In this document: positions 1-64,000 of the stretch, one piece after another
Layout: the number at the start of each line of letters is the position of its first letter
Position numbering within the stretch: the first letter of the stretch is position 1
NCBI GenBank assembly: GCA_040954595.2
Contig: CM082590.2
Location: forward strand, 6,696,001 to 6,760,000
DNA from: Balanoglossus misakiensis
Taxonomy: Eukaryota > Animalia > Hemichordata
Reading direction: 5' to 3'
Length of the DNA stretch: 64,000 nt
The notes under the pieces: generated by a model
What the model was told of the DNA's origin: nothing
The model's database searches: none
Seen by the model: only the letters and a program-made list of their open reading frames with translations
Program-made: the position numbers and the translations under genes

Positions 1-39
1 TCCAGCCAGCCATTTATCCAATTACCTCACTCATTAATC

Positions 40-255
40 AATTAATTCATTCATTCATTCATTTATTCATTCACCTACTAACTTACTACACACACACTCA
101 CTCACTCACTGATTCGTTTAATCATTCTTTCATTATATCATTATTTCATTCATTCATGCACTCACCCGTTCATTCATTTATTTAGTTATTTGCTCGCTCA
201 TTCATTCATTCATAGTTTCATTCATTCATTCAATCATTCATTCATTCATTCACAT
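40..255. repeat. Imperfect (TTCA)n microsatellite
   Basis: Direct inspection. Confidence 0.85.
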
Positions 256-340
256 CAACCTGTCTTCATATTACTCGTTGACATTTTTTCTTTGGCAAAA
301 ACAATAATCAGAATTAAGTTTGGTTCCTGTAAGAACTCAC

Positions 341-484
341 CTGATCGGAACAATAGACAACCAAGCGAGAAATGATGGCACCTTCATCAATTTCTTGGGA
401 ATGGCCGCACTCTTGTTTGATTCTGCGGATGGTTTCTGTTCTTGCTGCCAACATTGCAACCAGGGTGGCTTCACTGGCGGTGCC
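341..484 (-). CDS. HDC: Histidine decarboxylase exon 6 (GTASEATLVAMLAAR...LVVYCSDQ); gene continues beyond the left edge
   Basis: ASEATLVA.LAAR and Y.SDQ motifs; cag/gtgag boundaries. Confidence 0.92.
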
Positions 485-515
485 CTGTCGAACAGTTACA
501 TGTACATGGTGTTAA

Positions 516-864
516 AGCCCCTATAGCTGCCAAATTTCACATATATTTTTCCACATTAAATATACTTCAAATCTATTCCCTATCCTCTAAAATCCTCACT
601 ATTAAACCATATTAGTTGCATTTGCATAAGTTTGTCATCTCTTGGCGACGCATACCACGATAGCTGCGTACTGTTTGTATGGAGGCTGATTAAATCGGTG
701 TGGCACCGTTTTAATACATAGCGTGTTCAAATTGCAACATGCAGTCACAATCGGGCATCGATAAGGTGTTCATGTATACCTATCAGCAAGCTTGTTTAGA
801 TGGACCAATTGAAGTTGGAAAATAAAATCATGAAAAAATGCAAAAAGTGGCAGCTCTTGAAGCT
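516..864. mobile_element. MITE family C (about 350 bp, TTAA|AGCCCCTATAGCTGCC...GGCAGCTC..GCT|TTAA)
   Basis: Near-identical copies at about 40357-40703 and 56191-56540. Confidence 0.75.
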
Positions 865-1121
865 TTAAAGGCTGACAATCATTTTATGCGCATGTGCGTA
901 ATTTTGTGTGTACAAACATTGCGTCCAATCCAAACGTTCTGCAAATAGCGGACCGCCTTCGCTTCCTTCCAAATTTCATGCGCAGCGTATAAGTAGACTT
1001 TTACCATAGAATAATGTAACCATTACACATTCACATATGTCATGTGTGTGTATAGTTTTGTGTGCACATGGGTTTGAAACAGTCAAGTATAGGATGCGAA
1101 TTCTTCTAATTTGCATTTTAC

Positions 1122-1192
1122 CTGTAAAACGCCACCACCTCGGCTACCAGGTGCGTTGTGAAGGAAGCAAGCTGGTAGGCCAATCATCTTTG
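1122..1192 (-). CDS. HDC: Histidine decarboxylase exon 5 (AKMIGLPACFLHNAPGSRGGGVLQ)
   Basis: GGGVLQ motif; phase matches neighbouring exons. Confidence 0.92.
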
Positions 1193-1398
1193 CTGTATTA
1201 AAATAGAAAAGGAGAATACGGCTTATAAGTAATGCAAACTATTTTTCAATTGGTCATACACAAAAAAACAAAATGTTATTTTTTTACTGTGTACATCTGG
1301 ACAAAGCACTGACCCCTACTAAAGGGTCACTCAAGTTCATGACCCATGCTTGGTGGTACATAATGTTGGTCAGTCAAAGGTCAAGAGATGTCACTCAC

Positions 1399-1450
1399 CC
1401 AACCAGTCCATGACAACCACCTCCAACTCAGTGCATGCTGGACTTGAAGC
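1399..1450 (-). CDS. HDC: Histidine decarboxylase exon 4 (ASSPACTELEVVVMDWL)
   Basis: SPACTELE signature; cag/gtgag boundaries. Confidence 0.92.
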
Positions 1451-2338
1451 CTGTTATCAAAACGTAAACAAATAATTATGTTAATGATGGTGTGATCGCC
1501 ATGTTTTTAACCACTATACATAGTTCTTCCTACCTTAAATACTAGGTTTCTACTTCATTGCTTTAATAGTCATAAATGTCTTTGTAGTTAGAATATATAC
1601 AATATCGAGCTCGTTCAACATTTTCTCATTTTTTCTACAAAATTACAGAACAACTCAACGTCAGTCACTGTAACTTTTGCTAAACGTGACAAAATTCAGC
1701 CATCTTGAAATTGTGTCGTCCATATCAGATATTCCTCTTGACCATATATAGGCATATGTAAATTAGAGGTGATTGTATACAATTGTGAGAAAAGTGAAGC
1801 AAAATTGAAATTCGCTTCCCTTGCTACATTTTAGAAATCGAAAAGTTGTTAGTTGTCAGCAAAGAACACGTAAAACCAACCACCTTCCTTCTCTTTTCAA
1901 AGTGAAATGTCAAAATGCTTAATTTCCCCGGGTGATATAACTAATATGGCGTACACGCAGAGTCTAAATCATGTAGACAAACATCCCAGTCCCCTTAGCT
2001 TGAAGTTATCGCTAATGAAGTCTAAAGATGAATCCTTTCAAGCAAAATGTCAAACCCTTTACGCAGACACGAGCATTTACATCTAACAATCGCATTTCCA
2101 ACAAGTATCCAAACCGACGATTACTAAATTATAGGCAATCCATACTACATGTCTGATCAATTTTTCTCTATCCTTTCTCCCACATCTGTATCATTTGCAA
2201 TAAATTATTAAGCTGACAATTACTTGTGGTTGTGAGCACATATTTCTACGTCATCATGGTACGGAGACTGTGTAGGTTTTAATACTAACAAACATCGGTC
2301 TGACGTAAAGTACATTTGGATCTGATTTGATGTCTTAA

Positions 2339-2642
2339 AGGGACAAAGTCTCTTTCTCGCCGCCCTTTTCCATTAATTATATTTAATACAAGACACCCTT
2401 TATGTTATTCTACATGTCGATATATAGTGAATCAACGTTCGACCACACACAACTTCCATCCTGTTGGTCAGATATGAGAGTAAAAATCTTGCCAAAAAGA
2501 ATAAATGGTAAAGGCCGATTATTCATTTTGGCGAGTTTTTCACTCTTGTGTCTACAAGTGGGATGGAAGTTGTGTGTGGTCGAACATTGATTCACTATAT
2601 ATCCAGATGGAAAGAGGGCAGCAAGAGAGAGACTCTGTCCTT
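2339..2642. mobile_element. MITE family A (long TIR AGGGACAAAGTCTC..., TTAA-flanked, Kolobok-like termini)
   Basis: Near-palindromic; other copies at 5416-5762, 11177-11510, about 36290-36601, 44844-46025, 58587-58931, 61022-61229. Confidence 0.8.
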
Positions 2643-3850
2643 TTAAGGATGTACGCCCAGAACATATTAAACTGGTTAACTGTGCGCATGTGTCTCTCCC
2701 CATAGGATTAATCATCTCGTAGCTTAACTAGAGTGAATTTGTTAAACTTAATTTTATCGGATTGTTTTCTGGAATATTTACATGGTCCTTTTTATCCTTT
2801 GATAGCTGCTTAATAGTAAGTGAACATTCTTTCTGTAAGCTGGTATTTATGTTATCCCACAAAAAAGTTCAAAGGATACTAATTAGGTATGTACTGAATA
2901 CAGGTTATTAGTTGGTTTGTTTGGTAGTTGGAAGCGTTGGCTTACCTACGCCCCCTACAAGAAATGTCAGGGTCCATTTGAAATGGTATATGCTCGACTG
3001 CATATCATCAAAACAATTTGTTACACTCACGCCTGGAATATAGAATCCGGTTGTTTGCTTAAGTGCTCGTTGTTGCCACCGTAGGATGACCTGACTGGTT
3101 TCCATAGATATATAATAGAATATGTACTACTGTAAAACGGGAAATTTTCACTAAGACCAGGAAGAAAAATAAATTGTTCATCGGAATCGCCACTTCTACT
3201 TTGGCTGATTTGGAATTTTTTTTTTGATCTCGGCAAATAATCTACTTCCGCGTTACAAAATTCTTAGTCACTGCCACTGGTGGCCAGAATATGTTGTGCA
3301 AACACCAACTGTAAATGTAATGGCCTATGTTATTGTTGGGAAATATAGTATTGAATTCAGTTACAAGTACATGTATCAGTGTTTTTGTCTGAGATATTTC
3401 TGGTAAAGAGGGAAACAATTATCTCGCCCTTACAATTATCTGTGCAAATATGACGCATTTACCTTCAGCCTAAAAAAAATAAAAATAAAAATATTCGCGC
3501 GCCGCTCCTGGAACTTGGTCCAAAAAATCCGATGAACAAGATTTTTTTTTCTCTGGCCTAACGATATATTTTCGCGAACTAAGCGAGAGCAAAAAAACAC
3601 CCCGCGAACATAAGAAAAGTCACGTAAAATTGTTTTTCGGAGATGACGATGCAGTGAGATACGAGAACGTGAAAATTAATCGTCGCGTATAATATAATAG
3701 TTGCCTCTTTTGATATCGCGAAAATTTTCTTTCGCGAAAATTACCCGTTTTACAGTATTGTACAGCCTACGCAAAATTGGTAGAGAGCATGATGAACATC
3801 CAAACAATGGTAGTGGCGGTGCCATGGAAACCATTGTCCGGAGCACTTAC

Positions 3851-3964
3851 CCATGTGAAACCAAGACAACCAATAGCGTCAGCCAGCATGTCGCCTAGCA
3901 ACGATGGGCAGGAATTCAAAGCTGGGAAGTACGCGTGCATATGGGGGCTTTGCCAGTGGGTAAT
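3851..3964 (-). CDS. HDC: Histidine decarboxylase exon 3 ([38 protein letters not shown])
   Basis: [10 protein letters not shown](F/Y)PAL is the HDC-type version of this motif rather than the DDC/TDC one; canonical splice sites. Confidence 0.92.
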
Positions 3965-4266
3965 CTGAAAGTGAAAGAAGTCGAAATGTTAATATAATAC
4001 ATTTGTTGTACCTGGAATTCACAAACACATATATATGTATACTCCCCTATTTTCTATTTCTCTGCATCTTTTCTCAGTCTTTTTGGTTGATCAAGTTTCC
4101 TATAATATTGCATATTGGTCGAATGATAAACATTTTTTTTCCAAAAATAGAGGTGATAGTTTCTGAGAGTATTTGCTTTCACATTTTCTTCCAAGCCACA
4201 CGCCTATATAGTGGATAAACGCATTGCAAAATTCGTTCAATACACCTACTGGTGTACTCACTGATT

Positions 4267-4299
<33 letters not shown>

Positions 4300-4360
4300 A
4301 TGTCTGTCTGTATGTATGTAGTATGTATGTATGTATGTCTGTCTGTCTGTCTGTCTGTCT
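4267..4360. repeat. (TGTC)/(TGTA) compound microsatellite
   Basis: Direct inspection; similar arrays at 13254-13360, 23218-23332 and 57126-57402. Confidence 0.9.
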
Positions 4361-4997
4361 AACTGATCAGCAGAATCAATTAGAATTTAATGATATCCAC
4401 TCCATATACATGTATTATTGAGTCCCCATATGGTACCAAAATTACTGCTGTTTCACTTAACGTCAACACAAACCTCTGGGCTAATGAATTGATTTACTGT
4501 CAACACCTGTTAACTGACCCCATCACTCAAATGAAATCACTTCATTAGAAGTCAGTAATTCCATTCTGCGTTGTTGTTCTACATTGTGCTTCCAGTCACG
4601 TGTATCACTGATCAGCCATTAATACTGAACTGCCATGGCTAGGTACATGGTGAAAATCAACCATATGAAGTTCAGTGTACTTCGTACGAATTGAAAGCAC
4701 TATCAACATGTCAGTCTTTCTGTCTGTTGATCTGTCTGTCCGTCCGTCCGTCTATCTGTTAGTCTCTCTGTCTACCTTAAGATAGGAAAGCCTATGGCTT
4801 ATCGATAAAAAATTAAAATACAACTTTTAATCTTTTCTTGCCAAACCAAGTATATATCAACTTTTTCCAAATTAATGTACTAGGGTTGATATATGTAAGT
4901 TTCATCAATGAGATATTGATTAACTCAAACCAGCAAAGAAAAAATGGCGACACGCATTCATCCAGTGAATATGAATACACACATGCGCATGGCTTAC

Positions 4998-5170
4998 CCC
5001 TGGCATGATGACCCGTTCTATATCTCTGAAGATGTCTTCCCATTTCTCGCCCTGGTTTGGAGCCTCCTGGGGAATCAGATCTTGCATGTACCCTGGCTGC
5101 ACATCCGGGTACACGTTGCGTAGCTTCACGGTCTGCAAGTAGTCCGCTATGTAGTCGACCATCTCCTTCC
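4998..5170 (-). CDS. HDC: Histidine decarboxylase exon 2 (GKEMVDYIADYL...DIERVIMPG)
   Basis: ag/gt bounded; group II PLP-dependent decarboxylase N-terminal motif MVDYI..YL...PDVQPGY. Confidence 0.92.
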
Positions 5171-5415
5171 CTGGAGAGAAAAAGCAACGAACGGTTTATT
5201 AGAGAAGTATCGAAATATGATAGGTACTTTTGAAGTACAGTAAAACCCCTGGCCACCCTGTAGCGGTCACCTCTATATAGTGACCATTTTGTTGCAGTCC
5301 CTGTGCAATTCACATGTGTGTTAATTAACCTCTATATAAAGGCCACCTCTCTATAAAGGCCAGTTTAGGAAAGTTCCTTGACTGGCCACTATAGAGAGGT
5401 TTGACTGTAGATTAA

Positions 5416-5762
5416 AGGGACAAAGTCTCTCTCTCGCTGCCCCTTTTCCATTAATTATTTTTGATACAAGACACCGTTTATGTTATTCTACACGAGGATA
5501 TATAGTGAATCAATGTTCAACAACACACAACTGGCATCCCACTTGTAGACATGAGGGTGAAAACTTGCTGAAAATGAATAAACGGTAGAGACTGATTATT
5601 CATTTTGGCGAGTTTTTTCACTCTTGTGTCTGCAGGTGGGATGGAAGGTGTGTGTGGTTGAACATTGATTCACTATATATCCACATATAGAATAACATAA
5701 ACGGTGTCTTGTATCAAACATAATTAATGGGAAAAGGGCAGCGATAGAGAGACTGTGTCCCT
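5416..5762. mobile_element. MITE family A copy
   Basis: TTAA|AGGGAC...GTCCCT|TTAA. Confidence 0.8.
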
Positions 5763-6602
5763 TTAATTTCTTCCTAACCAAGGTAATAGTGCAGTGACAC
5801 AGTGTTCATTGACTTCTATGTTAAATGTCTTCATCGACCTATTGAATGGTAGTGTAGTAAACCACCGCTCAAGAAAACGCTTAGAGCTTATAAGTTATAG
5901 CTATTAATCACGTTTCTTCTTCTTCAATATTTCATGTACAATTTGTTCATGCAAATATGTATCTGGCGAAAGATATGATTCCTGAACATGGTCCTGTCGG
6001 AGGAGTGACCAAATGTTGCTAACTAAGTGAATGTTCTATTAATGGAAAAGTAGTATAAACACACAAAATCAGCCTAATTAATTTCTGAAATTCCTCTCGT
6101 GTTAAGTGTTAGTGCATGATATTATTTTTCATAAAGGTCATTGCCACATTGTTATTCTCCAGGATGACAACAGCAGCCATATATGTTGAAATTAAGGATC
6201 CTTTTGTTTCAGTTTGTATGAGCGTTGAGTCAGAGAGTTCGTGTCAACAAACATCTTTCATTCCCAATTAAAGATCATTAATGTACTAATGAGGCGTACA
6301 GAAACACAGAGCAGGAAACATGAATTCTTAAAAAATATTAAAGATGCATCAGTATCTGTCCAATCAGTGCATCCGTACTTGAGGTGTTTAGGAAGTGTTT
6401 TTTTAACAATCTGTGATGTCGTTTGGCTAAATAGTTATGGTGATATTCTTATGTGACGCAGGACAAACGATTCATATTCTACCTCTCCAACTATTCTACT
6501 TTCGACCAAAGCATGACTTGTAGTAACCTATTGCTGTGGTGATTAACCAAGTTTCGCGAGATCTCGAAATGAGTGAAAAATCATCCATTATCGTCTGCTT
6601 AA

Positions 6603-6784
6603 AGGTATACGGTCACCTATGGAAAATTAGATATAGTTACCATGGCAAATTGAGATCTAGCCAATCACTGATTTTCAGTGGGTGGCACACGTGAAAAAAG
6701 CGCCACCATATGTTCTTTAGAACGCTGAAATACTTCATTTCAGCCATATATGGGCGTATGTAAATTGGAGGTGACTGTATACCT
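6603..6784. mobile_element. MITE family B (about 180 bp, TTAA|AGGTATACGGTCACCT...AGGTGACTGTATACCT|TTAA)
   Basis: Copies at 9179-9354, 12462-12646, 26168-26352. Confidence 0.8.
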
Positions 6785-7062
6785 TTAATCTATCATGATT
6801 TGTGTCTGACACCCGGCAGAAATGTTAATATTCAGGGCAGGAGGTGCCCAGAGAAAAACAAACTTGCTTGACAGATTTCACAGTTTGCTTTTGAAGCAGA
6901 CTGTCGATTTTGGATTATTTCCGCAGAAATGTTGCCGTCGTTTGAGAAAATGTAAATATTAACAGACAGGATTGCTGCAGGCTGCTTGTCAAACAGCGTA
7001 CAGCATAGCCGCATATGTCACTGATACTGTGCAGTCAAGCAATCAGTTATACATCTGCGATG

Positions 7063-7274
7063 CTGTAAAACACTTTATTTTCGCGAGTTAAATTTTTTCG
7101 CAATATGAAGAGAGGCCTCTGTTTCGCGAGTATTAATTTTCACGTTCTCTTATTTCATTCACTGCATCGTTATCTTCAAAAACAATTTACGCGACTTTTT
7201 ATTTTCACGCTATTTTTGGCTCTCGCGTATTTGGCGAAAATTATTTGCTCGCGAAAATAAAGTGTTTTACAGTA
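7063..7274. mobile_element. MITE with CTGTAAAAC...GTTTTACAG TIRs and TTTTCGCG subrepeats
   Basis: Near-identical copy at about 42031-42248; related sequence at about 3545-3757. Confidence 0.65.
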
Positions 7275-7686
7275 TTTTCTTCTGTAGTTCTCAGTTTTGT
7301 GCCTGACGATTACTCTCAGACATCCTCTCTGCGATAGTGTGCGATATGTCCCATTGCTCAGCCAAATATAGCACAAACCGTCGGCTATCTTTGAAGACCT
7401 GAACAAAAGGAAGATATACGACCACACACGCAGCGATGCGTTGTACAGCAAATCGTTTTGCGATAGGTCGATCAAACTTACACTGGGCCATTTCCGGCCG
7501 ACAGTGAACGGAGTATCAGAGTACTTCCGGTTGGTGAATATTTCAATTCTGGCGTCCGATATTCTCAGGGAACGGCGCTATCAATGGCATACGTTGTACT
7601 TACACGGTGAATGGTTCTCTGTTGGAACTAATGGTCCGCAAAGCAATCTGAACACAGAAATGGGACGATGCCGCGTTTCCATTATT

Positions 7687-8945
7687 TTTTTTTTTTTTAT
7701 TTATTTCCATTCATTTAATTTTACATGTATCATAAAGATAAATCGTGTTTTGATGAAAAAAAATAAATAAATAAATAAAAAATAATACTATATAAAAAGA
7801 GATTCACCAGGTACATTTGTTTAACAAAATAATTACATCTCAGACGGAAGCAATGATTTTCTTCCAATAATGGGTGAAATCTAGATTATTATTCCTTCTG
7901 AGTATTTGGTGCATAAATTGTAGGTATCTGTAAAATATATCGAAATTGGTTTTTGCTCTAATGCTGTTAATATCATGTTGTAAATGGACCCATGAAGCGA
8001 ATACACAATACTTTGCAATAGTAATGACAATGTTTACAAATCTATAAAGAGGATGACTGTACATAGTTTTGTAACCAAGAATAATAGTTTCTAAGTCGAC
8101 CTCATGACATATGCCAAGTTTGCTGAGCAAAGCAGATAAACGCTGCCAAAAATCCCCTAAACGTTGACATTTTAAAAATAGATGCTCATAAGAATCAGTT
8201 ACATTACAAAGACAACATAGATCATTTTTACTAATTTTCCATCTTAAAAGATTGATGCCACATGGCAAAATGTTATGCATAATCTTAAAGTTAAATTCAG
8301 CAAGTTTCCTATCACAGCACAATCCAGTCGTTTGGTTAACCCATATAGTTCTCCACTGTAGTGGAGTAGTCATGGTCAAACGACGATTCCATGTATTTTC
8401 ACAATATGGACGAATAAAACGATTTTGCACAAAAATACTGTAAAAAAATTTTGAAGTAAGGCGAGACAGATCATTAGGTAAAACAAAAACTTTTCCATTG
8501 ACATGAAGAAAATTCTTTTCTCTACGCATCTGATGCAACTGAGTACCTTTCAACACAGACTTCCATTCTCTGGGAATAAGATTCCGCAACTTCATCCATT
8601 CAACTATCCAATTTGACTTATTCTCGAGTTTTTGTAACAACAGTGTAGGTGGAAGAAAATCGCCGTTGGTATCGACAATGTCCTGGACATAGATAATATT
8701 TGAGTGAATCCAACCAGGGAAAAAAAGAGTCTTACCATTATCTGAAATGTTGATATTACCCCAGATAATTTGATTACGCACATCTAAATGACTGAGTTTG
8801 GAGAAAGTGACGCAACCACCTTTTGCACTATGCCAAGCTGAAATAACTTGTTTATAGAAAAAGGGAATTCTCTCGAGAAATGGGAAACAGGAAATGTTGC
8901 TAAAATTGAAATGAAAAATAAGAAAATCTGGACCATAGTGCCCGA
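7687..8945 (-). mobile_element. 5'-truncated L1/Tx1-type LINE (3' end of ORF2) in HDC intron 1
   Basis: About 368 open codons ending in a zf-RVT-like CCLC...SYEHLFLKC; AATAAA plus poly(A) at about 7687-7706; 17-bp TSD GCCGCGTTTCCATTATT at 7670-7686 and 8946-8962. Confidence 0.9.
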
Positions 8946-9053
8946 GCCGCGTTTCCATTATTGATAAACCTGTTTTGCAAACTCTTCAAAAATCGATTTT
9001 CAGACCAACGCAGCCGAAGGCACACAATGCAGAGGTGTGACTCTTTGCGATAT

Positions 9054-9175
9054 TTCATTCATTCATTCATTCATTCATTCATTCATTCATTCATTCATTC
9101 ATTCATTCATTCATTCATTCATTCATTCATTCATTCATTCATGCATTCATTCATTCATGCATTTATTTATTTATT
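9054..9175. repeat. (TTCA)n microsatellite
   Basis: Direct inspection. Confidence 0.95.
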
Positions 9176-11176
9176 TAAAGGTATACGGTCGCCTACGCAA
9201 ATATATGAATCGTTACTGTGCAAAGTGCAAATCTGGCCATTCACATCTATTTAATGGTTGGCACTCGAGAAAAAATAGGCCAACCATTCGACAGTAAAGA
9301 CACGCCCATTTGACCATATATAGGTCTATGTAAATTAGAGGTGACAGTATACCTTTAGTTGTTTAAAGTCTTGTGTATACTACATGTAGTATCTGTAACA
9401 TGAAACTGTGTCTCTATAAAAAAAAAACTATTATCTCTCTCTATCTATCTATCTGGTACAATTTACATATAACTGTTCCCCCCATTTCCCAATATAGAGG
9501 TGAGTTTTTACCATAGAAAACAATTGATTTGGACCAAACCATGGTGTTGAAAGGGTTATCAAGAGTCAAAAGAGGAGAGTGCTAGAAAGGCAAATCTGGC
9601 ACAGATTTCTTACAATAGAAATGGGTCTGGCGATTGACATCCTCGTTTCGGAATTGTTTCACCAGACTACAGCTGTTCAGTCCCGTCAAATCTCGCGACA
9701 ATCTCATCAAAATGTCGCATAGAAAATAAGTGATGTAATTAAACTTTACGAATTGACCATCCAGTCTACCTGGTGTTCATATCTGAAGGTGTTATTCATT
9801 TTTAGAGGTTTTTTACTTCAAAAATAATCGCCTCGATTAAATTCTTTTAATGTCAAATTGTGAACGAGCCATCAAGAATCGAACACAGTGCCGTAAATTG
9901 CAGTCGTAGACTTTTGTAAGTAGCTGTGATTGGAGACTAGTGTGTGAATGCACAATGCATGTGATTGCAAGAATTTGCACACTTGCGGTGGAAACTGCCA
10001 AGTAGGGAGGACTTCCGGAAGCGAGCATTCCACTTCACAACCTACTCAATTATTGATGACGTCGTTCCGGTGATGCGAAATGACGGGCGCGAGGCTGACG
10101 CATGACGATTCGAGCGGAAGGATGTGCTCACTGGGACGAGGCTAGTCCTTTTAGTAAATGAATGAGTCTCGATTTTATGAATGGGGGAGTTTCAATTATT
10201 CAAGGCGAATCACGGAAGCCGGCGATCATGATTTGTGCACTCGTCACGGCGCGCGTCCGACGCCAGAACAGGTGCTCAATACTGATGACGTAAGCTCGAA
10301 TCCATCACCAGGCTAAACTACATATTTAGCCCTATAGAATACCAGCTATAAATACATACATGCATAACATCCTTTTCATTTATTATTGTATTGTTTTTCC
10401 TATGGAGTTTCTGGCAACACCATTGAAACTTTTTATTTGAATTTTCAAAGTAGTACTTCATCTGCTATAATGTGTGTGAGAAGGTTTGTCTTATTCCATA
10501 AAAATCACTACATTAATTTTCCTATACAGTTAACACAGAGGTCGACGGCCATTTTGACTTTCAACTTTGAGACGATTTTTGCTCACTCATTTAGAATCCT
10601 TCATGCTGACCCTAGCTTAAATATGTCAGATAAATAATGTGGACAAAACTCTGTCAAATATTGAGTTAGAAAACAGCAATAAGGTAAAATATTCGCAGTT
10701 TGACTAACAGTACTAGTAGCATCGAAGAGTAAACATAATATTACATCTGAAGAGAAAAGAATTGGTCGACATAGTGGCTGTTATACCAACCCTCACAGTT
10801 ATAACAGGAGAAATCTGTAGTGGGACATTATACAAATTAAATAATACAGTAATCAAAGGGATTAATAACAAATTCTGGGTAACATAAACTCCCCTTGTAT
10901 TTCTATAATAGCCTAGTTTCTGCTGTCTAACTTCACTCAATCTATTGATCTTTGACTGTAACGCTCAGCGTGTCGCCGCTACGCAATATGATTTCTGACA
11001 CTTCACAGCTAGCGCGCCAACAGGTTGCAACATCCAACCCATTAAATGTGACCCGTCAGATAACACAATCACGTCACGGCGTTCGCGCGCTTTTCTGGCC
11101 TGTCAAAGCCACACTCAACGGTACACAGTTTGGTGGTTGCCGCGCTTGGAGTTCAGTACCGGGCATTTACTATTAA

Positions 11177-11510
11177 AGGGACAAAGTCTCTCTCTCGCTG
11201 CCCTGGCCTTTTTCCATTAATGATGTTTGATACAAGACACTGTTTATGTTAATGTACATGTGGATATATAGTGAATCAACGTTCGACCACACACAACTTC
11301 CATCCCACATGTAGACACGAGAGTGAAAAACTCACCAAAATGAATAATCAGTCTTTACCATTTATTCATTTTGGGCGAGTTTTTACTGTCATATCATACA
11401 AGCAGGATGGGAGTTGTGTGTGGTTGAACATTCATTCACTACATATCCACAGTGTCTTGTATCAAACATAATTAATGGAAAAAAGGCAGCGAGAGAGAGA
11501 CTTTGTCCCT
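11177..11510. mobile_element. MITE family A copy
   Basis: TTAA|AGGGAC...GTCCCT|TTAA. Confidence 0.8.
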
Positions 11511-11713
11511 TTAAGCTGTGTTGGTGCAATCATTATTCTGTGCATATCTCTAACAATAAACTAACAATGACATTTGCCAGTCAGTTGGACGGTAATTGAA
11601 TTGTCCACATTTTATAGCTTTTTGCGAAATAAATGTGTGGAGATTCGAGTCAAGTCGTGTTGGCTCCAAGGAGAAAGTTTATTTTTCTCAAAGATAAATG
11701 TGTGTATATACAG

Positions 11714-11877
11714 ACAGTCGAACCTGTCTATAGTGGCCAGTCAAGGGACTTTCCTAAACTGGCTTTTATAGACAGGTCAATTAATGCACATGTGAATTGC
11801 ACAGGGACTGTAACAAAGTGGCCACTATATGGAGATGGCCACTATATAGGGGTGGCCACTAACAGAGATTTGACTGT
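11714..11877. mobile_element. Tc1/mariner-pogo-like MITE (CAGT...ACTG, TA-flanked)
   Basis: Related copies at about 5238-5408, 12400-12705 and 38849-38960. Confidence 0.6.
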
Positions 11878-12461
11878 ATATAATTAAGGTGCATAGTTAT
11901 TAGCCCCCTTGTTGATGATAGTTTACATATTATGGTCTCGTCATAACAGTTGGTACAAGGTCATTATAATGTTCACTGGCGTCGCACGAACAAATTTACA
12001 CAATTGAGAATTTGACGTCAGCGGTTTCACATATTCTGCAGGCTACGCGAGATCTTCTCGAGCGACAACAAAGAAATTTCGACTGGTGTAATCACAATTA
12101 TTTTCCATTCGGCGGAGTTTCTATTGCCGTTCATTGTGAGTGTTCAAAAACGGGGAATAAATAGTTCAGGTAATGACGCGTCGCCTTTGAAAATTTTTGT
12201 GTAGTATGGATTCACGCCATTGCAGTCAGTAATGGTAGTTGACTTTTGAAATTTGAGATAGCTTGGCGCCTAATGAATGTACGTTGTCGTTCTAATCATT
12301 AAATGTTGCAATGTTCAAATGTTCAACTTCACGCTACGATTGAATGATACCCAGGCTGAACGAATAGCCTACCCCAGATGAATCTATAGAGATAAATTCC
12401 AACCTGTGTAATGGCTAGTCAAGGGCTTTCCTAAACTGGCTTTTATAGACAGGTGAATTAA

Positions 12462-12646
12462 AGGTATACGGTCACCTATGGAAAATTATGTCAAGTTACC
12501 ATGGCAAATTGAGATCTAGCCAATCACAGATTTTCATTGAGTGGCACACACGAAAAAAAGAACGCCACCATATGTTCTTTAGAACACTCATATATGCCAT
12601 TTCAGCCATATATGGGCGTATGTAAATTGGTGGTGACTGTATACCT
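12462..12646. mobile_element. MITE family B copy nested in a CAGT-type MITE
   Basis: Duplicated TTAA; the empty site is visible in the host-family copy at about 11714-11877. Confidence 0.8.
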
Positions 12647-13159
12647 TTAATGTACACATAAATTGCACTGTAACACAGTGGCCATTTGATACAAGTTTTC
12701 ACTGTACATTCAAAGACTTGATAGTGCTGACCGCCAAGCGTGTGGATTTGCGTCCCGCGCTTGCCTTTTGCCAGTCGCGCGGGAATTACTATTCATGGCA
12801 GCATATACACTCCACACTGTAACTCCAATAACATACACGATATCTGTGTTTTATTGACATTTTATGGAAGCATATATGGCTCCTGGTGCATTTTACGATA
12901 CTGATATACAACAAAATTATTTTCTCATACTTACTACAATGATGACAAATCATTTTGATGACCACGGGAATAAAGCGAATAGAAAATGTAAAACCTGTGG
13001 AACAGTTGTAGACTGTGAGGCCTGGTATTCAAAATTTGTCTCAGTCACGAATTTTCCTCAAGTTATCTATTCAACCGTTGTACCCCAAAAGGCCCATGTG
13101 AAACACGTGATTCGAATTGTGAAACATGTGATTCGATTTTGTACAAGTGCATGGACTTA

Positions 13160-13395
<236 letters not shown>

Positions 13396-16300
13396 TTAAC
13401 GTTAGTGTAACATACGTTAGCCTTTATCATCATGAAACCCACTTGTATGTCAAACAATCAATGGCGACTTATGTACAGGTTATTTTTGTTTCATTGTCGT
13501 TTTTGAAATTAAGAACACGTCGACGAGGTGTCAAAAATAACATTACACATGTCGAAAAAATGATTCCCAGTTCCCAACACAAAGCATGTTCTGTTTAAAT
13601 ATTGATACACAAATGTCAATTGAAATTTTATTAAGTTCCATTCTTTTGGAAATTAAAAGCTATTTACCCAATCTAAACAAGAAAACATATTGAAGTTTAA
13701 TTTTTATTTCACCTGTTCTTTTGTTCATAGAACAGACGAATTGCATTGACAGTAAAATGAAAAGAGGCGGGGAAATATGTCAACTACTACAGGTAAATGT
13801 TTTATTATATCCTTATGCAAGCATATCCATTAAATAGCATGTAATTACACTTCTTAGGAGCTTAAGAAAAACTGTGGGTGTCTGATAGCCATATGGAAAT
13901 ATGGGTGGGAGATTTACTTGGCCCACAGTGGATAAGATTGAAGATACGTACAATATTAAAGACGTCCAGCAGTTTTAAAAGTAGTTATTTGGCGCAAAAT
14001 ATCAAGGATTGTTTACGGGGTAACTTCAACAGTAGCTATATCCACAGCCTGATTGCAAAATTGACGAAACTGGTGCAATGATTAATAATTAGTTTTTATA
14101 AATCTATTTATCAACATAAGAATTTACAATAAGTATATTGTTTTGCTGCAAAATCTCAAGAATTTTTTTCTCAAACAGTAGCTATGCACAGTCTACCATA
14201 GCAATTACCTTAGCCGATCACCAGCCCAATGAGGCTAATATATCCAACACACAAAACAAGTTTAATGCAAGTATATATGCGACAGGATTTCAATATCCGC
14301 CCCAGCTATTTGCCACGGGGGACCGATAACACCAGTCGTGGCGCGTACAACACGATCAATGTCGCTGATCACGCGCGAAGAATATGTTTTACGCGCGCAC
14401 CTTTCGGAAAGTGTAATGAGGCAAGTGTGTTTGTGATATCCCAGATTAAGAGAAGGTTTATCCTGCAGGTTTGGCGGGAAATTACAGGTGTCACCAGTAG
14501 GCTAGGCTCAATCAGTAAATGGCAATGTAATTTGAGATACGCTCATAACGACCCGTCGACCTTAAAAGCCGTACACTGAGATACATTGAGAGTGTTAAAC
14601 CACATATTGAATTACACTGTTGCGATAATACTGTTCAAACTGACTCAAATGATGATACAACAGGAATCAATAATGTTTTCTTTTCATTTGTTAGCCTTTC
14701 GCGCTTTTTAAAGCGATTCTACAGGAATCTGCTTTATAATTAGTAGTTGTGGACAGTCAGTCTACATTGTTGAAGTTACAATTGTCTTGTAAAATCATGT
14801 AATTAACACAGTCAAATGTTAACTTAACCAGTTTGAAATTCACAGCTGCTAGTGATGTAAGAGCCTTTAGTCACAATTTTTGATGGCGTTTACAGTAATT
14901 CTGTTCTGTACACAGACTAAAGATATTTTTATATCCAAAGGTCTTTTTAGAGGATTCGCTGCTGCCTTGTCAATTAGACTCATTGTGTTCAGAGATCACC
15001 GTTGTCACGACTCACGGTGCTAAAGTGGCGTGCATAAGGCTAGACGTTAGTTTTGTAACCATAGCAAACAACACATGGCTAGATATACCCTCATGGCTAA
15101 GTAACCAATCACATCATCTAACTTACAAATTGTAAGTATTTGGAGCTGGTTGTTTTTGCTTGGAATCTCTAACATTGGTTGCTATAGGGATGGCAAAACT
15201 GCCATGTACTTGACTACATGTATATCCGTTCTGCCCACATCACCTTTTGACCCCCTCCCCCTCCCACCAGCGTACCAGGGCAGGTGTTTTGCGGGGGTGG
15301 CTTGTCAAAACTCTCGCCTGACTTCACGTGCCAGTGTCAACGAGGAATTCGCTCGAACGTCATTGAATTCTGCGTCAACACCTTAGCACACACATCAGTG
15401 AATACACCTCGCACTGCAGCGTTTGTTTCCGATGGTGCATCTTTGCAACCGAGTCACACATAGGATATATTTGATTCGCCATTTACATGACAAGGTTTTT
15501 AACACCAGTCCTGTCCATGCCAGTTGCAAGGTATTTTCTTCTAAATGGGTGATACAGCATAATTAAGCAAGAATCAGAATCCTAAAGAATCTTACTAGTA
15601 GTTCCTACCCGAGTATATTGAAAAAATAGTCTCTGTCTCTCTCTTTCCCTCTCGTACACACACATTTCAACACGCAAACCAAAATATGAACAACTTGCAC
15701 ATAACGTACAACGTTACAGTATCAAGTACAACTCTATTGTAATTGCAGAACATGTCTCATGCCTTAGAGAGCTCTAAGTAGTCTCAGAGCGAATAAAACG
15801 TTAAGGCTATAATTGAATTAAATTAAGAGAAATGTGTTCACAGCGGACATTAGAACTGACGCTATTAGTATGTCGACACCATCGTTTTCATCAAATCATG
15901 CTAAGGTCGAGGTCTATCTGTTTTGTTTGGCCAAACGCCAAATAATCATTTATCATCATTTAGTGACAAAGCTACGATTTCCCATCCAAAGCAAAGGGAA
16001 TAGACTTGCTTCTTATAACATGGCCTCGAGAATATTCGTAACTAACTTGAGGTTTCAAGATGTGGAATTCTAAGTAATTATAGTTTTAAGGTCTATTTCA
16101 GACTTTCTTTCAATAGCAGTAACTGATTATGAAATATCTAAATATAATATTACTGAGATAATTATAGAAAATGTTTTTCTTCTGAAAACCTTCAAAGATG
16201 TCAGATTCAGAAATAGAAACAGTCGTGTTTATATACAAGAACACTCTTTTTTGTTTCCAGAACCGTACGACAGGAATATGTTCACTAATTATTGAATTAA

Positions 16301-19300
16301 TTAACCTTCTAGTCTTTAATTAATTATTAAAAATCGCCAGAAGTTTACTTTCTGGTGATTTTTTCAGTATTTTGTGGAATTAAAAGACTATCACGAGTTG
16401 TGTCCATATTCCGGGCAAATGTGTCTCTTGCATCCGGGGAAAACTTTCATTGTCGATTCCACGGTGTTCAAAGAAAACCCGAACTTGGCAAGATTCTAGT
16501 GACAGATTTTTGAGAATTTCGAATACACCATTAATAATCCACTTTTGAACTATTTAATTTTTGCTACACTCACATTCACTGACTGTTTTTAAAAGTTTCG
16601 CTTTTGTTTCATTTTCAAAGACGAGATTTTTTTTTGGCGATTTAAATATATTTGCAACATCTATGACAGTGTTGCAATGATGACAAGTCCTGGAAAAGAT
16701 TAGTCGAATTCTGATTGTGGACAGCTGATCTGTTGAACCAAAGTGTTGAGACAGACATGACCAAATATGGTATGCACATTCCTGTGTGGTGTGTCTTGAC
16801 GCCATGCGTGTGTTTAACGTCATGCGTCATTCAGTCAAATAAATGTATGCTTGCATTGTCACTTGTAAAAACACATGTCAGATGACGAACATATCATAAT
16901 AAATGACATCTGCCCAGTGTAATTACAATTAACACAGAATAGAAATCTTTTCAAATGTTCTTTCATGTACTTCCAATCTTTTGTCATTTTAATGTAAAAA
17001 CACTCACTCGTTTGTGTATTTTAACAGAAAATGGCAAATATTTGACATCTTGCTAATTGGAGTCGTGTCCACTGAAAGAAGGACAGTTATTTTTACATGT
17101 GTGTAAAAACATTTGAATTTCGCGTTAATTAAAAATTAGTTGTTTTTTCGGAGTTGTTTTCGTTGTATTTAATTAGATCTTATCAGTCTCCTAGAATGCA
17201 GCTTATAGATGGTGTCTATTTTAGCTTTGCAATTATATTAATGACGTCAAAATCACGTGACGTGATGACGTCAAGAGTAGCAAATCAAAAATTTAAAATA
17301 AATACTGATTGTACACTAATTAACATCTAATTTCCTTTTGGAAAAATAAGTGAAATCGTATGTTGTAAAATTTTACTGAGACTAAAGTTTATAGTTTAAG
17401 GAAAATAAACTTGGAAAGTAATTTTCAGATGGTCGTATATTTTCCGATGATACAATGTGTCTAAATGAAAAGCAAGTTGACAGAAGCAATATTAACTCTT
17501 TGAGTGTCATATTTGATCTTAAATGTGGCGGAACATTTTTATCATTTTCGCACATTTTACCCTACTTTTCCCCTTAATTTTAGATCAGGTGAACATAATT
17601 TTACATATTCTTCAGGTCTTGATCAAAAATTTAGAAAATAATGGTAAAAAGTTGGTTTGGCGGTAAATTTTGTGAATGGCGAAAAGTCAGCTACGGTACT
17701 GAATGTTGACAGAAACCTACACTTCGCCATCATTTCACATCAAAGTCCTTTGTGCGCTCTGCGGCAGCCTACTGTAGACCGCCAAGCAAATCTGAAGTGA
17801 CAGGGCGCGCCATGCTATCGACCCTTCTAAATAATTTACACGACTTCAGAGAATTAACTCACGTTTTGAATGTGAACAAGGTCGTCAGTCCGGAACTTGC
17901 GGTGTCAACTGTTTAGGTAAGCAACGCGGTCTGAATATTCAGAAGAGGACTGAGCAGGTTAGGAAGTACATGCTCTGTTTCAAAATAATCCGGGTTAGGA
18001 GGCTAATGTTACAATGTCCAGGAATCTCAGGCGACTATAATAGATGTTTTCAATATTATCAAAAGCAAGAGAGTTTAGTGTCAGAATTCAGAAACCTAGA
18101 CACCACGTAACATCACAATTTTGCTTTCATATATTATAGTTTAACTATAGCTCTCCGCTATTAATTTCAGTGTGCAGCCTATTCTGTCTCACCTGAACAG
18201 AAATTGTCGTTCGCTGAACACTGAGAAACTGAAGTTCATTGTCAATTGTTCTCAGAATGTTAGACCTGATTTTGGTCAGAAAAAAATACACTTGTCTTGC
18301 TGAACAGAAATTGTCGGTCGCTGAACACTGTGAAACTGTCGTTCATCTTCAATTGTTCTCAGAATGTTAGAATATTAGACGTGATTTTGGTCAGAAAAAA
18401 ATACACTGGTCTTGCTTATATACATGTGCTGAAAATCAAGATTTGAAACCTTCACAAATTTGTTGTTTGCGACAATCTGTACTTATAAACAGGAAGTCCT
18501 GCATCAGCACGTCAGGGCCTATGCGTCACTGATGATGCGATGTACGCCAGGCTCAGAATCTGAAATTTGTGATGACCAATTCGGTAACTCCTACGACAAA
18601 AAAAACTTGCAGATTCAAGCTCTTGCCCTTGACTCGACAATAAGTCCCGAGCGACACCACGACGACATTATGCAAAAACCTCACAAGAGACTGGACGAAA
18701 ATCCAATCACCGAGTGAATGCGTCAATGAAAACCGGGAGACATATAGTTGTAATTCATGGCACTTTTCCAGGGATTTGATGTGACGTGGAAAGCGTCGCT
18801 GTCACCGACAGGATAGGTTTGATGACGTCATCCTCAAATGAGTGCTCCCCTAGGGGAGAGAAGTAACGCAGCTAAACGAACCCCTAGGGTAGGAGCAATT
18901 ACCCATAAATGCCTTGTACAAATAAAAAGAAGTCGAATCACCGGTGTTACTCTCTCTTCGAGTGCATAAATATTTTATCACAGTAACCAAAAATAAACTA
19001 CTGTTCTTATCATGTCAGGAATTGGGAAAAACCAAAACTGGTATACTTTATATCATTTGAGACTACTAGAACATTGAACTGTACAATTATTAAAGGGACT
19101 ATAAGTCTCTCTCTCTCTCTCTCTCTCTCCCTGTCTGTGTGAAAATTCTGTCTGGTTCATTCGCTTCGCTTACTTCTTGTCAGTTTATTCATTCATAAAA
19201 AGACTGTCATAAATTTCCCTGCGCTTTTGAAATAAAACACCTGCCACTGATTTTAGATTTTGCTGGAATGCTCTGAAAATACACGAACATTTCTGTCAAA

Positions 19301-22300
19301 GTAGGTCTGGTATTATGTAATCAAAATGTGTACTGTTGAAGACATCGTTGGGACTTTAACACCCTGAGAAATTAAAATTCTTCAAATTTGTCCATTTTAC
19401 AATGTGCTGTAACTTCACATACACCAATGATCATATCACACGACAAGTGTCATCTTCGTCATACGCAAATGTTAAGGGTTCCATTCAGAAACGGGCAATT
19501 TGCAAAGTACAGACGGTAGGACTAAACTAACGGATAGCATTTCCGTGAAAATCCACTTGCACGAGGCGATAATTGTATTTACCCTAAAGTGAGACGAGCC
19601 GATTACAATTGTCAGCGAGGCAATGTTCAAAAATTGACGTTCCGTGTATATCCGTTGCCACGGCAACCTGTAGCAGACAAAGGGTTGCGGTGACAAAGGT
19701 ATGCGTGCAGCCTAGCTGCTCGGCCGTATGTTCATCTCTGCTTCCATGTTAATGGGCGGTAATGACTTCTGAATGCAGAAAGAATATACAGTCGAAATTC
19801 TGAAGTCGAAAAAGCAGTCACGTGACCTCGCTCGGGAAACGCAATTATGACGCGTGGAACTCAATTCCGAAGCGAGTTCTGTAAAACGGAATGTGATTAC
19901 GTTCCGGGACCGTGTTTCCAGTCCGGGTTTGGCGTTGAACTCAAAACACCAAGCGGATATTATGCATTGCGTCGTAAAAGTGATTTCAGTAATGCATCGT
20001 TCGTACCCACTAATCCAAGACCATCTGCTGCTTGCTGAGCGCTTCGAGGGCTGCTAAGGGGGGAACCATTTGATTTATGGGGGGTGGAGCATTTCCGGGG
20101 GTGTCGGCAGATGTTTCGGAGGAAAAGAAAATTATTTTGAAATGTCTTGAGACAAAAACTAAGACAATAGGCACTAGGAAAAACAACTGCTGTTACAGTG
20201 ACTGGAGAAAACTTGCTGACATACCAAAATCTTCTACCCCCCCCCCCTCGAAATCAAATTGTTCTCCCCTAAAGTTAACCATCTGCTGGGTAGGTGCTCT
20301 ATGCATATTGCGGTATTCTGAGAACGACAATCCCGTTAGAGGCTTCAAATTTATATCCCTCATTAACCTCAACCAAAGCAAGGCTAATTGACAGCAACAA
20401 AACCACAAGATGTAGCGCAGTACACCATTTTCCGAACTACATGAGACACTGCGAGAATACTCGGCTGGCAACTCGTTGCTAGACTAAGTCAAAATATAAA
20501 ATTTAACATTGAAAACTGAACCGCGCGATGCATTGTGTGTCTGTTCACCTCGTCTGAGAAAACAATAAAATTCTCAAGAAATAATGACACGAAATGCAAA
20601 GTATCGGGATAACATTTGTTCATTTCAGCCGTGTAACAAACATTGCGTCCGTTTGACACCGACACAAACCAGCATAACTCAGAGGTAAATATTTCGATTA
20701 AAAACAATGATTTTAACACTAACCTCCCTGTTCCATGATATCTGCGGTTTCTATGGCGCTCAAATCTGATGATATGTGCCAAATGGGGTATTATTTCTGT
20801 CGTTTTAGCCACGAAAACTGAGCAGACGACAGGACGCGAAACAGCTCGTTCACACTCAGTTGACATCGTGTGATTTCAGAGCGCGGGCATGCATACGAAA
20901 AATTGCTACAATGTTGTACGTAAATAAACTCAGTCTCCAAGTCCAACTCCCGTTGGGTTTTGAGCGAAGTTTTGTACCTCAAATATGTCGTACAAACATA
21001 CTGTGATGCATAATCAAAGGGTTAATACCCGCAGCAATAAGAGAGTATGCCAATGCCAACATATAATACTACTACATGTAGTATTTTTCAGTATAAATGC
21101 AAAGTCGTGATGATTGTGATGATTAAAACATGGTAATATTGACCAAATAGATCCATTTGATTCTAGGACTGTATGCATATGGAGGGTTACACCTGTCTTG
21201 TTTTCAATCATTTTGATTCAGTTCAGTAGCAGATGTCAGACTCTAAAAAGATCACGTGATACAACCCCCAACTCGAGAGTCTTCTGACCGGTGTATGATA
21301 TTTTAGTTTTGCCAGTAGCTTGATCAGCAGTTGGTGGTTACCTGGTATGTATATAGTTGACATGCTAGCAGGAACGGGTTAACTGGCATTTTTTGTCAGA
21401 ATGGTGAGAGAAAACCCGATTTTTTTTTCATTCAAGTTGATATTTCATCGTCGGAAAATAACAATTCAATCAGCAGGTTTGTGACTTTTAATTTGACCTT
21501 GAAGCCTATGCATTGAAAGCAAAATTACATTTATTGAAATGACGTGTGTGCGATTATTGAATTTGTGGCCGTTGTCCTTCAATGTAGACCCACCGTACAA
21601 TGTTGGAAATTGTTCACACATCAATGTTGCGACTATTTTTAGAAGTTAATGTCTTTTCGGGAAAATCTTCGAGTTAATTTTGAGACAGATACAATAGTTG
21701 GAGCACACTGTATCATTCTGGTCTAAAATAGCGAGCATGTCAATGGGTAGTTAATGAAAAGTGGACGGTCTCCCGAGGGCCTAGGGCGGGAAAACTTTGG
21801 AATCATGATCTAGAAGAATGGCGTAGGCGCTTGTGTTGTCGTATGCATATAATAAAGAAGTGATAGCTTCATGATTTGTGAATTATCAAGGTGTGTTTAC
21901 CCATTGCGAACACCTGGTACCATCACTTAGCAGTACATGTAGTTCAAAACAACCATTGTCACTTTTTTTTCAAATGTGCTTCTTGGTGGACACTAATGGT
22001 TATCGAACGCCATTTTCTGCCAGATTGTGAACTGGATTGACGATTTATTTCACAGCGAAATTGTGAATGATTTTTGATAGAGTAAAGTACCGGGTATGAC
22101 AGCAGACGTGAATCTGATTAAACTCAATTGAACATCTAACGCAGTCTAGACACGATGCGCACATGGTTGCCGCTATGAAGGAAATCAGTTATTTCAATAA
22201 GCTATCGGTTTTCCTTTTTTCCTGTCATCGAAATCGTCACCTGTCATGTTGTTGCTCAGCACGCTCGGATGGCGTGACTACATGTCTACCTTGCGTTGAA

Positions 22301-23213
22301 AGAAACTATGTCGTGTATATGTGTCTTGTCTCTTCGGTTGCCATGCGTGAATTGCCTCGAATCTCCACAACACGTTTTATTCGTCTAGGATAAAACCTCA
22401 CCTTGCTGGGTAGAATCAGGGGAAAGTGACTTAGGCCTACAGAGATAACAGTGAGCGACATGGACTGTGATAGTACGACAGATAAGACAAAATTTGCCTT
22501 TAGCTGCTGGCAAAGATATTCCGAGCATTCTATCAAGTTTTGACACTATTCTGCCTTTTTCAGAGACGCTGTCATTTGTCTGTTTGTTTTTGTTTTGTTT
22601 GTTTCGGATTTGTTTCTCTGTTTTTGTCAGTCAGTCTGTTTGTTTGTGTGTTTTTGTTGGTTGGTTGCTTGGTTTCCGTTCGCTTGTTTGCAGCTGTGTT
22701 TGGTTTTCAAGCTTTTCGTCTGTCTGTTTGTCGGCATAAGTTTTAGAAGACTTCCTTAGTTACTAGGCAACATACTTTTTTTGTAATATCGTTTCGCAAC
22801 GTGATTTCAACTTGTAAGCCAAAACTCGCAAGTGTGATTGACTACGAGATGTAGGAAATTGTAGTTTCTTTGAGAAGCTGCGAGACTTTACGCGTTTGAT
22901 GAAAGTGATATCTGAAGCGTATTCTACTTGCCATTGGACATTAGCAGCGAATCAGTGCCCTTTGTGAACGATTGCCAACGCTCTGTTACCTCCAACGCTC
23001 GGTTACAAATGACATCAAACGAAAATCATTCGACCCAAAGTCACACTGTTTGTCATGACGTACTCCGAAGTTTTTCCTACCGTTAGTGTTTATCGGTCCA
23101 TTGACTTTGCGGTCCTTTGCATGTTATTTTTATCCTTAGATTATTGTGCAAGCAGAAAATTCTAGTTTACTTTCACGTTTGATTCTTGCTCTCTGGTCCC
23201 TGTCTATAAATGA

Positions 23214-23357
<144 letters not shown>

Positions 23358-25179
23358 TGAATTCAATACAACCAATTACAACTATCACAACAATGTGTCA
23401 AAATTATCTGATTGAATTTGCTGTGCGATATGCTAACGGCGAAATTCATTTTCTGTCAGCTGTGATTATTGTTCAATCATATTTATTCACCCTTTCAGTG
23501 GGTGTAGTTACAGGACTTTCACAGGGGACGCCCGTCATTAAAGGTTAACAAGTGACAATCTACTAAGTCCGCCATGCCCATAGGTGACATAATGATGTCC
23601 ACCAGCTAATAACACCCGTACACCTACAAGCTGTGAATCGTAAATTTAACGAAGTGGTTTGATTGCAGCGTATACTGTGAACAGTACGTTAACCTCAATG
23701 CAATCCTGCATCGTTCTGAAATCGCCGAACTTGAACGTACGCCATGTTTTACGAGACAAGGTCAAATTTAGTGTTGAATTCCAGGCAACCGTATACAGCC
23801 AGAACTTGGTTTATAGAAATACAATGTACGCTAGTAATAACTCAAAACCCCGATCAACAGGTAACATTAATCCCATGAAGTAAACAAGGTGACGGTTAAC
23901 TGTAACCAGACCTGGATTTGTGCCTTTGAAAATGACACAAACTGCTTTGGTACCAGGCGCTGCCTGGTACTGTCTGAAGCATGTGGTACAGGTCATCGTC
24001 AACAGACAGATACTGGGGATTGACCTAACAAAGCCGAGACCACGGGTCTGTGCACATCACTTGAAACATAGTCAAGTTTGAACCTGAATGCATTTACCAA
24101 CAAAACAAATGACATACATGACTTGTTGACAAGCAGACGACTTGGCGTGCTGGGATAGTCAAAGGAGGATAACAAGAGAATGTTGATACAATAAAAATCC
24201 GAAAAAAATAGTCAGAAGTTACAGATAATGGCATTTTAACAAAACCTTCATTATAAAGCCGAAATATTGTTCATATTTTGGGTCACAAGATTCAATAAGG
24301 AGTTCAGCAAAAAAATGAATTTAAAAAAAATAATGATGTTGGGATAATGTATCCCACATTGTCACCATAATTTATACTCTTTCAGGGAATAAACACAGCC
24401 TATCAGCACCAGGTCACTACTTTCAATTTTTCAGGATTAGATTTCTTTAGATTACGTCACCGTGACAGAATGCTCTTCTTGAAGACAACCTCAAGAAACA
24501 TTAAAATACAGAACAGACGACAAACAGGGATAGTATCCCGAGGGATACCGAGTCAATGTCCGAATGCTACCGAGGATTACTGTCAGAACACGCGATCTAA
24601 CAAAATCGCCGTGTTCAGACTAAGAATATCCAATTCAAAGATGTGCTTTGTTGAAAGAGGTATCCTTAACCACCCGAAGACAAGCACTGCACATACAGAA
24701 TATTGACTTCGTTCCTTGGCGTGATCTATGGCCACGAGAGAATATAACATTGACTTAATACACAGCGACGGCATACAAAACTAGAATTCACACAAAATGT
24801 GTTTCTGTCGCTCAGTGATGTAACTTACAATGACCTCGACCGAAAAAAAATCACAACTCTGCTACACCCATATTTTTCTTATTTACAGGAAACGTAAAAA
24901 TAATCTCAACATGATGATGTGCGTTTCCTTCTGTGTTTGAGGTGAAGCACGACCGTGCTAACTAATTATCCTGTCGTGGGTTTTGCCGATTTAACAGGGG
25001 TATCGCGCCTACAGAACACATATAGGAATTATTTCCGCCTTTATAGGACATATGGACCACCATGCCAGTTTCTTGTCATTGCCAGTGTACAGACTTCCAA
25101 GCAACGACATGGAAAGAACACCTTTAAGGGTGGGTGTCGTCCTGTCTGCGGCTGCGGGTAACAGTCCCATACGAATCAG

Positions 25180-25770
25180 CTACATTGTACATCATTGCGA
25201 ACGATGTGTTTGTTACATTGTATTACATTGTACATCACTGCAAACAATGTGGTTGTTACTTTGTATTACATTGTACATCACTGCAAACAATTCGGTTGTT
25301 ACTTTGTATTACATTGTACACCATTGCAAACAATATAGACATTGCACATGGCAAATAATTTGGTTGTTACTTTGTATTACATTGTACATCACTGCAAACA
25401 ATGTGGTTGTTACTTTGTGTTACATTGTACACCATTGCAAACAATTCGGTTGTTACTTTGTATTTCATTGTACACCATTGCAAACAATTCGGTTGTTACT
25501 TTGTATTACATTGTACACCATTGCAAACAATTCGGTTGTTACATTGTACATCACTGCAAACAATTTGGTTGTTACTTTGTATTACACTGTACATCATTGC
25601 AAACAATGTGGTTGTTACTTTGTATTACATTGTACATCACTGCAAACAGTGCAGTTGTTACTTTGTATTTCATTGTACACCATTGCAAACAATATAGTTG
25701 TTACTTTGTATTACATTGTACATGGCAAATAATTTGGTTGTTACTTTGTATTACACTGTACATCATTGGA
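25180..25770. repeat. 43-bp minisatellite (TTGTATTACATTGTACATCACTGCAAACAATGTGGTTGTTACT)n
   Basis: More than 12 imperfect tandem units; second array at about 34790-35070. Confidence 0.9.
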
Positions 25771-26167
25771 CTGGCAAAACTTTATACACCCAACCGTTTC
25801 TTACAAACCGGCCTGATGAGATAATCCGTAGTGAAGTCTTTAAGTAACCTTGATATTCTGACATAACCACTGATGGCTTGTCATTCAATTCATCATTTCA
25901 AGGTGAAGCAAAGTCGCTGACATTGAACTTGTCAATATGTAAGCATGACTGTAGAAATGATGGCGTGCCTTGAACGTTGGTAGTGACAGGCTCCTTTTTA
26001 AATATACATCTCATGGTTGCCTTTGTCACGTTCAATACACCCGTCAGATGAAAATCGATTTTTGAGTAGAGTACGACAAAAAACGAACAAACAAACCGAC
26101 AAGCAAACGAACGAACTGTGAGGGCCGGCGGTCATACGCGCATGTGCGTAATTTCTGGCTACCTTAA

Positions 26168-26352
26168 AGGTATACGGTCACCTATGCAAATTTAGCTATA
26201 GTTACCATGGTAAATTGAGATCTAACCAATCACAGATTTTCAGTGGGTGGCATACGCGAAAAAAGGAGCGCCACCATACGTTCTTTAGAACACTCAAATA
26301 CGCCATTTCAGCCATATATGGGCGTATGTAAATTGGAGGTGACCGTATACCT
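26168..26352. mobile_element. MITE family B copy
   Basis: TIRs and TTAA flanks. Confidence 0.8.
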
Positions 26353-29300
26353 TTAAATAGGTTTTTACTTTTTGCCAGGGGGTCCAATCACGTTTAATAC
26401 TTGCATTGTGGGTAAAAGGTCGACAACTCTCGGCTGTAGTAAGAGCTTCAAGAAATGATAAGTTGACTGTATTTCAGGACTTCCTTTGATAAAAAAATAT
26501 CTGTCTTTGTAGTTCTTTCAATGTTTTTTCATAATTTTGTTTTGTTTTGTCATGTTTTTCTGTTTCAAAGTTTCAGAATGACCCGGTATCATTCTTTCTT
26601 AAACGTGTCAAAAATCGGCCATTTTGAAATTGTGTCGACCATATGAGATTTTCGTCACTCACCTATAAGTAGCAAAACCTATTTCAGACCTAGTATCATT
26701 ATTTCTTAAACGTGGCAAAAATCGGCCATCTTGAAATTGTGTCGACAACATGACATTTTCATCTCTCACCTATGGGTAGCAAAAAAAACTATTTCAGGTA
26801 GTCTAATAGCTTAACGAGAGTAGGCCTACCTACGCAAAGGGTATAACTGAATTGAGTGAATTTAAGCGCAATATGAATAATACATACAGGTTCTGCATTC
26901 CCTCGAGCCAGTGTTGGATAGAGATATGATTATATTTGATTCTTAAATGAAAACGTGTCATGAATGTAGTACAAGCCACAAAGTATGTCTGCCACGGAAA
27001 AGAGTCGTTTCGTAAAAACCACAGACATCAATCTCGTAGATCTGTACATGTCTGTGGTACCGAAGTCACACCACGTTGTGTGAAAATGACTTTTCTGGGC
27101 GCAACAGGCACGTGACAAAATCAGCGCAAAATAAGCATGTACGTGAACGACGATCGCGTGGAATTTGTCTCTTCTCATAGTATAACATAAAGAATGGTTA
27201 AAACCCACTTCTAATCTAGTACTATTGTCATTTTCATGAAGATTTCCGCAAGGCGGATAAAATTACATTCAGTTATCGAACAAAATCGCATGGTCATATT
27301 TAAGGAAAAAGTCGTACTATAATAGTATCGTCAGTACTGGGCAATATACACAGCATGGAGAACAATTTTGATTACGCCGCGTCCGTGCTTGAGAACAAAA
27401 AACCCAATAAAATTGAACGGTTTGGAGACTATCATTTGCTTGAAAATCTGCTCCGAGGTTCGTACTAACTTAAATGCCTCATGACAAATCGAAATCGGAA
27501 ATAAAAAACAACATGTCTATAATAAACTCGTCTGATTCTGAAAAAATGTACGTGATTACGACAGTGATTCATACAGCGACATGAAAAATAAATAACCAGC
27601 TTAAGGGCTGCCGATTGATGAAATATCGCGCCTCCGCGTTTACCGCAGTTCTGGCGGGAAATGTCAACGAATGATAAATGTTTGATGATCTTGTCGTTTA
27701 GATCAATTAGCGACGCGTCGTAGGATTTCACCACAGGTAGAGCACTTTGAACAACGATGCATGTGGTAGATAAAAAACAAACAAGAAAAGACAATAAAAG
27801 TAATAATATTGAGTTAATTTAAAGCTCATTACATGTACATAATCCATCTAAATGCGCCTGAACAATTATTCCCCTGGTCATTGGACCTATAGTTTTTTTC
27901 CAACAATGAAATGAAATGGGATATTTGATCCTTGGCCAGCCAGCGTGTTCGGTAAACAATAATATAAACAAAATCTAAACATTATTTTGCCTTTTTGAAA
28001 ACAATGAGCGTTGTTGATCGGGGTGGGTTGTGTTTCAACGTAGATCGACAACGGGAACAGGTACGCGATTTTATATACGGCAAACACAGGCCACAGCTTC
28101 GGTTGGTCGGCTTGTGTCCTGACACTGACAGTCGCAACCGTAACGTCTCATCGAGATGCCAACGGAATTCTATATTCTGTGTCTGAGCTCCAAATCCCCA
28201 GAACCCCTTAAGCTTACGTAAAAACAACTTCAACATTTCATAAGATATATACACGTCAAAAACATATATTGTTCACAATCCGGGCTACTTTTGGCGGGAA
28301 ACCAGGGTTTGGAATATCGTCAGAAAAATAAAATAAAAAACTGCAGACATCAGAATTTGGTGAGAAGGAGGCTTATCAGCGAAGGGGATTTTATTAAAGC
28401 TTTTAAAAAACAACAGTCAGAACGTGAATTAATTTAATTTTCACTCTACGCCAGTGGCGCGAAAACGACCAAGAGAAAATCAGGACTATAAGAGAAGTCG
28501 ACAGAATTGCAAAAGCTGGCGGGAAAACTGTGGCGGGGAAATGGACAACAGCACCGGCGAGAGTCGCCTGTGCATAGACTATGTGTCGCCTATCACAGTG
28601 AGGTGGTGTTTGATGGGTAGCGGGGCTGGGCCTGCTGTGGTGCTAGCTTCTACTGTTACTGTAGCCAGACATATCCCAGCCCGCAGCAAGCACCAAGGTG
28701 ATACATTTGTATCATCGCACATGAAGAATGAAGGGAAAACATTTAGTCAGCCCTATACTAGATTACAGCGGTTGAAGGCAACGTCAAATCAATGCACAAC
28801 GACGTCTAGTTTTGGCGGGATGCATAAACCTAACACATTCTCTCAGGTAATGTTAAGGAAATGCAACTGAAAACTTCGGTGTTCAGAAACAAAAATTGCC
28901 TTTGCATTGCGATCAGATGATTATTATCAGAATGAAGATAAATTCGAAATCAAGCCGGGCAGTGATTTCGTCCGGCATTCATTCATGATTTCACGTTAAC
29001 GTCAACTCTCGGTTGAAACTGTCAATCATGATGGAAAACTTCAAGATAAATGGTAAGGGTCTGTGAAGTCGTTCCAGACAAAACGATGTGATGTTGGTAA
29101 CTGTAGTCAGCGGTAAAGATGAGTTATGGAGCATTAGCGCGACAGGAAACTTGCTAGGGTTGGGTTAAGATATGATGCAGGGAAAAATGGTTGGACGGAG
29201 AAAAGTGTTTGAGAGATGGTAGGGACGAGAGACTCAGCGAGAAATATAAAGGCAACATGTACTGAGAAGGTAAAGTGATGAAAAATGACAGACACGAAAA

Positions 29301-29395
29301 TTTATATCACATGAGTTTGCACGGTGGCAGAAGGACGGAATGATTGCAGAAAAAGTCTGTCAACCACGATGAGCAGACGACAAAATGTGACTTAC

Positions 29396-29423
29396 CGCGA
29401 CGCCGATACTCTTCAACGTCCAT
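29396..29423 (-). CDS. HDC: Histidine decarboxylase, coding exon 1 (MDVEEYRRR-G)
   Basis: Reverse strand reads ATG GAC GTT GAA GAG TAT CGG CGT CGC G|gtaag. It resembles the HDC N-terminus (EEYRERG) and its phase 1 fits the exon at 5170. Confidence 0.85.
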
Positions 29424-29654
29424 TGTCGATAAATAGCGCGGCAAAATGTGTCTTTTTTCTCTCTCTCCTTTCTTTGCTGTCTTCTAGCGAGTAGTGCTTT
29501 TGATTTGGGCTGGACGCCGGGCAAATGTGCTACCGGGAATACAAGAACGCCTGCTGCGACGAGAGCGTGTGTTACTGCGAACGACAAGGCGAAAAGTGAA
29601 AAACTATCGAGCAGCGTTGAGCATTTACAAACTGCAAGTGAATGGACGTCGAAG

Positions 29655-29700
29655 AGGACCCTATAAAAAGACACGACCAATCACGTCATTGCCACACCAC
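29655..29700 (-). promoter_or_regulatory. Putative HDC proximal promoter (CRE-like, CCAAT, TATA-like)
   Basis: Minus strand reads TGACGTGATTGG...TTTTTATAG about 240 bp upstream of the ATG; motif match only. Confidence 0.35.
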
Positions 29701-32700
29701 GAACAAAACACCCATACATATCCATTTACAGAGTTTAACCACGCCCACTGTTCTAACAAGACTCCCTAGGTCACTCCTCTAGGCTGCATAATCGCGTGCA
29801 TATTTTACCTGGCATCATTGCAATAACTATATTGAATTCTATGAGCGAAATCTTACATATAGCGGGTAGGTTAGCGCGCTGTGACGCGGCGAATTAAAGT
29901 CATATGAGAAGGTTGTGTCGTGATGGGATGGCCTCCACCTCGTTCCAGAGTATAAACAAACGGAGTGAAGTTATAGTGACAGAAACGTTTCCAGAATTCG
30001 GGTGGGATTAAACGACTTAACCGGGGCCTCGTCCTTCTCTTAAACAAACAACTGTCAAAATATCAATTTAAGTTTACTACAGACTGGAAAAATCTCATGT
30101 CCCTGGACGACACAGCCCTGTGCAAGTTTATTCACCTTCGAACTACAGTTTTTAAAATCGTCGATAATTTCCACGCTTGTTGGTACTCCTCTCTCCCGCC
30201 AAAATCTCAAAACGGCGATATTCCCAAGCTATTTTTTCCATCGATGTTTTGTAAAATTTTAGGCGATTAAATTTGCAAAATGCGCCACTCGTTGGAAATG
30301 AACCCTGATTTGACCAAGAAATCAAGGAGACATTGTCCATTCCGTAGTAAACACTAGAGAGATATCACGACATAAAAGCTGGCTTCCAATAGGCTGTTTT
30401 GCGTACATTTATGCAGATTTACATTTGATTGACATCTTCGAATTTGCATTCTTCCAACCAACCACGCCCACACCCCCAATTTCACCCCATACCTGTTTTC
30501 CAATCTCCTTGATCTTAAACCACATTTCCCTATCTTTAATATTCTGTGGATATGTGTATGGGAGGTTTCTGTTTTATCGGGTGAGCTTTAAAATCTCATT
30601 CAAGACATTGTATTCAAACATGTCATCCTACGTCACATGAATCCATATTCGAAGGACAGCGCTGCTCTATGATGCCATTTCTATTTGTCATTTGCAATGG
30701 AAGTCATATTGTCCGGGCAGAGCACTATTAAGGGTGTACATCATTAAACGTGAGTGATGACCCGGGGAAGAGTTAAAGGGACAATAGCTGTCACGTTCAC
30801 TTTTATTTCCAGTATTTTTGTTCTCTGTACCTAATGCAATTTTTTTTAAATACAATGACGTAAGCTGATATTGAAAAAAACGTAATATCTCGATAACGGT
30901 TTACATGTAACAGGCAGACGGCCATTTTCTATAGGAATTTAAATGATGGTCGAAAAGTATGGGGTAATGCGTTCAAATATTCAAATGTGTTCTTACCCTG
31001 TCCATGTCAATGCTAATCACATATTTATGTAACAATGGTAAAAACCTTGACAATGAGTATTTGGTATTAAAATTAATCTATCATTAACAGTTAAAATGAA
31101 ACAGGTGCAACGAACAGCTATTTTCCAGGAAATGAAGTAATTTCTGGGAAATGGTAGAAAAGAATGGGGGAAATACATGGGTTGTCCACCTGACAACGTC
31201 AAGGGTAATCACTCATCTATATTTAAACGGATAAAACGTTTAAAACAATTTTTCGGTTTAAAAAAATTATATATACAGTACAGTTATTTTCTAGGAAATG
31301 GAAAAACAATTCTGGCAAATAATCGAACAAATTACGGAAATCAATTTAAACGAACATTAGCTGTAACTTTAGACTTTATTTTCAGTATTTTTGTTCTGTG
31401 TACCAAATGCAATTTCTTGTTCTACTTCAAACATCATGCTGATATACCCAGTACTCCACTTGTCAACATATGTATGTGTGTGGCAGCTATTGATATTGTT
31501 GACAAATGAATTCTAGTCCGGACTTGAATTCAAATTTGGCACAATAACAATGCCGACTATACAAATATATGTTGTGTTGATAGGCTAAATGCTGGACATT
31601 TCATCATGTTTCAGGAATTTGAACAAGAAACTGCAGTAGATACACATAACAAAAATGATTAAAACATATAGGCATGTATATATATTTTATTTTGTTCTTT
31701 CTTATCTTAAAGGGAAGCGGTCGTTGCACCGCGTGGGTGTCCCCCTTGATGAGAATATGTCCTCCCATACCAGCGCAAACCCCACCGCAGTCGCCACGAC
31801 CTACTAGGATCTTCAGTTGCTGCCATGCCCAGTCTACACTACAGTTGGCTGCTTCGTTCATTCTAAGAATGATCTAATTTGTTGTGGATGAATTGTAATG
31901 TTTATAAACAAATGCGGCGCGACGACCCCTTCACTTTAAAACATGCAGCGAAACGATACAGCTAATAGTCTGGAGCTTTACATCTTCAAATGTATAAATT
32001 CAAAGGCCAATGCTTATCATAAAAACATGACAAATGTTTAAACCGTTTTGTTCAGTTTTAGAATTAATCTCTCATTAACGGTTTATATACAACAGCTGTG
32101 CAGTCTGATTCATGTCAATCAATAATTGCATGAGTGGTATCAATAAATAATTACATAATGGTGTAATTTTATATTAATAATCATAAATTATTGCTCGGGG
32201 CACAATACTAAGCAGATAGCGCTGCCCACTCATTCCTGTCATAAAAATTGAACTGTGTTAATTATTCAAGTAAACTCTTAAGTGTGTATGCATATTGCTA
32301 AGTAACTGCGGAACTGATGATTATTTTGACAGAAAACCATTGCCAAGTTATTCAATCTAATACATTGATGAAGATTATATTAAACAAATCAGAGATAGTA
32401 TCATTTAAGGTGTATATACTAACCTAAATAAAACTACCTAAATAACTGTTATTGCACCAAAGAGTATAGAAAGGGTTCGTTAAAGGCCAATTTCTCGATC
32501 CCAGGGCAGAACAATGAAGGCAAACAAGAAAGCCTTTGGGTTAACACATAACTGTTTATTGGAAACAAAAGATTTGACCCACTGCTGAGAAGGGCCTTTA
32601 ATTACAGTGGAATTAGTGAGTGTCGATATCCAATTGTGTTGTTGTTGTCGTTGGTGGCGTCACTGATGAAAAATAAATATGGAGGGGTAAAGTTGATATA

Positions 32701-34789
32701 TCTGCTGTCTTTTCCCGATCTCCAACACAGACTATTTTCGCCACCATCCTGTCTGTTGTTAGGACAGAACACTGTCTTATGGCATTGACTGTATAGAATT
32801 TTGGTAATCAGAGTCTCTGGTTTGGCACATGCGTATAAGGCGATCATCACCCCTTTGAGAGGGAATAAGCTAAAGTTGCATTGAGCAAAACATAAGAAGA
32901 AAAAAATTCAGATTTGTTTTTACATTTTTGATAAATTTCCCCGCCAAAGCAATGTGGTCAGGCAAGCACAAGTTTCTGACGTATGCCTTTAAAAGTTTTA
33001 ATTCCTTCGAAGCTAGAATTATCTTATAAATTATGTTTGTTCTTTCTAGAGATCTGAAGACATTTCAATAAGGCAGTGGTGTGGTTTCGACCACTACATC
33101 CTGAAAGAAATGGTTCCTGCCATACTGTTGAAATCTTTGAAATCATCCGATCCATGGGCAGGCCACACACAGTCTCAACTGATAAGAAACAGTTATTTTA
33201 TACAAATTGTTTTGTATCGCCACTGCTGAAAAACACGGCAAGCCCAACAAAGTTAACGTTACTTCCGAGGCCTATTCGATGCTTTCCCGTAACCACGACT
33301 CTGATCTGTGTATAGACGGCCACCTATCAGATTTCTCACTCTCAGTCATCGTGTTATTCTGCACTATTGTCAGTATTGATCACGTGATCTGGCCGTGCGT
33401 CCCATGGTGCTGTCATTTCCAGGTGACGGGCAAGCAATTTTTCGGCGTCCAGTAAAAGTTTTTCCGGGTATGTTTTTACTTTAGAACCGCCAAACACATA
33501 ACATGTATCGGGTATGGTGCCTCATCAGCCTCATAGCGTTTCGTCTGCACAGTTGACGTCTGCACCACGTTGTTGAAGTTGCCCGTCATCTGGAAATTTG
33601 AATGCCAACGTAACTGCGCCTGAGCGCGTCTGACGTCATTTGATATCGAAGATTTTATTTCGCCAGGTGGTGAAAATAAAATTACGCGCAAATAGTTCCT
33701 ATGAACGCACCTGCATAGCGCTACAAACACATCTGCACACCGTTTTTGCATGCATATATCAATGTAGTAAATTGAAAAAATAAACTGTCTGTTCAGGAAA
33801 CCGCCGTATAGCATTATGATCACGAGAAAAGTGCTGCCCAGCATTTCCTAACTGAAAACCCCCAACTGAACAAGTAGGATGGAAACACCATGTTTTCTGT
33901 TAAAACACATTGATAAACAATATATTTCAAAATCAGGAAAATAACAATATTTTCCAAATTGATTTGACCGCTGCCTAATTTGCTATTACTCGAATCAAAT
34001 TTGGAAAATATTGTAATTTTACCGATTTTGAATCAAAAGTACTCAAATCAAATATGCAGTACAGTGATTATCAAGGTGCACAGAACGCGGAATTTATTTT
34101 AACCAAATTGTTCTTAATTGGTGCTTCAGCAAATATAGAGGCTAAAATGACAGGGATTACACTATGATACTGTGAACTTTGGTTGAATTTTACTGGAGGC
34201 GGTTGTCGCTTCGTAATTCATCTTGTCAGCTTGCATAACAACTTTAAATTTGCATACAACCTGCAATTCGGAAGTCGTTTTCAATCTATTGACGCCAGCA
34301 TCGAAATCTTTTATTCGTTTGGTGTTTTCAAATTTGACATTGTAATTAACTGTATAAAGATGACGCAATTTGCCAGCTGGGGTGACGCTTAAACTAACAT
34401 GTATTCTTTCTTCTCGCACTTGACACTGTTGACACAACAACACAAAACAAACAACAGAAACGCGGTAAATACAATGGGACTTTCAACTCTGAGCAACAGA
34501 CCGTCCTTGTCAAAGCACGCTATCAACACGAATCAATCTGCCACAGCCGCGAGATTGTATTATTAATTTAATATATCCTACAGCAACGACCAAATTGTTG
34601 CAGATTCTTTGACTTTCCCAGTGTTGTGACGTCATGGAAAGGCATATGATGTGATTAGTAATGACATAACATTTCACAGTTATGTTAATTTTAGAATGAC
34701 TTTTCAAAAAAAACTGTAGGATTTTCTACATATAAATGTGAGATAACTACTAAATCCAGATTGTATCATAAAATGTCCGCTCACATATG

Positions 34790-35070
34790 CTATATCATTG
34801 CAAACAATTATTTTGTATTACACTGTACATAATTGCAAACAATGTGGTTGTTACTTTGTATTACATTGTACATCACTGCAAACAATGTGGTTGTTACTTT
34901 GTATTACACTGGAGTGTAACTGCTACAATGTACATCACTGCAAACAATGTGGTTGTTACTTTGTATTACATTGTACATCACTGCAAACAATGTGCTTGTT
35001 ACATTGTATTACACTGTAGTTTAACTGTTACAATGCACATCACTGCAAACAATGTGGTTGTTACTTTTAA
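34790..35070. repeat. Second array of the 43-bp minisatellite
   Basis: Same unit with short insertions. Confidence 0.85.
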
Positions 35071-36289
35071 TAACATTTCCAATTAACTTTGATATAACAT
35101 GCAGGGCTTCTCTGAACATTTCCGATGGTGTGTTTATAAACAGAGAAGACGCCCATGTGCAGTTCCGACGACCTTCCCCCTTTATCAAACCAAAAGTCCT
35201 TCCCTATGTACCCTGAACAGTGCTTCTTATATACATAGAAGGGTAGAAATACTGCCCTCTACAGGTAAAATAGCTTTGTCTCAAACAGAACGGAAATAGA
35301 TTTTTTACTCATTTTCGTGTTAATTAATGTCTTGAAGACACCAAAGACACCTGCATACCTAACTCATAATAATTTATATGACAGTGACGTCATGGGAGTA
35401 AATCACACACTTTTAGTGATATTTATTTTTTATTTTTTGCGATTCTTGCGTATTTTTTCGTTGATTCTTTCTTTACGTAAGTAGATTTTGCAACAAGTCC
35501 GTGGAGGGCGCCATTAACGTTATCTGGACCAGGCGGCTGCAATCACACTTTGCCGAAGTTTTTGATGGTTCATCAACCAAAACTTACCAAGCTGCTGGTC
35601 TCGGTTTACCCAGCCCCTCTGCTTCTTCCGTTGGGCACTCTAGAAAGAGGGTCTCGGGAAATACCATAGACAAAACTCCGGGCAAAGATGGCCGACTCGA
35701 GGCAAAAAAGCGATGCATGACAGTCGACATTAATGACATTTGATATTATGATATGACGATTATAGAAAACTATTTACCAAACTTCGCCCTCTCTTTTCAA
35801 TTTGTAAGGTCCAGCACTTCTCAGCATGTTCGTATAGGTTTTAGGCTGCAACCATAAGTGATTTTTAATATTCACTGATAAACAATATATATAAAAACAC
35901 AATATATATAAAAACAGGAAAATTACAATATTCAAACTTTTGAGTTGTCATCTATCTTAATATCACGGACGTGTTGTGACTGCCTTTACGAATGGCTATG
36001 TAAATACTGTATATTTGACCTATGAACTTTAGAATATGGATGAGTATGATCCCAATTAATTATTCATGAATTTTCCCTGCCACTTTACCTTCGTTCCGAG
36101 ACAGTCCACAACACCTGCTGTGTAATTTCACACCAAACCATGTTCGCTTACATAACATTGAAAGATGAGATTGACCATTCCTGATCTTTGACCTTTGAGA
36201 TGTTACAGTTACTGATTCCGATCATAATCCTTTTGTGTAGAAAAAAAAATTGGCTTTACCACTGTCTTGTATGGTTTACATTATGTTTG

Positions 36290-36601
36290 CATTAATTATG
36301 TTTGATACAAGACACAGTTTATGTAATGTACACGTGGATATATAGTGAATCAATGTTCACCACACACAACTTCCATCCCACTTGTAGACACAAGAGTGAA
36401 AAAACTGGCCAAAATGAATAATCAGTCTCTACCATTTATTCATTTTGGCGAGATTTTTACTCTCATATCCTATAGACGGGATGGAAGTTGTGTGTGGTCG
36501 AGCATTGATTCACTATATATCCACATGTAGAATAACATAAACAGTGTCTTGTATGAAACATAATTAATGGGAAAAGGGCAGCGAGAGATAGACTTTGTCC
36601 C
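36290..36601. mobile_element. MITE family A copy, left end missing
   Basis: Same internal and right-TIR sequence. Confidence 0.7.
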
Positions 36602-37403
36602 TTAAGGGTAATGGTAAATTCCTATGATTTGCTTCATAATTTGATCAGATCAAATCAATTTTAGATTATTATCTCCTAAAATTAAGGGAAAAAATGCCAA
36701 CTGGTTGAGGTTTACACGCAGACAATCTCGTGGTATTAGGACAATCACCCATGCACCCCGTAGAACGCTCTGTCCGGTGACGTCATCGGCGAGGAAAAGG
36801 CCAGTCAGTGGTCATGGAACTATGATGACCCATTTTTATCGCGAGATCACGTGACTCGCGTATACCATGTCACCTGATGGGTCAAATGGCCAATGTAATT
36901 ATATCTAAAGAATTTCTTTGAAACTGGCTTCGGTGTTAGGTGGGTGATTAATGTGCGTGTTGTTCACTCAGTCCCATTGGTAGGTCTTCAACAAGTCTAA
37001 GTTGATTTATTGGTCTGGGATGGGGACCCAGCGTCGGCTCGCACTCGCGTGTTAGGGACTGGGCATTTTCTTCGGCCTGGGGGGGCGGTGGATTCATGGG
37101 GGAGGTTACCCTGTTTTTTTAATGTGGTGGTGGGGGAGCACCGGGGGTCAGTCACGGTTTTTTCAATGTTCAATGAACAGGTCAGTCACTTTTTGATATC
37201 CACAAAATATAATCCACACCCCCCCCCCCCCTGGCCGAAGAAACTGACCAGTCCCTTAGTAGAGCTGACAGTAGGCTAGCGACAGTTAATGGAACAGCCG
37301 AACTCTCGACAGCACAATGCGCTGACCCAGATAACACCACTGCGCTGACACGCCCTCGTCACGTCCAGGTAACCATTTGCGAGTAAACCCCCTGCGGTAC
37401 GTT

Positions 37404-37411
37404 TATAAATA
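37404..37411 (+). promoter_or_regulatory. TATA box of SELENBP1
   Basis: TATAAATA about 120 bp upstream of the ATG, with an Inr-like CATTCA about 30 bp downstream of it. Confidence 0.55.
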
Positions 37412-37524
37412 GGCTGAAAACAGCTATAAGTTTACATTCACCTGGGCTGTGATACAGTCACTTTGCAGGGCCGTTTGTGTCGTCAACAGATTCTACCCAA
37501 CGGAGGCTTCAACGCATCACTAGA

Positions 37525-37528
37525 ATGG
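37525..37528 (+). CDS. SELENBP1: SELENBP1 coding exon 1 (ATG G)
   Basis: ATGG|gtaagt; phase 1 joins exon 2 to give [14 protein letters not shown]. Confidence 0.7.
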
Positions 37529-40500
37529 GTAAGTACTGGCCTTTCTGTCTTAGTCTTTCTCTAGTACCTCTATGGTCTTACCATGGAGGTAGCGTGGTCT
37601 TACCGTCACCTGCGTTAGACTACTAGTATACCAAACCACCTGTATGCAAGTTGAGAAAACGCACTGGCACTTTTTTTGGGGGGGTGGGTCGTAGCTTTTA
37701 CATCTGTTTCAACTTCACGGTGCGACTAGCTTGTCCTAGCCACTTGTGTCCAAGCCAATAGATTTGAATAGGGACAGCGACAAGGGATAGACTAGAGATT
37801 ATGAACGGGTTGCTTGCGATTGACCCCTTCTGCAACAGAAAATTAAGGTGTCGTGTTCTTTGTCAGGGTCAGTGGACCGCAAGGTGACCGTGGTGAAAAG
37901 AATGAAAATGAGGACAGGGCAGCTTTAACGTTTTTTTCAAAACCCTGGCCATTGCATGATCAGCTCCATGCATGGTGTACCTATCGTTCTTAGTATACTA
38001 TACAAGTATCCTAGTAGCCCACGTCACCTGTTTCTAGTACAGTGTCAAACATATTTGATAAGCCGCGTCCATTGACAACTCGAGTGGCGATAGACACTCT
38101 GTATTTTCATATCATGTACACTTTTTCGTTGGTGAGGCGAGTCCTAGAAGGGGTGTGTGTGGAAAGTTTGCCGAAGGAGTCCGATCGACGGATAAACATA
38201 TTTTCCTTAGGATTAATACTGATGGGACAGTGTCATTGATAGGTAAATATACGGAACGGCACTTGCGTAATCGACAAACTATTGTGCAATTGTGCGTAAA
38301 ATCATAGACCTTCCAGGGTCTATGTAGAATATCCCACTGTCGAAGTTGCTGGCACCAGCATAGAGTATAGTATGTCTATGCATTGAGGTAGCACTTACAG
38401 TACGACTCTGTACATGTAGTAGAGCCTACACATGTGCTTGCCTATGATAACAAGGAACGACCTTTGCATAGTGTGTGTATTTTACATGGTATAGTGGCCG
38501 TTTGATATGGTTATTCGCAGGTGCCTGTGCTAGCGCCCACGCTGCATACGCCGTAAAAGCGTCGCTCATCACCCCAGAAGAGCGATACTTTTAGTTTCTG
38601 GGTTCGTCGAAAGTGCAACGATTTGACATGACTGTTGGAGGCAGACGCTGTCTGCTCTGAGTAGGTTGTTTTCTGTTTGTACACGTCAAATAACCGAGGA
38701 TTCCAAATTTGCTAGGTCATGCTGAGTTGAGAAAAGCATTTGTAGTTCAGCTGGCAGACGAACAGCTGGGCTTTCCAGGTCACCTACTAGTAATTTTCCG
38801 AGCATGCGTAGAGTTCAGAAGACACGTACTCTTATGCAATACATACTACAGTCAAATCTGACCAGCGGCCAGTCAAGGAACTTTCCTAAACTGGCCCTAT
38901 AGACAGGTGGCCTTTTTAGACAGGTCAAGTAATGTACATGTCAATTTCACAGTGACTGTAACAAATATATAATTTAAATTTTCTCCATAGAGTTGACACA
39001 CAGATCAGTGGCCATTTTGAATTTCATATTTGAGACAATTTTGCTCTATAATTAATAAAAAGCATTATGACTCAAATTCTTGATCTCAAATTTACCAGAA
39101 GATAGTCTAAAGTTGCCTTGAGCAATATAAGTGAAAAAGACCAAGACTTTGATTTATATTAAACATGATGGAAATCGTATGATCGGATTTGGATCGGGTC
39201 AAACGCGAGATGACAGAGGTGACTGAGGTCACCTTGCCAGTGGAGGGGAAATGAGAGATGTTGTTTTTCCACAAGTAAATAATTTTCAAGACAATGTTAT
39301 TTTCAGCGTACTGTGAACTATAACCGGCTTCTTTATCGCCGAATGCTTGCATTCTCACGCATCGTGGCCCCGGACGGCCGAAACAGGTCAACTGAACGCT
39401 GATTGGCCCTGGTGATTCTGTCGTCACTTTTTACCGCGCTGGTCCACCATGTTTCGTACAATGGCAATCTTTAGGCGCGACGTCGAGTGGGCTTATAGTC
39501 TATTAGTGTCGCTGATGAAAGATCGGGCGTCTCAGAACGGCGGTTTTCTTCTATTTATGTTTGTATGCTTGTCATTTATGAGAGTCCGAGAAAGCAATTT
39601 TGCAGTTGCAGAACCTATAAGACGAACCGTAGCACGGGGCATGATCAACGGCGTCATATACTAGTAGTACATGTAATCAAATTTGACTGTAGATGGCGTG
39701 ATTTGGCTAAAAAAAATTGGATCTGTGGCATATAAAAAGCCCTCCTTTATTTCTGTTCTTGCTGCTCAAAGTTGTCAGATCGAATTTAAGTTTATTCATT
39801 TCATGAAACTTGGACCACAATGAGTACATGTATGTTCTAAGGCATGGAAGCGTAAGGCGAGATAACCATCTTTCCAGGCCTGCAGGGTGACCCACCGGTC
39901 ATCGGCGAGTGGAGACGAACACTGCGCGATAAACGCTTGAAAAATACTCTAATCTAATCTCTTGTGGCGTGATGTTGTAACCCGTCTGTCCCCGTTTATC
40001 TGTTGGTGTCATGTCATCGCGACCTTGGAGAGGACACCTGTCAATCACCAGGTGTCCTTTTCAAGGTCACGATGTCGTGACAGGACAGCCAGACGATAAA
40101 GTGACTCCCGTTACCGGTAAAGGTGAATCAGTGGCGTGGAGCTGTCACATGACCCGCTACTGCATGTCTACCCAGAAAGCAGTGCGCGGCAGGATTCTCA
40201 TCAGTAGTCAATATATCATTTTCCGCACCCCGTGAGACCGTGTACGATCTCGTGTGGCTTTGCAGTTTTATGTGGGTCGGACATTCTCACCTGACACAGG
40301 ACTAACACACAATTGTCCCAACGTGTTAATCGGCACTAAAGTTGCAGTTTTGTTAAAACCCCTATAGCTGCCAAAGTTCACATATTTTTATCACAGTAAA
40401 ATACTTCAAATATATTCCGTATCCTCTGAAATCGTCACCATTAAGCCATATTACTTGCATTTGCATCAGTTTGTCATCTCTTGGCGACGCATACCCCTAT

Positions 40501-41588
40501 AGCTGCGTACTGTTTGTATGGAGGCTGATTAAATCAGTGCGTCACCGTTTTAATACAGAACGTTTTCCAATTGCAACATGCAGTCACAATCGGGCATCGG
40601 TAAGGTGTTCATGTATACCTATCAGTAAGCTTATTTAGATGGACTAATTTAAGTTATAAAATAAAATCATGAAAATAATGCAAAAATTGGCAGCTATGGA
40701 ACCACTCACGGTCTGGATCGTGACGTCATCGACAGGAAGCGGTCTGGAGGAGGAGGGGGGTACTGTCCTTCATTCTGGTGGCCAGGGGAAGGGGGGTCGC
40801 CAAACTTTGTGCGGACATTTGCAGGTCAGGTACCTGTCGTGCAAGGACGCTTTGACAAAATGTGACAAATCGTTTCTCAGACGTGCACGTGTTTTCAAAG
40901 CAAATAGAAAAGCATGACAAATCAAGCCTTCAAAGACAAAGACGCATGCGCCCTCTTGACATGGCTGAGCCCATGTCTGGGGAGCTGTATTCATACTATG
41001 CAATGGATCATTTCGTTGCCCACTCAACACTCGTACTTAAGCAGTCCAACAATCGCCTACAGACACAGACACTCATTGTAAGTGCCTGTACAAGTACGCT
41101 CATCTAATCATCGATAACTATAAGTTACAAGGAACTCATAAGTCACATGATAATCAGTTGGGAAGAGCCTGCGCTTACTCCCTGTGTTATTTTAAACTTA
41201 TTTTAAAGAAGAAAAAAGTTTCAAAATGTCAAACGAAAACCTGTAATTTTACACTGACATTCGAAGTCGTAATGTTAAATGAAGGGTGGGTAGCTTCCCG
41301 TCTGCTGCTAGGATGAATCCTATACAGCACAGTTGCAATAAGGTACGCACATCATGGCAAACAGCTGTTGTTACTTTTTATTACATCATGCCAAAGAATT
41401 CGTCGTTACTTTTTATCACGTTTTCAAACTGTTTTGTGATTCAACAGAAATTGGTTGGCATGCAGGGATGTCCTGACATTTTTTTTAGCATAAAAGTCGC
41501 ACATGTGCAGTTAGGACGACCCTCTCCCTTTAATTCAACTATAATTAATGATGAAATGGGTAACCTTAATATTTTAATTATCTTTCAG

Positions 41589-41758
41589 CTTCGCCACAGA
41601 AGACCGGTCCGGGGTATGCTACACCCTTATCAGCCATGAAGGGCGCCCCCAGGGAAGAGATCGTCTACCTGCCTTGTATCTATAGAAACACGGAGGTGAA
41701 GAAACCTGATTACCTGGCAACGGTTGATGTGGATCCAAGATCGTCAACGTATAGCAAG
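41589..41758 (+). CDS. SELENBP1: SELENBP1 / methanethiol oxidase exon 2
   Basis: [29 protein letters not shown]...[11 protein letters not shown], the SBP56 family N-terminus. Confidence 0.95.
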
Positions 41759-42340
41759 GTAACTAATGCGACCGCTAGGTGGCGCCTGCCAGCTAGAACG
41801 CTCTGCGATACCACAGTGTCTTTTTCATTGCTGGGTTATTTTAACTTTACAGTAAAACCTGTCTAAACCAAACCCTGTCTTATCTGGAAACCTGTCTAGA
41901 CCAAACAAAATTTCCTGTCCCTTCGACATAGAACCACATGTTAAAAGAACCGCTATAAACAGGACACCTCTGCAAACCGAACAATTTCTTCAGTCCCTTT
42001 GGTGTTCGGTTTAGACAGGTTTTACTCAGTGTACCGTAAAACACTTTATTTTCGCGAGTTAAAATTTTCGCGATATCGAGAGAGGCCACTGTTTCGCGAG
42101 TGTTAATTTTCGTGTTCTCTTATTTCATTAACTGCATCGTTATTTTAAAAAAAAATTACATGTACGTGACTTTTTATTTTCACGCTATTTTGGCTCTCGA
42201 GTATTTCGCGGAAATTTATTGCTCGCGAAAATAAAGTGTTTTATAGTATGCATTCTGTTCAAACTATCAAAATGAGCATATATATATATATACAAAACAG
42301 TGACAAAATATACTGTCACGGAATTGCTAGGTCAACGCCC

Positions 42341-44100
42341 CACACAAGACTCGTATCTCAAGAAATGCGACTTTTTCCTGATTCTCAGACTGAGACACCC
42401 TGTAGCAAGAGAAACTGTCAATTTTCCATGATTGGGGCGGAGCTTGTATCACGTGGGCTTGTTGCGTGTAAAGTAACTCCCCAGCTCGACATCCAAACGC
42501 AGACTAGACATGGCGGTTGAACTGCGAGCATCGTGCTCTCATGTGTAGTGATCTGAATTCGTACTTTACCTCTATCTTTCTTATATTGTCGTTCAAACCT
42601 TTCTCCACGTTTGTGGGAACGCTTTTTCTGTAACCTCTGAGAGGTCTAGTTGTCTACGGATCGTAATTCCGAGGTTTTTCTTGGTATTTGTGTGAGCGCA
42701 ACGCTCAGGTCGGTCGGTCGGTCTTTTCAGCACATCTCTTAGCGCACGTTCTGCCGTGCGCGAGGTAAATCGAACCAGGACTAGTAACGGACCGGTCTAC
42801 GCCGTCAAGGCTCGATCGTGCTACGTTTACGCTACCGTTAAGTTGGCTGTTTGGTCCAAGGTTCGTCATTCACTAAGGCTTGACAATTTTGGGGACCTCA
42901 GTCCGACATAATTTCCGTTACAATACCTATAATTCATACCGAAACAATTTCCCATTAACCGCGTCCGCAAAGAAACTGATATGTGTATCATACACACTGA
43001 AAAACTATTGTGGCGAACATCCCCACTTCCAGGGATTTATTATTATTCTAAAAACATTTCTTGATAAGAACACGTAAATAGGCAATTTTTACATTCCTTG
43101 CAAAATGCTGGGTGGTAATATAACGTATAAATAGATACAAAACAGCTTGTTATGCTATCAAGCGAATATTAGGGGGGGAAATGAAATTTCTTTTGGTCAC
43201 GCATACGTGCTACGCTCTTTATTTGTTTTACGTTTTCTGTCTGGCCTAGGTATTCAAATGAGATATGACTATATTTGGAACAAAATATTAAATAAGAGGT
43301 CAACACGTCTTCGACTGGTCTGGTTCCCTAACTACCGTGTAACGCTGCTGGCACTGCACATGGGGCAAGGGACTGCCATGCGACCGGAACCTTCCTTATT
43401 ACCATGACAATGCATTCAGCTTGCTAAAGTACAATGCATATGCAAATTAGTCAACCTAATTATTCCGCACACAAGACTCCTATCTCAAGAAATGCGACTT
43501 TTTCCTGATTCCCAGACTGAGACACCCTGTAGCAAGAGAATCTGTCAATTTTCCACGATTGGGGGCGGAGCTTGTGGGCTTGTTGCGTGTAAAGTGATTC
43601 CCCTCGACATCCCAAAAGCAGACGAGACATGGCGGTTGAACTGGGAGCATCGTGCTCTCGTGTGTAGTGATCTGAATTCGTAGTTTACCTCTATCCTTCT
43701 TATATTTTCGTTCAAACCTTTCTCCACGTTTGTGGGAACACCATTTCTGTAACCTCTGAGAGATTTAGTTGTCTACGGATCGTAATTCCGAGGTTTTTCT
43801 TGGCATTTGTGTGAGCGCAACGCTCAGGTCGGTCGGTCGGTCTTTCAGCACATCTCTTAGCGCACGTTCTGCCGTGCGCAAGGTAAATCGAACCAGGACT
43901 TGTAACGGACCGATCTACGCCGTCAAGGCTCGATCGTGCTACGTTTACGCTACCGTTGAGTTGGCTGTTTGGTCCAAGGTTCGTCATTCACTAAGGCTTG
44001 ACAATTTGGGGGACCTCAGTCCGACATAATTTCCGTAACAATACCTATACATGTAATTCTTACTGAAACAATTTCCCATTAACCACGTCCACAAATAGAC
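42341..44100. repeat. Direct duplication of an approximately 635-bp segment (42341-42975 and 43468-44100)
   Basis: Both copies start CACACAAGACTC.TATCTCAAGAAATGCG and align throughout. Confidence 0.85.
43078..43465 (+). pseudogene. Degenerate U5 array unit: U5 3' remnant (Sm site, 3' box), spacer, and DSE of the next unit (octamer 43440-43447)
   Basis: ATAGGCAATTTTTACATTCCTTGC...AAATAGATACAAA aligns with the U5 3' end at 52526-52590; the block is duplicated at about 46259-46715. Confidence 0.7.
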
Positions 44101-44843
44101 TGACCGTGTCCGTGTCAATTCAATGCATATTCATAGTTTCGTTTGTCGCATTGCGCTTTATTTGACCTGGCGTGTGCGGTCAGTGCGCAGGCGTCCGTGT
44201 ATTTGGTTTTTCTCCGTATTAAATTTGGAAGCCCACGTGTATGCGTCCCCGTGTTTTTTTACCCAAGCAGTTGCTGGAAGGAAGGTGGATACGACGCCCA
44301 AGTACATGTAAGTTTTGAACATGTCAATGCGTTAGTGAGAGTTGGTAGTGCGAATCTGTGGGGATATGATGATGGACTTTGATGGTAGCCGCCGTCGTGG
44401 ATGACTACCGTTCCCTTTGAACCGGTTGTTCGGGAACTCTCTGTTGAGTCGCGGCTTCTCGTGACACGCAGCTTTGAATGAATATACAAACATCACTGTT
44501 TCTTCCCTGTCATTAAAATTATCGAACGTAATTGTCATTGCAAATATTTCACAGATGGTATTTTGTCGTTCCGTTAATTACTGACAAAAGATATCAGAGC
44601 TTTCTTTTCTGACAATAAAATATCTTGAAGATCCAAAGTGTCTCTTGCTGGCAAGCAAATTTTCCTCACGCCGTGACATATGGGGGCTCGTCCGGGAGAA
44701 CGGCAATTTCGTTCTAATAAATCGGCGAGGATATTTGTTTCTTGGTAGATTTCTGAACTTGTGAAATCCACAGACGATATAGTATTTGTGAAGCTGAGCA
44801 TAGTTTATTTTTATTTCCCGTAAATCCTAGTACATGTACTTAA

Positions 44844-46025
44844 AGGGACAAAGTCTCTCTCTCACTGCCCTTTTTTCCATGAATTATGTTTGATACAAGA
44901 CACCATTTATGTAATTCTACATGTGGATATGTAGTGAATCAACGTTCGACCACACACGCCTTCCATCCCACTTGTAGACACGAGAGTGAAAAAACTCGCC
45001 AAAATGAATAATCGTTCTTTACCATTTATTCATTTTGGGCGAGTTTTTACTGTCATATCATACAAGTGGAATGGAAGTTTCGTGTGGTCGAATGTTGATT
45101 CACCATATATCCACATGTAGAATAACATAAACGGCGTCTTGTATCAAACGTAATTAATGGAAAAGGGGCAGCTGGAGAGAGACTTTGTCCTGGGAGGTGT
45201 GTGTGGTTGAACGTTGATTCACTATATATCCACATGTAGAATAACATAAACGGCGTCTTGTATCAAACATAATTAATGGAAAAGGGGCAGCGAGAGAGAG
45301 ACTTTGTCCTGGGAGGTGTGTGTGGTTGAACGTTGATTCACTATATATCCACATGTAGAATAACATAAACGGCGTCTTGTATCAAACATAATTAATGGAA
45401 AAGGGGCAGCGAGAGAGAGACTTTGTCCTGGGAGGTGTGTGTGGTTGAACGTTGATTCACTATATATCCACATGTAGAATAACATAAACGGCGTCTTGTA
45501 TCAAACGTAATTAATGGAAAAGGGGCAGCTGGAGAGAGACTTTGTCCTGGGAGGTGTATGTGGTCGAACGTTGATTCACTATATATCCACATGTAGAATA
45601 ACATAAACGGCGTCTTGTATCAAACGTAATTAATGGAAAAGGGGCAGCTGGAGAGAGACTTTGTCCTGGGAGGTGTATGTGGTCGAACGTTGATTCACTA
45701 TATATCCACATGCAAAATAACATAAACGGCGTCTTGTATCAAACGTAATTAATGGAAAAGGGGCAGCTGGAGAGAGACTTTGTCCTGGGAGGTGTATGTG
45801 GTCGAACGTTGATTCACTATATATCCACATGTAGAATAACATAAACGGCGTCTTGTATCAAACATAATTAATGGAAAAGGGGCAGCGAGAGAGAGACTTT
45901 GTCCTGGGAGGTGTGTGTGGTTGAACGTTGATTCACTATATATCCACATGTAGAATAACATAAACAGTGTCTTGTATCAAACATAATTAATGGAAAAGGG
46001 GCAGCTGGAGAGAGACTTTGTCCCT
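44844..46025. mobile_element. MITE family A copy with eight tandem 119-bp repeats of its right TIR
   Basis: TTAA on both sides; 119-bp periodicity over about 45073-46025. Confidence 0.85.
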
Positions 46026-46297
46026 TTAAAGCAGTGACTTAAAGCTTTCTACTCAGTACGTATTTCGTTTTGTTATAATTGCCTAAAATTGTAAGGCGTA
46101 TATTGTCGTGACTGATCCCGGTTGATATTTCTTGGACACTGCACTTCTTGCAGGGTAGTAGACGCACAATAGCATTGTGTGAAACTATCTGGATATCAAC
46201 TGGCGGGTCCGCTTCCTTGAGTCCAAATTTGTTTAATGAAATTGGATTTACTTCTTTTTTATTATTCTAAAAAAACATTTCTTGATAAGAACACGTA

Positions 46298-46365
46298 AAT
46301 AGGCAATTTTTGCATTCCTTGCAAAATGCTGGGTGGTAATAAAACGTTAACATAGATACAAAACA
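46298..46365 (+). pseudogene. U5 3' remnant (Sm site, decayed hairpin, 3' box)
   Basis: AATAGGCAATTTTTGCATTCCTTGCAAAATGCTGGG...ATAGATACAAAACAGC. Confidence 0.7.
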
Positions 46366-46648
46366 GCTTTTTATGCTATCAAGCGAATATAAGAGGGGAA
46401 ATGAAATTTCTTTTGGTCACACATACGTGTTACGCTCTTGTTAGTTTTCAGTTTTCCGTCTGGCCTAGGTATTCAAATGAGATATTGCTAGATTTGGAAC
46501 AAAATTTAAATAAATTTTTATAATGAAATAAGAGGTCAACACGACTTCGACTGGTCTGGTTCCCTGACCCCCGTATACAGCTGCTAGCGCTGCACATGGG
46601 GCAAGGGACCAATCAGACTAGACTTCAGTGCGACCAGCACCTTCCCGA

Positions 46649-46956
46649 TTACCATGACAATGCCTTCAGCTTGCTAAAGTGAAATGCATATGCAAATTAG
46701 TCATCCTAATTATTCATCTGAGGAGCTTCTTGGAATTATATTCCATTTTTATCCGAATATAATTTATAAAGTCACTGTTTCCATACGCCTTTTTAAATGT
46801 TATTTCCTTGTTCATTACTCTTAAAAAATAATTTCTTGATAAAAAGACAAACGCATACAGGCTGCTAAACACGTAATTAATACATGCCAAAGTCTCTAAC
46901 CGCACATAGAGTTTTGAACGCTCAGATACGGTCACCACGCCCTCACGGTGATTGAG
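46649..46956 (+). promoter_or_regulatory. U5 promoter (DSE with octamer 46690-46697, PSE region about 46895-46956) upstream of the disrupted U5 gene
   Basis: Homologous to 55025-55329. Confidence 0.7.
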
Positions 46957-47007
46957 TTACTCTGGTTTTTCTGCAATATACGAATAAATCTTTCGCCTTT
47001 TACTAAA
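46957..47007 (+). pseudogene. U5: U5 snRNA 5' half, interrupted at loop 1 by the retrotransposon
   Basis: Matches 55330-55380 with one mismatch up to ...GCCTTTTACTAAA, then switches to element sequence. Confidence 0.93.
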
Positions 47008-47110
47008 TCGACAGAAGAAAGAGAGTGAGGACAGTGAGGAGAAGTAAAGTGTTTTTTCTGCGTGCGCCTTCAACCACCTGCACGGAGAACAGTGAGTACG
47101 ACGCGGACCG

Positions 47111-48619
47111 ATGCCGCCAACGGTCCGCAAGGACCGTTCGGTCCTTCTGAAATTTAAGGGGGGGGAGACTACGGTTACGGTTGAGAAGGTCTTCGGGGAG
47201 TTGCGGAAGGCCGATATTGATGTCAGTACACACCTTCAAGCCGTCCAACGGCTGCCGGGCAATGCTTTTGATGTAACTTTCACGTCGCTGGCCTTCAGAA
47301 GGCTGTTTGAGGAGAAGCTACGCGCTAACGAGGAGTTCGATGTATCAGTTATTGAGGAGAATACAGTGGTTACGGCCCTGTATATCGATATTGGGTTGGA
47401 TGACAACTACGTTCGCCACGTGCTGTCTCAGTACGGAGAAGTGGTTGCCTCCCGTTTTTGCACTTTCCAGAAGGAAAAGATATTCAACGGTACGCGACAG
47501 TACAAAATGAAGCTAAAAAAGAACATTCCCTCTGTCATACGGCTAGGGAACAGGAATGTGTGGCTTTCGTACATGGGCCAGCCGCGGACCTGCAGCAGAT
47601 GCAACGAGGCCGGACACTTTTCGCGCGACTGCAAGACCATCCGCTGCTTCAAGTGCCTCGAACTCGGCCACAGGGTCGAAGACTGTGCGAATGCGGTCAA
47701 GTGTTCTATTTGTGGGGAAGGGGGACACGTTTTTCGGAACTGCCCCATTTCTTTTGCGAGGAAGCTTTCCCTGTCTGCGAATTGGGAGGGTGGTGGGACT
47801 CTTCCCGGCGGCGTTTCGAGTGAAAGTGGGGCACCTGGGGATGCAGACAGCGTGCCTGGACCTGAACCACCTGTTGAACACGCGGCAGTCACCACTGAGC
47901 AGCCGATTCCTGAGCCCCTGATCGAACACTCCGCGGACGCTGAGGTTGGCGAGCACCTGCCCGATCCCGACAACGAGAGCATGGATTTTATTAGCGCTTC
48001 GGACAAACGCAAACGCCCTGACCAGGATAGTGACGACGACAAAGCAGAGGACAGCAAATTTGTGTGCATAGACCACGAGGTAGCCCAGCCCGCTACTGTA
48101 GGCGCTGGAGAAGACATTCTTCCTTATACCCCTGTTTTGTTCACTTCTTCTTTTGAGTTACCGTCCCTCGAGACGTCTGTTCCTGACAGTGAGTCCCTGG
48201 CGATTGACAGCGACGCCTGTTCGCTAGACTCGGCAGCCTCTGTTAACTCCTCTGTTTCTCTTGCTGCCTCTACCTCTAGTTCTGCCTTTTCTACCGTTCA
48301 ATCTGTCTCTAAGGCAGGTTCGAGAGCGCATGTAAAATTTCGTCACTGTCTTCTTCACGACAATTCAGCCGTTCGCTTGCGCTGTAGCGTTTTTTCAGGT
48401 CAACCTTGTGAGGAAGTAATCACAGGTTGGAGTGCTCTGCGCGATCATTCTTTAAAGGTTCACGGTCAAGAATACCTCAAGACTACTTGTTATGTGGCAC
48501 AGAAATGTAGTAGGCTTGAGTTTGACGGTCCGGCGGAATGGTTCGCCCATGTTCTATCGAAACATGGCAGGTACGCCTGTAGCAAGTCCACTGGGTTCTT
48601 TAACTCTTTCTTTGAATAA
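47111..48619 (+). CDS. Retrotransposon ORF1 (502 aa): RRM-like N-terminus, three CCHC zinc knuckles, acidic/Ser linker, two C-terminal C2H2-like fingers
   Basis: CSRCNEAGHFSRDC, CFKCLELGHRVEDC, CSICGEGGHVFRNC; uninterrupted ORF. Confidence 0.92.
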   Translation: MPPTVRKDRSVLLKFKGGETTVTVEKVFGELRKADIDVSTHLQAVQRLPGNAFDVTFTSLAFRRLFEEKLRANEEFDVSVIEENTVVTALYIDIGLDDNYVRHVLSQYGEVVASRFCTFQKEKIFNGTRQYKMKLKKNIPSVIRLGNRNVWLSYMGQPRTCSRCNEAGHFSRDCKTIRCFKCLELGHRVEDCANAVKCSICGEGGHVFRNCPISFARKLSLSANWEGGGTLPGGVSSESGAPGDADSVPGPEPPVEHAAVTTEQPIPEPLIEHSADAEVGEHLPDPDNESMDFISASDKRKRPDQDSDDDKAEDSKFVCIDHEVAQPATVGAGEDILPYTPVLFTSSFELPSLETSVPDSESLAIDSDACSLDSAASVNSSVSLAASTSSSAFSTVQSVSKAGSRAHVKFRHCLLHDNSAVRLRCSVFSGQPCEEVITGWSALRDHSLKVHGQEYLKTTCYVAQKCSRLEFDGPAEWFAHVLSKHGRYACSKSTGFFNSFFE

Positions 48620-51600
48620 TGGGTTACGTGGATTTTCTTTTACTTACCGTTATGTTATTTTGTGTTTCTTTAAACGTTAATGGGTTGCGGGATGATCTTA
48701 ACCGTCAAGCGATTTTTAGTTGGTGTAAAGATCAGAATTTCGATGTGGTTTGCCTGCAGGAGACTCATGCGTGCTCCGACGCAGACATTGCTAAATGGGG
48801 TGGGGAGTGGGGCGGGTCTAATTATTGGTCCCTGGGTACGCATAAAAGTTGTGGGGTGGGAATTTTAATTTCTCCCAAGTCTTCCTGGGTCCTGAAAAAT
48901 CGTTTGGTTGACACGGAAGGCCGGGTTATTTCTGGGGACTTGGTTAACGCTGGCCATACGGCACGTATTTGTAATATTTATGCTCCTGTTAACCCCGCTT
49001 GTCGGTCCCGTTTTTTTAGTTCTTTGCATATTTTTACAGGTGCAGCCAGGGGTATTTTGCTTTGTGGCGATTTTAATTGCGTTGTAGGGGTCGAAGACAG
49101 GTTTGGGATTGGCATCAGTCCTGCCCGGTTTATTGGCGCGGATATCTTGAAAGCAATATGTTCGGATTTCGACCTCATTGACGTCTGGCGAACCAGAAAT
49201 CCGAACGGCCGCGGTTTCACCTGGCGCGATGCGAACAATACACGTGGCAGTCGCCTCGACAGATGGTATGTTTCCAAGCATTTGAGTTCCAATTCTGATT
49301 TATTTCCTTGCCCATTTTCTGACCATGATGGTGCGGCTATTAACATTTCCTTTCGTTCTTATCAGACACCAGGCCCTGGGGTTTGGAAATGCAATAACTC
49401 CCTTTTGCGTAATGAGGCCCTACTTGATTTACTTAAAAGTAAGTTTTCTGACTGGAAAACATTGCAACCCGGCTACGACTCCATTGTTGAGTGGTGGGAT
49501 GATTACAAAAGTCGCGCGAAAGAGCTGATCGCTGATTTCGGAAAGCGCGAGGCCTGCCGGCGTCGCACGGCGTATCAAAAAGCTGTCAACGAGTTCAACC
49601 GTCTCACTTCGCTCCTCAATACTGGTGACAAGTCAGACTCCACCTTGACCGAGTATAGTCTGGCCCGCGACAATTGTAATCGCTTATTGCAAAAGCGCAT
49701 TGCCGGGGTTAAAGTCAGATCGCGCGCCCGGGTCTTGGACGCGAAGGAGAAATGCTCGCGGTATTTTTTTGCCCACGAGCACAAACGAGGGGCACGTAAG
49801 ATTTTTAACAAAGTCATTGATTCAGATAACAAGAGTCACACCAACACTCATGACATTCGGCGCGCCTTGCATGCATTTTACTCAGATCTTTATAAGACTT
49901 CCACAGACTTAGATGTAGATAAGCAAGATTTTTTCTTAGACAAATTAAGTCAGCGCTTATCGCAGATTCAGAGTGCTAAGCTTGAGGCACCCATCTCTCT
50001 TGCTGAGCTTACAGTTGCGCTCAAGGCGATGGATAGTGACAGATCGCCCGGCATTGATGGTCTCACTGTTGATTTTTATCTGGCTACCTGGGAGTATGTT
50101 GGGCCTGTCCTCTTGGAGGTCTACAATTCAGTCTTTGACAATGGTCTTTTATCTACTTCTCAGCGTTCTAGTCTGGTCGTGCTTCTTGATAAGTTGGATC
50201 CACGTCCAGATGACCTTCATTTGCATATTAAGAATAAGCGTCCTATCTCGCTGCTGAATGTCGATTACAAGATTCTGACTAAAGTTCTTACTGCTCGTCT
50301 TGGTACTGTCATGGCTGATTTGGTCAGCCCCTTTCAAACTTGTGGTGTCAAGGGCAGGTCCATTGTCGACAATATCCACATTGCCAAGGATTTTATTGAG
50401 TTAATTAACTCTAGGGATGGGGTGGGGGCTGTGGTTTCACTTGATCAGGAAAAGGCGTTTGACAGAGTCGAATGGTCCTTTCTCCGCAAAGTTCTTCAAC
50501 GTATGAATTTTGGCCCTGTCGTGTGTAGGTGGTTTGACATCCTGTATAGGGACATTAACAGTGTGATTCTCTGCAATGGTTTTACTTCTGATAAGATTAA
50601 CTTACAGCGCGGAGTGAGACAAGGGTGTCCCCTATCTCCTTTGCTTTATGTTCTTTTTATAGAGCCATTCGCGGCAGCGGTGCGCAGTGATCCTGATTTT
50701 ACCGGCTTTCTGTTCCCGCGAACGGACTGTCGGCTTTTGCAGTATGCGGACGATAATACTGCACTCATCACGAGCAACAAGTCTTTTCGTTCATTGTTCG
50801 CAATTTGTGATAGTTTTGGACAGGCATCCGGGTCGCGCCTGAACATTACTAAGTGCAAGGGTTTGTGGTTAGGTCGCTGGCGCGGGCGCACGGATTGTCC
50901 AGTACCGATCAACTGGAACAGCGACAGCATTACAATCAACGGGGTCGTGCTCGGAAGTGCGCCAGCTATGGATCGCAATTGGGAAAGTAAAGTCCTTCGT
51001 TTATCGCGTATTTTGAGCAGTTCCCAAACTCGCGAACTCTCGCTGTTCTCCAAGGCGCGTTTCATCAACACTTTCGCGCTTCCGATTTTTTTCTATTTGT
51101 GGTCCATTTTTCCGTTTCCGACAAAGTTCATCCGGCAAGTGAACTCGCTGATTTTTGGTTTTATTTGGAAGAAGTCTGAACTGGTGAAACGCGAAGTTCT
51201 GACCCTTCCGGTCGGTCAGGGAGGCCTCGGCCTCATCAACGTTGGACACAAGGCCAAGTCATTGTTTCTTTTGAATTTACGCTATTTGACATGTAATTTA
51301 TCTCCGTATAGTTTTTTACTAAGGTGTTATGTATCCTTACCTTTGCATAGATTTTTTCCGGATTTGCATTCGAATTTAAATCCGTCCTTTAACTGCCCTA
51401 AGTGGCATTCCAATTTCGTAGAGCTAGTCTTTAGAATAAAAGAACTTGCACCAGATGTAGCTTGGGCCAATATTTCGGCCAGTCTTCTTTATAATATTTT
51501 GTTTGAACATGACAAAATTGAGCCTTTGGTTGTGCGTAGAAATCCGCACTTGAATTGGAAGTTTATTTGGAAGAACTTACACTGTTTCCTGTTGGATACT

Positions 51601-52116
51601 GGACATGTGGATTTGAGCTGGAAAATCCTCCACGACATTGTGTTCACTAAACTCAAGCTGGTTAAGTTCGGTTACAGGAGACGGAGTCCTATCTGCCCGA
51701 GATCTCATTGTTCTTCTCCGGAGTCGCTGAGTCATTTATTTTGGGAGTGTCCATTTTTACGTTTAATTTGGGGATGGGTTGATAATTTACTTTGGAAAAT
51801 CAATCCTTCTTTGAGGTGTAACGCTAACCTGGTCCAGTATAGTTTACTTGACTTTCCGGTTAGCAAGGGAGATGTTCCTATGATTTTGTATATAGTCAAT
51901 ACTGTTCGCACAGCTATTTGGATTTCTCGGTGCGAAGCAGAGTATGAGCACACATTTGTTTCTGCTGATGTAGTTATCTCTCGAATAAGAGGTTCTGTGC
52001 GTTCTCGTTTGAAAGCTGATTTGTTTCGTTGGCCACGTGACCGCTTCAAGACCACGTGGTGCCGACACAGTATTCTCGCCAAGGCCAATGGTGCTGACAT
52101 TGTTATTTGTATTTGA
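48619..52116 (+). CDS. Retrotransposon ORF2 (1165 aa): AP-endonuclease, reverse transcriptase, C-terminal CCHC
   Basis: APE motifs SLNVNGL, LQETH, GDFN, SRLD, SDH; RT motifs SPGIDG, RPISLLNVDYKIL, LDQEKAFD, GVRQGCPLSP, YADD; CPRSHC..ESLSHLFWEC. Confidence 0.96.
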   Translation: MGYVDFLLLTVMLFCVSLNVNGLRDDLNRQAIFSWCKDQNFDVVCLQETHACSDADIAKWGGEWGGSNYWSLGTHKSCGVGILISPKSSWVLKNRLVDTEGRVISGDLVNAGHTARICNIYAPVNPACRSRFFSSLHIFTGAARGILLCGDFNCVVGVEDRFGIGISPARFIGADILKAICSDFDLIDVWRTRNPNGRGFTWRDANNTRGSRLDRWYVSKHLSSNSDLFPCPFSDHDGAAINISFRSYQTPGPGVWKCNNSLLRNEALLDLLKSKFSDWKTLQPGYDSIVEWWDDYKSRAKELIADFGKREACRRRTAYQKAVNEFNRLTSLLNTGDKSDSTLTEYSLARDNCNRLLQKRIAGVKVRSRARVLDAKEKCSRYFFAHEHKRGARKIFNKVIDSDNKSHTNTHDIRRALHAFYSDLYKTSTDLDVDKQDFFLDKLSQRLSQIQSAKLEAPISLAELTVALKAMDSDRSPGIDGLTVDFYLATWEYVGPVLLEVYNSVFDNGLLSTSQRSSLVVLLDKLDPRPDDLHLHIKNKRPISLLNVDYKILTKVLTARLGTVMADLVSPFQTCGVKGRSIVDNIHIAKDFIELINSRDGVGAVVSLDQEKAFDRVEWSFLRKVLQRMNFGPVVCRWFDILYRDINSVILCNGFTSDKINLQRGVRQGCPLSPLLYVLFIEPFAAAVRSDPDFTGFLFPRTDCRLLQYADDNTALITSNKSFRSLFAICDSFGQASGSRLNITKCKGLWLGRWRGRTDCPVPINWNSDSITINGVVLGSAPAMDRNWESKVLRLSRILSSSQTRELSLFSKARFINTFALPIFFYLWSIFPFPTKFIRQVNSLIFGFIWKKSELVKREVLTLPVGQGGLGLINVGHKAKSLFLLNLRYLTCNLSPYSFLLRCYVSLPLHRFFPDLHSNLNPSFNCPKWHSNFVELVFRIKELAPDVAWANISASLLYNILFEHDKIEPLVVRRNPHLNWKFIWKNLHCFLLDTGHVDLSWKILHDIVFTKLKLVKFGYRRRSPICPRSHCSSPESLSHLFWECPFLRLIWGWVDNLLWKINPSLRCNANLVQYSLLDFPVSKGDVPMILYIVNTVRTAIWISRCEAEYEHTFVSADVVISRIRGSVRSRLKADLFRWPRDRFKTTWCRHSILAKANGADIVICI

Positions 52117-52482
52117 AAGTGGGGGGTGGGTTATAGCTCATTGGTTCTGGCACTGTACAGGGATTTTCATCCTCCGTTGGTTTGATCTTTCGCTTATCTG
52201 TCTTAGATCGTCTATCACCGTCCTTCGCTACGTGATTATTGTTTCCTCTGTTGTTGTTTTAATTTTGTTTTGGTTGCAGTATTGTTCAGTTTCGGTCGTT
52301 TACTTTTCTGCTTACAATTTTATTTGGGAGAGGTAGGGGAGGTGGTACCTCCTTATAGTCAAACTAGCGTCGCTGGCCTACCTTGGGCTTCCAGTTTTAC
52401 GATATAGTTTCCTTGAATAGATCTTGTTGATCTTGTTGTTTTTGTTTAGCTTTTGATATTTAGGTTCCCTAAATCAAAAAGG

Positions 52483-52563
52483 CTTTTACTAAAGATTTCC
52501 GTGCAGAAGAACAACTTATGAGTCTATAGGCAATTTTTGCATGCCCTGCTAAATGTAGGGCGA
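52483..52563 (+). pseudogene. U5: U5 snRNA 3' half (TSD, stem, Sm site, 3' hairpin), followed by a 3' box
   Basis: CTTTTACTAAAGATTTCCGTGCAGAAGAAC...CAATTTTTGCATGCCCTGCTAAATGTAGGGC, matching 55370-55450. Confidence 0.93.
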
Positions 52564-52656
52564 TAATTAAACGTAAAAATAGATACAAACCAGCTTAGGG
52601 GAATTAACTTGAATTTATTTTTGCTCAAACATACGAGTTACGTTCCTTTTTATTTT

Positions 52657-53333
52657 TTTGTGCAGTCCTCCACTCTATGGCCGAGTTGGAGGCACTTGAA
52701 ACAGCGGATAGTTTTGCACTCGCGTGAGAAATGTCCGGCCTCATTACATCTGCTGCAGGTCTTCGGCTTGACCCATGTAAGAAAAACAGACGTTTCGATT
52801 CCCAAGTCGTATCACTGAGGGGATATTCCGTTTCAGTTTCATTCTGTACTGCCACGTGCCGTTAAAGATCTTCTCCTTCTGAAATGTACAGAATCTAGAG
52901 GCCACCACCTCCCCGTACTGGGATAGCACGTGGCGAACATAGTTGTCGTCTAAGCCCACATCGATGTACAGGGCCGTGACCACTGTATGTTCTTCGATGA
53001 CCGAAACCTCGAACTCATTATTTGCGCGCAGTTTCTCCTCAAACAACCTTCGGAAGGTTAGCGACGTAAATGTCACATCGAACGCATTGCCCGGCAGCCG
53101 TTGGACGGCTTGAAGTTGGATACGAACATCAATGTCGGCCTTCCTCAACTCCTCGAAAACCTTCTCAACCGTAGTCTCCCCCCCCCCTTAAACTTCAAAA
53201 GGACCGAACGGACCTTGGGGACCGTTGGCGGCATCGGTCCACGTTGTACTCACTATTTTCCGTGCAGGTGGTTGAAGGCGCACGCAGAAAAAACACTTTA
53301 CTTCTCCTCACTTTCTTTCTTCTGAAAAGTCGA
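52657..53333 (-). mobile_element. Second, diverged copy of the Tx1 element (5'UTR plus 5' part of ORF1, frameshifted, 3'-truncated)
   Basis: Encodes MPPTV..DRSVLLKFKGG...VEDC; 5' junction U5...TACTAAA|TCGAC, the same as in the full-length copy. Confidence 0.9.
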
Positions 53334-53384
53334 TTTAGTAAAAGGCGAAAGATTTATGCGTATATTGCAGAAAAACCAGAGTAA
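53334..53384 (-). pseudogene. U5: Inverted U5 snRNA 5' half, with PSE remnant at 53385-53440
   Basis: Reverse complement is TTACTCTGGTTTTTCTGCAATATACGCATAAATCTTTCGCCTTTTACTAAA. Confidence 0.92.
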
Positions 53385-53440
53385 CTCAATCACCACGATG
53401 GCGTGGTGACCGTATCTGACCGTTCAAAACTCTAAATGCG

Positions 53441-63639: not shown

Positions 63640-63753
63640 CAAGTCTTCGTTCTCCAGAACCTCTTTCAATGCGACAGGGCTGACTTCGCTGTTTGCGTCA
63701 TATCCGGTCAGATAACAGACGCTGTTTTCGTCATCCACAAGTGCATCTAATTT
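63640..63753 (-). CDS. BRICHOS-domain gene exon (KLDALVDDENSVCYL...ENEDL)
   Basis: cag/gtaag bounded; D....CY first-cysteine motif of BRICHOS. Confidence 0.75.
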
Positions 63754-63975
63754 CTGTGGAAAAAAAGGAGCTGTCGTTTGAAAATATATAGGCACGCATC
63801 ATGTAGTTTGTTCGATGTCAGCAATAGTTTTAGTTCACACAACGTCGTAAACTTCGTGCCTTTTTACGGCAATACGTCCAATGTTTCTTGGGTGGCACAG
63901 GGCCGTGAACGAGCTCGAACGTTGTCATCCCTCTCGAGGAGAAAACCACCTTCCGTCAGAGAGAAATTCGCCCAC

Positions 63976-64000
63976 CTTGTTGACATCCCGAACGGTGTAC
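63976..64000 (-). CDS. BRICHOS-domain gene, partial exon (…YTVRDVNK)
   Basis: Ends AAG|gtggg; phase 0 joins KLDALVD, giving a D..K.L.A..D pattern like the start of a BRICHOS domain. Confidence 0.5.

Follow-up and report, generated by a model that had tools for sequence, protein, structure and literature searches.

A 5,475-bp element of the APE-RT type with two open reading frames (element A, 47008-52482) splits a U5 snRNA gene in loop 1 within the window, the 64,000-nucleotide stretch of Balanoglossus misakiensis DNA that we analysed as a whole (Table 1). The element is bordered by an 11-bp target duplication, its enzymes are intact by sequence, and it is one of three separate lineages whose 5' ends follow loop-1 sequence in one register. 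We consider it probable that element A is an intact Tx1-type LINE residing in U5 loop 1 that inserts through an APE nick and target-primed reverse transcription.

Table 1. Features of the split U5 gene, element A, the two decayed copies and the intact U5 gene (positions in the window).
Feature	Position	Strand	Details
Conserved block, likely snRNA promoter element (copy A)	46895..46956	+	putative promoter role
U5 snRNA 5' half, nt 1-51	46957..47007	+	one difference from intact gene
Element A 5' UTR, 103 nt	47008..47110	+	first five bases common to copy B
ORF1, 502 aa	47111..48619	+	three CCHC zinc knuckles at aa 161, 179 and 198
ORF2, 1165 aa	48619..52116	+	APE at aa 17-236, reverse transcriptase YADD at 709, C-terminal zinc-binding region
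3' UTR, 366 nt	52117..52482	+	T-rich; last letters five A's, then two G's
U5 snRNA 3' half, nt 41-120	52483..52562	+	followed by conserved downstream block
Copy B, decayed, 3'-truncated 5' end of sister lineage	52657..53333	-	5' UTR and ORF1 to about aa 194, two frameshifts
U5 5' half (53384-53334) and upstream conserved block	53334..53446	-	half identical to intact gene; joined to B at same nucleotide as in A
Copy C, decayed, 3'-truncated 5' end of third lineage	53440..54328	-	5' UTR and ORF1 to about aa 261, one frameshift
U5 loop-1 piece, 15 nt, 14/15 match	54329..54343	-	directly before C; without other U5 sequence or promoter block
Diverged ORF2 fragment (matches A 51691-51831)	54345..54471	+	antisense to C, between loop-1 piece and Myb/SANT fragment
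Intact U5 snRNA gene (empty site)	55330..55449	+	Rfam RF00020, 99.2 bits

The original prediction described a U5 gene split by a 5.5-kb element, with an uninserted U5 gene at about 55330-55450, and both were borne out. When we rejoined the halves of the split gene over one copy of the duplication, 117 of 119 positions were identical to the intact gene and two differed. The lone 3' half scored 34.4 bits with the Rfam U5 model, for which the gathering threshold is 40 bits. The left copy of the duplication (46997-47007) ends the 5' half and is identical to the right copy (52483-52493), which starts the 3' half. A target duplication of 11 bp, or 13 bp with one mismatch, had been predicted; among lengths of 5-19, the end-to-start repeat was exact only at 11, and length 13 had one mismatch. 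Given the composition of the window, an exact 11-mer would occur at one fixed position by chance with a probability of 7e-7. The Rfam alignment placed most, but not all, of the loop-1 nonamer inside the duplication, together with the first three bases of the 3' strand of the stem, which upholds the predicted overlap with the nonamer, and the Rfam consensus confirmed that the loop-1 target is conserved. A near-identical block lies 5' of all three U5 5' ends (those at A and B and that of the intact gene).

Both open reading frames of element A are uninterrupted, with a one-base overlap at the stop and start codons. ORF2 contains the Pfam domains Exo_endo_phos, RVT_1 and zf-RVT; all the APE and reverse transcriptase (RT) motifs that we looked for were found, and the APE catalytic motifs align with those of the L1 endonuclease. 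The sequence supports the view of element A as an intact, young Tx1-type element in U5 loop 1. Its 3' UTR has no canonical poly(A) signal, and the element lacks a long tail; by contrast, the U2-split loci have both signal and A-tail, and the signal lies just upstream of the A-tail in all seven U1- or U2-split relatives examined. The two G's ahead of the right-hand duplication find no explanation in the mechanism proposed below. Regarding the 5' UTR, we rejected two ideas: that it restores the U5 fold (the U5 half plus the element start folded no better than with 500 shuffled UTRs; p 0.53-1.0) and that it plainly descends from the U5 3' half (p values of the alignment 0.28, 0.08 and 0.05 for A, B and C, respectively).

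The assignment to the Tx1 type held up: there are two open reading frames, and ORF2 combines an N-terminal APE domain, an RT and a C-terminal zinc-binding region. Keno-type ORF1 proteins carry CCHC zinc knuckles; ORF1 of element A likewise has three and scored 88 and 85 bits against ORF1 of the U2-split loci L001 and L008. As similarity scores rather than a rooted tree, ORF2 gave 433-643 bits against eight U1/U2-associated ORF2s (433-627 bits against those of U2-split loci) versus 249 bits against human L1 ORF2p. The best 120 of 1359 matches included no named Tx1 sequence; the nearest relatives were P0001, P0002 and P0006 as well as lancelet proteins. In a quick RT tree of 40 of 148 rows, element A fell in starred sets of 4, 9 and 15 rows, none of which included the four U2-split rows. 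Judged by these comparisons, element A is Tx1-like and not Keno, and forms its own branch with lancelet proteins.

Several known elements offer comparisons. Keno belongs to the Tx1 clade and targets U2 snRNA specifically (Kojima and Fujiwara 2004, cited in PMC4494074, PMC4640811 and PMC6136364). It resembles element A in its APE-RT ORF2, its ORF1 with three zinc knuckles and its position, inserted in sense orientation some 40 nt from the start of a spliceosomal snRNA gene. We rejected an identification as Keno, however, because the target here is U5 rather than U2 nt 37/38 and the RT branches separately from the U2-split rows. Utopia (U2-specific) and Dada-U1/U6 also occupy fixed sites in snRNA genes, but Dada is a DNA transposon and Utopia has a restriction-like endonuclease (PMC4640811, PMC3706591, PMC8869645); its U2 target and that endonuclease exclude Utopia for element A, which has an N-terminal APE domain and a U5 target. 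Tx1L of Xenopus and R1Bm of Bombyx are sequence-specific APE elements and model how an APE can pick one site; their targets are the Tx1D transposon and 28S rDNA, respectively, and their specificity was shown biochemically, whereas that of element A is predicted from sequence (PMC1950540). The suggestion that a U5-specific Tx1 family would be new was not supported, since U5 snRNA already appears as the known target of a Tx1 family in the legend to Fig. 3 of Kojima 2015 (Genome Biol Evol 7:1702; PMC4494074). By that figure label alone, the family is like element A in being Tx1-type with a U5 target, and the accessible portions of the paper's text give no description of it (PMC4494074).

Copies B and C, which the original prediction did not mention, lie on the minus strand between the split and the intact U5 genes. 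A and B have the same junction nucleotide and their first five element bases in common, and each stands behind a U5 promoter block, which could not have been carried by an RNA. The 5' end of C follows its loop-1 piece in the same register as the A and B junctions, with a chance of 8e-8 per position for the 15-nt piece. No match to the U5 model was found at C at E values up to 10, and a variant U5 gene there was rejected. Insertion of C into a loop-1 mimic within a Myb frame was also rejected, because the Myb homology stops at 54480 and the piece adjoins the antisense ORF2 fragment. The ORF1 sequences have diverged substantially, with dS 1.13 and dN/dS 0.06 for A versus B and dS 0.73 and dN/dS 0.05 for A versus C (dN/dS 0.05-0.10 among the three), and most differences lie at third positions (77/105 for A-B and 82/105 for A-C). 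The same held for 30 of 39 ORF1 variant sites among those listed from public contigs. By contrast, the U5-plus-promoter blocks (about 100 nt) differ at only about 3-6 sites. From these patterns, we read A, B and C as separate insertions whose ORF1 diverged under selection while their U5 flanks stayed near-identical.

The two further 5' junctions, from the separately evolved lineages B and C, strengthen the predicted targeting of U5, and the family of element A likely targets U5 genes. Among the 5' junctions of this one window, which was picked for its U5 genes, two of three lie in a U5 gene and three of three follow loop-1 sequence; the single 3' junction in the window is at U5 (1/1). For comparison, Kojima 2015 assigned a target where >20% of flanks were of the target type (PMC4494074). 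Allowing up to one mismatch, the 15-nt junction motif occurs at four places in the window, namely the three junctions and the intact gene. We also collected 62 related loci, all of which fall outside element A's own branch: host DNA within prokaryote assemblies yielded 58, metagenomes 4 and viral contigs 0. None of the 62 had a split U5 and one had an intact U5; the Rfam search covered 20 of these loci. One U2-split relative, L011, likewise has a duplication of about 11 bp.

These junctions could also arise in other ways. It is hardly credible that one old insertion hit U5 by chance and was then multiplied by DNA duplication, or that the structure is an assembly artefact. The region is indeed rearranged, B and C both being truncated at the 3' end, opposite to A in orientation and mosaic with one another, but dead DNA that is merely duplicated cannot reach dN/dS values as low as those among the copies. 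Provided that the alignments are right, the codon pattern refutes this explanation: duplication of one insertion is excluded because ORF1 diverged mostly at third positions while the U5-plus-promoter blocks barely differ. Against an artefact, a public contig matches 49122-52482 without difference and continues 30 letters beyond the 3' end of the element. Two contig sets of one public sample, in which 0.90 and 0.69 of sampled words were present, may come from the source sample of the window and do not provide independent support. It is quite unlikely that the family prefers U5 only loosely, with most copies elsewhere and U5 junctions over-represented in a window with U5 genes. Copy C sits outside a U5 gene, diverged ORF1 pieces were several-fold deeper in public contigs than A-specific pieces (a comparison covering the element only), and weak specificity is frequent among snRNA-targeting families (PMC4640811). 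In sequencing run X1, several loose ends joined family fragments to non-U5 sequence at internal positions; run X2 was set aside because its depth was uneven and several of its loose ends lay at GATC, suggestive of ligation junctions. Against a loose preference, loop-1 sequence precedes all three full 5' ends in the window, and the only other site with the motif is the intact gene.

Two further alternatives concern how the site is chosen and cut. Position behind an active snRNA promoter might set the site, through tethering by snRNA transcription factors or open chromatin, with a nick about 35-45 bases past the start that sequence would only fine-tune. Related 3' junctions lie at U2 nt 35-38 (L001, L008, L011 and L018) and U1 nt 35-44 (L016, L019 and L020), compared with U5 nt 41 here, and the elements that split U1 and U2 are nested within a single branch with full support, which points to easy target switching. 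We nevertheless regard this as improbable, given that A and B (dS >1) are joined at one and the same nucleotide, in keeping with sequence reading, and that L007 and L014 sit at the very start of U1, outside that range. Somewhat less improbable, though still unlikely, is that the 11 bp are not a true target duplication and that the 3' end of the element is itself U5-like. The nick would then fall just before the last three A's of the stretch, at an L1-like pyrimidine/purine step, leaving a primer that ends in three T's and pairs with the A-tail; this bears only on where the cut falls and would be consistent with U5 targeting. Such a cut removes the need for a primer unable to pair with poly(A), resembles the L1 consensus TTTT/AA (PMC1950540) and finds a parallel in the 3' end of L008, which has a similar base run between poly(A) signal and tail. 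However, eight element bases must then equal the target by history or chance, element A has no poly(A) signal, and L011 provides a precedent for a duplication of 11 bp.

Under the favoured reading, APE-driven insertion into loop 1, an element copy would be transcribed from the upstream U5 promoter, so that the RNA begins with the U5 5' half, and, having no poly(A) signal, would read through into the U5 3' half. A transcript of this kind fits the absent signal and the presence of only five A's. ORF1 and ORF2 would be made by stop-start coupling, and the endonuclease would make two nicks, one in the bottom strand near U5 nt 40/41 and one in the top strand after nt 51. The nicked end could then pair with U5 bases at the RNA 3' end and prime cDNA, and the U5 head of the RNA could pair with the upstream target; such pairing would account for an inherited A-tract this short and for 5' junctions that are exact to the base. 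Every insertion would destroy one U5 gene, with loop-1 sequence remaining on both sides. The Tx1L endonuclease nicks almost exclusively its own target (PMC1950540), accurate priming by R1Bm requires downstream target sequence (as quoted in PMC7265360), and the priming mode that we propose for element A corresponds to the read-through pairing of R1Bm. More tentatively, and with only some chance of being correct, this old and distinct Tx1 branch might be a tail-less U5 parasite, whose RNA amounts to a U5 transcript carrying a 5.5-kb insert and whose U5 sequence at both RNA ends pairs with the nicked gene and sets both junctions. Copy C would then be a stray, having taken 15 bases of the U5 head along to a foreign locus. 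In that case, RNA would help to guide the choice of junction in an APE-type element, and exchanging the RNA ends could redirect it, whereas the engineered platforms of today either integrate at random or depend on additional targeting.

The proposed use as a site-specific integration tool came out weak, human U5 genes being few and loop-1 variants causing disease (PMC12165858). Human U5 comes mainly from two brain-expressed genes, and loop-I variants cause neurodevelopmental disorders (PMC12165858); human U5 is therefore no safe harbour, and the use of element A in people, where U5 is a poor landing site, is doubtful. A 2026 review describes APE platforms as random or L1-based and, in its accessible portions, does not mention Tx1, Keno or snRNA (PMC13708176). 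In the literature searched, U5 targeting appeared only as a figure label, and element A provides a clean, intact example of this barely documented target class. Together with its U1- and U2-split relatives, it offers related APE domains with different snRNA targets for studying specificity switching. How an element persists on a low-copy essential gene is a puzzle raised for Utopia (PMC4640811); the three lineages at one nucleotide indicate that an element can persist for a long time on such a gene.

The original prediction of a U5 snRNA gene split by a retrotransposon held when we examined the two halves. The end of the left half was repeated exactly at the start of the right half over 11 bases; of the repeat lengths from 5 to 19 that we tried, only 11 was exact and 13 carried one mismatch, the two values that had been proposed. 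Across the 64-kb window, the uninserted gene also predicted nearby was the sole Rfam family match to reach gathering score. Compared with this gene, the rejoined halves showed 2 differences in 119 positions, so either the insertion of element A is young or its U5 flanks are homogenised.

Features of the window and of related loci (L numbers: fetched from metagenomes or prokaryote assemblies)
Feature	Position	Strand	Description
U5 5' half	46957-47007		Directly before element A
Element A	47008-52482		5,475 bases, between the U5 halves
U5 3' half	52483-52562		Directly after element A
Intact U5 gene	55330-55449		Rfam U5, 99.2 bits
Copy B	53333-52657	minus	5' end, 3'-truncated, frameshifted
Copy C	54328-53440	minus	5' end, 3'-truncated, frameshifted
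Myb/SANT-like DNA-binding domain gene fragment	54480-54701	minus	Truncated; Pfam PF13837, 45.7 bits
Decayed U5 3'-end remnants	46299-46369; 43078-43148		With downstream block, without 5' part
Duplicated segment holding both remnants	43036-43465; 46255-46715		84% alike
Direct duplication	42338-42979; 43465-44103		640 bp, 92% alike
Foldback (MITE-like) repeat	44840-46030		Internal array of about 8 units of 119 bp
Further foldback copies	5412-5766; 11173-11514; 36286-36603; 58583-58935
Open frame	55844-56146		Presumed resemblance to a selenium-binding protein / methanethiol oxidase exon
L016	70-96; 6021-6097		Tx1-type element splitting or abutting U1
L019	3036-3199; 10008-10137		Tx1-type element splitting or abutting U1
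L020	682-702; 7283-7405		Tx1-type element splitting or abutting U1
L007	4749-4912		Another branch; element ending at U1 first bases
L012	8551-8712		As L007
L014	7724-7885		As L007
L015	8782-8943		As L007

BLAST of element A against the window recovered two decayed copies of the same family, B and C. The U5 5' half that adjoins copy B shows no difference from the intact gene and has the conserved block upstream; the junction of B falls at the same nucleotide as that of A, and the first five bases of the two copies are the same. Because this promoter block could not be carried on RNA, both A and B represent genuine insertion into a U5 gene. Directly before C, a 15-nt piece agreed with the junction motif from U5 loop 1 at all but one position (14 of 15), and its register was the same to within one base. 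With up to one mismatch allowed, the window contained the motif just four times, at A, B, C and the intact gene; the chance of a match is 8e-8 per position. We found no upstream promoter block at C and no U5 model match there at E up to 10; C is not inside a U5 gene.

Two other origins for these junctions were rejected. Duplication of dead DNA would not give ORF1 differences from A that are mostly synonymous (A–B, 192 codons, dS 1.13, dN/dS 0.06; A–C, 257 codons, dS 0.73, dN/dS 0.05) together with U5-plus-promoter blocks that, in contrast, differ at only a handful of sites. Thus A, B and C represent separately selected lineages and separate insertions; B and C themselves (dS 0.40, dN/dS 0.10) were mosaic along their length. 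A mimic of loop 1 within the decayed Myb/SANT frame, of a kind of gene carried by Harbinger transposons, was dismissed because the Myb homology ends at 54480, before the piece; from there on the nearest homologue, with 80% identity across 74 aa, has a different sequence. The bases between the two belong to a diverged ORF2 copy, present as an antisense fragment that ends one base from the piece and is not homologous to it. Most likely, then, the piece comes from U5: either an RNA with a U5 head carried it to a foreign site, or rearrangement at a later time left it there.

The predicted ORF1 and APE-RT ORF2 of element A were confirmed. ORF1 has 502 aa and three CCHC knuckles; ORF2 has 1165 aa, with an APE domain, an RT and a zinc region at the C-terminus, and begins at the final base of the stop codon of ORF1. 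Each of the ten APE and RT motifs that we sought was present, and the APE catalytic motifs aligned with those in the L1 endonuclease structure. The C-terminal zinc finger matched neither of two strict patterns; zf-RVT scored there slightly below the Pfam cut-off. ORF2 scored 433–643 bits against eight fetched U1- or U2-associated elements and 249 against human L1 ORF2p, and ORF1 scored 88 and 85 bits against those of two U2-split elements. On these similarity scores, rather than a rooted tree on named Tx1 references, we file element A as Tx1-type.

Of 7988 sequences scored in the protein search, 1359 matched at E up to 1e-30, with a best identity of 45%; among the best 120 of the 1359, the named proteins were from lancelet plus one gorgonian protein. 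RT trees comprised 148 rows, with a 40-row subset by quick tree. Element A grouped with three lancelet proteins in a branch of 15 rows (support 96), outside which lay all U2-split and U1-split rows. Lancelet matches P0007, P0146, P0009 and P0145 in this branch bear neighbouring locus tags (Bbelb_011290/011300 and Bbelb_436780/436790), suggesting that copies lie in tandem within an array of genes. None of the 62 related loci held a split U5 gene or belonged to the branch of A. L005–L062 came from prokaryote genome assemblies, yet are animal host DNA (snRNA, 5S and tRNA arrays, LINEs), that is, contamination. Many near-identical Tx1-like copies in one assembly (L025, L028–L033, L035–L041, L043–L052, L054–L062) stand in tandem on contigs at about 6.5–7 kb spacing, and the one locus of this set scanned, L030, had no Rfam match. 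The U1-start elements (L007, L012, L014, L015) lie within a 5S-U2-U1 tandem repeat, in the array that also contains U2-split L008.

U1- and U2-split elements nested together in one branch with support 100 (quick tree), L016 and L020 with U2-split L011 and L018 in a U2/U1 target switch. Switching among snRNA genes is thus routine in the wider group of element A, making a U5 lineage less surprising. U1 is absent from the abbreviations in the Fig. 3 legend of Kojima 2015 (PMC4494074). The 3' junctions lay at nt 35–44 of U2 (L001, L008, L011, L018) or U1 (L016, L019, L020). This shared position and the switching would both favour site choice by position behind an snRNA promoter, which we nevertheless consider improbable.

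Target-primed reverse transcription, with the APE domain selecting the site as reported for Tx1L (PMC1950540), is the reading with most support. The 11-bp duplication would place the bottom-strand nick at U5 nt 40/41, and a primer from this nick could not pair with poly(A). The 366-nt 3' UTR contains no canonical poly(A) signal and terminates in five A's, then two G's, whereas seven of seven snRNA-split relatives examined have the signal just ahead of the A-tail. Given the unpairable primer, missing signal and very short A-tract, a transcript running into the U5 3' half and pairing there for priming would fit best; R1Bm requires such downstream pairing (quoted in PMC7265360). Transcription reading in from the U5 promoter would account for 5' junctions that are exact to the base and for the piece preceding C. 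The chimeric U5 5' half plus element start refolded as U5 no better than shuffles, and we therefore take the inserted gene to be probably dead.

The stretch was present in two of three public runs listed, all from one sample and none RNA. In run X1, which may be the assembly's own source sample, one contig equalled 49122–52482 without difference and extended 30 letters beyond the element end, where one would expect an assembly branch if the contig continues into the multicopy U5 3' half. Its depth (17.5) was similar to that of A-specific ORF1 contigs (19.8 and 20.6), so nothing points to young 5'-truncated copies having arisen in a burst, although depth is not copy number and the filter drops records; diverged ORF1 pieces raise depth over the 5' part. 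The data show that element A is intact and recently selected.

The U5 insertion is real and tidy, with support beyond what was available to the original prediction. The novelty of U5 targeting that it suggested was not supported: the Kojima 2015 legend, for an analysis restricted to Tx1 families with known targets, defines "U5, U5 snRNA" as a target label. Papers searched contained no published description of such a family (subscription journals, Repbase Reports and supplements may hold more), and a passage of Kojima and Jurka 2015 (PMC4640811) gives only Keno and Utopia (U2), Dada-U1 and Dada-U6 as reported by then. In our reading, a Tx1 family that targets U5 had been annotated by 2015, though hardly described. 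The proposal of an integration tool is doubtful: the duplicated stretch matches the Rfam U5 consensus, so the target motif is widely conserved, but insertion in U5, unlike in rDNA sites, would destroy an essential low-copy gene. The value of element A is as a model of specificity, not as a landing site.

Follow-up and report, generated by a model that had tools for sequence, protein, structure and literature searches.

The 5′ remnant of a LINE (copy B) is joined to U5 snRNA sequence at the same nucleotide as a full-length relative (element A) in a 64,000-nucleotide stretch of the Balanoglossus misakiensis genome (the window). Copy B is a dead, frameshifted, inverted mosaic that is broken at its 3′ end. 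It is probably an older, separate insertion of the A lineage, later converted in mid-ORF1 by a copy of a sister lineage. The same family is likely to have inserted at this spot in U5 repeatedly.

The U5 snRNA cluster and element A

A U5 snRNA cluster on the plus strand lies at 43–55.5 kb of the window and comprises one intact U5 gene, two degenerate 3′ remnants and repeated spacer and octamer blocks (Table 1). The cluster has been duplicated in part at the DNA level: a sequence of ~650 bp occurs in two copies beside the U5 remnants (42338–42979 and 43465–44103; 92% identity), and a search for inverted ends at this repeat found none. Positions 44840–46030 hold a palindromic MITE-like repeat of ~350 bp, which has many copies in the window and is internally expanded here to tandem 119-bp units. 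Approximately 1.4 kb downstream of the intact U5 gene lies a methanethiol oxidase (selenium-binding protein) exon (56883–57073, plus strand) with neighboring exons; its best named protein matches are from echinoderms and hemichordates (77–81%). A 372-residue ORF on the minus strand (7840–8958) with a zf-RVT match is the 3′ end of another LINE and gave no tblastn match to ORF2 of element A.

Table 1. Features of the U5 cluster, element A and the inverted block with copies B and C (window coordinates)
Feature	Position	Strand	Remarks
Second degenerate U5 3′ remnant	43078–43153		followed by spacer and octamer
Degenerate U5 3′ remnant	46299–46356	+	followed by spacer and octamer
U5 5′ half before A	46957–47007	+	own upstream block present; octamer 267 nt upstream
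Element A, full length	47008–52482	+	between two copies of U5 nt 41–51
A ORF1, 502 aa	47111–48619	+	weak ZCCHC3-type RNA-binding domains; CCHC knuckles; C-terminal Cys/His region common to relatives
A ORF2, 1165 aa	48619–52116	+	AP endonuclease, reverse transcriptase, zf-RVT; no stop or frameshift
U5 3′ part behind A	52483–52562	+	79/80 identical to intact gene
U5 downstream spacer	52563–52656	+	76/93 aligned nt identical to spacer 46335–46450
ORF1 remnant of B, codons 1–193	52657–53234	−	two frameshifts; broken at codon 193
Tract of B nearly identical to C	52844–53097	−	includes common Arg129Trp
5′UTR of B, A-lineage type	53235–53333	−	89/94 aligned nt identical to A, 80/99 to C
U5 5′ half (nt 1–51) before B	53334–53384	−	0/51 differences from intact U5, 1/51 from A half
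U5 upstream (PSE-position) block before B	53385–53440	−	putative promoter; 4/50 nt differ from A flank, 5/50 from intact gene
Copy C: diverged 5′UTR and ORF1 codons 1–261	53441–54332	−	one frameshift at 53716; also a mosaic, resembling A beyond codon 200
11-nt exact match to U5 loop 1 (nt 37–47)	54333–54343	−	directly at C 5′ end; partly alignable to ORF2 too
Decayed scrap (127 nt) of sister-lineage ORF2 3′ region	54345–54471	+	opposite to C; 71.6% over 141 nt versus A
Myb/SANT-like ORF	54478–54701	−	Pfam PF13837, E 8.6e-12; cuts ORF2 scrap
Intact U5 snRNA gene (empty target)	55330–55449	+	Rfam RF00020, 99.2 bits; octamer 264 nt upstream

Element A splits a U5 gene and is flanked by a perfect 11-bp target-site duplication (U5 nt 41–51, at 46997–47007 and 52483–52493). 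Judged by this duplication and by the predicted AP endonuclease, reverse transcriptase (RT) and C-terminal zinc-binding region of ORF2 (Pfam PF03372, PF00078 and PF13966), A is an APE-type non-LTR retrotransposon of the L1 group. The best PDB match of ORF2 is human LINE-1 ORF2p (8sxt; E 8e-73), which has its AP endonuclease and RT in the same order; A differs from human LINE-1 in the CCHC knuckles of its ORF1, its fixed snRNA site and the lack of a long poly(A) tail at its 3′ end. The zinc knuckle (PF00098) was found in six of six ORF1 rows, and CCHC zinc knuckles in ORF1 are a feature of the Tx1 clade. The C-terminal Cys/His region of ORF1 (48370–48616), common to the relatives L001, L002, P0122 and P0123 and with weak C2H2 matches in L002, is possibly a hallmark of this Tx1 branch.

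Three features were noted at the 3′ end of A. A 6-nt word in its last bases (52465–52482, plus strand) recurs in U5 immediately 5′ of the duplication, and the element closes with a short A-rich stretch complementary to U5 loop 1. Rfam scored 52456–52562 as a whole U5 (34.4 bits). Chance, a snap-back and target mimicry are candidate readings of these features.

Copies B and C in an inverted block

Direct reading and alignment bore out the claim of a sequence-only reading that B repeats the U5 junction at 47007/47008: the U5 upstream block, U5 nt 1–51 and the start of the element follow one another without interruption. B begins at 53333 on the minus strand, directly after U5 nt 51, and its first four letters are the same as those of A at 47008. 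The U5 half before B scores 31.5 bits against the Rfam U5 model, under the gathering score. The U5 flank upstream of this half is non-transcribed, and B is therefore not an snRNA/LINE chimera made at the RNA level. The indels between the two 5′UTRs that had been reported are also real, B having 5 nt extra and 9 nt missing relative to A, with 5 mismatches over 94 aligned nt.

The remainder of B is decayed. One frameshift lies in a G run near 53180 (near codon 18) and the other at 52769. B has no ORF2 and was placed in the element family by its 83% DNA identity to A. No target-site duplication is visible for B because its 3′ end has been lost. B is inverted (minus strand) within the plus-strand U5 cluster. 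On its left, the joint at 52656/52657 connects it to the spacer behind the U5 3′ part of A, which ends at this left breakpoint of the inverted B–C block; on its right, the promoter block of B is fused to copy C. The frameshifts, the break, the inverted position and copy C have no mention in the sequence-only reading.

All three element 5′ ends in the window fall at U5 loop 1, those of A and B after nt 51 and that of C after the match to nt 37–47; as background for the latter, any U5 11-mer hits twice in 128,000 positions. With its truly divergent 5′ end at loop 1, C makes a stronger case than B for a sister lineage in U5. The joint between C and the ORF2 scrap (54343/54345) has a head-to-head geometry, as produced by twin priming (bioRxiv 10.1101/2025.02.02.635956). 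Part of the C loop match can be aligned with ORF2 too, so this joint may have arisen through microhomology. The Myb/SANT-like ORF that cuts the scrap is likely a DNA-transposon remnant.

When its order is reversed, the block lines up with a series of U5 units occupied by A, C and B, and deletions together with an inversion are the suggested source of the present arrangement.

Mosaic ancestry and origin of B

Copies A, B and C do not fit one tree, and affinity changes along the sequence. In the 5′UTR and codons 1–46, B groups with A, with 13 of 117 coding nt different from A and 21 from C (codons 18–23, where the indel alignment is ambiguous, are omitted from all figures for this 5′ segment). 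In codons 47–134, B groups with C (3 differences in 250 nt); the longest identical B–C run is 138 nt (matched by 0 of 20000 randomizations). B then stands apart from both A and C in codons 136–150 and remains unlike A through codon 192, and C groups with A in codons 200–261 (5 of 183 nt differ). A MaxChi breakpoint was located at A 47251–47266 (0 of 5000 permutations), with an A–B dS of 0.31 before it and 1.7 after it.

These changes of affinity bear on the argument for a sister subfamily. The many synonymous ORF1 differences between A and B had been noted correctly: over 190 codons we counted 76.5 synonymous and 25.5 non-synonymous differences (dN/dS 0.058). A comparison of dN and dS between the copies had been proposed as a check, and the result is not neutral, with 0.22 in codons 1–46 (P = 0.012) and 0.03 in codons 47–192 beside the overall value. 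The heavy synonymous divergence sits mostly in the C-type segment, and the part of B that bears the U5 junction is of the A lineage. Since the divergence lies in the segment shared with C, the dN/dS of the whole ORF alone is no demonstration that the junction was made by a sister lineage. The idea that B is a sister-subfamily insertion thus stands for the C-type middle of ORF1 and fails for the flank, the 5′UTR and codons 1–46.

The tract shared by B and C also carries a common lesion. R129 is invariant in five of five rows of one ORF1 alignment and present in six of six rows of another; both B and C have Arg129Trp, which points to exchange between copies that were already damaged. B-private changes number 3 in 250 nt within the tract versus 7 in ~190 nt 5′ of it, a hint that the tract was overwritten later. 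In codons 1–46, the private changes are 5 synonymous and 2 non-synonymous for A and 2 synonymous and 4 non-synonymous for B. A second proposed check, the comparison of divergence in flank and element, gave similar A–B values for the flank (8%, 4/50), 5′UTR (6%, 4/71) and codons 1–46 (11%, 13/117), but the comparison is weak because only ~56 nt of constrained promoter flank survive.

Read contigs from three runs of one sample, possibly the source sample, were compared over the body of element A only, with an 80% identity limit. An A-type ORF1 contig was found at depth 20.6, and B/C-type ORF1 letters occur on several contigs (at 47425 in run X1 they account for 274.7 of a summed depth of 295.2, depth not being equal to copy number). 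Contig joints go back within ORF1, one of them to codon 193, the break point of B, and loose contig ends match the sister ORF2 scrap by eye, hinting at scrambled sister-type pieces elsewhere in the genome. Run X1 gave a single contig without other letters over 49122–52482, with flat depth over 49204–51582. The sister ORF2 scrap is only ~72% alike, under the 80% limit, and the uniform X1 contig therefore does not establish the absence of a sister ORF2.

Separate insertion and site specificity, both claimed from the sequence alone, are supported by the low dN/dS of codons 1–46, by private changes in these codons that are mainly synonymous in A and mainly non-synonymous in B, by the state of lesion-free A versus decayed B, by the start of C at loop 1 and by the U5-like half before L002. 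For both frameshifts of B to lie in B, the probability is 0.011. A has no lesion over 5,001 coding nt; 3.5–6.2 stops would be expected in it at 2.3–4% neutral drift (P(0) 0.029–0.002), but with only 1.2% drift the lack of lesions in A would be no surprise (P(0) 0.16) and the test loses its force. The intactness of A, its perfect 11-bp duplication and the purifying selection in codons 1–46 argue against a history in which one U5 insertion was duplicated with its unit at the DNA level, B decaying and being converted by C-type sequence, A being kept or refreshed by conversion, and the junction being inherited. One duplicated insertion would also give junction-bearing divergence close to that of the flank, as observed; the 5′ changes private to B appear neutral, the copies have evidently exchanged sequence and the cluster holds DNA-level duplications, all of which fit such a history. 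Yet the flank of B is about equally far from the flank of A and from that of the intact gene, and the loop-1 starts of C and of the metagenome locus L002 (see below) are left unexplained. We consider this history unlikely. Of the alternative that had been offered alongside the sister-subfamily idea, conversion is likely to belong to the history of the locus, given the mosaic, and duplication of a single insertion is the less likely part.

A true mosaic sister subfamily would result if B had been inserted as it stands by a recombinant lineage, its A-type 5′ end and C-type ORF1 having been joined beforehand by template switching. Same-orientation chimeras from template switching have been described for LINE-1 (bioRxiv 10.1101/2025.02.02.635956), and both the occurrence of B/C-type letters on several contigs and the difference of B from A through codon 192 are compatible with it. 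Arg129Trp at an otherwise invariant residue would be unlikely in an active lineage, however, and the scarcity of B-private changes in the tract hints in the same direction, making this origin of B quite improbable. We give still less credence to a U5/LINE chimeric retrocopy or an assembly artefact, even though snRNA/LINE chimeras are known: the U5 halves of both A and B have non-transcribed promoter DNA in front of them, A has a U5 3′ part behind it, and its duplication is within U5. The private lesions and indels of B would not arise from a collapse of A or C, and one sequencing run, which may come from the source sample, has 76% of the sampled words of 46800–55600. Taking separate insertion and the recombinant lineage together, it is probable that U5 received at least two insertions.

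For separate insertion with later conversion, a course of events can be proposed. By analogy with L1/Tx1 biology, the AP endonuclease of ORF2 would nick the bottom strand at the nt 40/41 step of U5 loop 1, this nick would prime reverse transcription, and the top strand would be cleaved behind nt 51. The U5 promoter would drive transcription of a full-length copy, whose RNA would carry the U5 5′ half, so that the same 5′ junction would be reproduced each time. Neighboring U5 units would have taken up A-lineage copies (B, later A) and the sister-lineage copy C, and B and C would have exchanged the 250-nt tract. Deletions would have fused C to the B promoter, and the block would have been inverted.

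Relatives and known snRNA-targeting elements

U5 snRNA is listed among the targets of Tx1 families in the legend of Figure 3 of Kojima 2015 (PMC4494074), and the Tx1 family or families under this label have the same target gene and element class as A, a likeness drawn from the legend label alone. U5 targeting by Tx1 elements is thus already on record, and the locus adds modestly to the evidence that a Tx1-like LINE targets U5 loop 1. Such LINEs are barely described, and the label in that one legend was the only trace of them that we found. The literature search, with most subscription papers and Repbase outside its range, yielded no paper describing a U5-specific family in its text and none on mosaic lineages within one target array. 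B itself, as a dead fragment, adds no new mechanism; the locus supplies exact junctions and an intact, testable element, and it illustrates in detail how recombination among copies can make dN/dS a misleading argument for independent insertion.

Other families show parallels. Keno, a Tx1-clade element named with Mutsu and Dewa in Kojima and Jurka 2013 (PMC3706591), is specific for U2 snRNA (Kojima and Fujiwara 2004, quoted in PMC4494074 and PMC4640811). Like A, it is an APE-type LINE at a fixed site in a spliceosomal snRNA gene, and an ORF1 relative of A, L001, follows a U2 5′ part; the target of A is U5 loop 1, its flanks are U5 and not U2, and it lies apart from the U2- and U1-flanked loci in the RT tree. 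Several lineages of Utopia occupy a few U2 genes (Kojima and Jurka 2015, PMC4640811), resembling the present locus in having multiple lineages in one low-copy snRNA target and tandem arrays of filled and empty genes. Utopia differs in its restriction-like endonuclease (RLE-type) and U2 target, A having an AP endonuclease and a zinc-knuckle ORF1. As snRNA targets, that paper names only U1, U2 and U6. Co-transcription with the target can strengthen specificity, according to Kojima 2015 (PMC4494074).

Searches with the ORF1 protein returned four relatives at 33–48% identity and no B- or C-type protein. Viral contigs held three distant RT loci and no ORF1 relative. Three metagenome loci have a related ORF1. 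In L001, ORF1 is 26% identical; in L003, neither a U2 nor a U5 part was found upstream. L002 (70–106, 169–1662) is a Tx1-like element placed after a U5-like 5′ half that ends at nt 41 in loop 1, 62 nt before ORF1. This half contains an exact match of 14 nt; its score was reached in 21 of 5000 shuffles, and Rfam does not call it U5. The L002 junction coincides with the left edge of the A duplication (nt 40/41), which fits one conserved bottom-strand nick.

Many ORF2 relatives lie in U1, U2, 5S and tRNA arrays. Rfam, run on 29 of 62 related loci at the gathering score and on 13 at E up to 1, called U1, U2, 5S and tRNA and no U5. Because half genes fall under the Rfam threshold even in the window, we ran local BLAST for the U5 half over all 62 loci; one matched and 61 did not. 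Quick RT trees placed A among unnamed relatives, with no named Tx1 or L1 reference included, and grouped the clade containing L002 with A (SH-aLRT 97). The endonuclease tree gave no resolved grouping of A with L002.

A wider picture may be offered tentatively, and we rate it as somewhat doubtful: an old Tx1 clade would cut one position in the invariant U5 loop 1 across distant animals (nt 40/41 for A, nt 41 for L002), and two lineages ~20% apart in ORF1 would swap segments within a small U5 cluster, the snRNA array serving as a recombination ground. In this picture, remnants like B, inverted and still carrying a promoter, could also direct antisense RNA into the intact copy.

Two observations concern the relatives themselves. 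L008, L010, L011 and L018 form a well-supported clade found in mixed U1-U2-5S tandem arrays. Among L007–L062 are contigs filed under bacterial metagenome-assembled genomes (MAGs) that carry animal-type LINEs, several of them in U1/U2/5S or tRNA arrays; these are likely host DNA binned into MAGs.
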